Shown: one piece after another, positions 1 through 64,000 of the stretch
Numbering within the stretch: position 1 is the stretch's first letter
Layout: the number at the start of each line of letters is the position of its first letter
Origin: Escherichia coli
GTDB taxonomy: Bacteria > Pseudomonadota > Gammaproteobacteria > Enterobacterales > Enterobacteriaceae
Assembly (NCBI RefSeq): GCF_003790525.1
Contig: NZ_CP033635.1
Strand: one strand, 5' to 3'
DNA length: 64,000 bases
Made by a program: the position numbers and the translations under genes
The notes under the pieces: model-generated
Database searches by the model: none
Seen by the model: the letters and a program-made list of their open reading frames with translations, nothing else
What the model was told of the DNA's origin: nothing

Positions 1-20467: not shown

Positions 20468-21619
20468 ATGGCAGCTTCAACCTTTTTTATTCCTTCCGTG
20501 AATGTTATTGGTGCTGATTCATTGAATGATGCAATGAATATGATGGCAGATTATGGATTTACCCGTACCTTAATTGTCACCGACAATATGTTAACGAAAT
20601 TGGGTATGGCGGGTGATGTGCAAAAAGCACTGGAAGAACGCAATATTTTTAGCGTTATTTATGATGGCACCCAACCTAACCCCACCACGGAAAACGTCGC
20701 CGCAGGTTTGAAATTACTTAAAGAAAATAATTGCGATAGCGTGATCTCCTTAGGCGGTGGTTCTCCGCACGACTGCGCAAAAGGTATTGCGCTGGTGGCA
20801 GCCAATGGCGGCGATATTCGCGATTACGAAGGCGTTGACCGCTCTGCAAAACCGCAGCTGCCGATGATCGCCATCAATACCACGGCGGGTACGGCCTCTG
20901 AAATGACCCGTTTCTGCATCATCACTGACGAAGCGCGTCATATCAAAATGGCGATTGTTGATAAACATGTAACTCCGTTGCTTTCTGTCAATGACTCATC
21001 TCTGATGGTCGGTATGCCGAAGTCACTGACCGCCGCAACGGGTATGGATGCCTTAACGCACGCTATCGAAGCGTATGTTTCTATTGCCGCCACGCCGATC
21101 ACTGACGCTTGCGCCCTGAAAGCCGTGACCATGATTGCCGAAAACCTGCCGTTAGCCGTTGAAGATGGCAGTAATGCGAAAGCGCGTGAAGCAATGGCTT
21201 ATGCCCAGTTCCTCGCCGGTATGGCGTTCAATAATGCTTCTCTGGGTTATGTTCATGCGATGGCGCACCAGCTGGGCGGTTTCTACAACCTGCCACACGG
21301 TGTATGTAATGCTGTTCTGCTGCCACACGTTCAGGTATTCAATAGCAAAGTCGCTGCAGCACGTCTGCGTGACTGTGCCGCTGCAATGGGCGTGAACGTG
21401 ACTGGTAAAAACGACGCGGAAGGTGCTGAAGCCTGCATTAACGCCATCCGTGAACTGGCGAAGAAAGTGGATATCCCGGCAGGCCTGCGTGACCTGAACG
21501 TGAAAGAAGAAGATTTCGCGGTACTGGCCACCAATGCCCTGAAAGATGCGTGTGGGTTTACTAACCCGATTCAGGCAACTCACGAAGAGATTGTGGCAAT
21601 TTATCGCGCTGCGATGTAA
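20468..21619 (+). CDS. yiaY: iron-containing alcohol dehydrogenase family protein
   Basis: 383-aa ORF; Fe-ADH family features. Confidence 0.9.
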
Positions 21620-21665
21620 TCATCATTCCCACAATGGCTGGCGAGTTGTCAGCCGCTTTTTCAAC

Positions 21666-21743
21666 TATCTCAAAACTTGCTTTTTTTGAGATAGTTTCTC
21701 TTTCCTGCTATATACTATCTCAATATTGCGCTTTTTTGAGATA
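21666..21743 (+). promoter_or_regulatory. two copies of the palindrome tatctcaa(aa)-N8/10-ttttgagata upstream of the Fic gene (candidate operator)
   Basis: Copy 1 21666-21693, copy 2 21715-21743; tatact -10-like hexamer at 21711-21716 between them. Confidence 0.5.
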
Positions 21744-21748
21744 AGCAC

Positions 21749-23044
21749 ATGGCTATCAAATCACCTCCCGGACTTATTCCTTTATCACACTTATCGGGTG
21801 AGGAACTCCTGGCCCACCTGCGCTTTAACCGGGTTACCGATGAAAAAGGACGTTATCTGCCTTTTGATGAGTTGCAGTACCGCATCAAAAAAGGAGAAAA
21901 CGTCGATGTGGCGTGGACGCTTACCCGTCTGGCGCGCAACGCGGCGATCCAACGAATTAATTATTGCAATGAAGCGGGTGAACAGGCCGGATTCAACATT
22001 ACCCCGGTGATTGCAGAAGCGTGCGAGCTTGTCGACAAACGTGCTACCGCGCTGGCGCTGAAAGATCAGACTGAACGGTTACGCGGGGCCGGAGCCGAGT
22101 TAAGCCAGTTACGCCTGGAAGAGCCGATCACCAGCTCCCAGCTGGAGGGTGCGAATACTACAACGCTGGTGGCGAGAAAAATGCTGGAAACAGGGCGGTC
22201 GCCACGCACTGAAGACGAGCATATGATTGCGGGAAATGCCCGGCTGATGGCGGAAATTCCGCACTTACTCGCAGAACCGCTGACACCTGCGCTTATTCGC
22301 CAGTTACATGCCATTGGTATGGGTGGAATCAATGACGCGAAATATCGTCCGGGAGAATTTCGTGAAACAGATGATGTTGTGATCGCCGACTATGATGGCA
22401 ATATAGTGCATCAACCGCCCGCTGCGGCATTGTTACCGGAACGGCTGGAAAAAGTTTGCCAGTGGTTAAACAGCCATGAAGGGTATATTCATCCGTTGGT
22501 CCGTGCCTGCATTCTGCATTTTATGCTGGCCCATGAACATCCGTTTCGGGATGGCAACGGGCGCACCAGTCGGGCGCTGTTTTACTGGTATATGCTGAAA
22601 TCGGGCTACGATGTCTTTAAATATATTTCCATCAGCCGTTTGCTTCATGCTGCACCGGTCAAATATGCCGCCAGCTACCAGTACACTGAATCAGATGGTA
22701 TGGATCTGACTTATTTCCTTGAATATCAGGCGGGTGTCATTAAACGTGCTCTGCAAAACTGGCAGCAGCATATCGATGAAATTACACAACGAAGCGCAAA
22801 ACTCGATAGTGTGCTGTTTAGCTCTGGTGTGCTTAAACGCCTGAATCCGCGCCAGGTAACGCTCCTGAATGTGATGCTCGCCAATCCGGGGAAAGAGTAC
22901 ACAGTTGCTGAAATTAGCGCGAGCCTGGGCGTCTCTGATAATACGGCTCGAGCTGATTTACGGACAATTGTTAAAGAAGGGTTTGCGCAAGAGAAGAAAA
23001 TTAATGACCAGCAAGCCGTGTACTTCGCGCATTATCCGCTGTAA
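21749..23044 (+). CDS. Fic-domain protein (putative AMP-transferase) with N-terminal inhibitory motif and C-terminal HTH-like tail
   Basis: 431-aa ORF with ATG start; Fic motif [12 protein letters not shown] at nt 22538-22573; upstream SSQLEG matches the (S/T)xxxE(G/N) inhibitory motif; C-terminal segment [30 protein letters not shown] is HTH-like. Confidence 0.8.
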
Positions 23045-23151
23045 CCCTTGCCCGTAAATTCGTGATAGCCGTCGTAAAGCTGTTATCGACTGGCGAAGAT
23101 TTCGCCAGTCACGTCTACCCTTGTTATACCTCACACCGCAAGGAGACGATC

Positions 23152-24690
23152 ATGACCAATAATCCCCCTTCAGCACAGATTAAGCCCGGCGAGTATGGTT
23201 TCCCCCTCAAGTTAAAAGCCCGCTACGACAACTTTATTGGCGGCGAATGGGTAGCCCCTGCCGACGGCGAGTATTACCAGAACCTGACGCCGGTGACCGG
23301 ACAGCTGCTGTGCGAAGTGGCGTCTTCGGGCAAACGAGACATCGATCTGGCGCTGGATGCTGCGCACAAAGTGAAAGATAAATGGGCGCATACTTCGGTG
23401 CAGGATCGCGCGGCGATTCTGTTTAAGATTGCCGATCGGATGGAGCAGAACCTCGAACTGTTAGCGACCGCTGAAACCTGGGATAACGGCAAACCCATTC
23501 GCGAAACCAGTGCTGCTGATGTGCCGCTGGCGATTGACCATTTTCGCTATTTTGCCTCGTGTATTCGGGCGCAGGAAGGCGGTATTAGTGAAGTGGATAG
23601 CGAAACTGTGGCTTATCACTTCCACGAACCGTTAGGCGTGGTGGGGCAGATTATTCCGTGGAACTTCCCGCTGCTGATGGCGAGCTGGAAAATGGCTCCC
23701 GCGCTGGCGGCGGGCAACTGTGTGGTGCTGAAACCCGCACGTCTTACCCCGCTCTCAGTACTGCTGCTAATGGAAATCGTCGGTGATTTACTGCCGCCGG
23801 GCGTGGTGAACGTGGTCAACGGTGCGGGCGGAGAAATTGGCGAATATCTGGCGACCTCGAAACGCATCGCCAAAGTGGCGTTTACCGGCTCAACGGAAGT
23901 GGGCCAACAAATTATGCAGTACGCCACGCAAAACATTATTCCGGTGACGCTGGAGCTGGGCGGCAAATCCCCAAATATCTTCTTTGCTGATGTGATGGAT
24001 GAAGAAGATGCCTTTTTCGATAAAGCGCTGGAAGGCTTTGCACTGTTTGCCTTTAACCAGGGCGAAGTTTGCACCTGTCCAAGCCGTGCTTTAGTGCAGG
24101 AGTCTATCTACGAACGCTTTATGGAACGCGCCATCCGCCGTGTCGAAAGCATTCGCAGCGGTAACCCGCTCGACAGCGTGACGCAAATGGGGGCGCAGGT
24201 TTCGCACGGGCAATTGGAAACCATCCTCAACTACATTGATATTGGTAAAAAAGAGGGCGCAGACGTGCTCACCGGCGGGCGGCGCAAGCTGCTGGAAGGC
24301 GAACTGAAAGACGGCTACTACCTCGAACCGACGATTCTGTTTGGTCAGAATAATATGCGCGTGTTCCAGGAAGAAATTTTTGGTCCGGTGCTGGCGGTGA
24401 CCACCTTCAAAACGATGGAAGAAGCGCTGGAGCTGGCGAACGACACGCAATATGGCCTGGGCGCGGGTGTCTGGAGCCGCAACGGTAATCTGGCCTATAA
24501 GATGGGGCGCGGCATTCAGGCCGGGCGCGTGTGGACCAACTGTTATCACGCTTACCCGGCACATGCGGCGTTTGGCGGCTACAAACAGTCGGGCATCGGA
24601 CGCGAAACCCATAAGATGATGCTTGAGCATTACCAGCAAACCAAGTGCCTGCTGGTGAGCTACTCGGATAAACCGTTGGGGCTGTTCTGA
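23152..24690 (+). CDS. aldB: aldehyde dehydrogenase B
   Basis: 512-aa product from ATG at 23152 preceded by aaggag; ORF track extends upstream to 23062. Confidence 0.9.
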
Positions 24691-24721
24691 TATAAGAAGC
24701 TGGTCGCATTGGGTATTCATT

Positions 24722-24803
24722 GCCTGATGCGACGCTTACGCGTCTTATCATGCCTACGGGGACCTGACCGTAGGCCGGATAAGGCGTACACGCCGCATCC
24801 GGC
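24722..24803. repeat. REP/BIME elements downstream of aldB
   Basis: gcctgatgcgacgc... and ...gccggataaggcgtacacgccgcatccggc REP-type palindromes. Confidence 0.7.
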
Positions 24804-25233
24804 ATAAACAAAGCGCACGTTGTTACAATTTACGTTTTAAATCTACGTGCGCAATAACCCAGACTACGCCAACAGAAGTGCGTTTCTGGGGCGTGTTTTG
24901 CCAGGAGTTTAATCTCGCGTTTCGATGGTGAGCGGGCGAACCAGGCCATAAATCACCATTGGCGTTCCGAGGCCAATCAGCAATAAACGGTAGATAATTG
25001 AAGGTTTAATACGCTTAATCTGCATTGTGGATGTTTTACGGTTTTTATTCATAAATTTGGTCAATAGTTACATTATTTCAATATGATAAGCTTCGACCTA
25101 TTGAAAAGCCAGGCACACACTTCAGAAAGTATATAAAAAACCATATGTCGTTATATAAATAAGGAAATTGCACCGCATTATGGTATTTCATAATATGCGT
25201 TAATTGTTCTTTTTTATATTCTCTGAGGGAAAT

Positions 25234-25557
25234 ATGTTCCTGGATTATTTTGCACTGGGAGTGCTTATTTTTGTATTTCTGGTGATCTTCTATGGGATTA
25301 TTATTTTACATGATATTCCCTACCTGATTGCTAAAAAACGTAATCATCCACATGCCGACGCCATTCATGTTGCTGGTTGGGTAAGTCTTTTTACGTTACA
25401 TGTTATCTGGCCATTTTTGTGGATTTGGGCCACGCTTTACCGCCCGGAGCGTGGATGGGGAATGCAAAACCATGACTCCTCCGTTGTGCAACTACAACAG
25501 CGTATTGCCGGGCTGGAGAAACAGCTCGCTGACATCAAATCCTCTTCTGCCGAGTAA
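25234..25557 (+). CDS. yiaW: small inner-membrane protein, DUF3302 family
   Basis: 107-aa product from ATG at 25234 (track start 25204 is TTG); gaggga RBS; close paralog of the yibI product. Confidence 0.85.
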
Positions 25558-25562
25558 TACTT

Positions 25563-26699
25563 ATGGATTTACTGATTATTTTAACCTATGTGGCTTTCGC
25601 ATGGGCAATGTTTAAGATCTTTAAAATTCCTGTAAATAAATGGACCATTCCCACAGCGGCCCTGGGAGGCATATTTATTGTCAGCGGTCTAATTCTGTTA
25701 ATGAACTATAACCATCCGTATACCTTTAAAGCGCAAAAAGCGGTTATTTCTATTCCTGTTGTCCCACAGGTGACAGGCGTGGTGATCGAAGTGACGGACA
25801 AGAAAAATACGCTGATTAAAAAAGGTGAGGTGCTATTTCGACTGGACCCGACGCGTTATCAGGCGCGGGTGGATCGGCTGATGGCGGATATCGTTACCGC
25901 AGAACATAAACAGCGGGCGTTGGGCGCAGAGTTAGATGAGATGGCGGCGAATACTCAGCAGGCAAAGGCCACGCGGGATAAATTCGCTAAAGAGTATCAG
26001 CGTTACGCACGCGGCAGTCAGGCGAAAGTAAACCCGTTTTCAGAACGCGATATCGATGTGGCGCGGCAAAATTATCTGGCGCAGGAAGCCTCCGTGAAGT
26101 CATCGGCGGCGGAACAAAAACAGATCCTGAGCCAGCTGGATAGCCTGGTGTTGGGTGAACATTCTCAAATCGCCAGCCTGAAAGCGCAGCTCGCGGAAGC
26201 AAAATATAACCTTGAGCAGACGATAGTGCGTGCGCCGAGCGATGGTTATGTGACCCAGGTACTGATTCGTCCGGGTACCTATGCCGCGTCGCTGCCGCTA
26301 CGTCCGGTGATGGTGTTTATACCCGATCAGAAACGACAAATCGTGGCGCAGTTCCGTCAGAACTCCTTGCTGCGACTGGCTCCTGGCGACGATGCGGAAG
26401 TGGTGTTTAATGCTCTGCCAGGTAAGGTATTCAGCGGTAAGCTGGCAGCCATTAGTCCAGCCGTTCCCGGCGGAGCTTATCAGTCGACCGGCACCTTACA
26501 GACGTTAAACACAGCGCCGGGTTCAGATGGCGTTATCGCGACCATTGAACTGGATGAGCATACTGATTTGAGCGCATTACCAGACGGTATTTACGCCCAG
26601 GTGGCGGTCTACTCTGATCATTTCAGCCATGTCTCGGTGATGCGCAAAGTACTGTTACGCATGACCAGCTGGGTGCATTACCTTTATCTCGATCATTAA
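25563..26699 (+). CDS. yiaV: HlyD-family membrane fusion-like protein
   Basis: 378-aa ORF; close paralog of the yibH product, same length. Confidence 0.88.
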
Positions 26700-27670
26700 T
26701 CTTCGCTTTCCGCCGCTTGTTCAGGCCGCAGTTGCTGCGACTGAGCAAGCTGGTGGCGAATTTCACGCAGCATTTCATCCAGCACATACTGGACCCGCCA
26801 GGGCTGGTATTCCCGTTTACGGAAGATAGCCACCAGATCCAGCCACCATTCATACGGGTGCTGAAAGCAGGGCACCAGCGTGCCGTCTTGCAGGTCGCTC
26901 TGCACACTTTTGTCTGGCGCAAACACAATCCCCAGGTGATTTCGTGCCAGCTCCAGCGCAGATTGCGTGTTGTCGCAAACGTAATTTCCCTTCACGCGAT
27001 AATCCCGCACCTCTTTACTCCCGGCGACGTTGAAGCGCCAGATATTCGCGTCGTCGATCATCATCGAGTCGATCAAAATACAGGAGTGATGTTCGAGTTC
27101 GTCAGGACGGCTAATGGGATGTTTCTCAAGATAGCGCTGGCTGGCATAAGCGGTTACGGCATATTGGGTAATAAAACTGGCAACCAGCGATTCATCTTTT
27201 GGTTGGGCGTAGCTGATTAAAACATCACAATCATCGGGAAATTCGACGCCTTCATAAAAGGCATTACGCTCAAGATTGCAGGTTTTTAGCGATAAGGTGA
27301 TATCACCGATATCTTTAATTTTATCGATTACATGTTTGGATAAATAGGTAATTATGCCGGTTGGTGCATAGATAGTGACCCGACCACGTTTCTCATGCTT
27401 ATAATCTGCAATAAAATTATTAAGCTGCTCGTTTCTGTCCAGCATGTCGTTGATGTACGGTAACAGCACGGTGCCAAAAGGTGTGAGCATCAGCTGTCGG
27501 GTGGTTCGGTCAAAGACTTTTAAACCCACTTTTGATTCAAAATCAGCAAGATATTTGCTGACGTTGGCCTGTGCGATGCCAAGTACAGTCGCGGCATGGC
27601 TGATATTTTCACTGGCAGCGATTACCGAGATAATTTTTAACTCCCGGTACTTAAGTTGTAATTTTGTCAT
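26696..27670 (-). CDS. yiaU: LysR-family transcriptional regulator
   Basis: 324-aa ORF; N-terminal LysR-type HTH; stop codon overlaps the yiaV stop. Confidence 0.88.
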
Positions 27671-27793
27671 CGCAACAGCCCAATTATATATAATTTTATA
27701 TATTACTATATAAATATGAATCTTGCACCGGAGAAATTGTAAGCATTACTATGCCGACTCTTTTTTATCTTATTTTAAAATGGAATACCGGAC

Positions 27794-28534
27794 ATGTTAA
27801 TTAACCGCAATATTGTGGCGTTATTTGCGTTGCCTTTTATGGCAAGCGCAACTGCTTCTGAATTATCCATTGGTGCTGGTGCGGCTTATAATGAATCGCC
27901 TTATCGCGGTTATAATGAAAATACAAATGCAATTCCGCTGATTAGTTATGAAGGTGATTCTTTTTATGTTCGTCAGACCACGTTAGGTTTTATTCTGTCG
28001 CAAAGTGAAAAAAATGAACTTAGCCTGACCGCATCCTGGATGCCGCTGGAATTTGACCCTGCCGATAATGACGATTATGCCATGCAACAGCTTGATAAGC
28101 GTGATAGTACGGCTATGGCGGGGGTTGCCTGGTATCACCACGAGCGTTGGGGAACCGTGAAAGCCTCTGCGGCTGCGGACGTTCTGGATAACAGCAACGG
28201 CTGGGTGGGTGAGCTATCGGTATTCCACAAAATGCAGATAGGTCGCCTGTCGCTGACACCTGCGCTGGGCGTTCTCTATTATGACGAGAATTTCAGTGAC
28301 TATTACTATGGCATTTCAGAGAGTGAGTCCCGTCGTAGCGGTCTGGCAAGTTATTCCGCGCAGGATGCCTGGGTGCCCTATGTCAGCCTGACGGCAAAAT
28401 ACCCGATAGGAGAGCACGTCGTATTGATGGCGAGCGCCGGATACAGCGAGCTGCCGGAAGAGATTACCGACAGCCCGATGGTTGATCGTAATGAGAGTTT
28501 TACCTTTGTCACCGGCGTGAGCTGGCGTTTTTAA
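27794..28534 (+). CDS. yiaT: MipA/OmpV-family outer membrane protein
   Basis: 246-aa ORF with signal peptide; C-terminal ...VSWRF aromatic end typical of an OM beta-barrel. Confidence 0.85.
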   Translation: MLINRNIVALFALPFMASATASELSIGAGAAYNESPYRGYNENTNAIPLISYEGDSFYVRQTTLGFILSQSEKNELSLTASWMPLEFDPADNDDYAMQQLDKRDSTAMAGVAWYHHERWGTVKASAAADVLDNSNGWVGELSVFHKMQIGRLSLTPALGVLYYDENFSDYYYGISESESRRSGLASYSAQDAWVPYVSLTAKYPIGEHVVLMASAGYSELPEEITDSPMVDRNESFTFVTGVSWRF

Positions 28535-28548
28535 TTCACCGGTGGATG

Positions 28549-28666
28549 TCGGTGCGGCTGGCCTACGTTCTCGCACCGACTCGTGGGCCTGATAAGACGC
28601 GTTAAGCGCCGCATCAGGCAATGTGCACCCTACGGTGGATGCGGCGCGAGCGCCTTATCCAACCTA
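28549..28666. repeat. REP/BIME cluster between yiaT and the GH127 gene
   Basis: Palindrome gtcggtgcgg...ccgcaccgac plus REP-type units gcctgataagacgcgttaagcgccgcatcaggc and gatgcggcgcgagcgccttatcc. Confidence 0.65.
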
Positions 28667-30634
28667 CGGATGGCAATGCTTTTCCTCATTCACCCAGATC
28701 CGCATTTCGCCTTCACCCCGGTTAGCCCAGCTAAACCACGGGATAAATGTCAGAGTTTGCGGCTGGCGTTTGGCTGGGGCATAGTCGTAATGCCACAGCG
28801 GTTGCTGCTCTGGATTGCTCTGTTCATACCGGTAACCCGGTGCCTGGATTAAGATCTTATGGCGGAACAATCCCTTGCCTTCAAATGTCGTAAATGGCGC
28901 ATCGGCGGGCAGCCACAGGTTATGCAGTGACTCGCCGTTGTCGGCCTGTTCCAGGCAATACACCAGCGGGCCGCGCTGAATCGCCACTTTTCCGGCGACG
29001 TGACGCACCAGCGGGTTACCGTAAACGCGACGTACCGGCATTGGCAACGTCAGATTCAGCGTGTCGCCCTCCTGCCATTCGCGGGTAATGTGCAAATACC
29101 CTTTACGAATATCCTGCTCGACCTCTTCCCCATTCAATGTAATCTGCGGCTGTGTGCACCAGTCCGGCAGACGTAAAGCCAGCGTATGACGCACCGGCTG
29201 GGGCGATTCAACCGCAATTGTCACCTGTTCCTGCCACGGATAGTTTCCGCTAACCCGCAGGCGCAACGTGCCATTTTCTACCGGCACTTCCATGCTGTTT
29301 CCTGCGTATATGTTGATATACAACGCATCTTCACGCGGCGTGTAGAGATAATGACCAATCGAGGTTAGCACGCGGGCGATATTTGGCGGACAACAAGCGC
29401 AACCAAACCAACGCTGGCGGATCGGCTTAACGTGATCGTAGATATGGTTGAATTTCAGCGATTTTGGATGTACTTCCAGCGGATTCACATAGAAGAAATG
29501 TTTGCCATCCAGCGCCATGCCGCCGAGCACGGTGTTGTACAGTGCGCGCTCCATCACATCGGCATATTGACTGTCGCCTTCCATTTCCAGCATTCGCCGG
29601 GCGAACATCATCAGGCCGATGGAAGCACAGCTTTCGGCGTATACCGTGTCATTCGGCAGATCGTAATCGCTGCTGAACGCTTCACCGCTGCTCTGTGAGC
29701 CAATGCCGCCGGTAATATATAACTGACGCTGGGCCATATTGTTCCACAGCCGCAAGCAATCCTGACGCTTGCTTTCATCGTGACTTAAACGCGCGAGATG
29801 CGCGACGCCGGTCATCAGGTAGACAAAACGTACCGCGTGACCAATGGCGGTTTGCTGCTGTGCGATGGGCAAATGTGCCTGGCTGTAGGCTTTGTCTTTC
29901 ACCATCCACGCCGGGCCGTAGGTGTGCCAGTGCGAGGTCTGCCCGCGCTTTTCATATTCCTGGTCGTAATAGTGCGGTTGCGCACCACGCTGTTCGACAA
30001 AATAGTTCGTCAGCGCCAGGTAGCGCGGCTCTTCGGTCACTTCATACAGGCGCATTAGTGCCAGTTCAATTTCCGGGTGACCAGGATAACCGTGTAACTT
30101 ACTTTCATCTGGACCAAATACGCTGTCGATATGATCGGTCAGACGGCAAACCACTTCCAGCAAGCGCCGCTTGCCCGTAGCCTGGAAGAAGGCGACTCCG
30201 GCTTCAATCAGATGACCCGCGCAGTAAAGTTCATGACACTCCGCCAGATTGCTCCAGCGTTCTTCGGGCGCTTTTACCGTAAAGTAAGTATTGAGATAGC
30301 CATCTTCACACTGGGCGGAGGCGATCAGTTCAATCACCTCGTCGGCGGTTTTTTCCAGTTCGGCGTCCGGCTTCTGGCACAGCGACCAGGCTACCGCTTC
30401 CAGCCATTTGGCGACGTCGCTGTCCTGAAACACCATCCCGTAAAATTCACCGTCTTGCAGTCCTGCGGCAATGCGAAAGTTTTCAATCGCATGGCTGGGT
30501 TCCGCTTCTGGGATACGATCGTTCAAGGCGTCCCACTGATAAGGAATCACCACATCGCGGACCAGTTGTTGGTACTGACCGAGGAACGGATCGCTGACCG
30601 TCAGTTTATGCAGATCGACTTCCGAAATGTTCAT
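28664..30634 (-). CDS. glycoside hydrolase family 127-like protein (DUF1680; putative beta-L-arabinofuranosidase-type)
   Basis: About 656 aa from ATG at 30634 preceded by taaggag; no signal peptide; conserved Cys-rich C-terminal region; family assignment from memory. Confidence 0.6.
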   Translation of the reverse strand: MNISEVDLHKLTVSDPFLGQYQQLVRDVVIPYQWDALNDRIPEAEPSHAIENFRIAAGLQDGEFYGMVFQDSDVAKWLEAVAWSLCQKPDAELEKTADEVIELIASAQCEDGYLNTYFTVKAPEERWSNLAECHELYCAGHLIEAGVAFFQATGKRRLLEVVCRLTDHIDSVFGPDESKLHGYPGHPEIELALMRLYEVTEEPRYLALTNYFVEQRGAQPHYYDQEYEKRGQTSHWHTYGPAWMVKDKAYSQAHLPIAQQQTAIGHAVRFVYLMTGVAHLARLSHDESKRQDCLRLWNNMAQRQLYITGGIGSQSSGEAFSSDYDLPNDTVYAESCASIGLMMFARRMLEMEGDSQYADVMERALYNTVLGGMALDGKHFFYVNPLEVHPKSLKFNHIYDHVKPIRQRWFGCACCPPNIARVLTSIGHYLYTPREDALYINIYAGNSMEVPVENGTLRLRVSGNYPWQEQVTIAVESPQPVRHTLALRLPDWCTQPQITLNGEEVEQDIRKGYLHITREWQEGDTLNLTLPMPVRRVYGNPLVRHVAGKVAIQRGPLVYCLEQADNGESLHNLWLPADAPFTTFEGKGLFRHKILIQAPGYRYEQSNPEQQPLWHYDYAPAKRQPQTLTFIPWFSWANRGEGEMRIWVNEEKHCHP

Positions 30635-30644
30635 CTTGTGCTCC

Positions 30645-32045
30645 TTAAGGCTGTACATGACGCTGACGCAGGTCGCTAGCAATGCGTGACATCATAGGGT
30701 TATTGAGTTTGCAAAAGCGGATCGCCATCGCCAGCAGCAGGTGGAACAGCGCAGGCAGCAATGTTTCCATTGCTGTGATCCCGCCAAGCGAACTGGCGGT
30801 CTGGTTTTCCACGCCTGGCTGGTAGGCGACAAAAATAAACAGCAGGCTGATGATCCCGGCGCTGGAGGCCCAGGCCAGCTTGATGAAAAACAGATTGAAG
30901 GCGAAGTTCATGCCGGAAGAACGTACGCGGGTTTTCCACTCGCCGTAGTCATCGGCAAAGGCCATCAATGAGAAGTGCAATGGCAATGTGAAGCCAAGAA
31001 TCACGCCATTACCGAGGATCACCGCCAGCCACAGCGTTTGATAAGCCGGGCTGGAGGGCAGGAACCACATCAACACCGCCAGCGCAGCGAGGAGCAGGTT
31101 GGTGTAGTAATAAATTTTGACGGTATCGAAACGCCGCGTTAACGGGCTGACAATCACCGAGCCGATAATGGAGGCGAAGGTGACCATAGTGAAGAACAGC
31201 GACGTGTAGCCCGTACTGCCTTGTAAGACGTAGGTAATGAAGTACATATACCCACCGCCGCGAATATTAAAGACGTTAATCAGCAGGAAAGACATGACCA
31301 GCATCAGCAGCAGTTGGTCGTTGTTCCGCAGCCCGGCAAGATGTTCGCGCAGGGTAAATTTCCCCATTGTGGAGAGTGGCACCCGTTCACGAACCCAGAA
31401 GAAACAGCACAGGAACATCACCACAGCGATGGCGCACAGCACGCCGACGCCCAGTTGATAGCCGCGCGCGGCATTACCCTGACCGAAGAGATCTACCATC
31501 CACGGTAAGCCTACCGAAACCAGAAATCCCGCCACGCCGCAGAGAACGAATCGCCAGGACTGGCAGGAGATCACTTCATTGTGGCGGGTGGTCATGGTGT
31601 TGATCAGCGCGCAGTACGGCACGTTGATGGCGGTATAACCGACTGAAAGGAGCAGGTAAGTGCCGAACGCCCAGGCGATTTTTACTCCCATGCTGGCATC
31701 TGGCACGGTGAACGTCAGGATGCCGATAATGCCGATGGGAATGGCAATCCACAACTGCCACGGACGAAAGCGCCCCCAGCGACTTTGCGTCCGGTCGGCA
31801 ATGACGCCCATCACCGGGTCGGAGATGGCATCAAACACGCGCAGTGCAATAAACAGCGTGCCGACCAGCGCCGGAGTTAAGCCAAAAACGTCGGTGTAGA
31901 AAAAGGTGAGAAAGTTCATGATCAGGCAAGTTATTACGGTGCCGCCTGCGTCACCCAGGCCGTAGCCTATTTTTTCCCGTACAGATAACGCATCGTCAAT
32001 TTTACCTTTAGCGATATCAGCGGTAGTAATCGGTGTAGAGGTCAT
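30645..32045 (-). CDS. GPH-family (glycoside-pentoside-hexuronide) cation symporter, MFS superfamily
   Basis: 466-aa polytopic membrane ORF; N-terminal GPH-type signature ...[25 protein letters not shown]. Confidence 0.75.
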
Positions 32046-32270
32046 AGATATTCCTCGTGAATAGGGAGCAATTTTTAGTTTTATTGCAATGACATGATTA
32101 ATTCTGCCGTGAACGGGAATATCAACAAGGCGAGAAAAGAGTAAAAAAAGGTGACGATTCCGACCTGAATTTAAAAGTGTGAATTGGATCAGGTGAAATT
32201 AATGTTTTTGATTAATAATCAAAAGGTAATGTGTTTAATCATTAATGAATAAGCGGAAAATTACATATCA

Positions 32271-33086
32271 ATGCTCGAATTATCCATGACGTTACCGATT
32301 AAAGTGCAAAATGGTGGATTATTTATTTCCCGTGGCGTAGGGAGGCATCCGGCAAGGCGGCTGGAGTCATGGGAAATTATCTTTGTCGAAAAAGGTCGAT
32401 TAGCGATTCAGGAAGAAGAGCGGATATTTCTGGTCGATGCGGGAGAGAGTTTATTACTCTGGCCGAACCGACAGCATGTTGGGGTAGAGGATTTTCCCGC
32501 CGATCTCAAATTTTACTGGCTGCATTTTGAGGTTAAAGCGCCGGATAGCGACCCGCGCTGGCTCACTCATCTTAGCGTGCCGCAACAAACTAAGGTTGCC
32601 GATCCGCAGGTGCTGGTGGCCTTGTTTCGCCAGTTCTTAAGCGAACAGGAAAAGCATCAACGCACTCCGGCGCTGGAGTTTATTGTGCTGCTGATTTTGC
32701 AGCAGCTCACCCGTGACGCGCGTCTTGATGAACAGGCCGATGGTGCAGGCACCACCCTTGCCTGGAAAGCGCAGAAACTGATTCGCACGCAATATCACCG
32801 CCCGCTTTCCACGGCGCTTTTAGCCCGCGAGCTGTACTGCAATGCCGATTATCTTGGGCGCGTCTATCGGCGGGTGTTTCATCTGACGTTAACAGAAGCA
32901 ATCCACCGCCAGCGAGTGCGCGAAGCCGAAAAGCTGTTAATTAGCGAAGCGCGATCGCTCACGGAAGTGGCGGCGTTGTGCGGGTTTAATGACGTCGGCT
33001 ATTTCCGGCAGATTTTTCGCAAGCACACCGGTTTAACGCCAGCAGCGTGGAAGCGGCGTTACAGCAAGGAACATATCAATTCGTAG
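32271..33086 (+). CDS. AraC-family transcriptional regulator (sugar-responsive type)
   Basis: 271-aa ORF; N-terminal cupin-like domain, C-terminal AraC HTH; divergent from the transporter gene. Confidence 0.75.
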   Translation: MLELSMTLPIKVQNGGLFISRGVGRHPARRLESWEIIFVEKGRLAIQEEERIFLVDAGESLLLWPNRQHVGVEDFPADLKFYWLHFEVKAPDSDPRWLTHLSVPQQTKVADPQVLVALFRQFLSEQEKHQRTPALEFIVLLILQQLTRDARLDEQADGAGTTLAWKAQKLIRTQYHRPLSTALLARELYCNADYLGRVYRRVFHLTLTEAIHRQRVREAEKLLISEARSLTEVAALCGFNDVGYFRQIFRKHTGLTPAAWKRRYSKEHINS

Positions 33087-33088
33087 TG

Positions 33089-33108
33089 CCGGGGCGATGA
33101 AGCCCCGG
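33089..33108. terminator. bidirectional stem-loop between convergent AraC regulator gene and sgbE
   Basis: ccggggc(33089-33095)/gccccgg(33102-33108) inverted repeat. Confidence 0.5.
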
Positions 33109-33117
33109 TCTGAGAGA

Positions 33118-33813
33118 TTACTGCCCGTAATAGGCATTGGCCCCATGTTTACGCAGGTAGTGCTTATCCAGCAGTTCGTTTTGCATCGCAGGGAGCAGCG
33201 GTGCAAGCTGGCGCGAGAACAGGCCCATATAGGCGCACTCTTCCAGCACCACGGCGTTATGCACCGCATCGGCGGCGTTTTTTCCCCAGGCGAACGGGCC
33301 GTGAGAATGCACCAGTACAGCCGGGATTTGTGCCGGGTTCAACCCACGTTCTTCGAAGGTTTTAATGATCACTTCGCCGGTCTGGTATTCATACTCGCCG
33401 TTGATCTCCTCTGCGGTCATCTGTCGCGTGCAGGGGATGGCACCATAGAAGTAATCAGCGTGCGTGGTGCCCCAGGCGGGGAGATCCAGCCCGGCCTGCG
33501 ACCAGATGGTGGCGTGGCGCGAGTGGGTATGCACAATACCGCCAATTTCGGCATAGCGACGGTAAAGCGCCAGATGCGTTGGCGTGTCGGACGAGGGCTT
33601 TTTGCTGCCTTCCACCACTTTACCGCTGGCTATCTCAACCACCACCATATCGTCGGCGGTCATCACGTCGTACTCGACGCCGGAAGGTTTGATTACCATC
33701 CATTGCCGCGTTTCGTCTACCGCGCTGACATTGCCCCAGGTGAACGTCACCAGATGGTGAGCGGGAAGCGCCAGATTCGCCGCCAGCACGTCGGCTTTTA
33801 GTTGCTCTAACAT
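33118..33813 (-). CDS. sgbE: L-ribulose-5-phosphate 4-epimerase
   Basis: 231-aa ORF; class II aldolase/epimerase fold; recognised as SgbE. Confidence 0.9.
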
Positions 33814-34667
33814 ATAAATCCGGCCTCCTGCATACGCGCTTCAATCCAGCGCCGCGCCTGAATAATCTCCAGCACCGGCTCTTTGGCTTTTTCGGTCCAC
33901 ATCTCAATCAGAAATGATCCGCGATAGTTCAGTTCATGCAGCGTTTTGAAGATGCCAACGAAATCGACGCAGCCTTCGCCAAACGGCACATCACGGAACT
34001 GTCCGGGGCTTTGCTCGGTCACTGGCTGGGTGTCTTTCAGGTGGATCGCGGCGATACGGTCAATGCCCAGTTTCAGTTCGGCGGGAACATCATTGCCCCA
34101 GGCGCTGAGGTTGCCGACGTCCGGGTAGACGGTGAACCACGGCGAGGCGAGCATCTCGTCCCATTTTTTCCATTTGCTGATGGAGTTCATAAACGCGGTA
34201 TCCATAATCTCCACCGCCAGCATTACTTGTGATGCCGCCGCCTGTTCGACTGCCCACGCCAGCCCTTCAGCAAAACGTTGTTGGGTGCCTTCGTCGTGGT
34301 CTTCGTAATAGACGTCATAACCTGCCAGCTGGATGGTGCGAATGCCGAGATCGCGCGCCAGGCGAATCGCTTTACTCATGATTTCCCGCGCCCGTTCGCG
34401 CACTGCCTCGTCCCGGCTGCCAAAGGGAAAACGACGATGGGCAGACAGGCACATTGACGGAATGGCAACACCCGTTTCGATCATCGCAGTGACCAGCGAA
34501 GCACGTTGTGCGGCGCTCCAGTCAAGACGTGAGAGCCGTTCGTCGGTTTCATCCACCGACATTTCGACAAAATCAAAGCCACAGCTTTTTGCCAGCACCA
34601 GCCGCTCCGGCCAGGAGAGATCTTTCGCCAGCGCTTTTTCATAAATCCCTAACGGATGATTACGCAC
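33807..34667 (-). CDS. sgbU: L-xylulose-5-phosphate 3-epimerase
   Basis: 286-aa product from GTG (revcomp of cac at 34665-34667) giving [12 protein letters not shown]...; ORF track extends 30 codons upstream. Confidence 0.8.
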
Positions 34668-35322
34668 GCGCACCTCCCCAGATGGCATCAATTTGTGCAT
34701 GGAAATCGCCAGCCACCTGCGCCGGATTTGCTGCGCCTGCCAGCGCCCGCCCGGCAATAAAGGCTTTCACGCGGATATCTTTAAACAGCGGCAGGTCAGC
34801 AGGGGTAATCCCGCCGGTAATGGAAAGCTCAAGGCCGATATCGGAAAGCGCCTTCATGCGTGCCAGATCGGCCTCGCCCCACTGTTGCCCGCTGGCCTGC
34901 GCGTCGCGACCGCGATGATAAATGGCCTGCCGCACGCCAAGACGATGCCAGTCGCGGGCGTCGTCCAGCGTCCAGTTACCGAACAGCTCTATCTGAATTT
35001 CACCACCGCAGCGTTGCGCCATGGCGTGGCCTTTTTCCACCGTCGCGAGCGGCGCAGCGCAGATGATGGTCATCCAGTTGGCACCCGCGCCAAACGCCTG
35101 TTGTGCGAGCGTTTCACCCGCGTCGGCGACCTTCCAGTCAGCAACGATGATTTTATCCGGGCACTGTTCGCGCAAGGCTTTCACCGCGCCAAGCCCTTCG
35201 TTTAAACAGAGAATGGTGCCCGCTTCGACGATATCGACGCTGCCTTTTAACAGCATCACGTCGCGCTGTGCGTCTTCAAGTGATGAGTGGTCGAGGGCCA
35301 GTTGCAGAAGTGGTCGGCTCAT
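34660..35322 (-). CDS. sgbH: 3-keto-L-gulonate-6-phosphate decarboxylase
   Basis: 220-aa ORF; OMP-decarboxylase-like. Confidence 0.9.
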
Positions 35323-36815
35323 AATGTGTGCTCCTTGATGCGGGCGTGAAAGCCCTCAAGTGCGGCAATGAGATGCTGATAGCGTTGGTATTTTTGTTGG
35401 TAAAGCTGATGTGCGGTCATATCCGGCAGCAGGGTGCGTACCGGGTGCTGTAAATCACGTTGGGCTTCGCTGAAATCGCGATAAACTCCGGTGCCGACGC
35501 GGGCGGCAAGTGCCGCACCAAAGCAGCCGGTTTCTTCCACCTGCGGCAGCTCGATACGCAGACCGCTGACGTCCGCCAGCATTTGCATCCAGACATCGGA
35601 ATGCGCCGGGCCGCCAGTGACGCGCAGGGTGTGCACATCAGTAAAACGTTCGCGCATCCGGTTGAGATGGGTCATATGGCTGAACACCACGCCTTCATAA
35701 ATGGCCTGCAACAGGTGTGCGCGGGTATGAATGGCCTGCATCCCGTAGAAACCGCTGGTCATCTCCAATCCGGCGTTGCTGCCGTACAGGAACGGCAGGA
35801 AAAAGAGATCGCCCCCGGCCTTCGGCAAGCTGGCAACGGCCTGGTTAATCTCATCAAACGAGATTTCTCCCCACTGTGCGGTAAACCATTCGAGGTTGCC
35901 GGAAGAGGTGGGGCTGGCTTCGTGAACGATAAATTGACCATCGTTAACGTAGCGACCATAGACATACGGATGCGCTTCACCGTCACGTAAACCACGGGTT
36001 ATGCCGCTGGTCACCGCCCAGGTGCCCATCACCGCATTGAGGGTAAATTCGTCTTCGATCCCGGCACAGAGTGCGGTGGAAACCACATCAAACAGGCCGC
36101 CGACAACGGGCGTACCCGCTTTCAGACCGGTCAGTGCGGCTGTCTGAGCGGTGATTTCCCCGCAAATTTCGGCAGATCCGACAACAGGCGGCAGGGCGTG
36201 GTTGATTTCAGCGATCCCCAGCCAGTCGGTGAGGCACGGGTCATATTCCTCAAGACTCATGTTGTAGAGGTTGGACTCGGAAATATTGCTCTCTTCGCAA
36301 CCTTTGACGCCGGTTAAACACCAGCGCAGATAGTCGTGCGTCATCATTACGCAGCCAATTTGCGCGTAGCGTTCCGGTTCGTGCTCTTTCAGCCAGCGTA
36401 ACAGCGACACCGGATGCCCGGTCCACAAGGTTTGTCGGGTCAGCGGGTAGAGTTTTTCCGGGATGCCATCTTCCTGCCAGCGACGAACGATTTCCATCGC
36501 CCGGCGGTCCGAGGACAAAATAGCATTCCCGAGCGGCTTGTCGTTTTTATCCAGCAAAAACAAGCCCTTTCCCTGTGCGGAGATACCGATACCCACTATT
36601 TGCTCCCCGCTGACACCAGAATGAGTAAGCAGGGTGCGAATGACAGCCATGCAGCATTGCCACAGTTCTGCCATATCGCGCTCTGCCCAGCCTGGCTGCG
36701 GGCTTAATGCGCACAGCGGCAGGCGCTGCACGCCTGCCTCCCGGCCTTCGCGGTCATACAGCCCGGCTTTCAGCCAGCTACCGCCACAATCTAACCCCAG
36801 CCAGTATTGCGTCAT
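35319..36815 (-). CDS. lyxK: L-xylulose/3-keto-L-gulonate kinase
   Basis: 498-aa FGGY-family sugar kinase. Confidence 0.9.
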   Translation of the reverse strand: MTQYWLGLDCGGSWLKAGLYDREGREAGVQRLPLCALSPQPGWAERDMAELWQCCMAVIRTLLTHSGVSGEQIVGIGISAQGKGLFLLDKNDKPLGNAILSSDRRAMEIVRRWQEDGIPEKLYPLTRQTLWTGHPVSLLRWLKEHEPERYAQIGCVMMTHDYLRWCLTGVKGCEESNISESNLYNMSLEEYDPCLTDWLGIAEINHALPPVVGSAEICGEITAQTAALTGLKAGTPVVGGLFDVVSTALCAGIEDEFTLNAVMGTWAVTSGITRGLRDGEAHPYVYGRYVNDGQFIVHEASPTSSGNLEWFTAQWGEISFDEINQAVASLPKAGGDLFFLPFLYGSNAGLEMTSGFYGMQAIHTRAHLLQAIYEGVVFSHMTHLNRMRERFTDVHTLRVTGGPAHSDVWMQMLADVSGLRIELPQVEETGCFGAALAARVGTGVYRDFSEAQRDLQHPVRTLLPDMTAHQLYQQKYQRYQHLIAALEGFHARIKEHTL

Positions 36816-36818
36816 GGT

Positions 36819-37805
36819 TTATTGCACCTCATCCACGGCTTTCAGCAGATCAGCTCCCTGCGGCACATCTTTAACAAACATGTCGCGAACCTGATTCCCC
36901 AGTGCGTCGCTAAAGGCTTTGCGGTCGAGATCGGTGATGACTTCCACGCCCGCTTCTTTCATGCCGTCGATGATTTTTTGCTGATCTTCGGCAACCAGTT
37001 TGCGCTGGTAGTTACCCGCTTCCTGCGCAGATGAAATTAGCGCTTGCTGGAACTCCGGGGTTAAGCCGTCAAACTTCGCTTTGTTGATCACCACCAGAAG
37101 TGGCGAATAGGCGTGGTGCGTCAGAGAAAGGTACTTCTGTACTTCATAAAATTTTGCTGACCAGACGACGTTGATCGGGTGTTCCTGAGCGTCGATAGTG
37201 CGCGTTTCCAGCCCGGTATAGACTTCGGCAAACGGCATCGGGATCGGGTTAGCGCCAAAGACTTTGAATGCTGCGATATTCATCGGACTATTGTTGGTGC
37301 GGATTTTCAGCCCTTTCAGGTCGGCGGGGGTTTTAACCGGTGCGCGCGAGTTGGTGACATCGCGCCAGCCGTTTTCCCAGTAGGCCAGTACTTTCAGTCC
37401 TTTACCTTCAAGTGAGGCTTTCAGATCATCACCGACTTTGCCGTCGAGCGTTTTATGCGCGTGAGCGGTATCGCGGAACAGGAAAGGGACATCAAGCAAG
37501 TTCATCACTGGTGATAACCCGGCAAAGTTATTCGAGCCGGACATTTCCATATCGATGGTGCCGCCACGTACGCCGCTGATCATCGCCTGCGCGTTACCGA
37601 GAGTGCTGTCCGGGAACAGTTTTAATTTCAGCTCGCCTTTGGTTCTCTCCTGCAATAAATCATTGAATTTTTTCGCCGCAATATGTTGCGAGTCGGTTTG
37701 TGAGGTTTCATAACCGAAACGTAAAGATTGCGCCGCCATTGAAGATGTACTAAATGCAGCCAGGCCAGCAATGAATAATGCGTAGGTTACAGAGCGTAAT
37801 TTCAT
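36819..37805 (-). CDS. yiaO: TRAP transporter periplasmic solute-binding protein
   Basis: 328-aa ORF with signal peptide; DctP family. Confidence 0.9.
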   Translation of the reverse strand: MKLRSVTYALFIAGLAAFSTSSMAAQSLRFGYETSQTDSQHIAAKKFNDLLQERTKGELKLKLFPDSTLGNAQAMISGVRGGTIDMEMSGSNNFAGLSPVMNLLDVPFLFRDTAHAHKTLDGKVGDDLKASLEGKGLKVLAYWENGWRDVTNSRAPVKTPADLKGLKIRTNNSPMNIAAFKVFGANPIPMPFAEVYTGLETRTIDAQEHPINVVWSAKFYEVQKYLSLTHHAYSPLLVVINKAKFDGLTPEFQQALISSAQEAGNYQRKLVAEDQQKIIDGMKEAGVEVITDLDRKAFSDALGNQVRDMFVKDVPQGADLLKAVDEVQ

Positions 37806-37817
37806 AATATTTTCCTT

Positions 37818-39095
37818 TTAATTAATCCATTTCAAAGGGAGGATGATGAGATCGGGAATAAAAACAAATACGACTAATAATGAATATAAAACCAGGACGT
37901 AAGGGAAAACGCCTCTGACTGCATCATCGAATTTGAGTTTTGCCACCCCTGAAATAACGTTAAGCACATTACCGATAGGCGGTGTAATTAAGCCGATTGA
38001 GCAGTTAATGATAAACATGACACCGAAATAAATCGGATCGATTCCTGCCTCTTTAACTAAAGGCATTAATACCGGAGTAAGAATTAACACCGTCGGCGTT
38101 AAATCCATGACCATGCCGACAATCAGGATAGCCAGCATAATAACGATAAACAGCAGACGCGGTGAATCGACCAACGGTTGCAGTAAATCAGAAACCATCA
38201 TCGGCAATTCAGCAATGGTAATCAGCCAGGCAGAAACTTGTGCCGAGGCCACCAGAAACATTACCACTGAGGTGGTTTTCGCCGCGCCAATGAGTACATG
38301 CCAAAGTGTGGCGAAGGTCATTTCACGGTAAATAACTGTGGCGACAAACAGCGCATAGAAAGCAGCAACGGCCCCGGCTTCGGTAGGGGTAAACAGACCG
38401 GAGCGAAACCCGCCAATAATGATGACTGGAAGAAACAGCGCCCAGATACCGGAGACAAAAGAGTGCCAGATTTCCTGCATCGTTGCTTTTTGCTGGCGGG
38501 GTAAATTAAGGCGACTGGCCTGCCACCACCAGGTAAGCATCAGCGTTGCGCCCATCATCATGCCAGGGGCAATGCCCGCCATAAACAGCTTACTGATGGA
38601 TAATCCGCTGGAAACGCCGAAAATAATAAACGGAATGGAAGGGGGAATAATTGGCGCGATAATGCCGCCAGAGGCAATCAGCCCCGCCGCCCGGTTGACC
38701 GGGTAGTTGGCGCTGCGCATCATCGGCACCAGTAGAGCGGCAACGGCGGCGGTATCCGCAACGGCAGAACCAGAAAGGCTTGCCATAATCATAGCCGCCA
38801 GCACGCCGACGTAGCCCAGCCCGCCTGGTTTATGCCCCACCAGTTTCATCGGCAGGTCAACAATGCGTTTTGACAAGCCGCCCGCATTCATGATTTCACC
38901 CGCCAGCACAAAGAACGGAATCGCCAGCAGGGAGAAGCTGTCGGCTCCGTTCACCAGCGTTTGTGCCATGATCTGGACATCAAACATGCCCAGCCAGAAC
39001 ATTAACGCCGCCCCGCACAACAACAGTGCCCAGGCAATAGGCAAACCGATAGCAATACCACCCAACAGACAGCCCAGAAAAATCAGCACAGCCAT
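37818..39095 (-). CDS. yiaN: TRAP transporter large permease
   Basis: 425-aa polytopic membrane protein; DctM family. Confidence 0.9.
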   Translation of the reverse strand: MAVLIFLGCLLGGIAIGLPIAWALLLCGAALMFWLGMFDVQIMAQTLVNGADSFSLLAIPFFVLAGEIMNAGGLSKRIVDLPMKLVGHKPGGLGYVGVLAAMIMASLSGSAVADTAAVAALLVPMMRSANYPVNRAAGLIASGGIIAPIIPPSIPFIIFGVSSGLSISKLFMAGIAPGMMMGATLMLTWWWQASRLNLPRQQKATMQEIWHSFVSGIWALFLPVIIIGGFRSGLFTPTEAGAVAAFYALFVATVIYREMTFATLWHVLIGAAKTTSVVMFLVASAQVSAWLITIAELPMMVSDLLQPLVDSPRLLFIVIMLAILIVGMVMDLTPTVLILTPVLMPLVKEAGIDPIYFGVMFIINCSIGLITPPIGNVLNVISGVAKLKFDDAVRGVFPYVLVLYSLLVVFVFIPDLIILPLKWIN

Positions 39096-39097
39096 GA

Positions 39098-39571
39098 TTA
39101 AGCTCCTTGCGGTGGCGACGTTAGAGAATTGCTACGCGTGATGAGTTGATATAAATGACGCAGTTCAAAGAATGCGATAACGAGGCTGGTGGGCAGACAA
39201 GCGGCATACATCAGGCCGATGGGCAAACCGAGGATCGGTGAATAATCGCTCCAGTCCTGAATTGTTTTTAGCGTTGCGCCCCAGGCCAGTGCGCCACAAA
39301 TAAATAAGATTAAGGAATGGGTAACCAGAGCGACTCGTCGCTGCCATGCGGGGGAGAGTTTCTCCACCAGAAAGGTGACCTGAACGTGGGCGTTATCCAT
39401 AAAAGCCACAATCGCGCCAATAAATGTTAACCAGACAAATAAATAACGTGACAATTCATCTACAGATAAAATGCTTGTCTGAAAACCATATCTTAAAATA
39501 ATGTTTATAAACACAATACAGGAAAGTACGGCGAGATTAATCGCCAGTATTGCTTCAAGTATTTTTTTCAT
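39098..39571 (-). CDS. yiaM: TRAP transporter small permease
   Basis: 157-aa membrane protein; DctQ family. Confidence 0.9.
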
Positions 39572-39688
39572 AGCTATTCCTTGAGGCTATGTCTGTCATA
39601 ATTAAAGTTGCATGTGCAGCAACCTAAATTATTAATATAGTTAGAGCAATAACATTACCCAGGCGTTCTGGCGTAGACGATTATTCGA

Positions 39689-40159
<471 letters not shown>

Positions 40160-40167
40160 TTATCTCC

Positions 40168-41166
40168 TTATAACGCCTGGATTTTTGCCCACACGCTGTC
40201 ATCAACGGTGATGCCGTTACGGCGGTTTTCGGCCAGCAGGGTAGTAAATTCGTGGCCGGGTAAGCGGATGGCCTGGTTTTCGTCAGCGCGTTCAGCGGTA
40301 GTAACGTAATCCATGATGCGTTGCAGCTTGGCATCGCGGGTGGGGCCGTCGATCAATTTATCCACTTCGATGGCGATAAAGATTTGCGAAACGCCGTATT
40401 CGTCGCTGTTGTCCTGGGTGACTTCGGCAACCGATGCGCCGTCGGAAAGGAGAGTGGCGATCATATCCAGCACAATCGACATGCCAGAACCTTTCCAGTA
40501 GCCCATCGGCAAAATGCGGCGATTCTTCTCGATAACGCCAGGTTCTTTGGTCAAATTGCCCTCATCATCAAAGCCACCATCGACCGGGAGCTGACGGCCT
40601 GCCAGACGGTTAACTTCTAACATGCCGTAAGAGAACATCGACATCGACATATCGACCATGGTGATTGGGGTAGAAGGAATGGCGACGATCAGCGGGTTGG
40701 TGCCGATGCGACACTCTTTTGCGCCCCACGGCGGCATTACGGCGATGGAGTTGGTCCAGCAAATGCCAATATAGCCTTTTTCCGCCGCCTGCCAGCCGTA
40801 GCTGCCGCCGCGCATCCAGTGGTTGGCATTACGTAGTGCCACCAGACCAATACCGTGATCGGCAGCCAGTTCAATGGCGCGATCCATCATCTTTTTCGCT
40901 GTCAGGTTACCGATCGAACGCTGGGCGTCCCACTGTTCAATTGCGCCGAGGCTGGTTATACGTTTGGGTTGGGCATCAGGAATGATATCGCCGTTTTCCA
41001 GTTGTTGAATGAAACGAGGGAAACGATTAACGCCGTGAGAATAAACGCCGGATTCGGTGGTGCGGGCGAACATCTCTGCACAGGCGTCAGCCGTTTCGCT
41101 GTCAACGCCGCGTGAAATTAAGACCCGATTAAAGGCTGCTTTTAACTGCTCAAATGTCACTTTCAT
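40168..41166 (-). CDS. yiaK: 2,3-diketo-L-gulonate reductase
   Basis: 332-aa Ldh_2-family dehydrogenase; first gene of the yiaK-sgbE operon. Confidence 0.9.
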
Positions 41167-41366
41167 CCCAGGCTTCCTTGTTTTTTTGAACGCTTTTTTG
41201 GCTTAAAATTTCAATATACGAAACTTGATTTCAAATATATCGATCACTTTTTAACAAAGCAATCTGATTGATGAATTTCAAAAAACTTAAAAATCAAGTG
41301 GTTATAAATTATCTGTCGAGATCGTGAACTACGGCACACTTTGCGCTACCATCAGGACGCGACAAA
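41167..41366. promoter_or_regulatory. divergent yiaK / yiaJ promoter region
   Basis: 200-bp AT-rich spacer between divergent starts. Confidence 0.5.
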
Positions 41367-42215
41367 ATGGGGAAAGAAGTGATGGGAAAAAAAGAGAACG
41401 AGATGGCGCAGGAAAAAGAGCGTCCAGCCGGAAGCCAGAGTCTGTTTCGTGGGTTGATGCTGATTGAGATTTTGAGCAACTATCCAAACGGTTGTCCGTT
41501 GGCGCATCTTTCGGAACTGGCTGGTTTAAATAAGAGTACCGTCCATCGCTTATTGCAGGGATTACAGTCCTGCGGCTATGTGACCACCGCGCCCGCCGCA
41601 GGGAGTTACCGCCTGACCACCAAATTTATTGCCGTCGGGCAGAAGGCGCTGTCTTCGCTGAATATCATTCATATCGCCGCTCCGCATCTTGAGGCATTGA
41701 ACATCGCCACTGGTGAAACCATTAACTTCTCCAGCCGCGAAGACGATCACGCTATTTTGATTTATAAGCTGGAACCCACAACCGGGATGCTGCGAACCCG
41801 TGCCTATATAGGCCAGCATATGCCGCTCTACTGTTCCGCAATGGGCAAGATCTACATGGCGTTTGGTCACCCGGACTACGTGAAGTCATACTGGGAAAGC
41901 CATCAGCATGAGATCCAGCCGTTAACCCGCAATACCATTACCGAGCTGCCCGCGATGTTCGACGAACTGGCGCACATTCGTGAAAGCGGAGCGGCGATGG
42001 ACAGAGAAGAAAACGAACTCGGCGTCTCCTGTATTGCTGTTCCGGTGTTTGATATTCATGGGCGGGTGCCGTACGCCGTGTCGATTTCGCTTTCGACATC
42101 ACGTCTGAAACAGGTGGGGGAGAAAAATCTCCTGAAACCACTGCGTGAAACCGCGCAGGCTATTTCTAATGAACTGGGATTTACTGTCAGGGACGACCAG
42201 GGCGCGATCACATAA
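41367..42215 (+). CDS. yiaJ: IclR-family transcriptional repressor of the yiaK-sgbE operon
   Basis: 282-aa ORF; N-terminal HTH, C-terminal IclR effector domain. Confidence 0.9.
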   Translation: MGKEVMGKKENEMAQEKERPAGSQSLFRGLMLIEILSNYPNGCPLAHLSELAGLNKSTVHRLLQGLQSCGYVTTAPAAGSYRLTTKFIAVGQKALSSLNIIHIAAPHLEALNIATGETINFSSREDDHAILIYKLEPTTGMLRTRAYIGQHMPLYCSAMGKIYMAFGHPDYVKSYWESHQHEIQPLTRNTITELPAMFDELAHIRESGAAMDREENELGVSCIAVPVFDIHGRVPYAVSISLSTSRLKQVGEKNLLKPLRETAQAISNELGFTVRDDQGAIT

Positions 42216-42316
42216 CGCTTTGGACAAGTGCCAAAACTTTAACATTTCCTTCGTTGGATCAAAGCAGTAGAGACGCGCTCTCTGGCACTCTGCTGTTTTA
42301 GTGCAAAGGAGTGATC

Positions 42317-42790
42317 ATGAACCGGTTTATTATTGCGGATGCGACGAAATGTATCGGTTGCCGTACCTGTGAAGTGGCTTGCGCAGTGTCGCATCAGGAG
42401 AATCAGGATTGCGCTGCGTTGTCACCAGACGAGTTTATTTCCCGTATTCGTGTCATTAAAGACCACAGCTGGACCACGGCAGTAGCCTGTCATCAGTGTG
42501 AAGATGCACCGTGCGCGAATGTCTGCCCTGTTGACGCGATAAGCCGTGAACATGGGCATATTTTCGTTGAACAATCACGTTGCATTGGCTGTAAAAGCTG
42601 TATGCTGGCTTGCCCGTTTGGTGCGATGGAGGTCGTTTCTTCGCGCAAAAAGGCGAGGGCGATTAAGTGCGATCTGTGCTGGCATCGGGCGACGGGACCG
42701 GCCTGTGTTGAAGCCTGCCCGACAAAGGCGTTGCAGTGCATGGATGTCGAGAAAGTGCAGCGGCATCGGCTACGACAGCAGTCTGTTTGA
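42317..42790 (+). CDS. ysaA: 4Fe-4S ferredoxin-type protein
   Basis: 157-aa product from ATG at 42317 preceded by aaggag; multiple CxxCxxCxxxCP motifs. Confidence 0.88.
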   Translation: MNRFIIADATKCIGCRTCEVACAVSHQENQDCAALSPDEFISRIRVIKDHSWTTAVACHQCEDAPCANVCPVDAISREHGHIFVEQSRCIGCKSCMLACPFGAMEVVSSRKKARAIKCDLCWHRATGPACVEACPTKALQCMDVEKVQRHRLRQQSV

Positions 42791-42837
42791 AACGTTTTTC
42801 CGGCGTTTTTTAACGCAGGAATAGTGCGCTTTGTTTA

Positions 42838-42936
42838 TGCCGGATGCGGCTTAAACGCCTTATCCGGCCTACAAATTCTTCCAAATTCAATATATTGCAG
42901 AAATGATGTAGGCCTGATAAGCGTAGCGCATCAGGC
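42838..42936. repeat. REP/BIME elements between ysaA and avtA
   Basis: gccggatgcggcttaaacgccttatccggcctac and gtaggcctgataagcgtagcgcatcaggc. Confidence 0.7.
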
Positions 42937-42941
42937 AATTT

Positions 42942-44195
42942 TTAATGACTTTCAGCCCAGGCGCGTTCAATCTCTTCCGCCAGAATCTTCACCCCCGCCT
43001 CAATTTTATCCGGCTCCGGCACGTAGTTCATGCGCATACATTGATGTGTATGTGGCCACGGTTTATCCAGCCCTGGGAAGAAGTTGTGCCCCGGCACCAT
43101 CAGCACGCCCCGTGCTTTCAGGCGCTGGTAGAGCTGCTCGGTCGTAATTGGCAAATCCTTAAACCATAGCCAGAGGAAAATGGCTCCTTCCGGTTTATGA
43201 ATCAGGCAGCGATCTTCCGGTAAATAGCGGCGAATGATGGCGATAGTTTCCTGAACACGCTGGTAATAAAACGGTTTGATAACCGTTTCAGACAGGCGCA
43301 GCAGATCGTTACGCTTAATCATTTCACACATTATCGCCGGACCAATACCGCCAGGCGCCAGGCTGATAATGCCGTTCATGTTGGTGATTGCGGTGATGAT
43401 TTTTTCATTGGCGATGATAATGCCGCAGCGCGAACCCGGTAGTCCCAGCTTGGAAAGACTCATGCACAGTACAATATTCGGATTCCACAGCGGGCGCGCT
43501 TCGCTGAAGATGATACCCGGGAACGGGACGCCATAAGCGTTATCAATCACCAGCGGAATGCCGTGTTGATTCGCCAGCGCGTCAAGCTTCAGCAACTCTT
43601 CGTCAGTAATCACATTGCCTGTTGGATTCGTCGGCCGGGAGACGCAAATCATCCCGGTTTCTTCGCCAATATGCAGATGCTCAAAATCGACGTGGTATTT
43701 AAACTGGCCTTCCGGCAGCAGTTCAATATTCGGACGCGCAGAGACAAACAGATCTTCTTCCAGTCCGGCGTCAGCGTAGCCAATATATTCCGGTGCCAGC
43801 GGAAACAGCACTTTTTTGATCCGACCATCGGCACGGCGTCCGGCAAACAGATTAAATAAGTAGAAAAACGCGCTCTGGCTGCCGTTTGTTAGTGCAATAT
43901 TCTGTGGTTCGATATCCCAACCCAACTTCTCGCGCAGCATTCCGGCAAGCAGTGTGAGTAGCTCCGTTTTCCCCTGTGGACCGTCGTAATTGCACAGTGC
44001 ATCAGTCGCTTTGCCACTTTCCAGCATGTCGGTCAGTAGCGTCTGGAAGTAGTCCTGCATTTCCGGGATCTGCGCTGGATTACCGCCGCCGAGCATAATC
44101 GCGCCAGGCGTGCGTAAACCGTCGTTCAGATCTTCCATCAGCAGCGTAATGCCGGAGTGGCGGGTAAATTTGTCACCAAAAAGGGAGAATGTCAT
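42942..44195 (-). CDS. avtA: valine-pyruvate aminotransferase
   Basis: 417-aa product from ATG (revcomp of cat at 44193-44195) giving MTFSLFGDKF...; ORF track extends upstream. Confidence 0.88.
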   Translation of the reverse strand: MTFSLFGDKFTRHSGITLLMEDLNDGLRTPGAIMLGGGNPAQIPEMQDYFQTLLTDMLESGKATDALCNYDGPQGKTELLTLLAGMLREKLGWDIEPQNIALTNGSQSAFFYLFNLFAGRRADGRIKKVLFPLAPEYIGYADAGLEEDLFVSARPNIELLPEGQFKYHVDFEHLHIGEETGMICVSRPTNPTGNVITDEELLKLDALANQHGIPLVIDNAYGVPFPGIIFSEARPLWNPNIVLCMSLSKLGLPGSRCGIIIANEKIITAITNMNGIISLAPGGIGPAIMCEMIKRNDLLRLSETVIKPFYYQRVQETIAIIRRYLPEDRCLIHKPEGAIFLWLWFKDLPITTEQLYQRLKARGVLMVPGHNFFPGLDKPWPHTHQCMRMNYVPEPDKIEAGVKILAEEIERAWAESH

Positions 44196-44333
44196 AGCGG
44201 GATATCTGTCGAACTCTGTAGCAAGGAAGGTAACAATAACGCTACATTTGCTGGGGTGCAAATCGCTCTGTTGAAGAGGGAGCGGTGCTTTATCCTGCAA
44301 CGCTGATTAGAGCTGACATTTTATCCTGGTTGG

Positions 44334-44366
44334 CGGCTTCCCGAGGTACTGACGAACGGGAAGCCG
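44334..44366 (-). terminator. stem-loop downstream of malS
   Basis: cggcttcccg(44334-44343)/cgggaagccg(44357-44366) inverted repeat; no clear T-run. Confidence 0.4.
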
Positions 44367-44372
44367 GAAAAG

Positions 44373-46403
44373 TCACTGTTGCCCAGCCCAGATGACCAGC
44401 ACTTTATCGTCGCCATGCTCACGAACAAAGCCGTAGCCCTGCTTCATCGAAAGTGTCGTTTGTTTGCCCTCGCCAATTGCGGGATGGCGGGCGCGGAACT
44501 GGCTGATTTTCTGCCAGTGCGCGACGCTGGCGGCAGATTTACCGCTAACATCCTGCCAGTTCATATCCGAACGCGTACCTTGCAGCGGATCCGAACCGGT
44601 GGGGCCGAACGGACGCGAGGATTCATCACCATAAAAGATTTGTACCGCGCCTGGCGCTAATAACAATAACTCTGCTGCTTTATTACCACCTTCGCGGAAC
44701 AGGCGGGTATCATGCGATGAGAGGTAGCTCAACACGTTGAAATCCTGCAATTTCTCCGCCATTTGCTGCCAGGTCGTATCCATCTGCGCCAGACAATCGA
44801 CTGCTTTCGCCGCCTGCTCCTGATAATCGAAATTGATCATCGCATCGAAGCCGTGGCGATAGTAGTCACTTTGCATCACGCCGTGGCCCCAGGCTTCACC
44901 GGTCATCCAGAAAGGTTTGTCATCTAATGCTTTGTCGGAGTTAGCTTTTTTCCATTCGCGAAGCGCGGCGCTGGCTTCGGTTTTCAGTTGCTGCCAGGCG
45001 GGCAACTCAACATGTTTGGCGGTGTCGACCCGAAAACCATCAATCCCATAGTCGCGAACCCACTGACTTAACCAGTGGGTTAAGTAATCGCGAGGGGTAA
45101 AGCCGTCGATGACTTTAGCGTGGGTATCCGTTTTGTTTTTATAGAACACCGGCAGACCAGAAGCGGTCGTTGATTCGGTTTTGATATCCGGCAAAAAGGC
45201 CAGCGACATAGTGAGATCGTCGAATCCAGGATTGTCGTAATCGCCGATATCGGTTCTGATCCAGTTTTTTCCCCACCATTTATCCCAGCCTGTTTTGTCG
45301 CTGAAATTAATGTAATCGTTAAAGCTATGCCAGGTTTGCCCGGCGGCAGGTTTCCAGTCGCTCCAGCGTTCACCCAGCGTTTTTTTCACTTCGTCACCAG
45401 AAAGATATAACGCGCCAAACTGAAACTCCTGCATATCCGCCAGTGTGGCGTAACCGGTGTGGTTCATCACGACATCAAAGAGAATACGAATACCGCGCTG
45501 ATGCGCGCTATCAACCAGCGTCCGTAGATCGGCTTCGCGGCCCATATTGGCATCAAGATTCGTCCAGTCCTGTGTGTAATAACCGTGGTAGGCATAATGC
45601 GGGAAATCGCCTTTTGTACCGCCGCCGACCCAGCCGTGAATTTGCTCAAATGGGGCACTTATCCATAAAGCATTGACGCCCAGCTGCTGGAGGTAATCCA
45701 GTTTGTTGGTCAGGCCGCGTAAATCGCCGCCGTGAAAAGTGCCAATTTCTGCCATACCGTCTTTATGACGTCCGTAACTCTGGTCATTACTGGGATCGCC
45801 GTTTTCGAAACGATCTGTCAGCACAAAGTAAACCGTGGCGTTATGCCAGTCGAAAGGGGCAGAGGCGTCAGTTTCTGCCCGTTCCAGCAGGAGTAAACCG
45901 TTGCTGGTGGCAGCGGGTTGTAACGTTATTTGACCGTTCTTCACTATCGCAATTTGCTGGCTGTAATAATCCCGGACGGCGGCTCCCTCCGGAAAAGTGG
46001 CGCTGACATCCAGTGTGAGCGGTAATCCATCCCATTTCGGGCATTCACGGACCAGGCTTGCTACCGGTTCGACGGCGTTCTGGATGGAAATCATCAATGT
46101 TGGTGTACCGGAGCGGGTGTCTAGTTGCAGCGTATATTCGCCGTCCCTGAACAATCGCCATTGAGGCGGCGTGTTGCTACAAGGTTGCAGGGAAAGCATC
46201 TGATTGAGTTTTATCGCATCCGCAGGCTGCCAGCACTGTTGGTCAAAATTTAGCGTTAGTGGACGCGTACCTTTGGGCAACTGTGCGTGGCTGACAAATG
46301 TTCCCGTCCCCTGTTCGCTAAAGGCGGGAAACCCCGGAGAAGTCCAGCTGGCGGCAACGGCGAAGCCAGGAAGGAGTGTCAGAAAACAGGCGGCGAGTTT
46401 CAT
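44373..46403 (-). CDS. malS: periplasmic alpha-amylase
   Basis: 676-aa ORF with signal peptide; GH13 alpha-amylase family. Confidence 0.92.
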   Translation of the reverse strand: MKLAACFLTLLPGFAVAASWTSPGFPAFSEQGTGTFVSHAQLPKGTRPLTLNFDQQCWQPADAIKLNQMLSLQPCSNTPPQWRLFRDGEYTLQLDTRSGTPTLMISIQNAVEPVASLVRECPKWDGLPLTLDVSATFPEGAAVRDYYSQQIAIVKNGQITLQPAATSNGLLLLERAETDASAPFDWHNATVYFVLTDRFENGDPSNDQSYGRHKDGMAEIGTFHGGDLRGLTNKLDYLQQLGVNALWISAPFEQIHGWVGGGTKGDFPHYAYHGYYTQDWTNLDANMGREADLRTLVDSAHQRGIRILFDVVMNHTGYATLADMQEFQFGALYLSGDEVKKTLGERWSDWKPAAGQTWHSFNDYINFSDKTGWDKWWGKNWIRTDIGDYDNPGFDDLTMSLAFLPDIKTESTTASGLPVFYKNKTDTHAKVIDGFTPRDYLTHWLSQWVRDYGIDGFRVDTAKHVELPAWQQLKTEASAALREWKKANSDKALDDKPFWMTGEAWGHGVMQSDYYRHGFDAMINFDYQEQAAKAVDCLAQMDTTWQQMAEKLQDFNVLSYLSSHDTRLFREGGNKAAELLLLAPGAVQIFYGDESSRPFGPTGSDPLQGTRSDMNWQDVSGKSAASVAHWQKISQFRARHPAIGEGKQTTLSMKQGYGFVREHGDDKVLVIWAGQQ

Positions 46404-46722
46404 GGCGGATGAGTCCTTATTGCTGCGATTTCAGACAGTTTGCCAGCGATAAGCCAGACAAAACTCATCCCTGAGCGGTAAGTCCACAGGATGAGAAGCA
46501 AGGGTGAGCGATCGCGCGCAAAAAACGGCTGAATTTTGCGATAAACCCCACATTTTCTGCGATTTAGCGCCAATCTGAATCGTTAACTCGTGACATAGTT
46601 TCAGATTTGGACTATTCCTTGGGGTGCTCTTGACAGCTATTTTTGATATGATTTGAGATTCAACTCTCAAATTTGTGAAAAATATAAGGTGTTGGAATGA
46701 TTAAATCCGACCAGGAGACCTG

Positions 46723-47547
46723 ATGATTTTGACTCCCATACGACGATATGGGGCGATGATTCTTATGTTACTCACTCTGGTGTTTTCGAGTGAGGTGTTA
46801 GCGAAGACGCACACAACAACAGCGAGTCAAAAGTCCCACTTAACTAAAGCTAGTAATAAACAGGTAAGCAGTAAACAAGAGTATTCTCGCAATAGTGCAA
46901 AGAGTAGTTCACTTCCTGATTTGCGAAAATACCCTTCCGGAACACCAAGGAAAAAGGCGTTTCTCCGGACCGTAATGCCTTACATTACCAGCCAAAATGC
47001 GGCCATTACTGCGGAACGTAACTGGCTGATTTCAAAACAGTATCAGGGCCAATGGTCACCTGCTGAGCGTGCGCGTCTGAAAGACATCGCCAAACGCTAC
47101 AAGGTGAAGTGGTCTGGTAATACGCGAAAAATCCCGTGGAATACTTTCCTTGAACGCGTAGACATTATCCCTACCAGTATGGTGGCGACGATGGCTGCAG
47201 CAGAAAGCGGTTGGGGAACGTCGAAGCTGGCGCGCAACAACAACAACCTGTTCGGCATGAAATGCATGAAAGGACGTTGTACCAATGCGCCGGGTAAAGT
47301 GAAAGGGTACTCACAGTTTAGTTCTGTCAAAGAATCGGTGAGCGCCTATGTCACTAACCTCAATACGCACCCGGCTTACTCTTCGTTCCGTAAATCGCGT
47401 GCACAACTGCGTAAAGCGGATCAGGAAGTGACTGCCACAGCGATGATTCACAAGCTGAAGGGCTACTCGACCAAAGGGAAGAGTTATAACAACTACCTGT
47501 TCGCAATGTACCAGGATAACCAACGGTTAATCGCGGCGCATATGTAA
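46723..47547 (+). CDS. bax: Bax protein (glucosaminidase-domain protein)
   Basis: 274-aa ORF; N-terminal signal/anchor. Confidence 0.85.
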   Translation: MILTPIRRYGAMILMLLTLVFSSEVLAKTHTTTASQKSHLTKASNKQVSSKQEYSRNSAKSSSLPDLRKYPSGTPRKKAFLRTVMPYITSQNAAITAERNWLISKQYQGQWSPAERARLKDIAKRYKVKWSGNTRKIPWNTFLERVDIIPTSMVATMAAAESGWGTSKLARNNNNLFGMKCMKGRCTNAPGKVKGYSQFSSVKESVSAYVTNLNTHPAYSSFRKSRAQLRKADQEVTATAMIHKLKGYSTKGKSYNNYLFAMYQDNQRLIAAHM

Positions 47548-47561
47548 TTGCATTTCCTCGA

Positions 47562-47596
47562 GCCTTATCCGACTTGTCAGGCGGATAAGGCTTTTG
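47562..47596 (+). terminator. rho-independent terminator after bax
   Basis: gccttatccg(47562-47571)/cggataaggc(47582-47591) followed by ttttg. Confidence 0.6.
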
Positions 47597-47654
47597 CTCG
47601 TATCGGGTGGTTGTGCTGAGTTACCTGATGCGACGCCGACAATTCTCATCATCG

Positions 47655-48833
47655 CTACAACATGACCTCGCTATTTACATCGCGATACTCTTTTGGCGTC
47701 GTGTCATATGCTTTTTTAAAAACAGAGTAGAAATATTGCAGCGATGGATAACCGCACATTTGCGATATCTCATTGATCGACAAGGTGGTTGAAATCAGCA
47801 GACTGCGCGCTTTCTCCAACTTCTCGGCATGAATCATTGCATGGATGGTTTCACCCACCTCTTCTTTAAAACGCTTCTCAAGATTGGAGCGTGATATGCC
47901 CACCGCATCCAGTACCTGATCCACTTTAATCCCTTTACAGGCGTGATTACGAATGTAATGCATGGCCTGAATAACGGCGGGATCGGTCAGCGAGCGGTAA
48001 TCTGTTGAGCGCCGTTCAATGACGCGAACTGGTGGGACCAAAATCCGCTGTAGCGGCATTTCTTCTTTATCTAATAATCGATGCAACAGTTTTGCCGCCT
48101 GATAGCCCATTTGCCGTGCGCCCTGAGCGACCGAAGAAAGGGCGACACGCGACAGATAGCGGGTCAGTTCTTCGTTATCGATGCCAATCACGCATAATTT
48201 TTCCGGTACGGGAATGTGTAGATGTTCACATACTTGCAGAATATGCCGTGCCCGGGCGTCAGTAACGGCAATAATCCCGGTTTGCGGTGGCAGCGTTTGT
48301 AGCCAGTCTGCCAGCCGATTTTGCGCGTGTTGCCAGTTCTCTGGCGCGGTTTCTAACCCCTGATAAACCACTCCGCGATACTTTTCTTCGGCGACAAGCT
48401 GACGAAATGCATATTCGCGTTCAGTGGCCCAACGTTTGCCGCTTGATTCCGGAAGACCATAAAAAGCAAAGCGGTTAACGCCTTTCTCTTTTAAATGCAA
48501 AAATGCGCTTTCAACCAGCGCATAGTTATCGGTGGCAATGTAATGAACGGGTGGGTAACTTTCGGCAAGGTGATACGAACCACCAACCCCAACAATGGGG
48601 ACGTCGACATCAGCCAGCGCTTGCTCGATTTGTTTGTCGTCGAAGTCGGCAATGACGCCATCTCCTAACCAGTCCTTGATTTTATCAATGCGGGCGCGGA
48701 AATCTTCTTCAATGAAAATATCCCATTCCGATTGTGACGCCTGTAAATATTCCCCTACGCCTTCTACTACCTGCCGGTCATAGGCTTTATTGGCATTGAA
48801 CAGTAATGTGATGCGGTGACGTTTAGTAAACAT
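47655..48833 (-). CDS. xylR: xylose operon transcriptional activator (AraC family)
   Basis: 392-aa ORF; periplasmic-binding-like N-domain plus AraC HTH. Confidence 0.92.
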   Translation of the reverse strand: MFTKRHRITLLFNANKAYDRQVVEGVGEYLQASQSEWDIFIEEDFRARIDKIKDWLGDGVIADFDDKQIEQALADVDVPIVGVGGSYHLAESYPPVHYIATDNYALVESAFLHLKEKGVNRFAFYGLPESSGKRWATEREYAFRQLVAEEKYRGVVYQGLETAPENWQHAQNRLADWLQTLPPQTGIIAVTDARARHILQVCEHLHIPVPEKLCVIGIDNEELTRYLSRVALSSVAQGARQMGYQAAKLLHRLLDKEEMPLQRILVPPVRVIERRSTDYRSLTDPAVIQAMHYIRNHACKGIKVDQVLDAVGISRSNLEKRFKEEVGETIHAMIHAEKLEKARSLLISTTLSINEISQMCGYPSLQYFYSVFKKAYDTTPKEYRDVNSEVML

Positions 48834-48850
48834 GGTTCTTTTCCTGCTGA

Positions 48851-48894
48851 ATCATGCAAAAACTCAAAACCGGTAATACGTTACCGGCTTTGAG
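48851..48894 (-). terminator. terminator of xylFGH (minus strand)
   Basis: ctcaaaaccggtaa(48863-48876)/ttaccggctttgag(48881-48894); T-run on minus strand = a-run 48855-48862. Confidence 0.6.
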
Positions 48895-48910
48895 AAAATT
48901 TTTATCAAAA

Positions 48911-50092
48911 TCAAGAACGGCGTTTGGTTGCGGAGTCCATCCATACTGCCAGCAACAGAATCGCACCTTTAACGATATACTGCCAGAAGGTCGGTACATC
49001 CATCATACTCATGCCGTTATCCAGTGAAGCCATGATGAATGCCCCCATTACCGCTCCGGCCACGCTCCCGACGCCGCCTGCCAGACTGGTGCCGCCAATC
49101 ACACATGCGGCAATTGCGTCCAGTTCGGCGATATTTCCCGCAGAAGGTGAACCAGCGCCAAGTCGAGAACTGAGGATTAATCCGGCGATGGCTACCATTA
49201 ATCCGTTAATAGCGAACACGGCAAGTTTGGTGCGTTCAACGTTAATCCCGGAGAGCCGTGCTGCTTCCAGATTGCCGCCGATGGCATAAATGCGTCGTCC
49301 AAATGCCGTCCGCGTTGCCATAAACATTCCGCCGAGTAACAGCAACGTCAGCAGCAGAACAGGAGTGGGAACGCCACGGTAATCATTCAACAGCCAGATT
49401 GCGCCTAATACGATGATAGCGGTTAAAGCCTGGCGACCGACTACTGCGGTAGAAGCCGGAGACTGCAAACCCAAAGCCTGACGGCGCATTCTTCCGCGCC
49501 ATTGCCAGCCAACAAAAGCCATTAAGCCAAGCGCGCCAATGATGAAGCCGGTGCTGGCGGGTAGATAGCTTTGCCCGATTTGTGACATCGCGGCGCTGGT
49601 GGGGGAAACAGTCGTGCCGTTGGTGATGCCAATGAGTATGCCGCGAAATGCCAACATGCCCGCGAGGGTGACAATAAATGAAGGGACTTTGCGGTACGCG
49701 ACCCACCATCCGTTCCAGGCACCGAGAAGCAGTCCCAGAACCAAAGTCACAATGATGGTAAGTGGCAAAGGCCAGCCTAGCCAGACGTCACAAATCGCCG
49801 CGACGCCACCTAACAGCCCCATCATTGAGCCGACGGAAAGGTCGATTTCAGCAGAAATTATGACGAACACCATTCCTACCGCGAGGATGCCGGTAATCGC
49901 GGTTTGGCGTAACAGGTTGGAGACGTTACGGGCGCTTAAGTAGGCACCATCGGTGGTCCAGGTAAAGAACAGCATGATTGCGATGATAGCTGCAATCATC
50001 ACGAAGACCTGCAAATTCAGTGATTTCAGCCCGGAAAAGCCACCGGATGTCGGTACGGCTAATTTCACTTCAGACGGATTGCTTTTCGACAT
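48911..50092 (-). CDS. xylH: xylose ABC transporter permease
   Basis: 393-aa polytopic membrane protein. Confidence 0.92.
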
Positions 50093-51611
50093 GATGTTCG
50101 CTCCTCAATGCGGCTTCCATCACCTGCTCCTGAGTCAGGTTATGATTTATCAGGTTGGCTTTTAGTTTCCCTTCATGCATCACCAGTACACGATCGCTAA
50201 GGCCGAGCACTTCAGGTAATTCGGAAGAGATGACAATAACGGCAATACCCTGCTGGACGAGTTGGTTAATTAATTTGTAGATCTCGTATTTCGCGCCAAT
50301 ATCGATACCCCTGGTGGGTTCATCAAGAATGAGAATGCGCGGGTTAAGTAACAGACAGCGAGCGAGGATCGCTTTTTGTTGATTGCCGCCGCTCAAACGT
50401 CCAATAGCAAGGTCGGAGGACGACGTTTTAACTTTGAGTTGCTGGATTGATTCCAGAATACATTTTTGCTCTGCCGCGTCATCAAGCTGGCTAATACCGC
50501 CGGTAAATTTATTGAGTGCGGCGAGGGTAATATTTTTACCAACCGCCATTACCGGAACGATGCCGTCGCGCTTTCTGTCTTCGGGTACCATCGCAATCCC
50601 CTGGGCGATGGCTTGCTGACAGTTACGAATATCTACCTGTTTGCCGTCAATATAAATTTTCCCTTCCCATTGTCCGGGCCACACACCAAACAGGCACTGA
50701 ATAGTCTCGGTACGTCCGGCACCAACGAGTCCGGCGATACCCAGTATTTCGCCACGTTTCAGGGAAAACGAGACATCATTAACTCGTTTAATATGACGAT
50801 TAACCGGATGCCATGCCGTCAGATGTTCAATACGTAATATTTCATCTCCGGTGGTATGTGGTTCATTAGGGTAAAGCGCGGTTAACTCTCGCCCGACCAT
50901 CATGGTGATAATATCGTCTTCACTCATTCCAGCAGCATCACGCGTGCCAATGTGCTGACCGTCGCGAATAACGAAAATCGTATCGGAAATCGCTTTGACT
51001 TCGTTGAGTTTGTGCGAAATATAAATACAGGCGATACCGTGCTGTTGTAGATCGCGAATAATATCCAGTAAAACCGACGTTTCCTGCTCAGTTAATGAGG
51101 CTGTCGGCTCATCGAGAATTAACAAACGCACCTGTTTATTAAGTGCCTTGGCAATTTCAACCAGTTGTTGTTGCCCAAGTCCTAAATCGCCAACGCGGGT
51201 ATCAGGTGAAATGGATAAACTGACCTGTGCGAGCAGCTTCTGACAGCGTAGCGTCATCAGGTCATAATCCATAATGCCATTATGGGTTATTTCGTTACCC
51301 AGGAAGATATTTTCCAGCACGGTCAGTTCTTTCACCAGCGCCAATTCCTGGTGAATAATGGCGATACCTTTGCGTTCGGTATCGCGGATGTGACTCGCCT
51401 GAATCTCTTCTCCCGCAAAAATAATTTCGCCTTCGTAGGAACCATGGGGATAAATACCACACAGCACTTTCATCAGCGTTGATTTACCTGACCCATTTTC
51501 CCCACAGAGTGAGACGATTTCGCCAGCATTCAACCGCAAGCTGACGTTATCAATCGCCTTCACACTGCCGAAGGTTTTGGTAATATTTTTCATTTCAAGT
51601 AGATAAGGCAT
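50070..51611 (-). CDS. xylG: xylose ABC transporter ATP-binding protein
   Basis: 513-aa product from ATG (revcomp of cat 51609-51611) giving [10 protein letters not shown]...; two ABC cassettes with Walker [10 protein letters not shown]. Confidence 0.92.
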
Positions 51612-51688
51612 AACGACTCCACCTAAGCCAATTAATTCACGCGGCATGGAGAGAAATCACGCCCCCGCTCCGCGCCGGGGCGTAACGC

Positions 51689-52681
51689 TTACAGCTCGCT
51701 CTCTTTGTGGAATCCGTCTTTAACTACCGTATCTTTGATGTTGTTTTTATTCACATCGATCGGTGTCAGCAGGCGGGAGGGAACATCTTTCAGGCCATTA
51801 TTCAGTGTGGTATCCGCTTTTGGCTCCTGACCATTGCCCAACTCAACGGCAATTTCTGCGGCAGTATTTGCCAACAATGTAATAGGTTTATACACCGTCA
51901 TAGTTTGCGTACCGGCAGCAATACGTTTAATACCTGCAAGATCCGCATCCTGGCCGGAAATTGCTACTTTCCCTGATAAACCTTGCGCGCTTAATGCCTG
52001 AATTGCTCCTCCTGCGGTGGCATCGTTTGAGGCAACTACAGCATCAATTTTGTTATTATTGGCGGTTAGCGCGTTTTCCATAATTTTCAATGCGTTTTCC
52101 GGTAACCAGCCATCAACCCATTGGTCACCAACGACTTTAATTTTTCCGGAATCAACATAAGGTTTTAATACTTTCATTTGCCCGGCGCGGAACAGCTTGG
52201 CGTTGTTATCTACCGGCGAGCCGCCCATCAGGAAGTAATTACCTTGCGGAACAATATCGACCAGGGCTTTTGCCTGCAGTTCGCCGACTTTTTCGTTATC
52301 GAAAGAAATATAAAAATCGATATCCGCATCGTTAATCATACGGTCGTAAGCTAATACTTTAATACCTTCTTGTTTGGCTTCTTTTACAACGTTACTTAAT
52401 ACCTGACCGTTATACGGAATAATAACAAGAACATCGACGCCCCGGTTAATCATGTTTTCAATCTGCGACATTTGTGTTTCTTCATTGCCATTTGCAGACT
52501 GTACAAATACTTTCGCGCCGAGAGATTCTGCCTTTTTCACAAAAATATCTCGATCTTTTTGCCAGCGTTCAAGACGGAGATCATCAATCGCCATACCTAT
52601 TTTGACTTCTTTGGCGTGAGCCGCAACGTTGGTAAGCAGAAGTGAGGTGCAAAGGGTGAGTAGAATGTTCTTTATTTTCAT
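51689..52681 (-). CDS. xylF: D-xylose ABC transporter periplasmic binding protein
   Basis: 330-aa product from ATG (revcomp of cat 52679-52681) giving MKIKNILLTL...; signal peptide. Confidence 0.92.
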   Translation of the reverse strand: MKIKNILLTLCTSLLLTNVAAHAKEVKIGMAIDDLRLERWQKDRDIFVKKAESLGAKVFVQSANGNEETQMSQIENMINRGVDVLVIIPYNGQVLSNVVKEAKQEGIKVLAYDRMINDADIDFYISFDNEKVGELQAKALVDIVPQGNYFLMGGSPVDNNAKLFRAGQMKVLKPYVDSGKIKVVGDQWVDGWLPENALKIMENALTANNNKIDAVVASNDATAGGAIQALSAQGLSGKVAISGQDADLAGIKRIAAGTQTMTVYKPITLLANTAAEIAVELGNGQEPKADTTLNNGLKDVPSRLLTPIDVNKNNIKDTVVKDGFHKESEL

Positions 52682-53046
52682 GGTGTAGGGCCTTCTGTAG
52701 TTAGAGGACAGCTTTAATAAGTAACAATCACCGCGATAAACGTAACCAATTTTTAGCAACTAAACAGGGGAAAACAATTACAGATTTTTATCTTTCGATT
52801 ACGATTTTTGGTTTATTTCTTGATTTATGACAGAGATCTTACTTTTGTTGCGCAATTGTACTTATTGCATTTTTCTCTTCGAGGAATTACCCAGTTTCAT
52901 CATTCCATTTTATTTTGCGAGCGAGCGCACACTTGTGAATTATCTCAATAGCAGTGTGAAATAACATAATTGAGCAACTGAAAGGGAGTGCCCAATATTA
53001 CGACATCATCCATCACCCGCGGCATTACCTGATTATGGAGTTCAAT
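52682..53046. promoter_or_regulatory. divergent xylA / xylF promoter region (XylR- and CRP-controlled)
   Basis: 365-bp intergenic spacer between divergent xylF and xylA starts; regulation known from the K-12 xyl regulon, individual sites not mapped here. Confidence 0.6.
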
Positions 53047-54369
53047 ATGCAAGCCTATTTTGACCAGCTCGATCGCGTTCGTTATGAAGGCTCAAAATCC
53101 TCAAACCCGTTAGCATTCCGTCACTACAATCCCGACGAACTGGTGTTGGGCAAGCGTATGGAAGAGCATTTGCGTTTTGCCGCCTGCTACTGGCACACCT
53201 TCTGCTGGAACGGGGCGGATATGTTTGGTGTGGGGGCGTTTAATCGTCCGTGGCAGCAGCCTGGTGAGGCACTGGCGTTGGCGAAGCGTAAAGCAGATGT
53301 CGCATTTGAGTTTTTCCACAAGTTACATGTGCCATTTTATTGCTTCCACGATGTAGATGTTTCCCCTGAGGGCGCGTCGTTAAAAGAGTACATCAATAAT
53401 TTTGCGCAAATGGTTGATGTCCTGGCAGGCAAGCAAGAAGAGAGCGGCGTGAAGCTGCTGTGGGGAACTGCTAACTGCTTTACAAACCCTCGCTATGGCG
53501 CGGGTGCGGCGACGAACCCAGATCCTGAAGTCTTCAGTTGGGCGGCAACGCAAGTTGTTACAGCGATGGAAGCAACCCATAAATTGGGCGGTGAAAACTA
53601 TGTCCTGTGGGGTGGTCGTGAAGGTTACGAAACGCTGTTAAATACCGACTTGCGCCAGGAGCGTGAACAGCTGGGCCGCTTTATGCAGATGGTGGTTGAG
53701 CATAAACATAAAATCGGTTTCCAGGGCACGTTGCTTATCGAACCGAAACCGCAAGAACCGACCAAACATCAATATGATTACGATGCTGCGACGGTCTATG
53801 GCTTCCTGAAACAGTTTGGTCTGGAAAAAGAGATTAAACTGAATATTGAAGCTAACCACGCGACGCTGGCAGGTCACTCTTTCCATCATGAAATAGCCAC
53901 CGCCATTGCGCTTGGCCTGTTCGGTTCTGTCGACGCCAACCGTGGCGATGCGCAACTGGGCTGGGACACCGACCAGTTCCCGAACAGTGTGGAAGAGAAT
54001 GCGCTGGTGATGTATGAAATTCTCAAAGCAGGCGGTTTCACCACCGGTGGTCTGAACTTCGATGCCAAAGTACGTCGTCAAAGTACTGATAAATATGATC
54101 TGTTTTACGGTCATATCGGCGCGATGGATACGATGGCGTTGGCGCTGAAAATTGCAGCGCGCATGATTGAAGATGGCGAGCTGGATAAACGCATCGCGCA
54201 GCGTTATTCCGGCTGGAATAGCGAATTAGGCCAGCAAATCCTGAAAGGCCAAATGTCACTGGCAGATTTAGCCAAATATGCTCAGGAACATAATTTGTCT
54301 CCGGTGCATCAGAGTGGTCGCCAGGAGCAACTGGAAAATCTGGTAAATCATTATCTGTTCGACAAATAA
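53047..54369 (+). CDS. xylA: xylose isomerase
   Basis: 440-aa product from ATG at 53047 ([16 protein letters not shown]...). Confidence 0.93.
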
Positions 54370-54440
54370 CGGCTAACTGTGCAGTCCGTTGGCCCGGTTA
54401 TCAGTAGCGATACCGGGCATTTTTTTAAGGAACGATCGAT

Positions 54441-64000: not shown

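Follow-up and report, generated by a model that had tools for sequence, protein, structure and literature searches.

A stand-alone class II Fic protein with a predicted autoregulatory operator pair between yiaY and aldB of Escherichia coli

Fic Proteins with a C-Terminal Winged Helix

SoFic from Shewanella oneidensis (SO_4266/MloA; Protein Data Bank (PDB) codes 3eqx and 3zcn) is a class II Fic protein, having an N-terminal SxxxEG helix, the canonical active-site motif and a C-terminal winged helix; it is encoded by a stand-alone gene and its target is EF-Tu. 'SoFic' is also the name of the single-gene defence system of Millman et al. (2022). Besides its enzymatic activity, SoFic binds the 100-bp stretch that precedes its start codon and has been proposed as a transcriptional and translational regulator (bioRxiv 10.64898/2026.07.09.737422). 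[quoted passage not shown] It acts as a dimer that represses its own promoter, using the C-terminal HTH to bind an inverted repeat that lies close to the -35 and the -10 (PMC9755527). The third member, CbFic2 from Coxiella burnetii (CBU_0822; PDB 8cil), has been described as an effector acting on host histone H3; it is a bifunctional AMPylase/deAMPylase that switches activity when its C-terminal HTH binds DNA (PMC10628234), a binding for which there is no defined operator.

In E. coli H397, the expression of EcSofic, from the EcSofic-AS1 pair, is toxic, and this toxicity needs the catalytic histidine (H194), dimerisation and the C-terminal domain (PMC12249575); its structure is probably PDB 9vjc. 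The class I FicT/FicA pairs (VbhT/VbhA, EcFicT/A) and Doc/Phd share the Fic fold and a toxin-like logic, whereas their inhibitory helix is supplied by a separate antitoxin.

The SoFic/CccR/CbFic2 architecture is thus known and partly studied, with structures, targets and promoter-binding data at hand (PMC9755527, PMC10628234, PMC12249575, bioRxiv 10.64898/2026.07.09.737422). A sequence-only reading of the locus described here had called such modules poorly characterised, which does not hold for the architecture, given the work on SoFic, CccR, CbFic2 and EcSofic, but is right for the Fic subfamily found between yiaY and aldB, which is unstudied. Our literature search found no paper on the WP accessions, nor on a Fic protein with aldB and yiaY.

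The fic Gene and Its Product

The window, a 64-kb stretch of E. coli DNA, matches E. coli SMS-3-5 (NC_010498.1) with 100% identity, and in that genome the open reading frame (ORF) considered here is annotated as 'Fic family protein' (WP_000985736.1). It is a single ORF with an ATG start lying between yiaY and aldB (Table 1). The sequence-only reading had placed about 1.4 kb of DNA with a 431-aa protein here relative to K-12, and alignment gives 1368 bp with this one ORF; its statement that yiaY and aldB adjoin in K-12 was borne out by the comparison, as a 164-bp spacer separates them there and fic is missing. The ORF is not a chance one, because 2114 homologues were found and its dN/dS against the E. 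albertii copy is about 0.07. Its neighbours in E. coli are metabolic genes, with no defence island, and no full-length homologue was found in phage genomes.

The gene is intact, under purifying selection and without a partner gene. Neither the 129-bp upstream spacer nor the 107-bp downstream spacer holds an ORF, and no conserved small ORF stands beside fic, unlike EcSofic, which is followed by the 47-aa antitoxin AS1; an antitoxin partner is therefore absent. Separately, a 50-aa ORF with a TTG start that overlaps the 3' end of fic (22905-23057) was considered as an antitoxin and rejected as spurious, because it is absent from E. albertii, Nissle and E105. Regarding noncoding elements, Rfam gave no match in the fic region, and the perfect hairpin of the fic-aldB spacer, which lacks a T-run, occurs in K-12 as well and is therefore assigned to the leader or promoter of aldB and not to the fic module.

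Table 1. Coordinates of the features at the yiaY-fic-aldB locus (positions in the window).
Feature	Position	Strand	Basis or remark
yiaY	20468-21619		Upstream neighbour of fic
yiaY intrinsic terminator, G+C-rich hairpin then T-run	21635-21662	+	Terminator scan; same sequence in K-12 and PEC011
Distal operator candidate, perfect palindrome TATCTCAA-N12-TTGAGATA	21666-21693	.	Exact match, conservation
Segment of 1368 bp missing from K-12-type genomes	21671-23038	.	Pairwise alignment
Putative extended -10, TGcTATATAct	21706-21716	+	17 nt after TTGAGA, between the operators; inferred from sequence
Proximal operator candidate, second perfect TATCTCAA-N12-TTGAGATA	21716-21743	.	Exact match, conservation
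fic-family coding sequence, 431 aa, 48.4 kDa	21749-23044	+	ORF listing, annotation, homologues, model
Subfamily-specific N-terminal domain, residues 1 to ~85, three short helices and a beta-hairpin	21749-22003	+	
Inhibitory-helix motif S129-S-Q-L-E133-G134 (SSQLEG), fitting (S/T)xxxE(G/N)	22133-22150	+	Family-invariant
Fic active-site motif, residues 264-275 (H264...R275)	22538-22573	+	Invariant in the family
C-terminal winged helix-turn-helix, residues ~360-431	22826-23041	+	Model, weak Pfam HTH, collinear with the SoFic winged HTH
Perfect 10-bp hairpin GACTGGCGAA-gat-TTCGCCAGTC in the fic-aldB spacer	23088-23110	+	Also in K-12
aldB	23152 (ATG)-24690		Downstream neighbour of fic

The Fic core is covered by Pfam PF02661 over residues 177-281 (E 1.7e-19), the profile search proposed by the sequence-only reading, and Foldseek returned many Fic structures with a probability of 1.00. 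The active site follows HxFx(D/E)GNGRxxR, with H, F, D, G, N, G, R and R invariant in 21 homologues; the canonical motif claimed earlier is therefore not degenerate. The SSQLEG segment, which had been taken as the mark of a self-inhibited enzyme, precedes the Fic core within one polypeptide, its E133-G134 aligning with the EG of FICD, so that E133 matches the inhibitory glutamate E234. Both motifs remain unchanged across the 21-sequence family alignment, in which identity falls to 41%. By these motifs, the protein classifies as a class II Fic AMP-transferase, with inhibition from within the chain, and it ends in a winged helix. Differing from class I FicTA and Doc/Phd, the inhibitory helix belongs to the same chain and no partner gene is involved; VbhT and Doc give weak HMM matches to the protein.

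The HTH-like tail seen in the sequence-only reading was recovered in the AF2 model (pLDDT 87, pTM 0.83), where it takes the form of a winged helix with the elements H367-378, H386-393, H397-409, E413-417 and E423-427. Weak Pfam HTH matches (DeoR, HTH_11, IclR) span residues 361-414, the region 346-431 has a pI of 9.45, and in the predicted recognition helix (397-409) T399-A400 is invariant and N398 nearly so. The Pfam SoFic-like_C profile is matched weakly, by 1 of the 21 family members at E<=1e-3 and by 5 of 21 at E<=0.1. About 350 columns of the model can be superposed on SoFic, CbFic2 and CccR, and the full-length superposition on 3zcn, 3eqx and 8cil shows the Fic core followed by the C-terminal winged helix. 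In addition, collinearity of the family profile with SoFic extends to the C-terminus, residues 98-429 corresponding to SoFic 40-356.

Comparing the protein with its relatives, the best Foldseek matches are CbFic2, SoFic, Dde_2494, M. marinum FIC and CccR, and CbFic2 is the best solved-structure match by profile as well (E 1.2e-23, residues 135-429). The PADLOC SoFic model PDLC03963 covers residues 96-428 (profile positions 30-351 of 361; E 1.2e-43, 147.9 bits), in line with the proposal that this single-gene module is of the kind seen among toxin or defence candidates. However, the protein shares only 17-20% of its residues with SoFic, CccR and CbFic2, the value for SoFic being 17-18% and its Foldseek TM 0.6-0.7, and the NCBIfam SoFic equivalog NF046030 is matched with 40.2 bits against a curated cutoff of 550, so the protein is not an orthologue of the characterised SoFic. 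EcSofic is a shorter and different protein, with its catalytic histidine at H194 and not at H264, and its match to 9vjc, presumed to be the EcSofic chain, is remote (E 9e-08 by sequence, 3e-13 by profile).

A further difference concerns the N-terminus, where an extra domain of about 85 aa precedes a long helix that matches the SoFic N-terminal helix. Neither SoFic nor CbFic2 has a counterpart of this domain, and no known fold was found for it; it is described here for the first time and is restricted to the yiaY-aldB Fic subfamily, which comprises about 545 clusters at 50% identity, from Proteobacteria, Campylobacterota and cyanobacteria.

Candidate Operators and Promoter

Two perfect palindromes, 50 bp apart, bracket the putative fic promoter. 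The right arm of the distal one includes TTGAGA (21686-21691), which also serves as a -35-like hexamer, and the proximal one ends 5 nt before the ATG, therefore covering the predicted transcription start, the 5' UTR and the ribosome-binding region. The TGCTATA of the putative extended -10 is kept in Escherichia and Pseudescherichia. The consensus promoter scan did not call TTGAGA-17-TATATA, because position 6 of the TATATA hexamer is A (position-6 rule); being unscored, the promoter assignment rests on the reading of the sequence together with its conservation.

The palindrome occurs twice as an exact match in the window, with none expected from 100 shuffles, and no further operator-like site was found there. 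The spacer varies among E. coli, E. albertii, Pseudescherichia and Pantoea, but the arms do not. When 79 homologous loci were searched up to 220 nt upstream of the homologue for TCTCAA-N10-14-TTGAGA, the motif was found in at least 50, from many genera, at a density 44 times that in the remainder of the 79 loci; T-A and T-A positions beyond the search pattern are conserved too. Across loci, the sites are spaced 49-51 bp apart and the proximal one mostly starts 25-33 nt before the ATG, while loci without the strict motif carry variant palindromes at the same place. As a side observation, these variant arms (ACTCAA..TTGAGT, AACGCAA..TTGCGTT, TTTCAA..TTGAAA) accompany variant recognition helices as a loose tendency.

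The conservation of the palindrome motif upstream of homologues predicts autorepression, a prediction for which CccR gives the direct precedent (PMC9755527), as in both cases an inverted repeat, here a candidate operator, lies within the gene's own promoter. The layouts differ, since CccR has one 10-bp inverted repeat with a 26-bp spacer, compared to two palindromes with 8-bp arms and 12-bp spacers, 50 bp apart, upstream of fic. The operator pair is new in this work.

Proposed Mode of Action and Possible Roles

We favour, with some reserve, the reading that fic stands alone and encodes a class II enzyme which represses its own expression and has the SoFic/CccR/CbFic2 architecture. A dimer would bind each palindrome through its two winged helices, occupancy of the distal site occluding the -35 and that of the proximal site occluding the start site and the ribosome-binding region, so that expression would stay low and limit itself; experiments have shown this for CccR, and it has been suggested for SoFic. 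At rest, Glu133 would block productive ATP binding, leaving a weak AMPylase or possibly a deAMPylase. A signal would then relieve the inhibition, the candidates being phage infection, a change in oligomeric state or DNA occupancy, and sensing by the N-terminal domain. The released enzyme may AMPylate an essential cellular protein, as do SoFic on EF-Tu and CccR on FtsZ, and so cause growth arrest, in the manner of an abortive-infection or toxin-like module. The target and the role, be it phage defence or endogenous regulation, are what we infer here and are to be taken as such. As a separate observation on the role, the stable vertical inheritance of fic at a single housekeeping locus, its strong purifying selection and its lack of neighbouring defence genes would be atypical of defence and speak against it.

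Rather less probable, and still a serious contender, is that the protein serves a housekeeping-type function, acting both as a transcription factor and as a reversible (de)AMPylase to adjust an endogenous E. coli protein, for instance in translation or cell division, under stress or in stationary phase, and not an anti-phage module. Its inheritance beside aldB since before the split of E. coli and E. albertii (see below), the low dN/dS and the metabolic neighbourhood would all suit such a role, as would the intact inhibitory glutamate, which in FICD is the residue supporting deAMPylation, the bifunctionality of SoFic and CbFic2, and the regulatory role proposed for SoFic. Moreover, deletion of a predicted SoFic in the B2 isolate NILS69, which may not be the same gene, had no effect on 10 phages (PMC12409345). 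However, fic is dispensable, being absent from most complete E. coli genomes; its homologues ride on integrative and conjugative elements (ICEs), satellite elements and plasmids; the protein matches the PADLOC SoFic model; and no additional operator-like site was found in the 64-kb window.

A secreted interbacterial effector and intercellular regulator, which like Yersinia CccR would be exported, for instance by a T6SS, to poison competitors while repressing the promoter in kin, shares its architecture and autorepression logic with the protein described here, but seems very improbable, as the sequence shares only some 18-19% identity with CccR, neither secretion-system nor immunity genes adjoin the gene in E. 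coli or at any other locus inspected, the operators are two N12 palindromes and not a single N26 one, and the protein has the extra N-terminal domain.

The palindromes could also be RNA or DNA hairpins, working as terminators or as attenuators that sequester the ribosome-binding site, with the C-terminal domain regulating only the enzyme, as reported for EcSofic, whose toxicity it controls (PMC12249575). The terminator scan scores the distal palindrome as terminator-like, the region 21620-21760 is predicted to fold far better than shuffled sequences (z = -4.7), and the relic palindrome of PEC011 carries symmetric substitutions. Nevertheless, we give this explanation hardly any weight: it is the arm sequence, beyond complementarity, that is conserved over gamma-proteobacteria, cyanobacteria and Campylobacterota, together with a loop fixed at 12 nt; the distal site lies upstream of the -10 and overlaps the -35-like hexamer; and CccR and SoFic give direct precedent for promoter binding.

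Evolutionary History of the Locus

The gene was found in 1572 of 5426 complete E. coli genomes, a carriage of about 29% in a collection that is not an unbiased sample of the species, leaving about 71%, including K-12, without it. Carriers include O157:H7, Nissle 1917, NC101 and NRG857c, and the laboratory strains K-12 and BL21 lack it. It is always chromosomal and occupies the yiaY-aldB locus in every record inspected.

The sequence-only reading had described the gene as inserted between yiaY and aldB, and this is the part of it that fails. A recently acquired single-gene island would agree with the absence from K-12, with a GC content of 50.8%, slightly lower than in aldB and selB, and with the different loci that homologues occupy in other genera, among them an ICE in Salmonella, a P4/PICI-like phage satellite element in Klebsiella and plasmids of Klebsiella, Aeromonas and Vibrio. 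On the E. coli time-scale it is already contradicted, and we regard it as close to negligible, since in E. albertii fic lies directly upstream of aldB (on a contig beginning 90 bp upstream of fic, short of yiaY), with a dS to E. coli of 0.27-0.33, similar to the 0.37-0.40 of the adjacent aldB; the locus is constant among the carrier records inspected; neither direct repeats nor terminal inverted repeats flank the 1368-bp segment, which thus shows no target-site duplication, and there is no integrase, IS or mobility gene beside fic; and the empty sites hold relics that only a deletion explains. At the K-12 junction, TATCT|CTGTAA, the two ends of the missing segment show TATC microhomology; the site retains the left half of the distal operator along with the last codon and stop of fic, while a second empty allele keeps the entire distal palindrome.

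From the E. albertii locus, the comparable dS, the operator and stop-codon relics and the lack of flanking repeats, it follows that K-12 lost the gene. Its place beside aldB dates from before E. coli and E. albertii diverged, and the deletion occurred on the lineage towards K-12-type strains; an older acquisition in the Escherichia ancestor is possible.

Significance

As K-12 lacks fic, it offers a natural null background for tests of toxicity, autorepression, target and phage defence using the native 1.5-kb fragment. Quite unlikely would be a DNA-gated toxin in which the N-terminal domain senses a trigger, such as a phage protein or the state of the nucleoid or DNA, and frees a tightly autorepressed, glutamate-inhibited AMPylase onto a target other than EF-Tu or FtsZ, the whole being a mobile cassette. 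If that were true, the two N12 operators, which lie five helical turns from each other, would tie the activity of the enzyme to its occupancy of DNA, and a 1.4-kb cassette of operators plus gene would move between housekeeping loci with no dedicated mobility gene.

Otherwise, fic is a divergent member of an architecture for which structures, targets and a defence annotation already exist. What the locus adds is a corrected evolutionary reading, with loss in K-12-type strains and not gain in SMS-3-5, and a conserved operator pair that provides a testable DNA-binding prediction for the SoFic-type winged helix, compared to SoFic itself, where binding has been shown only for a 100-bp promoter fragment.

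The Fic protein of the yiaY-aldB locus

The window is 100% identical to E. coli SMS-3-5 (NC_010498.1). A sequence-only reading had reported a 431-aa Fic ORF with two motifs between yiaY and aldB, and all of this is confirmed: the Fic motif lies at residues 264-275 of the product and the SSQLEG motif at residues 129-134, both being invariant in a 21-member family alignment (down to 41% identity). The gene, fic, has no partner, since both flanking spacers are too short to hold one, in contrast to E. coli H397, where EcSofic is followed by the 47-aa antitoxin AS1 (PMC12249575). The only overlapping ORF, at 22905-23057, was rejected as a partner, being unconserved even inside Escherichia.

Features of the fic locus and its surroundings (window coordinates)
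Feature	Position	Strand	Remarks
selB	18433-20277		
yiaY	20468-21619		
yiaY-fic spacer			129 bp
Distal candidate operator	21666-21693		Perfect TATCTCAA-N12-TTGAGATA, upstream of fic ATG
Proximal candidate operator	21716-21743		Perfect TATCTCAA-N12-TTGAGATA, ends 5 nt before fic ATG
fic	21749-23044	+	431 aa; RefSeq 'Fic family protein', WP_000985736.1
fic-aldB spacer			107 bp
aldB	23152-24690		
47-aa hypothetical protein	25012-25155 (approx.)	-	RefSeq WP_001039208.1; between aldB and yiaW

The product has a Pfam Fic domain (E 1.7e-19), followed by weak HTH matches (residues 361-414) within a basic C-terminal region (residues 346-431, pI 9.45). The PADLOC SoFic model covers residues 96-428 (E 1.2e-43) and the family profile aligns collinearly with SoFic over residues 98-429, also matching CbFic2 (E 1e-23); however, the protein reaches 40 bits against the cutoff of 550 of the NCBIfam SoFic equivalog model, thus being SoFic-like and not a SoFic orthologue. 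In a phmmer alignment with human FICD, E133-G134 falls on the inhibitory EG (FICD E234), which makes it a class II Fic, predicted to be inhibited intramolecularly. The AlphaFold2 model built from the family alignment (pLDDT 87, pTM 0.83) finds Fic-plus-winged-helix proteins as its top PDB matches, namely CbFic2 (8cil), SoFic (3zcn and 3eqx), Dde_2494, M. marinum FIC and CccR (7xux), with 17-20% identity over ~350 aligned columns. We place the fic product, as a new and divergent member, in the known group of SoFic/CccR-type class II Fic-wHTH proteins, a molecular identity that we regard as highly probable.

Residues 1 to ~85 fall outside all of these SoFic, CbFic2, Pfam and PADLOC matches and, modelled in isolation, form a confidently predicted domain (pLDDT 93). 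In AFDB50 this domain is found mainly at the N-terminus of Fic proteins of 430-500 aa. Searching 1.84 billion representative proteins with its profile returned 545 clusters at E <= 0.001; among the best 150 of them, the domain is N-terminal in nearly all, and full-length members have ~425-530 aa, the remainder being mostly fragment-like. The domain is subfamily-specific.

Ancestral presence and deletion

Of 5426 complete E. coli genomes, 1572 carry fic, always on the chromosome and, in all records inspected, between yiaY and aldB. Carriers include O157:H7, Nissle 1917, NC101 and NRG857c, and it is absent from K-12, BL21 and O111:H8, a pattern that we take to be phylogroups B2, E and F versus A and B1. 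In E. albertii, a Fic protein with 95% identity is encoded directly upstream of aldB (the contig begins 90 bp upstream of fic, short of any yiaY); between both species, the synonymous sites of fic have diverged by 0.27-0.33 and those of aldB by 0.37-0.40, with a fic dN/dS of ~0.07. K-12 lacks window 21671-23038; what it still has, on either side of the junction TATCT|CTGTAA, is the left half of the distal palindrome and the last codon of fic with its stop. Another empty allele, that of strain PEC011, estimated from an evenly spaced listing at ~1/10 of genomes, has the whole distal palindrome plus an extra TATCTC joined to the same TGTAA. Neither repeats nor mobility genes were found flanking the segment missing in K-12. 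Together, the position upstream of aldB in E. albertii, the aldB-like divergence, the relics in empty sites and the lack of such flanking elements show that fic was ancestral and later deleted, not inserted. The sequence-only interpretation is partly supported, holding for a class II Fic with a C-terminal HTH but failing for its insertion at this site.

Other rearrangements were observed at the locus. In E. coli DETEC-P836 (NZ_CP116103.1; locus L087, 3001-6878), an ISEcp1-blaCTX-M-55 transposition unit with a wbuC fragment lies inside fic (~ window 22626), a chromosomal extended-spectrum beta-lactamase (ESBL) insertion that leaves two pseudogene pieces. P0098, a 503-aa protein from a Logan assembly, has Fic residues 1-168 (~ window 21749-22252) running on in frame into the C-terminal two-thirds of AldB, the join falling in an ...LMA... 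stretch common to both; it reflects either another deletion at the locus or an artefact of assembly.

The region downstream of aldB is also polymorphic, as Nissle 1917 (L084, 4789-4895) has an araD/sgbE-like L-ribulose-5-phosphate 4-epimerase gene directly after aldB on the opposite strand, whereas SMS-3-5 and K-12 have yiaW-yiaV (cf. window 24900-26700). Just past aldB (window 24680-24853), three overlapping sub-threshold Rfam naRNA4 (RF02564) matches, scoring 33-39 bits where the gathering threshold is 59.5, look like a REP/BIME-type repeat cluster. The spacer upstream of yiaW that holds WP_001039208.1 is AT-rich (~31-37% GC).

Candidate operators and predicted autorepression

The dual candidate operator of fic is well defined. 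Its palindrome occurs in two perfect copies versus 0 expected from 100 window shuffles. In the distal copy, the right arm (TTGAGA) resembles a -35 hexamer, and an extended -10-like element, TGcTATATA, can be read 17 nt past it. Across 79 homologous loci from one-genome-per-species contigs, TCTCAA-N10-14-TTGAGA (one mismatch per arm tolerated, <=220 nt upstream) was found in 50, at a density 44x that of the remainder of those loci, with conservation and symmetry extending past the searched pattern (T-A each side). Paired palindromes are 49-51 bp apart, the proximal one starting most often 25-33 nt before the ATG; loci without the strict motif have variant palindromes at the same position. Comparison within Escherichia, Pseudescherichia and Pantoea shows invariant arms, in contrast to diverged spacers and a diverged inter-site region.

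As the homologues sit in unrelated contexts across genera, the palindromes belong to fic and not to its neighbours, and the Fic protein's own winged helix is the sole DNA-binding domain travelling with them. Autorepression via such a palindrome was demonstrated for CccR (PMC9755527), and SoFic binds the 100-bp stretch preceding its own start codon (bioRxiv 10.64898/2026.07.09.737422). From this linkage and these precedents, the fic product is predicted to repress its own promoter.

In fic-less genomes of the PEC011 type (L003, 760-800; cf. window 21663-21696), the relic palindrome reads CTCTCAA...TTGAGAG, with matching substitutions in both arms, compared with TATCTCAA...TTGAGATA, that keep the inverted repeat; downstream of yiaY, it may form a hairpin or act as a terminator.

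Possible biological role

The known targets of the relatives are EF-Tu (SoFic), FtsZ (CccR) and histone H3 (CbFic2). SoFic and CbFic2 are reversible AMPylases/deAMPylases whose activity hinges on the oligomeric state and, for CbFic2, additionally on DNA binding. We therefore favour a mechanism where the fic product would be an autorepressed, Glu-inhibited AMPylase, leading to growth arrest once unleashed.

Same-subfamily homologues are carried as cargo by an integrative conjugative element in Salmonella (70% identity), a P4/PICI-like phage satellite element in Klebsiella (48%) and plasmids of Klebsiella, Aeromonas and Vibrio (37-41%). Like the PADLOC match, this distribution is in keeping with an accessory gene of the defence or toxin-like kind. 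Less usual for a defence gene is a long vertical stay at a metabolic locus with strong purifying selection. An E. coli SoFic has been tested once in its native host, the B2 strain NILS69, with no effect on 10 phages (PMC12409345); that SoFic may be another gene than fic. An anti-phage or abortive infection role is put forward tentatively, with endogenous regulation as a slightly less probable alternative.

Just upstream of the Salmonella Fic gene, on the same element (L088, 1661-5033), there are an autotransporter and a gene pair for an AAA ATPase and a subtilisin-like Peptidase_S8, a pair that may be further defence-type cargo.

For fic, K-12 serves as a natural null, and the system is clean and testable.

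Follow-up and report, generated by a model that had tools for sequence, protein, structure and literature searches.

Results

The yiaY-fic-aldB locus and its two palindromes

The DNA analysed here is a 64-kb stretch (the window) of Escherichia coli SMS-3-5, in which the query region is 100% identical to NC_010498.1. It carries selB (18433-20277), yiaY (20468-21619), fic (21749-23044, plus strand) and aldB, whose RefSeq start is the ATG at 23152 with AAGGAGA ahead of it. The fic gene encodes a 431-residue protein annotated as a 'Fic family protein' (WP_000985736.1). The spacer between yiaY and fic is 129 bp long; a canonical, GC-rich yiaY terminator (21635-21655, called by a terminator scan) comes first, and two 28-bp palindromes follow. 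Just ahead of this terminator, an 11-nt inverted repeat (ATTGTGGCAAT/ATTCCCACAAT, 91% complementary, 21590-21635) lies across the yiaY stop codon. On the other side of fic, 107 bp separate the stop codon from the aldB start. This gap holds a perfect inverted repeat with 10-nt arms (GACTGGCGAA-GAT-TTCGCCAGTC, 23088-23110), which is also found in K-12 and other fic-less strains and has no T-run after it. The mechanically called aldB ORF starts at a GTG at 23062, as opposed to the RefSeq ATG at 23152, and would encode 542 residues.

The distal palindrome, O1 (TATCTCAAAACTTGCTTTTTTTGAGATA, 21666-21693), and the proximal palindrome, O2 (TATCTCAATATTGCGCTTTTTTGAGATA, 21716-21743), share the pattern TATCTCAA-N12-TTGAGATA and are assigned to no strand. 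The perfect arms of O1 reach 13 nt (21663-21675/21684-21696). The two copies are at the same time direct repeats, with 80% identity over 30 nt and 50 bp from start to start. A sequence-only reading of this DNA had described two copies of a palindrome, the second beginning at 21715 and ending 6 bp before the ATG, with a TATACT hexamer between them. Both copies are indeed there, but the second starts one base later, at 21716, and the gap between O2 and the fic ATG at 21749 is five bases (21744-21748). The hexamer is also present, at 21711-21716, its last T being the first base of O2; it is specific to SMS-3-5, the other aligned Escherichia sequences having TACACT.

The motif is non-random. TATCTCAA-N8-12-TTGAGATA has two matches in the window, O1 and O2 alone, and none across 100 dinucleotide-preserving shuffles; when up to three mismatches are allowed, a single extra match, at 52941, appears in the window, which is the chance level.

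A class II Fic protein with a predicted C-terminal winged helix

The gene had been read as encoding a Fic protein with a helix-turn-helix (HTH) tail, and several lines of evidence bear this out. [quoted passage not shown] The C-terminal part has weak Pfam HTH matches at residues 361-414 (DeoR, HTH_11, IclR, ArsR and MarR). In a confident AF2 model built from the 46 homologues (pLDDT 89, pTM 0.85), it folds as three helices (367-378, 386-393 and 397-409) and a two-strand wing (413-417 and 423-427), with a pLDDT of ~75-90 at residues 367-427. Together, the Pfam matches and the modelled secondary structure place the predicted winged-helix region at 22829-23041 on the plus strand. The putative recognition helix, around residues 396-409 (nucleotides 22934-22975, plus strand), includes N398-T399-A400, which is invariant in the homologue alignments.

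N-terminal to the Fic motif and in the same chain, the inhibitory-helix (alpha-inh) motif (S/T)xxxE(G/N) is present as S129-SQL-E133-G134, whose columns show little or no variation in the homologue alignments. This location assigns the protein to class II. By sequence and model, then, the 431-residue product is a class II Fic AMP-transferase with a predicted C-terminal winged helix. The two-fold symmetry of the palindromes further suggests that it is a dimer.

When the model was searched against the PDB with Foldseek, the nearest structures were CbFic2 (8cil), SoFic (3eqx/3zcn) and 7xux, which we take to be the structure of CccR. The sequence identities are 17-21%, and the alignments to SoFic, CbFic2 and CccR cover ~350 columns. 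The PADLOC SoFic defence model PDLC03963 matches residues 96-428 at 1.2e-43, but the NCBIfam equivalog NF046030 scores 40.2 bits, far below its cut-off of 550, so that the protein is not a SoFic orthologue. The combination of these two results indicates a distinct clade of SoFic-like architecture, with ~60 extra residues at the N-terminus.

The palindromes and the predicted fic promoter

A -35-like hexamer, TTGAGA (21686-21691, plus strand), which agrees with TTGACA at five of six positions, was read by hand in the right arm of O1. It sits 17 nt upstream of TATATA, which belongs to an extended -10-like element, TG(c)TATATA (21706-21714, plus strand; the whole element, 21706-21716, overlaps TATACT at 21711-21716), assigned by hand and from its position across genera. 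Alternatively, TATACT itself could be read as the -10, in which case the spacer would be 19 nt and over-long. Most E. coli strains have the weaker TATACA or TACACT at this position.

A consensus promoter scan called no sigma-70 promoter at the palindromes; the TTGAGA-17-TATATA combination was missed because its -10 lacks the final T at the 17-nt spacing. The promoter assignment consequently rests on hand reading and on cross-genus conservation. With these data, O1 and O2, which overlap the -35-like hexamer and flank an extended -10-like element of conserved position, likely cover the fic promoter and its transcription start. The sole Shine-Dalgarno-like sequence in the leader is GAGA (21738-21741) in the right arm of O2; as GAGAU (21738-21742, plus strand), 6 nt before the ATG, it is a possible weak ribosome-binding site.

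The palindrome accompanies fic across phyla

Fourteen aligned homologues were used to fetch 80 loci (34-95% identity) from one-genome-per-species contigs, 75 of which were usable. A match to TATCTCAA-N12-TTGAGATA at 12 or more of the 16 positions lies at most 250 nt upstream of fic homologues of 35-95% identity at 40 of the 75 loci, against a background of 12 matches in the remaining 478 kb of the same loci (an enrichment of more than 100-fold). Read by eye, the palindrome recurs in the 170 nt before the start codon, in Escherichia and, for example, in Salmonella diarizonae, Photorhabdus, Pectobacterium, Pseudomonas, Marinomonas, Pseudoalteromonas, Alcanivorax and the cyanobacterium Leptolyngbya. 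At the level of sequence comparison, it is a phylogenetic footprint associated with fic from enterobacteria to a cyanobacterium.

The layout is conserved as well. When the motif is defined more strictly, as a symmetric one, it occurs once or more at 31 loci, of which 17 carry two copies. Every one of these 17 loci has 49-52 bp from one copy to the next, and the 21-24-bp spacer between them ends in a -10-like element located 6-7 nt before the proximal palindrome. The elements at this place include TGCTATATA, TGCTATTTT, TATAAT and TATACT; those of other genera have the form (T)GCTAT... or TATAnT. At 30 of the 31 loci, the end of the proximal copy lies between -3 and +8 nt from the first in-frame start codon, and the internal spacer is N12 in the E. 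coli fic clade. Across six Escherichia sequences, E. albertii among them, all 32 arm positions are invariant, whereas variation is seen at four of the 12 central O1 bases and at four or five of the 22 bases between the copies. Alcanivorax quisquiliarum (locus L045, 2868-2995) has three copies of the palindrome upstream of its fic homologue, in exact 50-bp steps.

About half of the loci of more distant homologues are without the exact motif and show either nothing obvious or related variants, namely AACTCAA-N10-TTGAGTT, AACGCAA...TTGCGTT and GACTCA...TGAGTC. In one distant subgroup of 34-41% identity (L049, L055, L070, L078, L087, L052 and others), the site is AACTCAA-N10-TTGAGTT or AACGCAA-N10-TTGCGTT; there the recognition helix is xNTARxYLNxL, and the palindrome has a different half-site and a spacer shortened by 2 bp.

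No other gene shows such an association. An all-against-all comparison of the flanking ORFs found no family common across genera, sharing being confined to one syntenic Pseudomonas group, and the nearest ORF upstream of the fic homologues is on either strand and 38-848 bp away. Given the lack of a shared flanking family and the variable upstream ORFs, the palindrome remains linked to fic and to no other gene. A conserved partner, whether an antitoxin or a separate regulator, was considered and none was found outside the Pseudomonas synteny.

A hold-out set of plasmid-borne homologues gives partial support for the association. On the Klebsiella pneumoniae plasmid pKp_SB617_1, a single TAACTCAA-N12-TTGAGTTA ends 5 nt before the ATG of a fic homologue of 41% identity (L104, 1466-1495), which means that the palindrome-fic module is also plasmid-borne. 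A more distant Aeromonas homologue has an imperfect version of the motif, and a Vibrio homologue (36% identity) has none. Phage-borne copies or decoys were also considered. An exact-motif scan of IMG/VR viral contigs returned 15 single-copy matches (L088-L102), none of which adjoins a fic homologue by tblastn; we took these to be chance matches and saw no sign of copies or decoys carried by phages.

The comparison bears directly on whether the repeats could function as RNA. One could imagine O1 as a second terminator or 3'-end stabiliser for yiaY and O2 as a hairpin in the leader, where it would occlude the fic ribosome-binding site. O1 RNA is indeed predicted to fold stably (-14.1 kcal/mol, z = -6.0), a simple scan flags it as terminator-like, and the only Shine-Dalgarno-like bases lie in the right arm of O2. 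Moreover, the arms change across taxa with pairing kept, and inverted-repeat symmetry is equally expected of an RNA hairpin. We nevertheless regard this explanation as quite improbable. yiaY already has its canonical GC-rich terminator, whereas the O1 stem, with just three G-C pairs out of 13, is not the GC-rich stem with a U-tract expected at the end of an upstream gene, and in other genomes the palindromes track the fic start rather than the ends of upstream genes. The conserved -10-like element between the copies would leave O1 outside the fic transcript. The O2 RNA is weak (-7.3 kcal/mol, z = -1.9), with an 8-bp AU-rich stem around a 12-nt loop. What is conserved goes beyond pairing, extending to the base identity of CTCAA/TTGAG and the exact N12 spacing, and asymmetric sites such as TATCTCAA...TTGAGACA would have A.C mismatches on the sense strand if they acted as RNA. 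Finally, an Rfam scan of 21550-21850 returned no family and only one chance snoRNA match.

The half-site co-varies with the recognition helix

If the Fic winged helix reads the palindrome directly, changes in one might be mirrored in the other. Homologues in which alanine takes the place of E. coli S396, where the recognition helix begins, have T and not C at position 4 of the half-site (ATTTCAA), whereas those with ...C-S-Y-N-T-A... or ...V-S-D-N-T-A... have ATCTCAA. T at position 4 accompanies all five alanine proteins and one of the 27 others (Fisher 3e-5, uncorrected for phylogeny and based on five loci). In a neighbour-joining tree, the five alanine proteins fall into three separate clades, each beside relatives with the Ser/C combination. 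This co-variation is what direct read-out by the Fic winged HTH (wHTH) would produce. Residue 396 and half-site position 4 are accordingly a candidate amino-acid/base recognition pair; if so, an S396A substitution should shift the preference of the protein from TATCTCAA, favoured by the wild type, to TATTTCAA half-sites.

Presence and loss of the locus in E. coli

The full yiaY–fic–aldB region is present in 1574 of 5426 complete E. coli genomes (~29%). The fic-less strains retain scars. In K-12 MG1655, the junction reads ...CTTTTTCAACTATCTC|TGTAACCCTTGCCCG..., where the final five bases of the fic reading frame directly follow the left arm of O1. The corresponding part of the yiaY-aldB spacer, CAACTATCTC|TGTAACCC (L103, 1120-1140, minus strand), equals window positions 21663-21671 plus 23040-23044, so that the scar is a clean 1368-bp deletion of 21672-23039. 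Strains of the Z0117EC0051 type have a decaying O1, and the TATCTC of O2 is joined to the same TGTAA. E. albertii (L008), on the other hand, has fic with both operators. From the full locus in E. albertii and the scars in K-12 and Z0117, fic and its operators appear ancestral at the yiaY-aldB locus and seem to have been lost stepwise, by deletions that join short direct repeats, among them the operator arms. A second variable spot lies beside this locus, downstream of aldB, where the fic-less Z0117EC0051 (L001, 4568-5138) has the hicA-hicB toxin-antitoxin genes and ChlosBP-23-1 (L002, 4311-5113) has araD/sgbU.

The fate of the sites in fic-less strains also speaks to the identity of the DNA-binding protein. 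Their position at a promoter is by itself silent on which protein binds, and they could in principle be operators for another regulator encoded elsewhere, for which there is nothing direct. This we consider highly improbable, since the motif goes with fic from Enterobacterales to cyanobacteria with no conserved neighbour, the half-site co-varies with the recognition helix of Fic itself, in fic-less E. coli the sites have disappeared or decayed together with the gene, and the window holds no further copy of the palindrome.

That the repeats are recombination or mobility sites, i.e. ends or attachment sites of a fic cassette, is hardly credible. In its favour, fic is variably present in E. coli, the breakpoints of the fic-less strains coincide exactly with the TATCTC arm of O1 (K-12) or O2 (Z0117), and homologues occur in many contexts and on plasmids. 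Against it, both copies are on one side of fic, and E. coli shows neither a matching repeat downstream nor a target-site duplication nor a neighbouring recombinase; deletion between short direct repeats (TATCTC/TATCCGC and TATCTC/TATCTC) accounts for the scars, and a fixed distance to the start codon and the -10 is a property of promoters, not of element ends.

Discussion

We consider it very probable that O1 and O2 are tandem operators bound by the Fic product of the gene they precede. The sequence-only reading had proposed just this, a tandem operator for autoregulation by the protein's own HTH tail, and it is now supported computationally: the palindrome travels with fic in a fixed position and with fixed spacing, fic is the sole linked gene outside the Pseudomonas group, and the half-site co-varies with the recognition helix. 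There is also precedent, as the related CccR represses its own gene (PMC9755527) and SoFic binds its own promoter (bioRxiv 10.64898/2026.07.09.737422). Repression, as opposed to activation, also seems the probable effect, if with somewhat less confidence than the binding itself.

The arrangement suggests how this might work. In the proposed model, the half-sites ATCTCAA and TTGAGAT would each be occupied by one of the two C-terminal winged-helix domains of a Fic dimer; the half-site centres are 20 bp apart, that is, two helical turns or ~68 Å. A dimer on O1 would mask the -35-like TTGAGA. Transcription would start ~7 nt past the -10, at about 21720-21723 and hence inside the left arm of O2, giving a leader of ~27 nt made up of O2; a dimer on O2 would thereby mask the start site together with all of the short leader and its GAGA, the likely ribosome-binding sequence. 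With O1 over the -35 and O2 over the start and leader, occupancy of both would block RNA polymerase and keep a potentially toxic AMP-transferase low and self-limited. As O1 and O2 are about five helical turns apart, two dimers might also bind cooperatively.

The best-characterised counterpart is CccR (YPK_0951) of Yersinia pseudotuberculosis, a class II Fic toxin and type VI secretion system (T6SS) effector with a C-terminal HTH, which represses its own gene as a dimer, as established by a lacZ fusion, EMSA, DNase I footprinting and ITC (PMC9755527). Its site is a single AGATAATCAT-N26-ATGATAATCT overlapping or near its own -35/-10, expression is derepressed when the palindrome is mutated or the gene deleted, and the DNA-binding helices of the dimer are 70 Å apart (PMC9755527), close to the ~68 Å between the half-sites here. 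Both proteins combine an N-terminal alpha-inh, a Fic motif and a C-terminal HTH, and 7xux is among the top Foldseek matches of our model. The two are nonetheless well separated. Sequence similarity by phmmer (1.5e-11) is limited to the Fic core, the structural alignment has 18% identity, and CccR, with 380 residues, is without the ~60-residue N-terminal extension. Its one AGATAATCAT-N26-ATGATAATCT differs from the two tandem TATCTCAA-N12-TTGAGATA sites, so the E. coli sites are not a CccR operator, and there is no T6SS context at the E. coli locus. By analogy, the site described here is one predicted to work as the CccR operator does but with a specificity of its own.

SoFic (SO_4266, mloA) of Shewanella oneidensis is likewise a class II Fic protein with a wHTH, and its structure gives the top TM-score with our model (0.70 on the target); the SoFic dimer binds the 100-bp stretch directly ahead of its start codon, in which the site is unmapped (bioRxiv 10.64898/2026.07.09.737422). 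Its distance from the E. coli protein, evident from the equivalog score, is seen also with phmmer, where the SoFic chains reach only ~1e-7. The SoFic promoter was considered as a further carrier of the same motif. CTCAA/TTGAG is, however, absent from the Table S2 fragments, which by our reading have ATGTCGAT/ATCGACAT repeats instead; fragments F1 and F2 contain ATGTCGAT-TGA-ATCGACAT and more copies of ATGTCGAT (bioRxiv 10.64898/2026.07.09.737422). We put forward ATGTCGAT-TGA-ATCGACAT as a candidate SoFic operator, unlike the motif here.

The E. coli protein should not be confused with EcSofic, a defence protein of E. coli H397 with catalytic His 194 and a downstream 47-residue antitoxin, AS1 (PMC12249575). 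EcSofic is a different, shorter paralogue; here the histidine is residue 264, and aldB follows after 107 bp, a gap that leaves no room for a separate 47-residue antitoxin gene. The comparison extends to type II toxin-antitoxin systems such as Phd/Doc, whose toxin Doc has the Fido fold. In these systems, a growth-inhibiting enzyme is kept low through palindromic operators at its own promoter, and tandem operators are common. Their DNA-binding domain is on the separate antitoxin, whereas here a single polypeptide, the toxin, contains both the inhibitory helix and the DNA-binding domain.

Beyond a switch of transcription, the O1-O2 pair could also be a specific DNA ligand that sets the activity state of Fic, an extension which we think rather unlikely but which has a parallel in CbFic2 (CBU_0822) of Coxiella burnetii. 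This class II Fic protein with a DeoR-like wHTH is the best Foldseek match (8cil, 5e-12). DNA binding via its HTH is not sequence-specific; it promotes dimerisation and switches the enzyme between AMPylase and deAMPylase, DNA driving the dimeric deAMPylase form (PMC10628234). Unlike the case made here, no operator or autoregulation has been described for CbFic2. By this analogy, O1-O2 might hold Fic at its own gene as an inactive or deAMPylating dimer-of-dimers. Loss of the DNA contact, through chromosome degradation, competition or modification in phage infection, would then both derepress the gene and free active AMPylase. Such an arrangement, if true, would make Fic a one-protein sensor-effector for abortive infection.

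Returning to the tandem operators themselves, a literature search for the motif strings and for fic together with yiaY and aldB found nothing relevant. Within the literature searched, the principle of autoregulation is already known, but no earlier account of this operator, of its tandem layout or of how deeply it is conserved in this clade came to light. The loop proposed would be a common type of feedback, already demonstrated for a related Fic protein, and it introduces no new principle. Its interest lies in the family. Fic-wHTH proteins are widespread single-chain toxins, the single-gene SoFic family is counted among anti-phage defence systems, and the study of how their expression and activity are controlled is just beginning, comprising one operator that has been footprinted, that of CccR, and one promoter interaction that is unmapped, that of SoFic. 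The present locus supplies a precisely defined candidate operator for a third, large Fic-wHTH clade, kept across phyla, with an architecture of two sites that are five helical turns apart and bracket the -10. The motif may be used for annotating the promoters of this clade and for seeking a wider regulon.

Follow-up and report, generated by a model that had tools for sequence, protein, structure and literature searches.

The window analysed here, a 64,000-nucleotide stretch of Escherichia coli DNA, contains two gene pairs of the same build. One comprises yibI (positions 2582-2944, plus strand, 120 aa) and yibH (2947-4083, plus strand, 378 aa), the other yiaW (25234-25557, plus strand, 107 aa) and yiaV (25563-26699, plus strand, 378 aa). 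From its ORF, RefSeq name and Pfam match (PF11742, 147 bits), YiaW was identified as a DUF3302 inner-membrane protein with two predicted transmembrane (TM) helices, and YibI is its paralogue. The ORF of yiaV, its Pfam adaptor domains and an AF2 model of the product point to an EmrA-like membrane fusion protein (MFP, periplasmic adaptor), of which YibH is the paralogue. Only 5 bp separate the yiaW stop from the yiaV start, and 2 bp the yibI stop from the yibH start. The pairs share the plus strand at a spacing of 22.6 kb, as a preliminary description of this DNA had estimated (about 22 kb). Identical genes with identical names occur in the RefSeq annotation of E. coli SMS-3-5 (NC_010498.1, around 3.95-4.01 Mb), a 100% match to the reverse complement of the window. 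Both pairs are already known, annotated E. coli operons and ancient paralogues; as a genome feature they are ordinary.

Convergent with yiaV lies yiaU (26696-27670, minus strand; ORF and RefSeq), which encodes a LysR-type regulator. It is followed by yiaT (27794-28534, plus strand), the last gene of a co-inherited yiaW-yiaV-yiaU-yiaT (yiaWVUT) block, coding for a MipA/OmpV-family outer-membrane protein (RefSeq; Pfam MipA in the Citrobacter orthologue). The stop codons of yiaV and yiaU overlap by 4 bp (TTAA, 26696-26699), with an identical 4-bp overlap in C. amalonaticus, and the yiaU-yiaV pair has been described as a convergent excludon in K-12 (PMC12288877). Between aldB and yiaW, within the deletable block, there is an annotated hypothetical ORF of 47 aa with one hydrophobic helix (24909-25052, minus strand); a 104-aa ORF occupies the equivalent place in Citrobacter. 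In promoter and terminator scans around the block, promoters were not above the shuffled expectation.

The two copies were compared at protein and DNA level. YiaV and YibH, equal in length as previously described (both 378 aa), are identical at 291 of 378 positions (77%) in a gap-free alignment (E = 0), and YiaW and YibI share 74% identity overall (E = 8e-62). The near-identity of the small proteins over their first 70 residues, also described before, amounts to 65 identical residues and five differences (93%); their C-terminal tails diverge, and a 13-residue insertion sets the lengths apart. Outside the genes the likeness is lost: flanks of 100 bp are 27-31% identical. Judged from these alignments, the two-gene unit is truly duplicated, far beyond chance, and the account of paralogous, co-oriented pairs of a small membrane protein and a 378-aa HlyD-like protein stands, with the ORFs exactly where it had placed them.

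At DNA level the copies are 70% identical, with longest exact runs of 26, 22 and 20 bp, and their third codon positions are 45% identical. The Nei-Gojobori pS of the MFP genes is 0.75 (saturated) and lies between 0.72 and 0.86 in each 60-codon window; dN is 0.18 for the MFPs and 0.056 for the DUF3302 core. Gene conversion between the copies was rejected, pS being uniform and saturated, with no conversion tract. Citrobacter and Pseudocitrobacter carry both pairs at the same relative positions (e.g., 8.7 kb apart in C. youngae), and neighbour-joining places the YiaV type in a clade of its own beside the widespread YibH type. These conserved positions, the separate YiaV clade, the low DNA identity and the lack of joined flanks (see below) argue for an ancient and stable duplication; on this comparison of genomes, both pairs have evidently been in place since before the Escherichia-Citrobacter split.

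The preliminary description had suggested that the pairs, as direct repeats, mediate deletion or inversion of the intervening region, with low nucleotide identity set beforehand as the refuting condition; the 70% observed is low, and the idea falls. A composite query, combining a 2-kb stretch of the mtlA flank with one of the yiaU/yiaT flank, was searched against 5,426 complete E. coli genomes and matched 5,425 of them, and in 0 of these 5,425 did the two flanks lie within 2.5 kb of each other. Neither high identity or long identical tracts between the copies nor deletion or hybrid junctions among the strains were found. At about 30% divergence RecA recombination is negligible and mismatch repair blocks it, and recombination between direct repeats leads to deletion or duplication, never to inversion. 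What speaks for such a role is the co-orientation of the pairs at 22.6 kb and a single identical run of 26 bp, roughly as long as the minimal segment that RecBCD recombination reportedly requires (Shen and Huang 1986). Deletion or inversion through these direct repeats is already refuted for natural populations.

The distribution of the two pairs in E. coli deserves separate consideration. The yibI-yibH pair is nearly universal (5,406 of 5,426 genomes), and yiaW-yiaV occurs in 3,805 of the 5,426; a 3.8-kb block with all four genes yiaW-yiaV-yiaU-yiaT (24805-28620) is absent from about 30% of the genomes. A REP element (24769-24804) marks its left edge, as seen from the sequence and a three-way alignment including the empty S14 site, and a second, co-oriented REP element lies on the right (about 28582-28620; sequences and alignment). 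The empty site of strain S14 has a single REP joining the left flank to the right flank, and such a clean empty junction was found in 567 genomes. Where yiaW-yiaV is missing, the whole four-gene block is gone and aldB abuts the GH127 gene; in some genomes hicAB, at times accompanied by a type I restriction gene, replaces the block, and in one the region was lost through IS1. The aldB/GH127 junction (24700-24830 and 28540-28700) is a multi-state site, occupied by yiaWVUT, by a single REP or by hicAB with or without type I restriction, or having lost the GH127 gene too. Since Citrobacter and Pseudocitrobacter carry the same four genes after aldB, with yiaT accompanying yiaWVU in all their loci, presence of the block is taken as ancestral and its absence as a deletion, which probably ran from REP to REP. 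Through this REP-bounded loss, about 30% of strains are natural knock-outs that association studies could use. The earlier picture of the gene surroundings was right in that no pump or outer membrane factor is nearby, but incomplete, as yiaU and yiaT come after yiaV and the four genes are gained and lost together. Structural variation across strains, which had also been at issue, does exist in the form of the yiaWVUT loss and of island turnover beside yibH, but neither involves the paralogues.

Two further stretches of the window are variable. Between yibH and yibF lies a strain-specific 12-kb island of low GC content (4100-16300; 27-48%). It encodes two HTH regulators, fimbriae of the chaperone-usher type (an operon with a PefC/AfrB-type usher at 7109-9466) and an S6-peptidase autotransporter of 1271 aa (12367-16182). 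As yibH is directly followed by yibF-selA-selB in E. coli E69 and most Enterobacteriaceae, this gap is an insertion hot spot. A Fic-family gene between yiaY and aldB (21749-23044), annotated in SMS-3-5 and S14, is missing in GDSC2239PM and C. amalonaticus, in which aldB comes straight after yiaY, and represents another accessory insertion.

YiaW and YibI are full-length members of the DUF3302 family, scoring 147 and 140 bits respectively (cut-off 32) and covering profile positions 1-77. In 1.8 billion proteins, 883 cluster representatives of DUF3302 were found at E ≤ 1e-3, and the core remains 55-90% identical even among 50%-identity cluster representatives. Across 37 diverse members P29, H38, P39, A43, W49, S51, W59, P60 and W65 are invariant. 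Hydropathy and modelling predict, in order, a TM helix, the conserved loop, a second TM helix, a short linker and a C-terminal helix whose L..R...LE..L pattern is heptad-like; in the AF2 model of YiaW, linker-fused with YiaV, the helices span residues 2-26, 41-68 and 80-103. Positive charges sit in the YiaW loop, and some family members have an extra N-terminal helix preceded by Arg/Lys, from which we infer that the conserved loop would face the cytoplasm and the tail the periplasm. In some cluster representatives (P0203, P0180) the DUF3302 core is fused directly to the adaptor C-terminal motif (..LRKARLRMSSWMNYVFLEH), the product expected if an internal deletion had removed the end of the DUF3302 gene together with almost the whole MFP gene; the fusion hints that these two conserved pieces may belong together.

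HlyD/CusB-type adaptor domains were identified by Pfam in YiaV and YibH, with CusB_dom_1, HlyD_D23 and HlyD_3 above cut-offs. The AF2 model of YiaV, built on a 45-sequence alignment (pLDDT 75), shows N-terminal helices at residues 2-19 and 29-49, a hairpin at 97-152/161-218, lipoyl and β-barrel strands and a C-terminal helix at 355-374. Lipoyl and β-barrel domains flanking an α-helical hairpin are the arrangement of HlyD-EmrA type MFPs (TCDB 8.A.1), and the N-terminal anchor consists of two hydrophobic helices, one more than in EmrA. Foldseek searches with the model returned adaptors as all top matches, the best being the EmrA chains of EmrAB-TolC (8zal/8zar, E = 3e-20, TM 0.60-0.65), followed by MacA, AcrA and MexA; EmrA is also the best PDB match by sequence (E = 3e-11). 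Against the NCBIfam models for EmrA/EmrK (TIGR00998) and MdtN (NF007785), YiaV reached 111 bits, far below the cut-offs of 390.8 and 376.

The conservation of the MFPs is concentrated at their ends. Of the 49 invariant columns, 15 fall in residues 1-52 and seven in residues 361-373; they include G35 and G36, the YNHP motif Y49 N50 H51 P52 at the end of the N-terminal TM helices, and R..LLRM..W..Y at 361-373. We read these conserved membrane parts as belonging to a functional membrane domain that would be built from DUF3302 and the MFP together, since an ordinary adaptor anchor is not so conserved. The hairpin varies in length, and some lineages lack as many as about 60 of its residues.

Loci were collected from one genome per species, giving 72 usable DUF3302-MFP pairs, and about 80 loci were mapped. 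In all loci with both genes readable, an MFP gene (331-385 aa) begins 2-10 bp after the DUF3302 gene, an order that holds from Enterobacterales to Aeromonas, Ferrimonas and Rhizobium and likewise in metagenomic contigs, although distant DUF3302 members lie mostly on short contigs that show just the downstream MFP. As these maps and alignments show, the two-gene unit is fixed from Rhizobium to Enterobacterales and evidently under strong purifying selection. The preliminary description had pointed to the lack of a cognate pump or outer membrane factor nearby, and this was confirmed: no ABC, MFS, RND or AaeB-type pump and no TolC-type gene is present near either pair in the window, and no linked pump gene appears in the gene maps of the roughly 80 loci from other genomes. 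Pfam sorted the 123 neighbouring proteins of 23 diverse loci into 116 families, of which LysR was the most frequent (eight loci), and no recurrent transporter was found among them. In one distant branch, and in this lineage only, an OEP gene (TolC family), the DUF3302 gene and the MFP gene follow one another with spacers of 12 bp and 4 bp.

A few individual loci are worth recording. In Aeromonas schubertii (locus L091, 1026-7376) alkyl sulfatase, FadL-like and second HlyD genes precede the DUF3302-MFP pair, a layout that echoes the alkylsulfatase gene yjcS beside ytcA-mdtNOP in K-12. Two Yersinia loci (L006 and L007, 5300-9600) have the pair and a YdgH/BhsA-like gene between prophage integrase/excisionase and RecT-type genes. 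This prophage location looks exceptional, as only two of 2.9 million viral contigs in IMG/VR carry DUF3302. A defence-system or phage-cargo reading, prompted by the Yersinia prophage, was rejected: PADLOC gave only coiled-coil noise (E = 0.005) and PHROGs only unannotated adaptor-like families, and the count of viral contigs is equally adverse. Two records labelled 'Campylobacter phage' (MG065691.1, 169772-170110; MG065686.1, 4013-4351) contain, near the record ends, an unannotated ORF 74.3% identical to YiaW, which is about the YiaW-YibI level; these ORFs are probably E. coli contamination or products of chimeric assembly.

Taken together, our preferred reading, to which we assign a probability of roughly 0.5, is that DUF3302 and the MFP form a self-contained inner-membrane, periplasm-spanning complex that acts as a pump-less conduit or has DUF3302 in the place of the pump. 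The two proteins would assemble via their conserved membrane segments; by analogy with EmrA, the MFP could form a hexameric ring, with about four TM helices per YiaW-YiaV protomer pair, and its α-hairpin of about 56 residues may reach across the periplasm to a TolC-type outer-membrane channel. The outcome would be either a conduit without a pump or an assembly in which DUF3302 and the adaptor helices replace the usual transporter, with export or envelope protection as the likely role. In support of such a complex are the fixed DUF3302-MFP pairing with no pump in cis, the EmrA-like fold of the MFP, the fact that its membrane parts are its most conserved and that the DUF3302 core is equally rigid, and, as the one indirect pointer to docking with a TolC-type channel, the OEP gene in front of the pair in one distant branch. 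Several observations speak against it or fail to support it. Linker-fused modelling of YiaW-YiaV by AF2, on a shallow alignment (17 sequences) and in the wrong stoichiometry (1:1 monomer), brought no gain at the membrane helices, with pLDDT of 44-59 as compared to 59-68 for YiaV alone, and the DUF3302 and MFP alignments contain no conserved membrane-embedded acidic residue of the kind found in proton-coupled small transporters. The OEP adjacency is confined to a single lineage, and both Ferrimonas and the OEP-linked homologue have a much shorter hairpin, so that docking to the outer membrane may not be universal. The MFP could also serve a pump encoded elsewhere, and the published phenotypes are weak and indirect. 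A bolder version, in which DUF3302 and its dedicated EmrA-like adaptor would constitute an unrecognised minimal class of envelope-spanning system, their TM helices replacing an ABC, MFS or RND pump and coupling to a TolC-type channel, we regard as doubtful and put forward tentatively.

Two other explanations of the pair have to be weighed. The MFP might be a conventional adaptor, acting in trans together with TolC and a transporter whose gene lies elsewhere (of MFS, ABC or PET type), the DUF3302 protein being a small accessory subunit with a role like that of AcrZ or AaeX. Its fold and sequence are indeed of the EmrA/MdtN/AaeA type, a small membrane protein, an MFP and a nearby LysR gene reproduce the aaeR/aaeX-aaeA-aaeB layout minus the pump, and in A. 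schubertii a second HlyD gene lies just upstream of the pair. We nevertheless consider this unlikely: linkage of adaptor and pump is the rule in the family, and none of the roughly 80 loci across several orders has a linked pump; conservation in the MFP is highest in the membrane helices, more than a generic anchor would require; and homology of DUF3302 to AaeX (DUF1656), considered as a candidate relationship, was rejected, the hhalign probability of 0.1% indicating that the two are unrelated.

The pair may instead serve as a non-transport scaffold or sensor that spans the envelope and connects the inner membrane with partners in the outer membrane or peptidoglycan, YiaT for instance, within an envelope/LPS programme together with YiaU. 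The latter, for which the name 'LpsR' was proposed, is reported to repress yiaT and to activate the waa LPS-core operon (PMC9068703), and yiaW-yiaV-yiaU-yiaT are inherited and lost as one block. Deletion of yiaW reportedly raises Ca2+-mediated transformation, according to the citing passage in PMC12844161. Outer-membrane β-barrel genes of different families adjoin the pair in Rhizobium, Aeromonadaceae and Aeromonas, but their number is about what chance would give among some 140 genes. Furthermore, neither yiaT nor yiaU adjoins the yibIH copy or most of the homologues from other genera, and yiaV and yiaW are not listed among the YiaU targets (PMC9068703); a scaffold or sensor function appears improbable to us. 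Least credible of all, with hardly any chance of being correct, is the idea that the two pairs, acting as direct repeats, favour loss or inversion of the intervening 22 kb. Genome stability is not endangered by the repeat.

Published observations on these genes are scattered. The preliminary description had called the function of both pairs unknown, in line with the literature, in which no functional study of yiaW, yiaV, yibI or yibH was found. In macrophage-evolved clones yiaW was hit by IS1, with the phenotype not traced to it (PMC5495878). In strain UTI89 yibI is induced in urine, and a mutant had a competitive index of 0.33 and adhered less well (PMC5404293). YiaV is listed as an uncharacterised MFP (TCDB 8.A.1.1.4; PMC10971958), and yibH has been used as a neutral integration site (PMC5852967). 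For the y-ome, the analysis gives two of the last partnerless E. coli adaptors an obligate small partner, DUF3302, and a conserved membrane domain, with no pump in the genomes examined. A YiaW-YiaV complex, with or without TolC, is a concrete and cheap hypothesis, in which an orphan adaptor has DUF3302 for its obligate partner.

Among known systems, EmrA of EmrAB-TolC (PDB 8zal/8zar, 4tko) is closest to YiaV, being the best PDB match in fold as well as in sequence. The two share an inner-membrane anchor, a long α-hairpin and lipoyl and β-barrel domains, and neither has a lipid-anchored membrane-proximal domain. Identity between them is 17-18%, and YiaV differs in having two conserved TM helices, whereas EmrA has one, in its extra conserved C-terminal helix and in lacking an emrB-like partner gene. 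The gene layout resembles that of aaeR/aaeX-aaeA-aaeB (aromatic carboxylic acid efflux) and ytcA-mdtN-mdtO-mdtP, in which the gene of a small membrane protein or lipoprotein also lies directly upstream of an EmrA-class MFP gene; in the aae system a LysR regulator adjoins, like yiaU beside yiaV. YiaV matches MdtN at 29% identity across residues 52-297 and AaeA at 22%, whereas its N-terminal double TM segment and C-terminal 80 residues have no counterpart in either. Neither yiaWV nor yibIH has a gene for an AaeB/MdtO-type pump or an MdtP-type channel, DUF3302 is no AaeX homologue, and no aaeB-like gene was found in the window or in the mapped loci. YiaW and YibI are members of the PF11742 family, to whose description the present analysis adds the obligate pairing with an MFP gene and the set of invariant residues.

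What the first reader, a model, noticed from the sequence alone, without database searches (positions are those of the whole stretch)
26694..26699. Convergent yiaV and yiaU share overlapping stop codons
The yiaV stop is TAA at 26697-26699 and the yiaU stop on the minus strand is the reverse complement of 26696-26698. The two convergent genes therefore overlap, leaving no room for terminators and implying transcriptional interference between the LysR regulator and the HlyD-like gene.
Basis: seen in the sequence. Interest (0 to 1): 0.2.

Follow-up and report, generated by a model that had tools for sequence, protein, structure and literature searches.

The report
Ordinary four-base stop-codon overlap, yiaV/yiaU
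Two E. coli genes that face each other, yiaV and yiaU, really do share a 4-base TTAA in which each strand reads a stop codon, but this is the commonest known kind of tail-to-tail gene overlap, it is already annotated, and a conserved RNA hairpin hidden in the last codons of yiaU shows there is room for a transcript-end signal after all.

Summary
yiaV (+, 25563-26699) stops at TAA 26697-26699. yiaU (-, 26696-27670) stops at the reverse complement of 26696-26698. The genes share TTAA at 26696-26699.

The window is E. coli SMS-3-5. RefSeq annotates the same overlap there and in K-12. The junction is at least 95% identical in all 3,774 complete E. coli genomes that carry the locus.

The overlap is ordinary. 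TTAA, CTAA, CTAG and TTAG are the published modal class of convergent overlap, and E. coli has 58 convergent overlaps. The yiaU-yiaV pair is already listed in the 2025 E. coli "excludome".

Comparative data explain the origin. YiaV's C-terminus is fixed. YiaU's last ~13 residues vary freely, and the ORF runs until the complement of the neighbour's stop. A TAA or TAG neighbour gives 4 nt; a TGA neighbour gives 7 or 31 nt. This holds whether the neighbour is yiaV or aldB.

"No room for terminators" is not supported. A strong stem-loop at 26711-26755 starts 12 nt after the yiaV stop, inside yiaU's tail codons. It is conserved by covariation: 12 of 16 pairs changed on both sides. It has no U-tract, so it resembles a Rho-type 3'-end protective hairpin. 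Published data place a Rho termination region antisense in yiaV, 617 nt past the yiaU stop.

Interference is plausible but untested. Low interest.

The parts
25234..25557 (+). yiaW (DUF3302 inner-membrane protein), the first gene of the yiaW-yiaV pair that runs towards yiaU
   Evidence: Pfam DUF3302, E 1.8e-43; RefSeq annotation
25563..26699 (+). yiaV, a HlyD-family membrane-fusion protein of 378 aa. Its C-terminus ...W(V/M)HYLYLDH is nearly invariant (one V/M difference), and the 378-aa length is the same in orthologues and in yibH paralogues
26696..26699 (.). Shared tetramer TTAA. The + strand reads TAA (yiaV stop, 26697-26699). The - strand reads TAA (yiaU stop, complement of 26696-26698)
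   Evidence: the class of tetramers is described in PMC2174442
26693..26695 (-). Back-up stop TGA in the yiaU frame, directly after its TAA. It is the complement of TCA, which spans the last two yiaV codons gaT CAt. It becomes the working yiaU stop (7-nt overlap) in Citrobacter strains whose yiaV stop is TGA
26696..27670 (-). yiaU (also called LpsR), a LysR-type regulator of 324 aa. HTH is residues 9-66; the substrate domain is residues 95-302
   Evidence: function from PMC9068703
26699..26737 (-). Poorly constrained C-terminal tail of YiaU, residues ~312-324 ([14 protein letters not shown]). Homologues end anywhere between 309 and 339 aa with unrelated tail sequences
26711..26755 (+). Conserved G+C-rich stem-loop (core 26715-26750, extended form 26702-26760) in the yiaV-sense RNA. 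It starts 12 nt after the yiaV stop and has no U-tract. It is encoded inside yiaU codons ~306-320
   Evidence: Energy and rank. Covariation. Presence or absence by lineage:
26700..27050 (+). Mildly C-rich, G-poor stretch of the yiaV-sense strand downstream of the hairpin (GC skew -0.14 to -0.20 in parts). This is a possible Rho loading region and is inference only
   Evidence: the expectation comes from PMC6061677
26079..26079 (-). Published Rho termination region on the yiaU-sense strand, antisense within yiaV. It is K-12 coordinate 3753583 (+), mapped onto the window, 617 nt past the yiaU stop
   Evidence: PMC7815308 supplementary file 2: reads up/down 40/19 without bicyclomycin and 151/357 with it; Rho score 4.98; p 1.9e-8. 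Coordinates were mapped through L001
27794..28534 (+). yiaT (MipA-family outer-membrane protein), divergent from yiaU and its reported regulatory target. It is the fourth gene of the accessory yiaT-yiaU-yiaV-yiaW block

Best explanation
This is a genuine, conserved and ordinary tail-to-tail overlap of the minimal 4-nt type.

Shown: YiaV's C-terminus and stop position are fixed. YiaU's last ~13 residues are evolutionarily free. yiaU in effect has no stop of its own. Its frame stays open until it meets the reverse complement of the neighbour's end. yiaV ends in His-stop (CAY TAA or TAG), so the opposite strand reads TAA or TAG in yiaU's frame, giving 4 nt.

Where the neighbour's stop is TGA, the barrier disappears. 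yiaU then runs on to the next stop: 7 nt in three Citrobacter strains and 31 nt into aldB in one Enterobacter-like lineage. One base change in the neighbour's stop therefore changes both genes' ends.

Shown: transcript-end information is not lost. It is written into yiaU's dispensable tail codons as a stable stem-loop that starts 12 nt after the yiaV stop. Covariation keeps it in every lineage where yiaU has a close convergent neighbour, whether yiaV or aldB. It is absent in the two lineages where it does not.

Inferred: the stem-loop acts in the incoming (yiaV-sense) RNA. It would block 3'-to-5' exonucleases and mark the 3' end of a Rho-terminated yiaWV transcript, limiting antisense transcription into yiaU.

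From published data: yiaU-sense transcription that runs into antisense yiaV is ended by Rho about 0.6 kb downstream. The two transcripts therefore do overlap, but in a bounded way.
For: - Overlap and annotation.
- Population conservation.
- Orthologous junctions: 4 nt (TTAA or CTAA) in Escherichia species, C. amalonaticus and Pseudocitrobacter. 7 nt where the yiaV stop is TGA. A 48-nt and a 16-nt gap in C. braakii and C. portucalensis, where a CAA-to-TAA change inside the hairpin arm truncates YiaU to 317 or 316 aa.
- yiaU against aldB: 4 nt when the aldB stop is TAG or TAA, 31 nt when it is TGA, and 0 nt gap once.
- The YiaU family is conserved only to about ...EIRxQ(L/I)AQ. Lengths run from 309 to 339 aa.
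- Hairpin strength: -27.5 kcal/mol, 3rd of 25,582 windows; z -3.5 in 71 nt.
- Covariation on a gapless, codon-anchored alignment that was not fitted to the structure: 74.6% of cells paired against 29-53% when slid; 12 of 16 pairs changed on both sides; 0 of 500 shuffles reach this. The Escherichia/Citrobacter set agrees.
- Amino acids in the two arms swap as complements (Ala/Glu in E. coli against Glu/Ala in ERZ27292795). Only nucleic-acid pairing explains that.
- The yiaV-sense strand folds better in 9 of 10 compared lineages (equal in C. braakii), and all 9 in-helix wobble positions favour it.
- The hairpin is absent in C. sedlakii (co-directional neighbour, best -7.9) and in Serratia (328-nt gap, best -10.8).
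- Literature: the 4-nt convergent class and embedded terminators (PMC2174442). Stable stem-loops without U-tracts end Rho-dependent transcripts, with rut sites just downstream (PMC6061677). A Rho region lies antisense in yiaV (PMC7815308). The pair is in the excludome (PMC12288877).
Against: - No mapped 3' end at the hairpin was found. yiaV and yiaU do not appear among the Term-seq 3' ends of PMC7815308. Other 3'-end datasets were not held as text. Both genes are weakly expressed in laboratory media, so this absence says little.
- The strand assignment is only suggestive. This region is C/A-rich on the yiaU-sense strand. The background already gives 71% of one-strand-only wobbles to the yiaV-sense strand, so 9 of 9 corresponds to p of about 0.05.
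- The lineages are related and few, roughly 6-8 independent ones.
- In Kluyvera the hairpin after yiaU is intergenic and its U-run is on the yiaU-sense side. The ancestral element may therefore have served yiaU.
- The hairpin stays with yiaU whichever partner is present. That also fits a function for yiaU itself.
Confidence: 0.75

Rival explanations
1. The overlap removes all termination signals, so convergent RNA polymerases and complementary 3' ends make yiaU and yiaWV repress each other. This would be a functional convergent excludon linking the LysR regulator to the HlyD-like gene.
For: Overlapping transcription of the pair was detected in at least 50% of 58 MG1655 RNA-seq sets (PMC12288877). 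There is no U-tract terminator on either strand at the junction. yiaU-sense RNA extends about 0.6 kb into antisense yiaV before Rho acts.
Against: A conserved stem-loop sits right after the yiaV stop, so signals are not absent. Any pair with overlapping CDSs is scored as an excludon almost by definition. No reciprocal expression data exist. yiaV is not mentioned in the yiaU-knockout study. The same yiaU tail and hairpin sit against aldB in other genera, so the arrangement is not specific to a yiaU-yiaV regulatory link. About 30% of E. coli genomes lack the whole block.
Confidence: 0.2
2. The hairpin is a bidirectional, collision-positioning terminator element that serves both genes. Nascent stem-loops on both strands would make converging polymerases meet at a fixed point between the genes.
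For: The stem is nearly palindromic and folds on both strands: -33.3 against -30.3 kcal/mol in 71 nt. A nascent stem-loop is required for positioned head-on collisions at convergent E. coli pairs (bioRxiv 10.1101/2022.10.23.513370). The element is present only where a close convergent partner exists.
Against: There is no A-tract or U-tract flanking the stem. On the yiaU-sense strand the hairpin lies upstream of yiaU's own stop codon. Ending there would give non-stop mRNAs, and translating ribosomes would melt the hairpin. The wobble and energy asymmetry favour one strand. yiaU-sense read-through to a Rho region 617 nt further on argues that yiaU transcripts do not stop at the hairpin.
Confidence: 0.2
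3. The overlap and the hairpin are neutral by-products. Deletion bias squeezed out the spacer, and the palindrome only reflects the Gln/Ala-rich tail sequence.
For: Convergent overlaps fit a simple stop-codon-mutation model (PMC2174442). The tail sequence of YiaU is unconstrained. Spacing varies between lineages: -31, -7, -4, 0, +16, +31 and +48 nt.
Against: This is probably true for the overlap itself but not for the hairpin. 12 of 16 pairs show double changes, and no shuffle reaches that. The hairpin persists while the encoded amino acids change completely. It is lost exactly where no convergent partner is near.
Confidence: 0.1
4. Annotation or sequencing artefact: one of the two stops is really earlier.
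For: None was found.
Against: Stop codons are unambiguous, unlike starts. The junction is identical in K-12, SMS-3-5 and about 3,600 other genomes. YiaV ends at the same residue in all orthologues and paralogues.
Confidence: 0.01

Closest known systems
Minimal 4-nt convergent (tail-to-tail) stop/stop overlaps: TTAA, CTAA, CTAG, TTAG (Lillo & Krakauer 2007, PMC2174442; Fukuda et al. 2003, as cited there)
   Same: The geometry and the tetramer (TTAA) are identical. The origin by 3' extension after loss of a stop fits what the YiaU tails show. As in 19 of the 58 E. coli convergent overlaps, a termination-type hairpin lies inside the partner's coding sequence.
   Different: Nothing essential differs. 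[quoted passage not shown] This holds across lineages and with two different neighbours.
Convergent excludons (ExcludonFinder, PMC12288877)
   Same: Neighbouring opposite-strand genes with overlapping transcripts. This very pair is listed among the 165 convergent excludons of MG1655.
   Different: The defining functional outcome has not been shown for this pair. That outcome is mutually exclusive expression and RNase III processing.
Protective 3' stem-loops of Rho-terminated mRNAs (Dar & Sorek 2018, PMC6061677)
   Same: An energetically stable stem-loop shortly after the stop codon. It is not followed by a U-run. A mildly C-rich sequence lies downstream.
   Different: It lies inside another gene's coding region rather than in a spacer. 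No 3' end or Rho dependence has been measured for yiaV.
Bidirectional terminators and collision-driven termination at convergent pairs (Ju et al. 2019, as cited in PMC7815308; Wang et al., bioRxiv 10.1101/2022.10.23.513370)
   Same: A near-palindromic stem-loop between convergent genes that can fold in both transcripts.
   Different: It lacks the flanking A-tract and U-tract. It sits upstream of yiaU's own stop. The thermodynamics are asymmetric.

Membership tests
4-nt convergent stop/stop overlap | Two genes on opposite strands whose 3' ends overlap | tested here: met
   yiaV + ends at 26699 and yiaU - ends at 26696
4-nt convergent stop/stop overlap | The overlap is one of CTAA, TTAA, CTAG or TTAG and holds both stop codons | tested here: met
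   TTAA at 26696-26699; the definition is in PMC2174442
4-nt convergent stop/stop overlap | Both ORFs are real genes, not mispredictions | tested here: met
   Pfam domains; orthologues in several genera; a published knockout phenotype and ChIP-exo for YiaU
Convergent excludon | Transcripts of the two genes overlap in vivo | not testable with these tools
   Reported in the literature only: PMC12288877 Table 1; a Rho region antisense in yiaV
Convergent excludon | Mutually exclusive expression, or RNase III processing of the duplex | not testable with these tools
   No data were found. yiaV is not mentioned in the yiaU-knockout study
Intrinsic (Rho-independent) terminator | G+C-rich stem-loop | tested here: met
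   26711-26755, -27.5 kcal/mol
Intrinsic (Rho-independent) terminator | A U-tract directly 3' of the stem | tested here: not met
   The + strand continues GAATTTCACGCA and the - strand continues GGAAAGCGAAGA. The terminator scan reports nothing at the junction
Rho-type protective 3' stem-loop (Dar & Sorek) | A stable stem-loop not followed by a U-rich sequence, shortly downstream of the stop | tested here: met
   It starts 12 nt after the yiaV stop (3 nt in the extended form)
Rho-type protective 3' stem-loop (Dar & Sorek) | A steady-state RNA 3' end immediately downstream of the stem | not testable with these tools
   Not listed in the PMC7815308 Term-seq tables. Other datasets were not held as text
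Rho-type protective 3' stem-loop (Dar & Sorek) | A C-rich, G-poor rut region just downstream | tested here: inconclusive
   GC skew is -0.14 to -0.20 at 26700-26850 and 26900-27050, which is only modest
Bidirectional terminator | A stem flanked by an A-tract upstream and a U-tract downstream, so that both strands see hairpin plus U-run | tested here: not met
   No such tracts on either side
Any curated RNA family (Rfam 15) | A match to a covariance model | tested here: not met
   No match with E up to 1 in 26400-27000

The most novel reading that the evidence does not exclude
The stem-loop in yiaU's last codons is a dual-coded element under stronger selection than the protein tail it encodes. 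It would be a U-tract-less 3'-end or insulator hairpin that stops whatever transcript converges on yiaU: yiaWV in Escherichia and Citrobacter, aldB in Enterobacter-type genomes. It has been kept by compensatory change across these genera, even at the price of truncating YiaU in C. braakii. The shared stop codon would be only its by-product.
Probability: 0.45. Interest if true: 0.3.

Novelty: already known. Interest (0 to 1): 0.15.

Why it matters
It matters little in itself. The overlap is annotated. Its class has been described since the early 2000s. The pair is already catalogued as a transcriptional overlap.

The locus has some value as a worked example of two general points:

1. A gene with an unconstrained C-terminal tail can borrow the reverse complement of its neighbour's stop codon. 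The neighbour's choice of TAA/TAG or TGA then sets the length of the overlap.
2. Overlapping coding sequences do not imply missing transcript-end signals, because a conserved hairpin can be dual-coded inside dispensable codons.

For anyone engineering or deleting yiaU (LpsR), removing its 3' end also removes the likely 3' structure of the yiaWV mRNA. A change to the yiaV stop also changes YiaU.

Tried and rejected
- **Consensus terminator scan, 24500-29000.** Nothing at the junction. The nearest + strand hit (26889-26904) is weak, with 6 pairs.
- **Rfam scan, 26400-27000.** No family matched.
- **Experimental 3' ends at the hairpin.** PMC7815308 lists only the Rho region antisense in yiaV. The one '37529' hit in PMC12207403 belongs to Streptomyces. 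PMC6061677, PMC9023263, PMC8848933, PMC4161252 and PMC12288877 have no supplementary files held as text.
- **Automatic hairpin picker.** My first script demanded a single unbranched shape. It missed the hairpins of Escherichia sp. MOD1-EC7003, C. portucalensis and three metagenomic lineages. I replaced it with plain sliding-window folding and a fixed-diagonal count.
- **Wobble asymmetry as proof of strand.** Downgraded after a background count showed a 71% compositional bias in the same direction.
- **A divergent yiaU/yiaV allele in the ~30% of E. coli genomes without a megablast match.** Rejected. With sensitive blastn those genomes match only through the paralogue yibH. An example genome has aldB directly facing the GH127 gene, with the whole yiaW-yiaV-yiaU-yiaT block absent.
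- **Homology between the hairpin after E. coli aldB and the Enterobacter hairpin.** Rejected. E. coli aldB is followed by REP-type repeats.
- **Not run.** Structure prediction and fold searches were judged irrelevant to the question.

Full report
**1. The observation**

The window is a stretch of the E. coli SMS-3-5 chromosome, read in reverse complement (100% identity). At 26691-26700 the + strand reads gatcatTAAt.

- yiaV occupies 25563-26699 (+) and ends ...Asp-His-TAA, with the stop at 26697-26699.
- yiaU occupies 26696-27670 (-) and ends ...Glu-Asp-TAA, with the stop being the complement of 26696-26698.
- The two coding sequences share the palindromic tetramer TTAA at 26696-26699.

RefSeq annotates exactly this in SMS-3-5 and in K-12 MG1655. 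Pfam confirms the gene identities:

- YiaV is a HlyD/CusB-type membrane-fusion protein.
- YiaU is a LysR regulator.
- YiaW is DUF3302.
- YiaT is MipA-like.

A 121-nt stretch over the junction is at least 99% identical in 3,624 genomes and 95-99% identical in another 150. That covers all 3,774 complete E. coli genomes that have the locus.

**2. How unusual it is**

It is not unusual. Four nucleotides is the shortest overlap two convergent stop codons can form. [quoted passage not shown] They show a jump at length 4 in the distribution of convergent overlaps:

- 1,890 convergent overlaps in 58 species.
- 1,218 of these are 5 nt or longer, so about a third are 4 nt.
- E. coli has 58 convergent overlaps.

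In this window, RefSeq annotation gives ten convergent pairs. One is in the hok region. Of the nine ordinary pairs, yiaU/yiaV is the only one that overlaps, and the others are 31-277 nt apart.

The specific pair yiaU-yiaV is already listed among the 165 convergent "excludons" of MG1655. That means overlapping transcripts in at least half of 58 RNA-seq data sets (PMC12288877).

**3. Why the overlap exists**

I collected orthologous junctions from a scan of species-representative genomes and from contigs encoding YiaU homologues.

YiaV always has 378 residues and ends ...W(V/M)HYLYLDH, in orthologues and in the yibH paralogues. The YiaU family is conserved only to about ...EIRxQ(L/I)AQ. After that the tails differ in sequence, and total length runs from 309 to 339 residues. 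The tail is therefore free to vary, and the yiaU frame runs until it meets a stop.

The stop it meets is set by the neighbour:

| Neighbour and its stop | Lineages | Result |
|---|---|---|
| yiaV, CAY TAA | Escherichia species, C. amalonaticus, Pseudocitrobacter | 4-nt overlap; opposite strand reads TAA or TAG in yiaU's frame |
| yiaV, TGA | Three Citrobacter strains | yiaU's TAA becomes CAA; frame ends one codon later at the back-up TGA (complement of 26693-26695 here); 7-nt overlap |
| aldB, TAG or TAA | Enterobacter cloacae, one related metagenomic lineage (no yiaWV present) | 4-nt overlap |
| aldB, TGA | One Enterobacter-like lineage | 31-nt overlap |
| aldB | One lineage | The genes abut, gap 0 |
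| yiaV | C. braakii, C. portucalensis | YiaU truncated to 317 or 316 residues; spacer of 48 or 16 nt |

So yiaU borrows its stop from the complement of its neighbour's end. The 4-nt case is simply what happens when that neighbour uses TAA or TAG after a pyrimidine.

**4. Is there "no room for terminators"?**

The consensus scan finds no hairpin-plus-U-run at the junction. Folding does find a strong stem-loop on the + strand at 26711-26755:

- The core is 26715-26750, GCTTGTTCAGGCCGCAGTTGCTGCGACTGAGCAAGC.
- It starts 12 nt after the yiaV stop.
- It lies inside yiaU codons ~306-320.
- At -27.5 kcal/mol it is the third most stable of 25,582 windows of 45 nt on both strands of the 64 kb.
- The others at the top of that list that I checked against sequence or annotation (66-110, 24741-24785, 28606-28650) are intergenic hairpins or REP-type repeats.
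- In 71 nt it folds at -33.3 kcal/mol, z = -3.5.

The hairpin is present, in the same codon register, in every lineage where yiaU has a close convergent neighbour, whether yiaV or aldB. Energies are -20 to -29 kcal/mol, although the sequences and the encoded amino acids differ.

I built a gapless alignment anchored on the conserved RVQ codons, so it was not fitted to the structure. Results:

- 74.6% of cells pair, against 29-53% when the partner column is slid.
- 12 of 16 pairs carry changes on both sides.
- None of 500 shuffles reaches any of the five measures.

The narrower Escherichia/Citrobacter alignment agrees. The amino acids in the two arms even swap as complements, Ala...Glu in E. coli against Glu...Ala in ERZ27292795. 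Only nucleic-acid pairing explains that.

In C. braakii, one compensatory pair (G-C to A-U) is the very change that turns yiaU's CAA into TAA. The stem was kept while the protein tail was lost.

The hairpin is absent in two lineages:

- C. sedlakii, where a co-directional gene follows yiaU (best -7.9 kcal/mol).
- Serratia, where the next convergent gene is 328 nt away (best -10.8 kcal/mol).

Kluyvera has a separate intergenic hairpin.

**5. Which transcript uses the hairpin, and how**

This part is inference. Three things point to the incoming, yiaV-sense RNA:

- The stem starts a few nucleotides after the neighbour's stop, but upstream of yiaU's own stop. In the yiaU-sense RNA, ribosomes would melt it, and ending there would give non-stop mRNA.
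- The yiaV-sense strand is more stable in 9 of 10 compared lineages and equal in C. braakii.
- All nine in-helix wobble positions are G-U on that strand and C-A on the other.

The last point is weakened by composition. The background already gives 71% in that direction, so p is about 0.05.

There is no U-tract, so the element is not a canonical intrinsic terminator. It matches the stable, U-less stem-loops that Dar and Sorek found at the steady-state 3' ends of Rho-terminated E. coli mRNAs, with rut sites just downstream (PMC6061677). The + strand beyond the hairpin is mildly C-rich, with GC skew down to -0.20.

For the other direction there is direct published evidence. Adams et al. list a Rho termination region at K-12 coordinate 3753583 (+), classed as antisense to yiaV, with Rho score 4.98 and p 1.9e-8. 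This maps to window position ~26079 on the - strand, 617 nt past the yiaU stop (with mapping).

A collision-positioning, bidirectional role for the stem-loop (bioRxiv 10.1101/2022.10.23.513370) cannot be excluded.

**6. Verdict on the interpretation**

- Overlapping transcription is real, from the literature.
- Absence of end signals is not supported.
- Regulatory interference between the LysR regulator and the HlyD-like gene is untested.

The YiaU (LpsR) study reports yiaT, waa genes and adeP as affected, and yiaV is not mentioned in it (PMC9068703). The same tail-plus-hairpin faces aldB in other genera. About 30% of complete E. coli genomes lack the whole yiaW-yiaV-yiaU-yiaT block. Both facts argue against a dedicated yiaU-yiaV regulatory device.

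**7. Novelty and score**

The overlap is already annotated and belongs to a well-described class. The pair is already catalogued. The hairpin dual-coded in yiaU's tail appears not to have been described for this locus. No Rfam family matches it, and it is not mentioned in the papers retrieved. It is nevertheless a member of known kinds: embedded terminators in convergent overlaps, and Rho-type protective stem-loops.

Interest is low, 0.15.

Noticed in passing
window 2581-4082 (+): yibI-yibH, a paralogous DUF3302 plus HlyD pair, lies in the same window about 22 kb from yiaW-yiaV. The yibH protein is ~77% identical to YiaV. Its convergent neighbour is an HTH-domain gene 155 nt away, so there is no overlap there.
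   Followed up: partly
window 25234-28534 (the yiaW-yiaV-yiaU-yiaT block): The four-gene block is accessory. 3,774 of 5,426 complete E. coli genomes have it. The rest match only through yibH. In the urine isolate C8 (L068), aldB directly faces the GH127 gene with the block absent.
   Followed up: partly
L067 (E. coli OkiPb01684) 4364-5823: An IS1A element truncates yiaV. Everything from the yiaV 3' part through yiaU and yiaT to part of yiaL is missing. This looks like a strain-specific IS-mediated deletion.
   Followed up: no
window 24696-24800 (+): aldB is followed by REP/BIME-type palindromic repeats (two hairpins of about -23 and -26 kcal/mol). These are unrelated in sequence to the hairpin that follows aldB inside yiaU in Enterobacter-type genomes.
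   Followed up: partly
window 66-110: This is the most stable 45-nt hairpin in the window: -34.6 kcal/mol on the - strand and -29.5 on the + strand. It lies in the mtlA-mtlD intergenic spacer.
   Followed up: no
window 28664-32100 compared with K-12 (L001 5354-5650): SMS-3-5 has intact GH127 glycosidase, MFS transporter and AraC-type regulator genes between yiaT and sgbE. K-12 has only the short pseudogenes ysaD and ysaC there, probably remnants of a deletion.
   Followed up: no
L053 (457-nt contig in a Terrisporobacter mayombei assembly, coverage 0.72): The contig is 100% identical to the E. coli yiaV/yiaU junction. This is almost certainly E. coli contamination of that assembly.
   Followed up: no
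L058, L059, L065 (Enterobacter, Pseudocitrobacter and a related lineage): A hicA/hicB toxin-antitoxin pair sits between the GH127 gene and yiaT in these genera. It is absent from the E. coli window.
   Followed up: no
window 21750-23050 and 6370-12200 (record 3986926-3988221 and 3993788-4003460): Several annotated SMS-3-5 genes look like strain-variable insertions: a Fic-family gene between aldB and yiaY, and an S6 autotransporter peptidase plus a chaperone-usher fimbrial operon between yibF and yibH. The Fic gene is also present in strain C8 but absent in strain OkiPb01684.
   Followed up: no
window 24909-25064 (-): A 47-aa hypothetical protein is annotated on the opposite strand, between aldB and yiaW. 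It forms another convergent pair with aldB at a 218-nt gap. Nothing is known about it.
   Followed up: no

Follow-up and report, generated by a model that had tools for sequence, protein, structure and literature searches.

An intact locus for an AraC-family regulator, a GPH symporter and a GH127 hydrolase between sgbE and yiaT in Escherichia coli, lost by deletion in K-12

Gene order and flanking features

The stretch of DNA analysed here – a window of 64,000 nucleotides from Escherichia coli (NZ_CP033635.1) – is 100% identical to E. coli SMS-3-5 (NC_010498.1). Three genes lie in it between yiaT (27794-28534) and sgbE (33118-33813, labelled 'araD' in RefSeq). On the yiaT side, a GH127 hydrolase of 656 aa (28664-30634; RefSeq WP_001026864.1) and a GPH/MFS_2 symporter of 466 aa (30645-32045; 'MFS transporter' in RefSeq) are encoded on the minus strand, the symporter gene coming first in the transporter–hydrolase operon. 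On the sgbE side, an AraC-family regulator of 271 aa (32271-33086; RefSeq) is encoded on the plus strand. An ORF scan of the window matches this three-gene annotation. The initial annotation had described just such a module, including a hydrolase of about 656 aa, and RefSeq, the ORF scan and Pfam bear it out to the base; the divergent layout that it proposed agrees with the RefSeq coordinates and strands, and Pfam searches found both families that it had named, Glyco_hydro_127 and MFS_2/GPH. The symporter and hydrolase genes are separated by a 10-nt gap (intercistronic region 30635-30646, minus strand, read from the sequence), and a Shine–Dalgarno sequence, AAGGAG (30646-30641), overlaps the symporter stop codon 6 nt upstream of the hydrolase ATG; together, these indicate co-transcription. 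The locus is laid out as an ordinary, intact three-gene sugar locus, with a regulator, an importer and a cytoplasmic GH127 hydrolase.

Both ends of the module carry structured elements. Directly downstream of the hydrolase gene lies an inverted REP pair – a BIME unit – at 28586-28664, recognised by the BIME-derived Rfam family naRNA4 (RF02564; 65.9 bits, gathering score 59.5) and made up of two inverted REP-like arms, the second of which overlaps with its end the TAG stop codon of the hydrolase gene (28664-28666). The REP/BIME cluster originally drawn at 28549-28666 is confirmed for this pair; the segment at 28548-28580 is a separate hairpin with a 9-bp stem, which taken by itself does not reach significance (z -0.9). 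At the other end, a GC-rich hairpin with an 8-bp stem (33088-33109) separates the convergent regulator gene and sgbE. Its folding energy is -22.7 kcal/mol, with z scores of -5.4 on the plus and -3.4 on the minus strand; a bidirectional hairpin had been claimed at 33089-33108 and is real, with no U-tract on either side.

The three proteins and the divergent control region

The hydrolase contains all three Pfam domains of its family: the catalytic (α/α)6 domain (PF07944, E 1.1e-111), the middle domain (PF20736, E 4e-24) and the C-terminal domain (PF20737, E 4e-25), the last two being β-sandwiches. Together with full-length matches to solved GH127 structures, they place it in GH127 by sequence. 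The closest of these structures is Ara127N from Geobacillus stearothermophilus T6 (PDB 4QJY/4QK0), which aligns over its full length (residues 11-650) with 55% identity (E 1.8e-235 for 4QJY) and shares its three-domain architecture and its CACC and E-x-C motifs for zinc and nucleophile. The enzyme on which GH127 was founded, HypBA1 (Bll1HypBA1; PDB 3WKW) of Bifidobacterium longum, is less similar (E 3.8e-153) but shares the catalytic and substrate-site residues and the Cys3-Glu zinc site. These two best solved full-length relatives are both β-L-arabinofuranosidases, and BT1003-type entries rank behind them.

At the residue level, the predicted nucleophile C414 and acid/base E318 align with HypBA1 C417 and E322, and the predicted zinc site (E334, C336, C414 and C415) with HypBA1 E338, C340, C417 and C418, whose catalytic and zinc-binding roles have been described (PMC8106489). 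Likewise, H134, Y137, H186 and R269 correspond to the HypBA1 substrate-site residues H142, Y145, H194 and R273 (PMC10850190). All of these catalytic, zinc and substrate-site residues are invariant across 80 orthologue loci. As its N-terminus has no hydrophobic, signal-peptide-like stretch, the enzyme is predicted to be cytoplasmic. Like HypBA1, it would be an intracellular retaining cysteine glycosidase. Its solved relatives and conserved substrate-site residues suggest β-L-arabinofuranosidase activity (EC 3.2.1.185), and the β-L-arabinofuranosides put forward in the initial annotation remain the best guess at a substrate on the same grounds.

The symporter belongs to the GPH:cation symporter family (TC 2.A.2), as do YagG, YicJ and MelB: it matches Pfam MFS_2 (E 1.3e-73), TIGR00792 'gph' (334 bits, cut-off 231, residues 25-462) and the MelB structures (E 2e-38). 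Both acidic cation-site residues of helix II (MelB D55 and D59) are kept, whereas MelB N58 has become S, D124 has become N, and the sugar-site residues K18, D19, D124 and W128 are all replaced. Among NCBIfam models, YagG scores best, yet the symporter falls well below the cut-off for a YagG orthologue (357 against 610 bits) as it does for MelB (210 against 456), and also below those for a YicJ-type carrier (PRK11462; 326 against 836) and the glucuronide transporter UidB (195 against 528). Judged by its sequence, it is a member of a distinct GPH subfamily.

The regulator has, at its C-terminus, the double HTH of the AraC/XylS family (Pfam HTH_18, E 4e-19, residues 184-263) and, at its N-terminus, a ligand-binding domain of the cupin type (Pfam AraC_binding, E 6e-8, residues 26-132). 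It is not AraC itself, scoring 60 bits with the corresponding NCBIfam equivalog model (NF007860), for which the cut-off is 208.

The 225 bp between the regulator and symporter genes (32046-32270) were analysed by phylogenetic footprinting of 70 enterobacterial loci. Read on the minus strand, towards the symporter gene, the region comprises a CRP-like site (32192-32178), a strongly conserved block (32167-32140), a direct repeat with 21-bp spacing (TCaCCTTtTTt at 32154-32144 and TCgCCTTgTTg at 32133-32123), a putative -35 element TTGATA (32125-32120), set off by a 17-nt spacer from a putative -10 element ATTAAT (32102-32097), and a Shine–Dalgarno sequence GAGGAA (32056-32051). A generic promoter scan called no promoter in 32046-32270; the two promoter elements are consensus-level matches backed by conservation, and the roles of the CRP-like site and the repeat are likewise putative. 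The arrangement recalls araC–P_BAD, with its divergent AraC-family regulator: the predicted half-sites, spaced by 21 bp, abut the -35 element, with the CRP-like site upstream. The likeness has its limits, as the regulator is not AraC and the sites are predicted from conservation.

A proposed pathway and its precedents

With a probability of roughly 0.72, we favour the view that the locus is an intact, vertically inherited catabolic unit of the Enterobacteriaceae for a small β-L-arabinofuranoside, ancestral at this site and deleted in K-12. The symporter would import the sugar, most likely Araf-β1,2-Ara (β-arabinobiose) or a similar short β-Araf oligosaccharide or glycoside, which other organisms or the turnover of plant material would set free from plant hydroxyproline-rich glycoproteins, arabinan or AGP. 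In the cytoplasm, the GH127 enzyme would cleave it, with C414 as nucleophile, E318 as acid/base and a zinc ion held by E334, C336, C414 and C415, and the freed L-arabinose would enter the araBAD pathway. The AraC-type protein, bound to the two 21-bp-spaced half-sites by the -35 element and acting with CRP, would probably activate expression, in an arrangement resembling P_BAD. What the analysis establishes directly is the gene content, the protein families, the catalytic residues, the synteny and distribution of the locus, the purifying selection on it and the scars in K-12; the substrate, coupling ion, inducer and promoter anatomy of this scheme are ones that we infer.

Parts of the scheme have precedents. 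In Bifidobacterium, β-Ara2 is imported by an ABC system and cleaved by an intracellular GH127 enzyme, and extracellular GH121 (HypBA2) and other substrate-releasing enzymes are encoded as well (PMC8106489). The proposed E. coli route would share the sequence of importing a small β-Araf sugar and then cleaving it in the cytoplasm, yet it has a GPH symporter in place of the ABC importer, and in none of the genera examined does the locus have beside it an enzyme, such as GH121, that would release the substrate outside the cell. The substrate must therefore come from elsewhere, so that E. coli would depend on what others make. The design also departs from that of Geobacillus, where the Ara127N gene is part of a large cluster for arabinan utilisation that also encodes ABC transporters and α-arabinofuranosidases, whereas the enterobacterial GH127 gene has no partners other than those for a GPH symporter and an AraC-type regulator. 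Closer to home, YagG–YagH and YicJ–YicI follow the same operon design, in which the gene for a GPH symporter precedes that for a cytoplasmic glycosidase.

GH127 is poly-specific, and the enzyme might act on another glycoside, such as one of the aceric-acid type, a 3,6-anhydro-D-galactoside or a glycoside of plant secondary metabolism; the operon would then serve another nutrient or a detoxification role. The symporter is closer to the uncharacterised YagG/YicJ type than to any known arabinoside carrier, and our literature search turned up, for enterobacterial members, neither enzyme assays nor growth phenotypes nor expression data. The sole NCBIfam match of the hydrolase is to the aceric acid hydrolase equivalog (NF049879), but at 457 bits it stays far from the cut-off of 950, and its best stretch covers residues 252-649 only. 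As β-L-arabinofuranosidases come ahead of BT1003-type entries among the full-length solved relatives, and the counterparts of HypBA1 H142, Y145, H194 and R273 are conserved, a different glycoside seems rather unlikely.

Deletion in K-12 and the history of the site

According to the initial annotation, K-12 has sgbE directly followed by yiaT. This is not the case: MG1655 annotates two pseudogenes, ysaC and ysaD, between them, and a local blastn search identifies these as remnants of the module. ysaD (b4649) corresponds to 190 bp of the hydrolase gene (28772-28961, minus strand; codons ~559-621) and is 90% identical to the window, whereas ysaC (b4648) preserves the 33 codons at the 3' end of the regulator gene (32983-33086, plus strand; 102 bp), its translation differing from the SMS-3-5 C-terminus by one residue. 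Both genes are whole in SMS-3-5. The 19 substitutions in ysaD fall 6/4/9 at codon positions 1/2/3 and change 7 of 63 amino acids, a pattern that looks neutral, being flat over codon positions. With no more than these decayed fragments left, K-12 indeed has no functional module, as had been claimed.

Alignment to K-12 places the endpoints at 28561/28562, 28771/28772, 28961/28962 and 32982/32983. The first deletion (28562-28771, ~210-216 bp) removed the REP pair together with the 3' end of the hydrolase gene and has GGCTGG microhomology at its junction (28556-28561 and 28772-28777). The second (28962-32982, 4021 bp), with no clear microhomology at its junction, took the whole symporter gene and the promoter region, along with most of the hydrolase and regulator genes. 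Of 5426 complete E. coli genomes, 2324 carry the segment 28962-32982, in every case on the chromosome, and the K-12-type scar is found at at least 95% identity in ~2465; K-12 and ~45% of complete E. coli genomes have thus lost the module through the two deletions that left ysaD and ysaC. Other lineages have lost it along with yiaT–yiaW, or have lost genes next to it and retained the module itself.

Beyond E. coli, the trio is conserved in ~70 enterobacterial species, and the order sgbU–sgbE–AraC–GPH–GH127–yiaT–yiaU recurs in Citrobacter, Enterobacter, Lelliottia, Pseudocitrobacter and Huaxiibacter. That sgbE and sgbU stay next to the module in many genera, and that the annotation of SgbE is that of an L-ribulose-5-phosphate 4-epimerase, might suggest that the module is functionally part of the yiaK–sgbE system (2,3-diketo-L-gulonate/L-xylulose); the two would then make up one larger catabolic cluster for pentoses and ketoacids, with SgbE – an AraD paralogue – handling L-ribulose-5-P derived from the released arabinose. 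However, in Pantoea, Kluyvera, Buttiauxella, Leclercia and others, the trio occurs with neither sgbE nor sgbU within 8 kb; O157:H7 keeps the module and has lost the entire yiaK–sgbE operon, K-12 and B2 strains have the operon and no module, and the regulator gene and sgbE converge on the hairpin between them. We consider a shared function improbable.

The initial annotation took the module to be an insertion between sgbE and yiaT. Its variable presence among E. coli genomes and the REP elements and hairpin near its ends could be read as those of a small island, horizontally acquired in the SMS-3-5 lineage, with K-12 as the ancestral empty site. None of the marks of a genomic island was found, whether an empty ancestral site, a GC anomaly, or mobility genes and target-site repeats: K-12 holds internal fragments of the genes at this very site, the module and its flanks share their order with several other genera, the GC content of the module (0.54-0.55) equals that of the flanks, and neither an integrase or transposase nor a tRNA or terminal direct repeat accompanies the module. 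The alignment with K-12, which had been expected to define insertion endpoints, does give breakpoints, but these are deletion endpoints that lie inside the genes and coincide with neither the REP pair nor the hairpin. The REP cluster and the hairpin – the latter kept in K-12-like sequence – are not insertion boundaries. The K-12 fragments, the synteny across genera, the flank-like GC content and the lack of mobility genes and repeats all indicate that K-12 lost the module by deletion and that SMS-3-5 did not gain it by insertion; enteric bacteria have it at this site by ancestry, and an acquired island is very hard to defend.

The three genes are under strong purifying selection, with dN/dS of 0.03-0.15 for all of them and 0.03-0.07 in the comparison with E. 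whittamii, for which dS is unsaturated. That the SMS-3-5 copy is silent or decaying and no longer serves a function – an idea prompted by its dispensability in more than half of the E. coli genomes and the lack of a published phenotype – is scarcely credible against these ratios, three ORFs of full length relative to their orthologues, intact catalytic residues and the flat codon-position pattern of the true relic in K-12.

The regulator–symporter–hydrolase module

Across 7 kb, the window is 100% identical to the chromosome of E. coli SMS-3-5, and both the RefSeq annotation and an ORF scan place three genes between yiaT (27794–28534, plus strand) and sgbE (33118–33813, minus strand): those for a 656-aa GH127 protein (28664–30634, minus), a 466-aa MFS transporter (30645–32045, minus) and a 271-aa AraC-family regulator (32271–33086, plus), the trio that the initial annotation had described. 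The families proposed there – AraC, GPH and GH127 – are borne out by HMM searches of Pfam and NCBIfam. All three GH127 domains are matched in the hydrolase (Pfam; E 1e-111, 4e-24 and 4e-25), MFS_2 in the transporter (Pfam; E 1e-73) and HTH_18 together with AraC_binding in the regulator (Pfam), while the transporter also falls within the GPH:cation symporter family (NCBIfam TIGR00792, 334 bits vs a cut-off of 231). It belongs to no characterised orthologue group, the NCBIfam models for YagG, PRK11462, MelB and glucuronide transporters all scoring below cut-off; nor is the regulator AraC itself (NCBIfam, 60 bits vs 208). The GPH stop codon lies 10 nt from the GH127 ATG, and a Shine–Dalgarno sequence, AAGGAG, is found between the two; the genes therefore form one operon, divergent from the regulator gene. 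The module, though uncharacterised, falls squarely within known families.

The flanking gene at 33118–33813 is called ‘araD’ in RefSeq/PGAP for SMS-3-5 and most other genomes, and sgbE in MG1655. Since the gene encodes the AraD paralogue belonging to the yiaK-S operon, pathways reconstructed from the automated name could be wrong.

K-12 remnants and the direction of change

The initial annotation had read the module as inserted between sgbE and yiaT. Alignment of a K-12-like genome to the window yields three matching pieces: yiaT and 27 bp past it (27700–28561); a 190-bp stretch in the 3′ portion of the GH127 gene, at 90% identity (28772–28961); and a piece beginning at 32983, which takes in the final 104 bp of the regulator gene, a hairpin and sgbE. 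MG1655 gives an identical map, and its fragments of the GH127 and regulator genes are already annotated as the pseudogenes ysaD (b4649) and ysaC (b4648), respectively; for the intact genes, RefSeq already gives family names. Translated, ysaC differs from the C-terminus of the SMS-3-5 regulator by one residue. It follows that the module was present in an ancestor of K-12 and disappeared through two deletions, one of 28562–28771, with GGCTGG microhomology at its junction, and one of 28962–32982, with no obvious microhomology. Over its 190 bp, ysaD has accumulated 19 substitutions, distributed 6/4/9 over codon positions 1/2/3 and changing 7 of 63 residues, as expected for neutral decay and unlike the live module genes. 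The latter are full length relative to their orthologues, and their dN/dS is 0.03–0.07 relative to Escherichia whittamii, a comparison with unsaturated dS; between genera, where saturation of dS is common, it is 0.03–0.15.

The same direction of change is indicated by other genera. A scan of one genome per species returned 263 relatives of the hydrolase, and among the best 80 of these 263 loci the trio is intact and identically arranged in about 70 enterobacterial species, with 72–97% identity for the hydrolase, 80–98% for the transporter and 60–93% for the regulator. In many of the best 80 the flanks are conserved too: the order sgbU-sgbE-AraC-GPH-GH127-yiaT-yiaU recurs in Citrobacter youngae and other Citrobacter, several Enterobacter, Lelliottia, Pseudocitrobacter and Huaxiibacter. 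The GC content of the module (0.54–0.55) is that of its surroundings, and neither the ORF scan nor the RefSeq annotation showed mobility genes at it. Conserved synteny with flanks, matching GC and the lack of mobility genes together argue for an ancestral locus rather than an island. Insertion, or a genomic island, is hence ruled out by the K-12 remnants, the cross-genus synteny and the GC content, and we put the probability that the module is ancestral and K-12 the derived, deleted state at roughly 95%. The initial interpretation thus holds for the families and the likely function, not for the insertion; with the direction of evolution corrected, ysaC and ysaD make sense as the scars that this operon left. 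The overall importance is modest – a routine sugar locus with its evolutionary polarity put right – albeit one that defines a conserved enterobacterial regulator–symporter–GH127 unit with a predicted substrate.

Within E. coli, 2324 of 5426 complete genomes have the 4-kb segment that K-12 lacks, at 95–100% identity and always on the chromosome, and the K-12-type double-deletion junction is found in roughly 2465 genomes (identity at least 95%). The ysaC/ysaD scar is predicted to have arisen once, long ago, in the A/B1 ancestor. The locus is structurally plastic, with at least three further states besides the full and K-12-type ones. EC11 (NZ_CM169490.1; L083, 1807–3971) keeps the module, with a gene for a type I restriction endonuclease and the toxin–antitoxin pair hicA/hicB in place of yiaW-yiaV-yiaU-yiaT; in O157:H7 the module is intact and the entire yiaK-sgbE operon deleted; and in the B2 O6:K2:H1 strain C 691-04A (L085, 4415–6695) everything from yiaW through the regulator gene is gone, so that aldB abuts sgbE. 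A Fic-family gene lies upstream of aldB in this last strain. In O157:H7 F8492, a 141-bp IclR-family remnant, presumably of yiaJ, is all that is left between the AraC-type gene and ysaA (L084, 9589–9729).

Several of the compared loci in other genomes depart from the common arrangement. In Escherichia whittamii (L004, 4657–6364), the AraC-type gene follows almost directly on sgbU and there is no sgbE match at 50% coverage or more; sgbE may be lost or truncated. In Buttiauxella massiliensis (L070, 6545–9860), a GH127 match beginning at residue 32 lies within about 640 bp of the AraC-type gene and no GPH match is present at the locus, as if the transporter had been deleted independently in this species. 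The Enterobacteriaceae isolate MGYG-HGUT-00110 has, in addition to an AraC-type locus (L031), a second GPH–GH127 pair between ubiX and purF (L081, 5219–9956), each protein about 70% identical to that of the window and a LacI-family regulator replacing the AraC-type one. Seven loci from Bradyrhizobium spp. (L073–L077, L079 and L082; e.g. L073, 6374–8320) encode GH127 proteins 71–72% identical to the E. coli enzyme – closer to it than the Geobacillus GH127 (55%) – without GPH and AraC partners, and the upstream neighbour in L073 is an S9-peptidase-like (oligopeptidase B-like) ORF; horizontal transfer, or some connection with glycopeptides, might account for this pattern. Finally, a locus titled Chryseobacterium sp. 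18061 (L026) has an enterobacterial gene order, and its gene coordinates and percent identities equal those of Citrobacter sp. 18056 (L024); probably the organism label is wrong or the assembly contaminated.

Predicted substrate and possible ecology

The best full-length solved relatives of the hydrolase are the Geobacillus GH127 β-L-arabinofuranosidase 4QJY, which ranks first (E 1.8e-235, 55% identity), and HypBA1, the Bifidobacterium longum enzyme (E 3.8e-153). In HypBA1, Cys417 is the nucleophile and Glu322 the acid/base, with a Cys3-Glu zinc site (PMC8106489), and H142, Y145, H194 and R273 belong to the substrate site (PMC10850190). The equivalents here are C414, E318, a zinc site of E334, C336, C414 and C415, and H134, Y137, H186 and R269; these catalytic, zinc and substrate-site residues are invariant across 80 orthologue loci (the best 80 of 263). 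The N-terminus is not signal-peptide-like. The module thus pairs a cytoplasmic GH127 enzyme, its active site complete, with a GPH symporter in one transcription unit, beside a divergent AraC-type regulator. Judging from its solved relatives and conserved residues, the hydrolase is probably a β-L-arabinofuranosidase acting on an imported small glycoside, in keeping with the uptake and hydrolysis of β-L-arabinofuranosides suggested at the outset. It is not an aceric acid hydrolase, for which it scored less than half of the cut-off. For enterobacterial GH127 proteins, our literature searches turned up pan-genome correlations but no member characterised biochemically or genetically.

Mechanistically, the GPH symporter would import a small β-L-arabinofuranoside, the likeliest candidate being Araf-β1,2-Ara or a similar short glycoside, by analogy with Bifidobacterium, where β-arabinobiose is imported and then cleaved intracellularly (PMC8106489); the GH127 enzyme would then free L-arabinose to enter araBAD. 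Compared with MelB, the transporter keeps the cation-site residues D55 and D59, has S for N58 and N for D124, and does not keep the galactoside-binding residues; its coupling ion and ligand cannot be read from its sequence. No accessory CAZymes accompany the trio or its relatives in Pantoea, a second enterobacterial locus and Bradyrhizobium, where the neighbouring genes are unrelated, and no releasing enzyme lies alongside the trio in any genus inspected, so the substrate would come from other microbes or from plant turnover.

A tentative ecological reading is that the physiological role of the module may be cross-feeding on β-arabinobiose. Conceivably, it might let E. coli and many other enterics scavenge β-L-arabinofuranosyl disaccharides that they cannot release themselves; one speculative example would be β-arabinobiose that GH121 of Bifidobacterium liberates from dietary extensins or that is set free within plant tissue. 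Were this so, the module would be a cross-feeding and niche determinant, and its lineage-specific loss (K-12, A/B1 and some B2) and retention (O157:H7, phylogroup F and many others) would help to explain strain differences in gut or plant colonisation. An arabinose study of O157:H7 in plants considered direct access of E. coli to L-arabinofuranose impossible (PMC8489885); it does not mention an E. coli β-L-arabinofuranosidase, although O157:H7 has the module intact. In pan-genome work, GH127 is a clade-variable CAZy family of E. coli (bioRxiv 10.1101/2021.10.19.464957), and a GH127 gene correlates with the invasiveness of IBD isolates (PMC11879602), a statistical link that scavenging, if real, could underlie. 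That GH127 marks an ancestral locus lost by deletion, not an acquired gene, changes how the associations in these two IBD genomics studies are read: they may largely reflect phylogroup.

Putative promoter region and flanking repeats

A generic sigma-70 scan of 28400–33300 called no promoter in the divergent region, and terminator-like matches over the same range were mostly intragenic and near the shuffle expectation. As these scans were uninformative, we relied on phylogenetic footprinting of the divergent intergenic region from 70 loci (215–383 bp; 225 bp in the window), in which conserved blocks appear on the transporter-promoter side. Reading towards the transporter gene, these are a putative CRP-like site, CTGATCcaatTCACA (32192–32178; conservation and consensus); a near-invariant block, CAGGTCGGAATCGTCAcCTTTTT (32167–32140); a direct repeat with 21-bp spacing, TCaCCTTtTTt (32154–32144) and TCgCCTTgTTg (32133–32123); putative promoter elements TTGATA and ATTAAT separated by a 17-nt spacer (32125–32097; conservation and consensus); and a conserved Shine–Dalgarno sequence, GAGGAA (32056–32051). 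This layout resembles the P_BAD design – CRP, two AraC half-sites and an overlapping −35 element – and conservation and consensus suggest that regulation may be P_BAD-like.

At the other end of the operon, 28586–28664 matches naRNA4, a BIME-derived RNA family (Rfam; 65.9 bits vs a gathering score of 59.5), and contains two inverted REP-like arms, the second of which overlaps the GH127 stop codon with its end. A strict REP pattern that demanded a loop of exactly 4 nt missed both, whose loops have other lengths, and matched only a different REP, at 24722–24757; the question was settled by Rfam. The REP/BIME cluster had been drawn from 28549; its first part, 28548–28580, is instead a hairpin of its own, not more stable than shuffled sequence (z −0.9). 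The hairpin at 33088–33109, proposed as bidirectional, indeed folds with high stability (−22.7 kcal/mol; z −5.4 for the plus and −3.4 for the minus strand); as a U-tract is absent beside it on both strands, a bidirectional terminator is a plausible, if non-canonical, reading. Just downstream of aldB, and unrelated to the module, a near-consensus REP with one mismatch to the pattern occupies 24722–24757.

Follow-up and report, generated by a model that had tools for sequence, protein, structure and literature searches.

A GH127 hydrolase gene of Escherichia coli starts 10 nt downstream of a GPH-family symporter gene, at an ordinary operon junction with its own Shine-Dalgarno sequence

Our analysis indicates that the boundary between a GPH-family symporter gene and a GH127 hydrolase gene of E. 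coli is, with high probability, the internal junction of a two-gene sugar-utilization operon, in which the hydrolase starts at ATG 30634 and is initiated mainly through its own Shine-Dalgarno (SD) sequence. The junction is real, ordinary and already annotated, and it belongs to an accessory AraC-regulator/GPH-symporter/GH127 locus of E. coli. Positions refer to the window, i.e., the whole stretch of 64,000 nucleotides that was analyzed, which comes from a chromosome essentially identical to that of E. coli SMS-3-5.

The locus includes an AraC-family transcriptional regulator transcribed divergently from the operon (32271–33086, plus strand; RefSeq WP_000891824.1), with Pfam HTH_18, HTH_AraC, and AraC_binding domains all above cut-off, which places it in the AraC/XylS family, with a double HTH at the C-terminus and a ligand-binding domain of the AraC type at the N-terminus. 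The 225-bp divergent intergenic region (32046–32270) is presumed from its position to carry the regulated promoter(s); a consensus scan of this region returned no sigma-70 match. Activator-dependent promoters that lack a match to the sigma-70 consensus are not unusual. The first gene of the operon (30645–32045, minus strand; ends identical to those of the RefSeq CDS) encodes a 466 amino acid protein of the glycoside-pentoside-hexuronide (GPH) family (MFS_2), assigned as a glycoside:cation symporter by Pfam MFS_2 (248.7 bits) and by NCBIfam TIGR00792 (334 bits against a trusted cut-off of 231).

The second gene (28664–30634, minus strand) encodes a 656 amino acid protein of the GH127 beta-L-arabinofuranosidase family without a signal peptide. 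Its catalytic, middle, and C-terminal domains all score above the Pfam gathering thresholds (PF07944, 374 bits; PF20736, 85.7 bits; PF20737, 88.8 bits), and it aligns to PDB 4QJY (E = 2e-235) and to HypBA1 (PDB 3WKW; E = 4e-153). Aligned to 3WKW, it has identical residues in the GESF, ETCAS/AESCAS, and WFGCACCP motifs, and thus the active-site Glu/Cys set is present. In particular, the columns of HypBA1 Glu322, Glu338, Cys340, Cys417, and Cys418 are conserved in the E. coli hydrolase; in HypBA1 these residues are the acid/base Glu and the Zn-binding Glu/Cys/Cys/Cys, including the nucleophile Cys. The protein is predicted to be a cytoplasmic enzyme of the GH127 beta-L-arabinofuranosidase type, and its probable substrates, judged by homology, are beta-L-arabinofuranosyl oligosaccharides. 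Assignment to the aceric-acid-hydrolase subtype was rejected, since the score against the NCBIfam equivalog fell below the cut-off (457 against 950). The 3' end of the operon carries a REP-derived element (Rfam naRNA4, RF02564; 28586–28664, minus strand; 65.9 bits, gathering score 59.5), which abuts the hydrolase stop codon.

On the minus strand, the sequence of the junction is cag cct TAA ggagcacaag ATG aac. The symporter stop codon TAA (30645–30647) doubles as the first three bases of an extended SD sequence, TAAGGAG (30641–30647), which is followed by the 6-nt spacer cacaag (30635–30640) and by the hydrolase ATG (30632–30634). This reading bears out the preliminary description, which had placed the symporter stop codon within the taaggag site of the hydrolase gene and its ATG at 30632–30634. 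The two genes are separated by 10 nt, with an offset of 13 nt from TAA to ATG. A consensus scan found neither a terminator-like nor a promoter-like site at the junction, and a 10-nt gap cannot hold a terminator and a promoter together. The symporter and hydrolase genes are very probably co-transcribed, and a single mRNA would carry first the symporter and then the hydrolase.

A comparison of the junction at the DNA level covered 80 loci, and its geometry is conserved in 54 Enterobacterales species. Among 5426 complete E. coli genomes, 2316 (~43%) contain the junction at ≥95% identity. All 54 species keep a stop codon at −13 (TAA or TGA), GGAG at −10 to −7, the 6-nt spacer, and the ATG. The ATG is invariant, and so is the GGAG apart from an A at its last base in one species; by contrast, the spacer is constant in length and free in sequence, with an entropy of 1.1–2.0 bits per column. 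At the remodelled junctions (Phytobacter/Kosakonia, Buttiauxella, Mangrovibacter, and locus L080), the SD sequence lies on or just after the stop codon, 4–6 nt before a new ATG.

The start of the hydrolase at ATG 30634, rather than at the TTG that opens the mechanically predicted ORF, is strongly supported. This ORF (28664–30682) opens at TTG 30682–30680, exactly 16 codons 5' of ATG 30634, and the preliminary description had already proposed a start 16 codons downstream of it; annotation, comparative sequence, codon periodicity, SD energy, and the N-termini of homologs all agree with that proposal. A second in-frame ATG, absent from the preliminary description, lies at 30658–30656, 8 codons 5' of ATG 30634. 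Initiation at one of these upstream codons would give a protein of 672 amino acids (TTG 30682) or 664 amino acids (ATG 30658) and an out-of-frame overlap with the symporter gene of 38 or 14 nt, respectively. The frame is indeed open back to 30682 in the strain studied, and ATG 30658 is kept within E. coli. Nonetheless, E. coli O157:H7, BY68, and OkiPb01696 have an in-frame TAG in place of the TTG, which is also missing in 20 of the 54 species; 24 of these species lack the ATG at −8 codons, and six have no upstream start whatever. Variation in the 77 nt upstream of the hydrolase ATG is periodic in the codon frame of the symporter and not in that of the hydrolase: entropy is 0.39, 0.29, and 0.90 at MFS-frame codon positions 1, 2, and 3, and this peak at position 3 corresponds to codon position 2 in the GH frame. 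The energy of the duplex with the anti-SD sequence is −8.4 kcal/mol for ATG 30634, −0.1 for ATG 30658, and +0.3 for TTG 30682; by this measure, neither of the two upstream codons has an SD sequence. RefSeq/PGAP annotates the hydrolase start at ATG 30634 in four E. coli genomes (SMS-3-5, O157:H7, and two more), and in SMS-3-5 and three divergent E. coli genomes its annotation leaves 10 nt between the end of the MFS gene and the GH127 start. Finally, neither Pfam GH127 nor the solved structures align before residue 26–28 of the long ORF; homology begins about 10 residues past ATG 30634. Homologs that match the longer N-terminus had been named in the preliminary description as the evidence that would speak against its start; this comparison was run, the homologs do not match it, and the short start stands. 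An upstream start is thus very improbable and already effectively refuted, and both longer N-termini were discarded on conservation, frame periodicity, SD energy, and the in-frame TAG elsewhere. The 16-codon extension (30635–30682, minus strand) corresponds to the 3' end of the symporter gene together with the ribosome-binding site, and it is not part of the hydrolase CDS.

With the start at ATG 30634, we considered how ribosomes may reach it. The preliminary description had joined its start codon to co-translation of the two genes; the start holds, but co-translation is only plausible on the present reading of the sequence, as the SD sequence is strong and unmasked and the +10 nt spacing lies outside the −4/−1 overlap class. 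In one of the two established models of coupling (PMC12548453), the downstream ribosome-binding site is buried in RNA structure and opened only by a ribosome translating the end of the upstream gene. We found no such inhibitory structure over the hydrolase ribosome-binding site. In a single-sequence fold of the 100-nt junction, z was +0.89, and 168 of 200 shuffles folded at least as well; the RNAalifold consensus of 27 species contained only five pairs, all far upstream of the SD sequence and none over the SD sequence or the ATG; and the opening energy of positions −15 to +10 at the hydrolase start was 2.9 kcal/mol, lower than at all but one of the 47 other gene starts compared in the window (second lowest of 48). 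A masking RNA structure was rejected on these three grounds, and the probability that unfolding couples these two genes is close to nil.

The other model, tight termination-reinitiation, deserves more weight and is still unlikely. Here the SD sequence would hold ribosomes finishing the symporter, which would restart at the ATG 13 nt further on; the conserved geometry would have been selected for this, and hydrolase output would be largely set by translation of the symporter. The overlap between stop codon and SD sequence, the gap of merely 10 nt, and the persistence of this geometry in 54 species, with its reappearance in at least four lineages whose junction was remodelled, are all consistent with it. 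In addition, according to reviews, coupling as well as independent initiation can be enhanced by an SD sequence (PMC12548453), and part of the re-initiation efficiency is retained at short distances (PMC10666635). On the other hand, efficient termination-reinitiation has been placed at −8 to +6 nt, with a steep fall as distance grows (PMC10666635), and the pair studied here, at +10 nt, lies beyond the distances that define such pairs (overlap, or −4, −1, up to ~+6), including the −4/−1 overlaps for which coupling has been demonstrated. Re-initiation has been measured at ~0.7% of the upstream rate (k_reinitiation of ~0.007 for 0–25 nt; PMC4538824). The ribosome-binding site is both strong (its anti-SD duplex ranks 8th of 54 starts in the window) and unmasked, so that free ribosomes can load, and the two products, a transporter and a soluble hydrolase, do not assemble into a complex of fixed stoichiometry. 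Moreover, a gap of 9–12 nt geometrically forces the stop codon against the SD sequence, as at three more junctions of the same build in the window: yiaK-yiaL (TAAGGAG, 11 nt), glyQ-glyS (TAAGAGG, 9 nt), and yiaN-yiaO (12 nt). The layout with a stop codon within the SD sequence is therefore not unusual, and it is no evidence of translational coupling, since it is the geometry expected at any operon junction of ~10 nt. It is quite doubtful that this layout, maintained or rebuilt in dozens of enterobacterial genera, represents a selected hand-over device by which ribosomes leaving the membrane-tethered symporter message restart directly on the hydrolase; if it did, the transporter:enzyme ratio would be fixed and the hydrolase would be made at the membrane, beside its importer.

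What the evidence favors instead is an ordinary E. coli "+10 nt" operon junction without a special coupling device. Co-directional genes with a 10-nt gap and GGAG 6 nt before the ATG belong to the junction class of +9 to +12 nt with the SD sequence in the gap, which comprises 203 E. coli pairs (7% of co-directional pairs), nearly all of them polycistronic and judged by the authors to be most likely independently initiated (Huber et al., 2023; PMC10666635). As in that class, the gap here holds only the SD sequence and the spacer; we see no material difference. The pair belongs to the accessory genome and lay outside the authors' K-12 set. By comparison, overlapping ATGA/TGATG coupled pairs (Huber et al., 2019, PMC6728339; Huber et al., 2023) are also adjacent and co-directional, with the downstream SD sequence at the end of the upstream gene, but differ in their spacing (−4 or −1 versus +10 nt), whereas the SD sequence studied here is strong and exposed and the products do not form one complex. 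The hydrolase start at ATG 30634–30632 is served by a strong, exposed TAAGGAG with a 6-nt spacer, and initiation most likely proceeds mainly through this SD sequence. The ribosomes involved could be free 30S subunits or, in a minor share of events, ribosomes coming straight from termination 13 nt upstream. We infer how initiation at the hydrolase divides between de novo events and re-initiation, and a share of the terminating ribosomes may be handed over. The two translation events are not fully independent, since a ribosome terminating at the TAA physically covers the SD sequence and the ATG, and selection for coupling, beyond that for compactness, could explain why the abutment of stop codon and SD sequence is retained almost perfectly across many genera.

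A search of the window for TRAGGAG-N6-ATG returned three matches against 0.12 expected from shuffles. All three fall on annotated gene starts, which argues for a genuine ribosome-binding signal rather than a chance occurrence. The other two matches are fimbrial gene starts, whose TAA is not a stop codon. The enrichment arises because the motif is the canonical extended SD sequence, and the idea that TAAGGAG-N6-ATG is something special was discarded on that basis.

Among known systems, the HypBA1 system of Bifidobacterium longum (PMC7263609) likewise has an intracellular GH127 enzyme encoded beside the gene for a substrate importer. It differs in that the E. coli importer is a single-component GPH/MFS symporter and not an ABC transporter, the regulator is of the AraC type, the E. 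coli locus has no GH121 or GH43 partner genes, and the E. coli substrate is a putative one, assigned by homology. The closest solved relative is the GH127 beta-L-arabinofuranosidase of Geobacillus (4QJY), which comes from a Gram-positive host and aligns over residues 26–666 of the long ORF, lending no support to the 16-residue extension.

The value of these results lies mostly in annotation hygiene: the start given by RefSeq is confirmed over that of the mechanical ORF, which is wrong, and the hydrolase accordingly has 656 amino acids, is cytoplasmic, and carries no N-terminal extension; the start of the enzyme gene is already in the public annotation. The locus is also of mild biological interest as a putative accessory module for the uptake and hydrolysis of plant glycans (beta-L-arabinofuranosides). 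GH127 has been reported to co-segregate with invasiveness among IBD isolates (PMC11879602). About 43% of the complete E. coli genomes carry the locus; in K-12-like strains it is deleted.

The junction between the symporter and GH127 hydrolase genes reads, on the minus strand, ...gtacagcctTAAggagcacaagATGaacatttcg... in the window sequence. The TAA stop codon (30647-30645) of the 466 amino acid symporter ORF (30645-32045) opens a TAAGGAG site (30647-30641), which is followed by a spacer of six bases (30640-30635) and by the hydrolase ATG (30634-30632), so that the stop codon lies inside the Shine-Dalgarno (SD) sequence of the next gene. The mechanically called hydrolase ORF (28664-30682) begins at a TTG (30682-30680), exactly 16 codons 5' of this ATG, and a second in-frame upstream ATG, absent from the preliminary description, is found at 30658-30656. 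Re-reading of the sequence showed that the positions of the stop, the TAAGGAG site and the ATG, as well as the 16-codon offset, had all been described correctly.

In the upstream protein, Pfam recognises MFS_2 (248.7 bits) and NCBIfam the glycoside-pentoside-hexuronide:cation symporter family TIGR00792 (334 bits, cut-off 231). All three GH127 domains were found by Pfam in the downstream protein, which aligns end to end with a solved GH127 beta-L-arabinofuranosidase (PDB 4QJY; E = 2e-235) and with HypBA1 (3WKW; E = 4e-153). In the alignment to 3WKW, the Glu and Cys columns of the GESF, ETCAS/ESCAS and WFGCACCP motifs are identical to those of HypBA1; these columns hold the catalytic nucleophile, the acid/base residue and the Zn-binding residues. 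Since the hydrolase N-terminus (MNISEVDLHKL...) is without a hydrophobic signal-like stretch, the natural reading is a cytoplasmic enzyme supplied with imported substrate by the symporter, like HypBA1, which is intracellular and cleaves imported beta-Ara2 (PMC7263609). A profile match identifies a divergent AraC-family regulator at 32271-33086. At the other end, a REP-derived element (Rfam naRNA4, RF02564, 65.9 bits; 28586-28664, minus strand) begins at the GH127 stop codon. The length of the GH127 gene differs among E. coli strains (1971 or 1980 nt), and the alignment of other genera to the protein ends near residue 650; the repeat may therefore have shaped the last few codons.

The start at ATG 30634 proposed in the preliminary description is right, though it is already the one in public annotation, since the 656 amino acid GH127 protein of RefSeq (WP_001026864.1) begins at this codon, 10 nt after the end of the MFS transporter. 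The junction is annotated likewise in O157:H7 F1273, BY68 and OkiPb01696. The surrounding 4-kb region is 100% identical in E. coli SMS-3-5 and in at least 14 further complete genomes. Taken in the orientation of the record NC_010498.1, the window differs from it by two substitutions within the first 50 kb (at 27928 and 18570, in yiaT and selB); its final 14 kb are shifted in register by 1 nt, somewhere in window 1-14000.

Comparative analysis supports the same start. When one genome per species was scanned, 80 loci were obtained, mostly from Enterobacterales; nearly all of these loci keep the symporter-hydrolase pair, and the junction is superimposable in 54 species. Across these 54 species a stop (TAA or TGA) stands at -13 from the hydrolase ATG, and both GGAG at -10 to -7 and the ATG itself are invariant, but for a single A at -7; the 6-nt spacer is fixed in length and nearly random in sequence (1.1-2.0 bits per column). 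Variation in the 77 nt 5' of the stop has a three-nucleotide period that follows the symporter frame (mean entropy by codon position, from 1 to 3: 0.39, 0.29 and 0.90). Read in the hydrolase frame, the same stretch has its entropy maximum at position 2, where a sequence coding in that frame could not have it, and the normal pattern (0.41, 0.33, 0.89) appears 3' of the ATG. The SD preceding ATG 30634 has an anti-SD duplex energy of -8.4 kcal/mol, ranking 8th among 54 starts in the window. Finally, the Pfam and solved-structure alignments begin only at residue 26-28 when counted from the TTG start, which corresponds to residue 10-12 of the 656 amino acid protein. Homologs do not align to the longer N-terminus, the outcome that would have spoken against this start. 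Both upstream candidates were rejected. The TTG at 30682 (+0.3 kcal/mol) is found in only 34/54 species and is replaced by an in-frame TAG in E. coli O157:H7, BY68 and OkiPb01696, a change that is synonymous in the symporter frame (ATT to ATA); the ATG at 30658 (-0.1 kcal/mol) is found in 30/54, and six of the 54 species have no upstream in-frame start whatever.

In other lineages the junction has been remodelled. It reads TAAGGAG plus 6 nt plus ATG in Phytobacter/Kosakonia, where it is 9 nt shorter, TGAGGAG plus 5 nt in Buttiauxella, TGAAGAGG plus 5 nt in Mangrovibacter, and TGAGGT plus 4 nt in one further locus of the scan (L080). In most genera the start region contains a 9-nt near-repeat in tandem (TCCGTCATG TCTGTTATG, giving M-S-V-M). 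Only one copy is present in the Phytobacter/Kosakonia group, so that its start is 3 codons shorter with the 6-nt SD spacing kept (loci L013, L014, L016, L018, L036 and L068 compared with L021 and similar loci). In the Buttiauxella massiliensis locus (L069, 3604-5860), symporter residues 1-136 run straight into GH127 residue 32, as though a deletion spanning the junction had inactivated both genes. Seven Bradyrhizobium loci (L072-L076, L078 and L081) encode GH127 homologs that start at a GAAGGAG-N6/7-ATG of their own and lack a symporter homolog upstream. For a comparison between Alpha- and Gammaproteobacteria, their amino acid identity to the E. coli protein (~72%) is high, which suggests that plant-associated bacteria have exchanged the gene horizontally. 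The assembly named 'Chryseobacterium sp. 18061' (L025) is probably mislabelled or contaminated: its enterobacterial locus is near-identical to that of 'Citrobacter sp. 18056' (L023), from the same project.

A stop codon placed inside an SD is common. Against an expectation of 0.12, the window contains three matches to TRAGGAG-N6-ATG, and as all three are annotated gene starts, the motif genuinely signals ribosome binding. The other two (6497-6512 and 10171-10186, plus strand) are TAAGGAG-N6-ATG sites at which fimbrial genes of a chaperone-usher operon start, and their TAA does not terminate an upstream gene. Among same-strand neighbours in the window, the upstream stop lies inside TAAGGAG at yiaK-yiaL (40154-40170, minus strand; 11-nt gap), and the layout is similar at glyQ-glyS (TAAGAGG, 9-nt gap) and yiaN-yiaO (12-nt gap), which makes that of the symporter-hydrolase pair routine; because a gap of 9-12 nt only fits an SD and its spacer, the stop must abut the SD. 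The junction belongs to exactly the +9 to +12 nt class of E. coli K-12, which comprises 203 pairs (7% of co-directional pairs), with 194 of the 201 having a characterised transcript on polycistronic transcripts (Huber et al., PMC10666635), and intergenic distances are ≤10 nt in half of E. coli operons (Tian and Salis, PMC4538824). It is a textbook operon junction, already known, in an accessory sugar-utilisation locus.

Co-translation of the two genes, which had also been proposed, would proceed by one of the two recognised coupling mechanisms, RNA unfolding and re-initiation (PMC12548453). Unfolding is unsupported here: the fold of the junction is no more stable than that of shuffled sequence (z = +0.89), the consensus fold of 27 species has no pairs over the SD or ATG, and opening the stretch from -15 to +10 costs 2.9 kcal/mol, with only one of the 48 starts in the window requiring less. 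In re-initiation, ribosomes terminating at the symporter TAA would restart on the hydrolase ATG. Judging from footprint size, a ribosome stopped at the TAA would cover the SD and reach the ATG 13 nt downstream, and an SD can also promote coupling; however, published measurements argue that this route is minor, with a coefficient of ~0.007 at 0-25 nt versus 0.022 at -4 (PMC4538824), and the +9 to +12 class was interpreted by its authors as likely independently initiated (PMC10666635). Given the strong, exposed SD of the hydrolase, de novo loading should dominate. The junction geometry has been retained in evolution, remodelled lineages included, which is compatible with selection for coupling but is explained equally well by ordinary SD spacing constraint plus operon compaction. 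We regard strong coupling as very unlikely; the coupling read from the junction is not proven and, as the evidence now stands, probably matters little.

The whole locus (28535-33086) lies between sgbE (araD) and yiaT. Its symporter-hydrolase junction, and with it the three-gene arrangement, occurs in 2316 of 5426 complete E. coli genomes. In K-12-like genomes a deletion scar takes the place of the locus, with AraC-family (102 bp) and GH127 (189 bp) fragments annotated as pseudogenes; given these remnants, presence looks ancestral and absence the result of deletion. In IBD isolates, GH127 is among the genes co-segregating with invasiveness (PMC11879602). Elsewhere in the window, two RNAs exceed their Rfam gathering scores, the sRNA ES036 (42873-42915, plus strand) and the antitoxin RNA sok (61666-61762, plus strand), which adjoins the annotated hokA toxin gene. 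A full-length cspA thermoregulator (Rfam, 500.9 bits) lies at 63506-63933 on the minus strand, where the RefSeq record names the CDS cspE, which looks like an inconsistency in annotation naming.

Follow-up and report, generated by a model that had tools for sequence, protein, structure and literature searches.

Among the overlaps found between neighboring prokaryotic genes, the spacing of -8 nt (NTGNNTGA-type) belongs, together with -4 and -1, to the enriched classes (review, PMC12548453). Two models of translational coupling are given in the same review, one of them based on the unfolding of RNA, and coupling by termination-reinitiation is reported from a primary study (PMC6728339).

A closely related described protein is UlaE (SgaU), the L-ribulose-5-phosphate 3-epimerase of the ula ascorbate operon (structures 3CQH-3CQK), which is a paralogue of SgbU with the same TIM-barrel fold family (PF01261), although it is encoded in a different operon under different regulation. 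The two proteins align from SgbU residue 2 to the C-terminus and show a PLGIYEKA motif near the N-terminus; however, this motif is preceded by six residues in UlaE-type proteins (MLSKQI or MLSKPI; P0046) and by four in SgbU.

Like the pairs of the -8-nt (NTGNNTGA/TAA) class, sgbH and sgbU are co-directional genes of the same operon, the start codon of sgbU precedes the end of the sgbH stop codon by 8 nt and its Shine-Dalgarno sequence is found inside the upstream gene, with neighboring junctions of -4 (ATGA) and -7 nt. The pair shows the spacing of the class (GTGCGTAA) as well as a true downstream start, as indicated by conservation and by the ribosome-binding site. The strong Shine-Dalgarno of sgbU would also allow independent initiation, and its coupling to sgbH is proposed here from the arrangement of the genes. 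The GTG start, the product of 286 aa and the 8-nt overlap are already known from public annotation and make up an ordinary operon junction, whose significance is slight beyond annotation hygiene: it is one more case of the known -8-nt overlap class. It also illustrates that simply choosing the longest ORF can lengthen a gene by 30 spurious codons where the alternative frame of the upstream gene stays open.

Gene order and reading frames at the sgbH/sgbU junction

The window, which is the whole stretch of 64,000 nucleotides of Escherichia coli DNA that was analyzed, contains the junction on the minus strand, within the yiaK-S (yiaKLMNO-lyxK-sgbHUE) operon, which is under repression by YiaJ/PlaR (PMC6958661). 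The gene sgbU is located directly downstream of sgbH, whose product matches PF00215, and directly upstream of sgbE/araD, with lyxK and yiaK-O further upstream (Table 1). The label of sgbH in the RefSeq annotation of strain SMS-3-5 is ulaD. The gene is the same as sgbU (yiaR, b3582) of E. coli K-12. A scan of the operon for promoters and terminators gave counts equal to the shuffle expectation, with none at the sgbH/sgbU junction. A stretch of 1.7 kb around the junction is 100% identical to the chromosome of E. coli SMS-3-5 (NC_010498.1) and is matched at an identity of at least 90% in 4,856 of the 5,426 complete E. coli genomes.

Table 1. Window coordinates of the genes, junctions and initiation signals around sgbU.
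Feature	Coordinates	Strand	Evidence or remarks
lyxK	35319-36815	-	ORF list and RefSeq
lyxK/sgbH junction	35319..35322	-	4-nt overlap ATGA; AAGGAG 8 nt upstream
sgbH	34660..35322	-	ORF list; PF00215 OMPdecase match; RefSeq annotation
30-codon upstream extension of the mechanical ORF	34668..34757	-	Considered non-coding when read in the sgbU frame; specifies the SgbH C-terminus only
Extended pairing UGGGGAGGUG	34671-34680	-	Duplex with the 16S rRNA 3' end
Shine-Dalgarno core GGAGG	34673..34677	-	5-nt spacer to GTG; inside the last sgbH codons TGG GGA GGT (W-G-G)
sgbU GTG initiation codon	34665..34667	-	Sequence, translation, RefSeq; homologous codon ATG/GTG in 64/80 species
8-nt overlap GTGCGTAA, sgbU start with sgbH stop	34660..34667	-	Sequence, ORF list, RefSeq
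sgbU (yiaR) CDS	33807..34667	-	286 codons and stop; translation; RefSeq WP_001361569.1 with identical bounds
sgbU/sgbE junction	33807..33813	-	7-nt overlap ATGTTAG; GGAGG 10 nt upstream
sgbE	33118-33813	-	ORF list and RefSeq

The sgbH frame ends on the minus strand with ATC TGG GGA GGT GCG CGT GCG TAA, with the TAA stop at 34662-34660, while the sgbU frame reads GTG CGT AAT CAT CCG TTA GGG ATT TAT GAA AAA GCG from its initiation codon and is closed by the stop codon at 33809-33807. The mechanical ORF in this frame starts at TTG 34757, 30 codons 5' of the GTG, and encodes 316 aa; the nearest in-frame stop 5' of the GTG is found at 34769. The preliminary description had placed the GTG at 34667-34665, 8 nt inside the sgbH frame, and on the minus-strand reading these coordinates are exact. 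It also described the frame accurately, but left unmentioned four in-frame start-type codons between the TTG and the GTG: ATG 34700, TTG 34691, ATG 34688 and GTG 34673.

Pairing with the 3' end of the 16S rRNA reaches -14.9 kcal/mol at the sgbU GTG, and every other in-frame candidate shows -7.2 kcal/mol or weaker: -7.2 for GTG 34673, at zero spacing, -7.0 as the best pairing of ATG 34700, 12 nt away, -2.4 for TTG 34757, which has no Shine-Dalgarno site, and -1.9 and +0.3 kcal/mol for the others.

RefSeq/PGAP annotates sgbU of SMS-3-5 (WP_001361569.1, 861 nt) from this GTG, with the 8-nt overlap with sgbH. The same start and overlap are annotated in nine other E. coli, one K-12-serotype strain and eight further strains picked across the 93-97% identity range; this supporting annotation comes largely from gene-prediction pipelines of shared logic and is not independent of the comparative argument. 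A full-text literature search (sgbU, yiaR/yiaQ) found no published experimental start-site mapping or N-terminal sequence for sgbU, because the operon is normally repressed, and no mention of sgbU, sgbH or b3582 was found in supplementary files of a tetracycline ribosome-profiling study.

Comparative support for the GTG start

We conclude that sgbU almost certainly begins at GTG 34667-34665 and that its product is an epimerase of 286 aa. Every independent line of evidence puts the start at this codon, and none favors the 30-codon extension. What is shown here is where the start codon lies, together with its Shine-Dalgarno, the overlap and the support from comparison; initiation at the sgbU GTG in vivo, like coupling, is inferred.

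Family profiles were aligned with the 316-aa ORF, in which residue 32 is the residue next after the GTG codon. TIGR00542 matched over its full length with 519.7 bits (cutoff 272.15), and its first position fell on residue 32. NF009689 also matched over its full length (510.4 bits, cutoff 200), with its position 2 on residue 32; therefore, its position 1 falls on the GTG codon itself. The UlaE structure 3CQH was aligned from the same residue 32 (E = 1.9e-107), and PF01261, the xylose-isomerase-like TIM-barrel domain, covered ORF residues 55-307 with profile positions 3-248 of 249 (E = 3.2e-58). Neither the family profiles nor the solved UlaE structure showed any match to the 30 residues upstream of the SgbU start. 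According to these matches SgbU is predicted to be an L-ribulose-5-phosphate 3-epimerase of the UlaE/SgbU family (TIGR00542 / NF009689), and by homology it would catalyze the epimerization of L-xylulose-5-phosphate to L-ribulose-5-phosphate.

The start codon was then compared at the DNA level in 80 species-representative loci, anchored on the P/K-LGIYEK motif, so that the test was independent of gene callers. The codon four positions 5' of the motif is ATG in 52 of the 80 loci and GTG in 12, and the presence of ATG or GTG at the homologous codon in 64 of 80 genomes is beyond what chance would be expected to give. An in-frame stop lies 0-3 codons 5' of that start in 13 of these 64 loci and within 10 codons in 25 of them. 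These genomes leave no physical room for an extension. The GTG is found in Escherichia and, independently, in several Pasteurellaceae, whereas Klebsiella, Citrobacter and Salmonella show ATG as the norm within the same ATGCGTAA junction. The [A/G]TGCGTAA junction is common to Escherichia, Klebsiella, Citrobacter, Salmonella diarizonae and Tolumonas. Across the loci the position of the upstream stop shifts (8-nt overlaps, 1-nt TAATG overlaps and gaps of 1-3 nt), but the sgbU start stays fixed in relation to the protein.

Alignment of the N-termini of SgbU/UlaE homologues, which had been proposed as a check of the GTG start, shows that 104 of the 120 best database homologues share this N-terminus. 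The exceptions were divided in three groups. The first contains short lineage-specific variants, such as MNIIKRRHPLG in Hafnia and Obesumbacterium; the second, alternative predictions with an internal Met at the same position, such as MTFGDLD-MRQHPLG; and the third, proteins fused to SgbH or SgbE by a frameshift. Homologues with a longer N-terminus, named beforehand as contrary evidence, were also sought, and the search gave only lineage-specific differences of 1-6 residues (Hafnia, Pantoea, Vibrio) and a minority annotation of 297 aa from ATG 34700. No sequence conservation was found for these longer N-terminal variants, either of 1-6 residues or of the 297-aa form.

Finally, we studied the mean pairwise variability at codon positions 1/2/3 in ten Enterobacteriaceae loci with the 8-nt junction. 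In the sgbH frame, the values are 0.106/0.078/0.399 for the 102 nt from the in-frame stop to the GTG, compared with 0.064/0.043/0.355 for the sgbH body; since the region before the GTG varies like the sgbH body, there is no added constraint from a second frame. Directly past the overlap the periodicity changes to the sgbU frame, with 0.032/0.022/0.289 in the first 34 sgbU codons. Read in the sgbU frame, the putative extension has a mean amino acid identity of only 0.547; translated as SgbH, the same DNA reaches 0.844, and the first 34 SgbU codons reach 0.972.

The earlier proposal that the GTG is the true start is thus borne out by annotation, profiles, homologues, Shine-Dalgarno and codon-position variability. 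Its companion claim, that the ORF start 30 codons upstream lacks support, also holds: the extension from TTG 34757 shows low identity in the sgbU frame, no profile match and no Shine-Dalgarno site. The open frame 5' of the GTG, with the TTG at -30 and ATGs at -11 and -7 codons, is not translated as SgbU but is the alternative frame of the sgbH 3' end, open by happenstance. Accordingly, the public annotation of sgbU is correct, and the 316-aa mechanical ORF and the deposited 297-aa form are over-extensions.

Alternative starts in the open frame

Initiation at the in-frame ATG 34700, 11 codons upstream, would yield a SgbU of 297 aa with a 41-nt overlap with sgbH, either from the sole start or as a minor second isoform, and we consider it very unlikely. 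ATG is generally a stronger initiator than GTG, and this ATG is found in 11/11 E. coli sequences, in E. albertii, in K. pneumoniae and in several Citrobacter; moreover, the 297-aa form is deposited in nr as a cluster (P0001, 38 member sequences) that starts at the equivalent ATG. However, the ATG is a by-product of the conserved sgbH codons TTC-CAT-GCA (F-H-A), and it is missing in Salmonella diarizonae, K. spallanzanii, K. michiganensis, Enterobacter, Lelliottia and others. The 11 extra residues differ freely even within E. coli (MRKSTLSGEAS or MRKSTPSGEAS among other forms) and are covered by no family profile or structure, and the 33 nt between this ATG and the GTG vary according to the sgbH frame (0.16/0.107/0.358). 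Its best pairing with the 16S rRNA, given above, is also far weaker than that of the GTG.

There is equally little chance, in our view, of dual initiation, in which the GTG would be the main start and a minority of ribosomes would initiate at ATG 34700, giving a SgbU isoform 11 residues longer, with its extension encoded in a 41-nt overlap that would also code for the C-terminus of SgbH. The evidence from comparison speaks against a selected function for this longer isoform; low-level initiation would be compatible with it.

A start at GTG 34673, two codons upstream (MRVRNHPLG...), is extremely improbable. This codon is in frame in SMS-3-5 and in K-12-like strains, but it overlaps the Shine-Dalgarno core (GGAGGTG), which leaves zero spacing; in most other sampled E. 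coli the codon is GCG or GCA, and the start is absent in other genera.

The mechanical start TTG 34757, which is the first start-type codon past the in-frame stop and would give the 316-aa form, has a practically negligible probability and is effectively refuted by the comparative data, because besides the low identity, the missing Shine-Dalgarno site and the in-frame stops already described, the frame is closed 15 codons 5' of the GTG in the species representative of E. coli (L004), and an extension of this type is found in 0/120 database homologues, frameshift fusions aside.

TTG 34691 and ATG 34688 were rejected as starts on the basis of Shine-Dalgarno strength, conservation and frame-specific variability.

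Probable translational coupling and variation of the locus

With the GTG as the start of sgbU, the lyxK/sgbH, sgbH/sgbU and sgbU/sgbE junctions all overlap, by 4, 8 and 7 nt, respectively; therefore, coupled translation of the lyxK-sgbH-sgbU-sgbE block, and of sgbU with sgbH in particular, is most likely. The ribosome that ends sgbH would unfold the start region of sgbU or would step back by a few bases and re-initiate at the GTG; direct initiation at this codon would also be permitted by its strong Shine-Dalgarno. In the minimum-free-energy fold of the junction RNA, the Shine-Dalgarno region is paired with upstream sequence, but this fold is no more stable than those of shuffled sequences (z = -1.07), and therefore carries no weight either way for coupling by unfolding.

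The conserved C-terminal I-W-G codons of SgbH (ATC TGG GGN; window 34671-34682) supply part of the sgbU Shine-Dalgarno. Most Enterobacterales loci retain the TGGGG stretch of these W-G codons irrespective of the type of junction (8-nt overlap, 1-nt overlap or small gap); therefore, its bases may be under a double constraint, from the protein and from ribosome binding.

Within E. coli, the GTG is kept in 10 of the 11 sequences examined, and strain PK8276 shows ATG instead. This ATG-start haplotype was found in 3 of 5,426 complete genomes (PK8276, QML220614 and TUM17668), and GTG and ATG strains have the RefSeq protein accession WP_001296811.1 in common. In PK8276 (locus L087, position 734), the ATG allele also turns the penultimate R of SgbH into H, the residue seen at this position in Klebsiella and Citrobacter. 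Of the upstream codons, ATG 34700 is conserved within E. coli, whereas ATG 34688 and GTG 34673 are not. K-12-like strains differ from SMS-3-5 in that SgbU residue 5 is Q, not P, and in that they do not have ATG 34688. The P5Q change (CCG to CAG, window 34653-34655; L002) falls in the PLGIYEKA motif; the majority of the 80 species loci have P or K at this position, and the Q form heads the cluster P0005, with 2,349 database sequences.

Fused ORFs are also found in the databases. SgbH is fused to SgbU in P0003, P0007, P0011 and P0014, and SgbU to SgbE in P0008 and P0081. In P0018 and P0038 (343 aa) the SgbU C-terminus is replaced by an out-of-frame tail, and P0038 represents 17 deposited E. coli sequences. 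Presumably, the fused and tail-swapped ORFs result from frameshifts at or close to the overlapped junctions, whether genuine or introduced during assembly.

A strain-variable cassette lies between sgbE and yiaT (window ~28600-33100) and contains genes for an AraC-family regulator, an MFS transporter and a glycoside hydrolase of family 127. The full cassette is present in 2,313 of 5,426 E. coli genomes, and the remainder show short remnants. The sgbH-sgbU region (window 33700-35400) has no match in ~570 of the 5,426 complete E. coli genomes. Strain 7_33_80A shows a truncated sgbH next to yiaT, and sgbU and sgbE are absent. In Escherichia albertii NBRC 107761 (L003), a 379-bp deletion, equivalent to window 35265-35644, takes out the 3' part of lyxK together with the 5' part of sgbH, which suggests operon decay in this strain. 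The deletion leaves a lyxK'-'sgbH fusion ORF of 589 aa and does not affect the sgbU GTG or its Shine-Dalgarno site.
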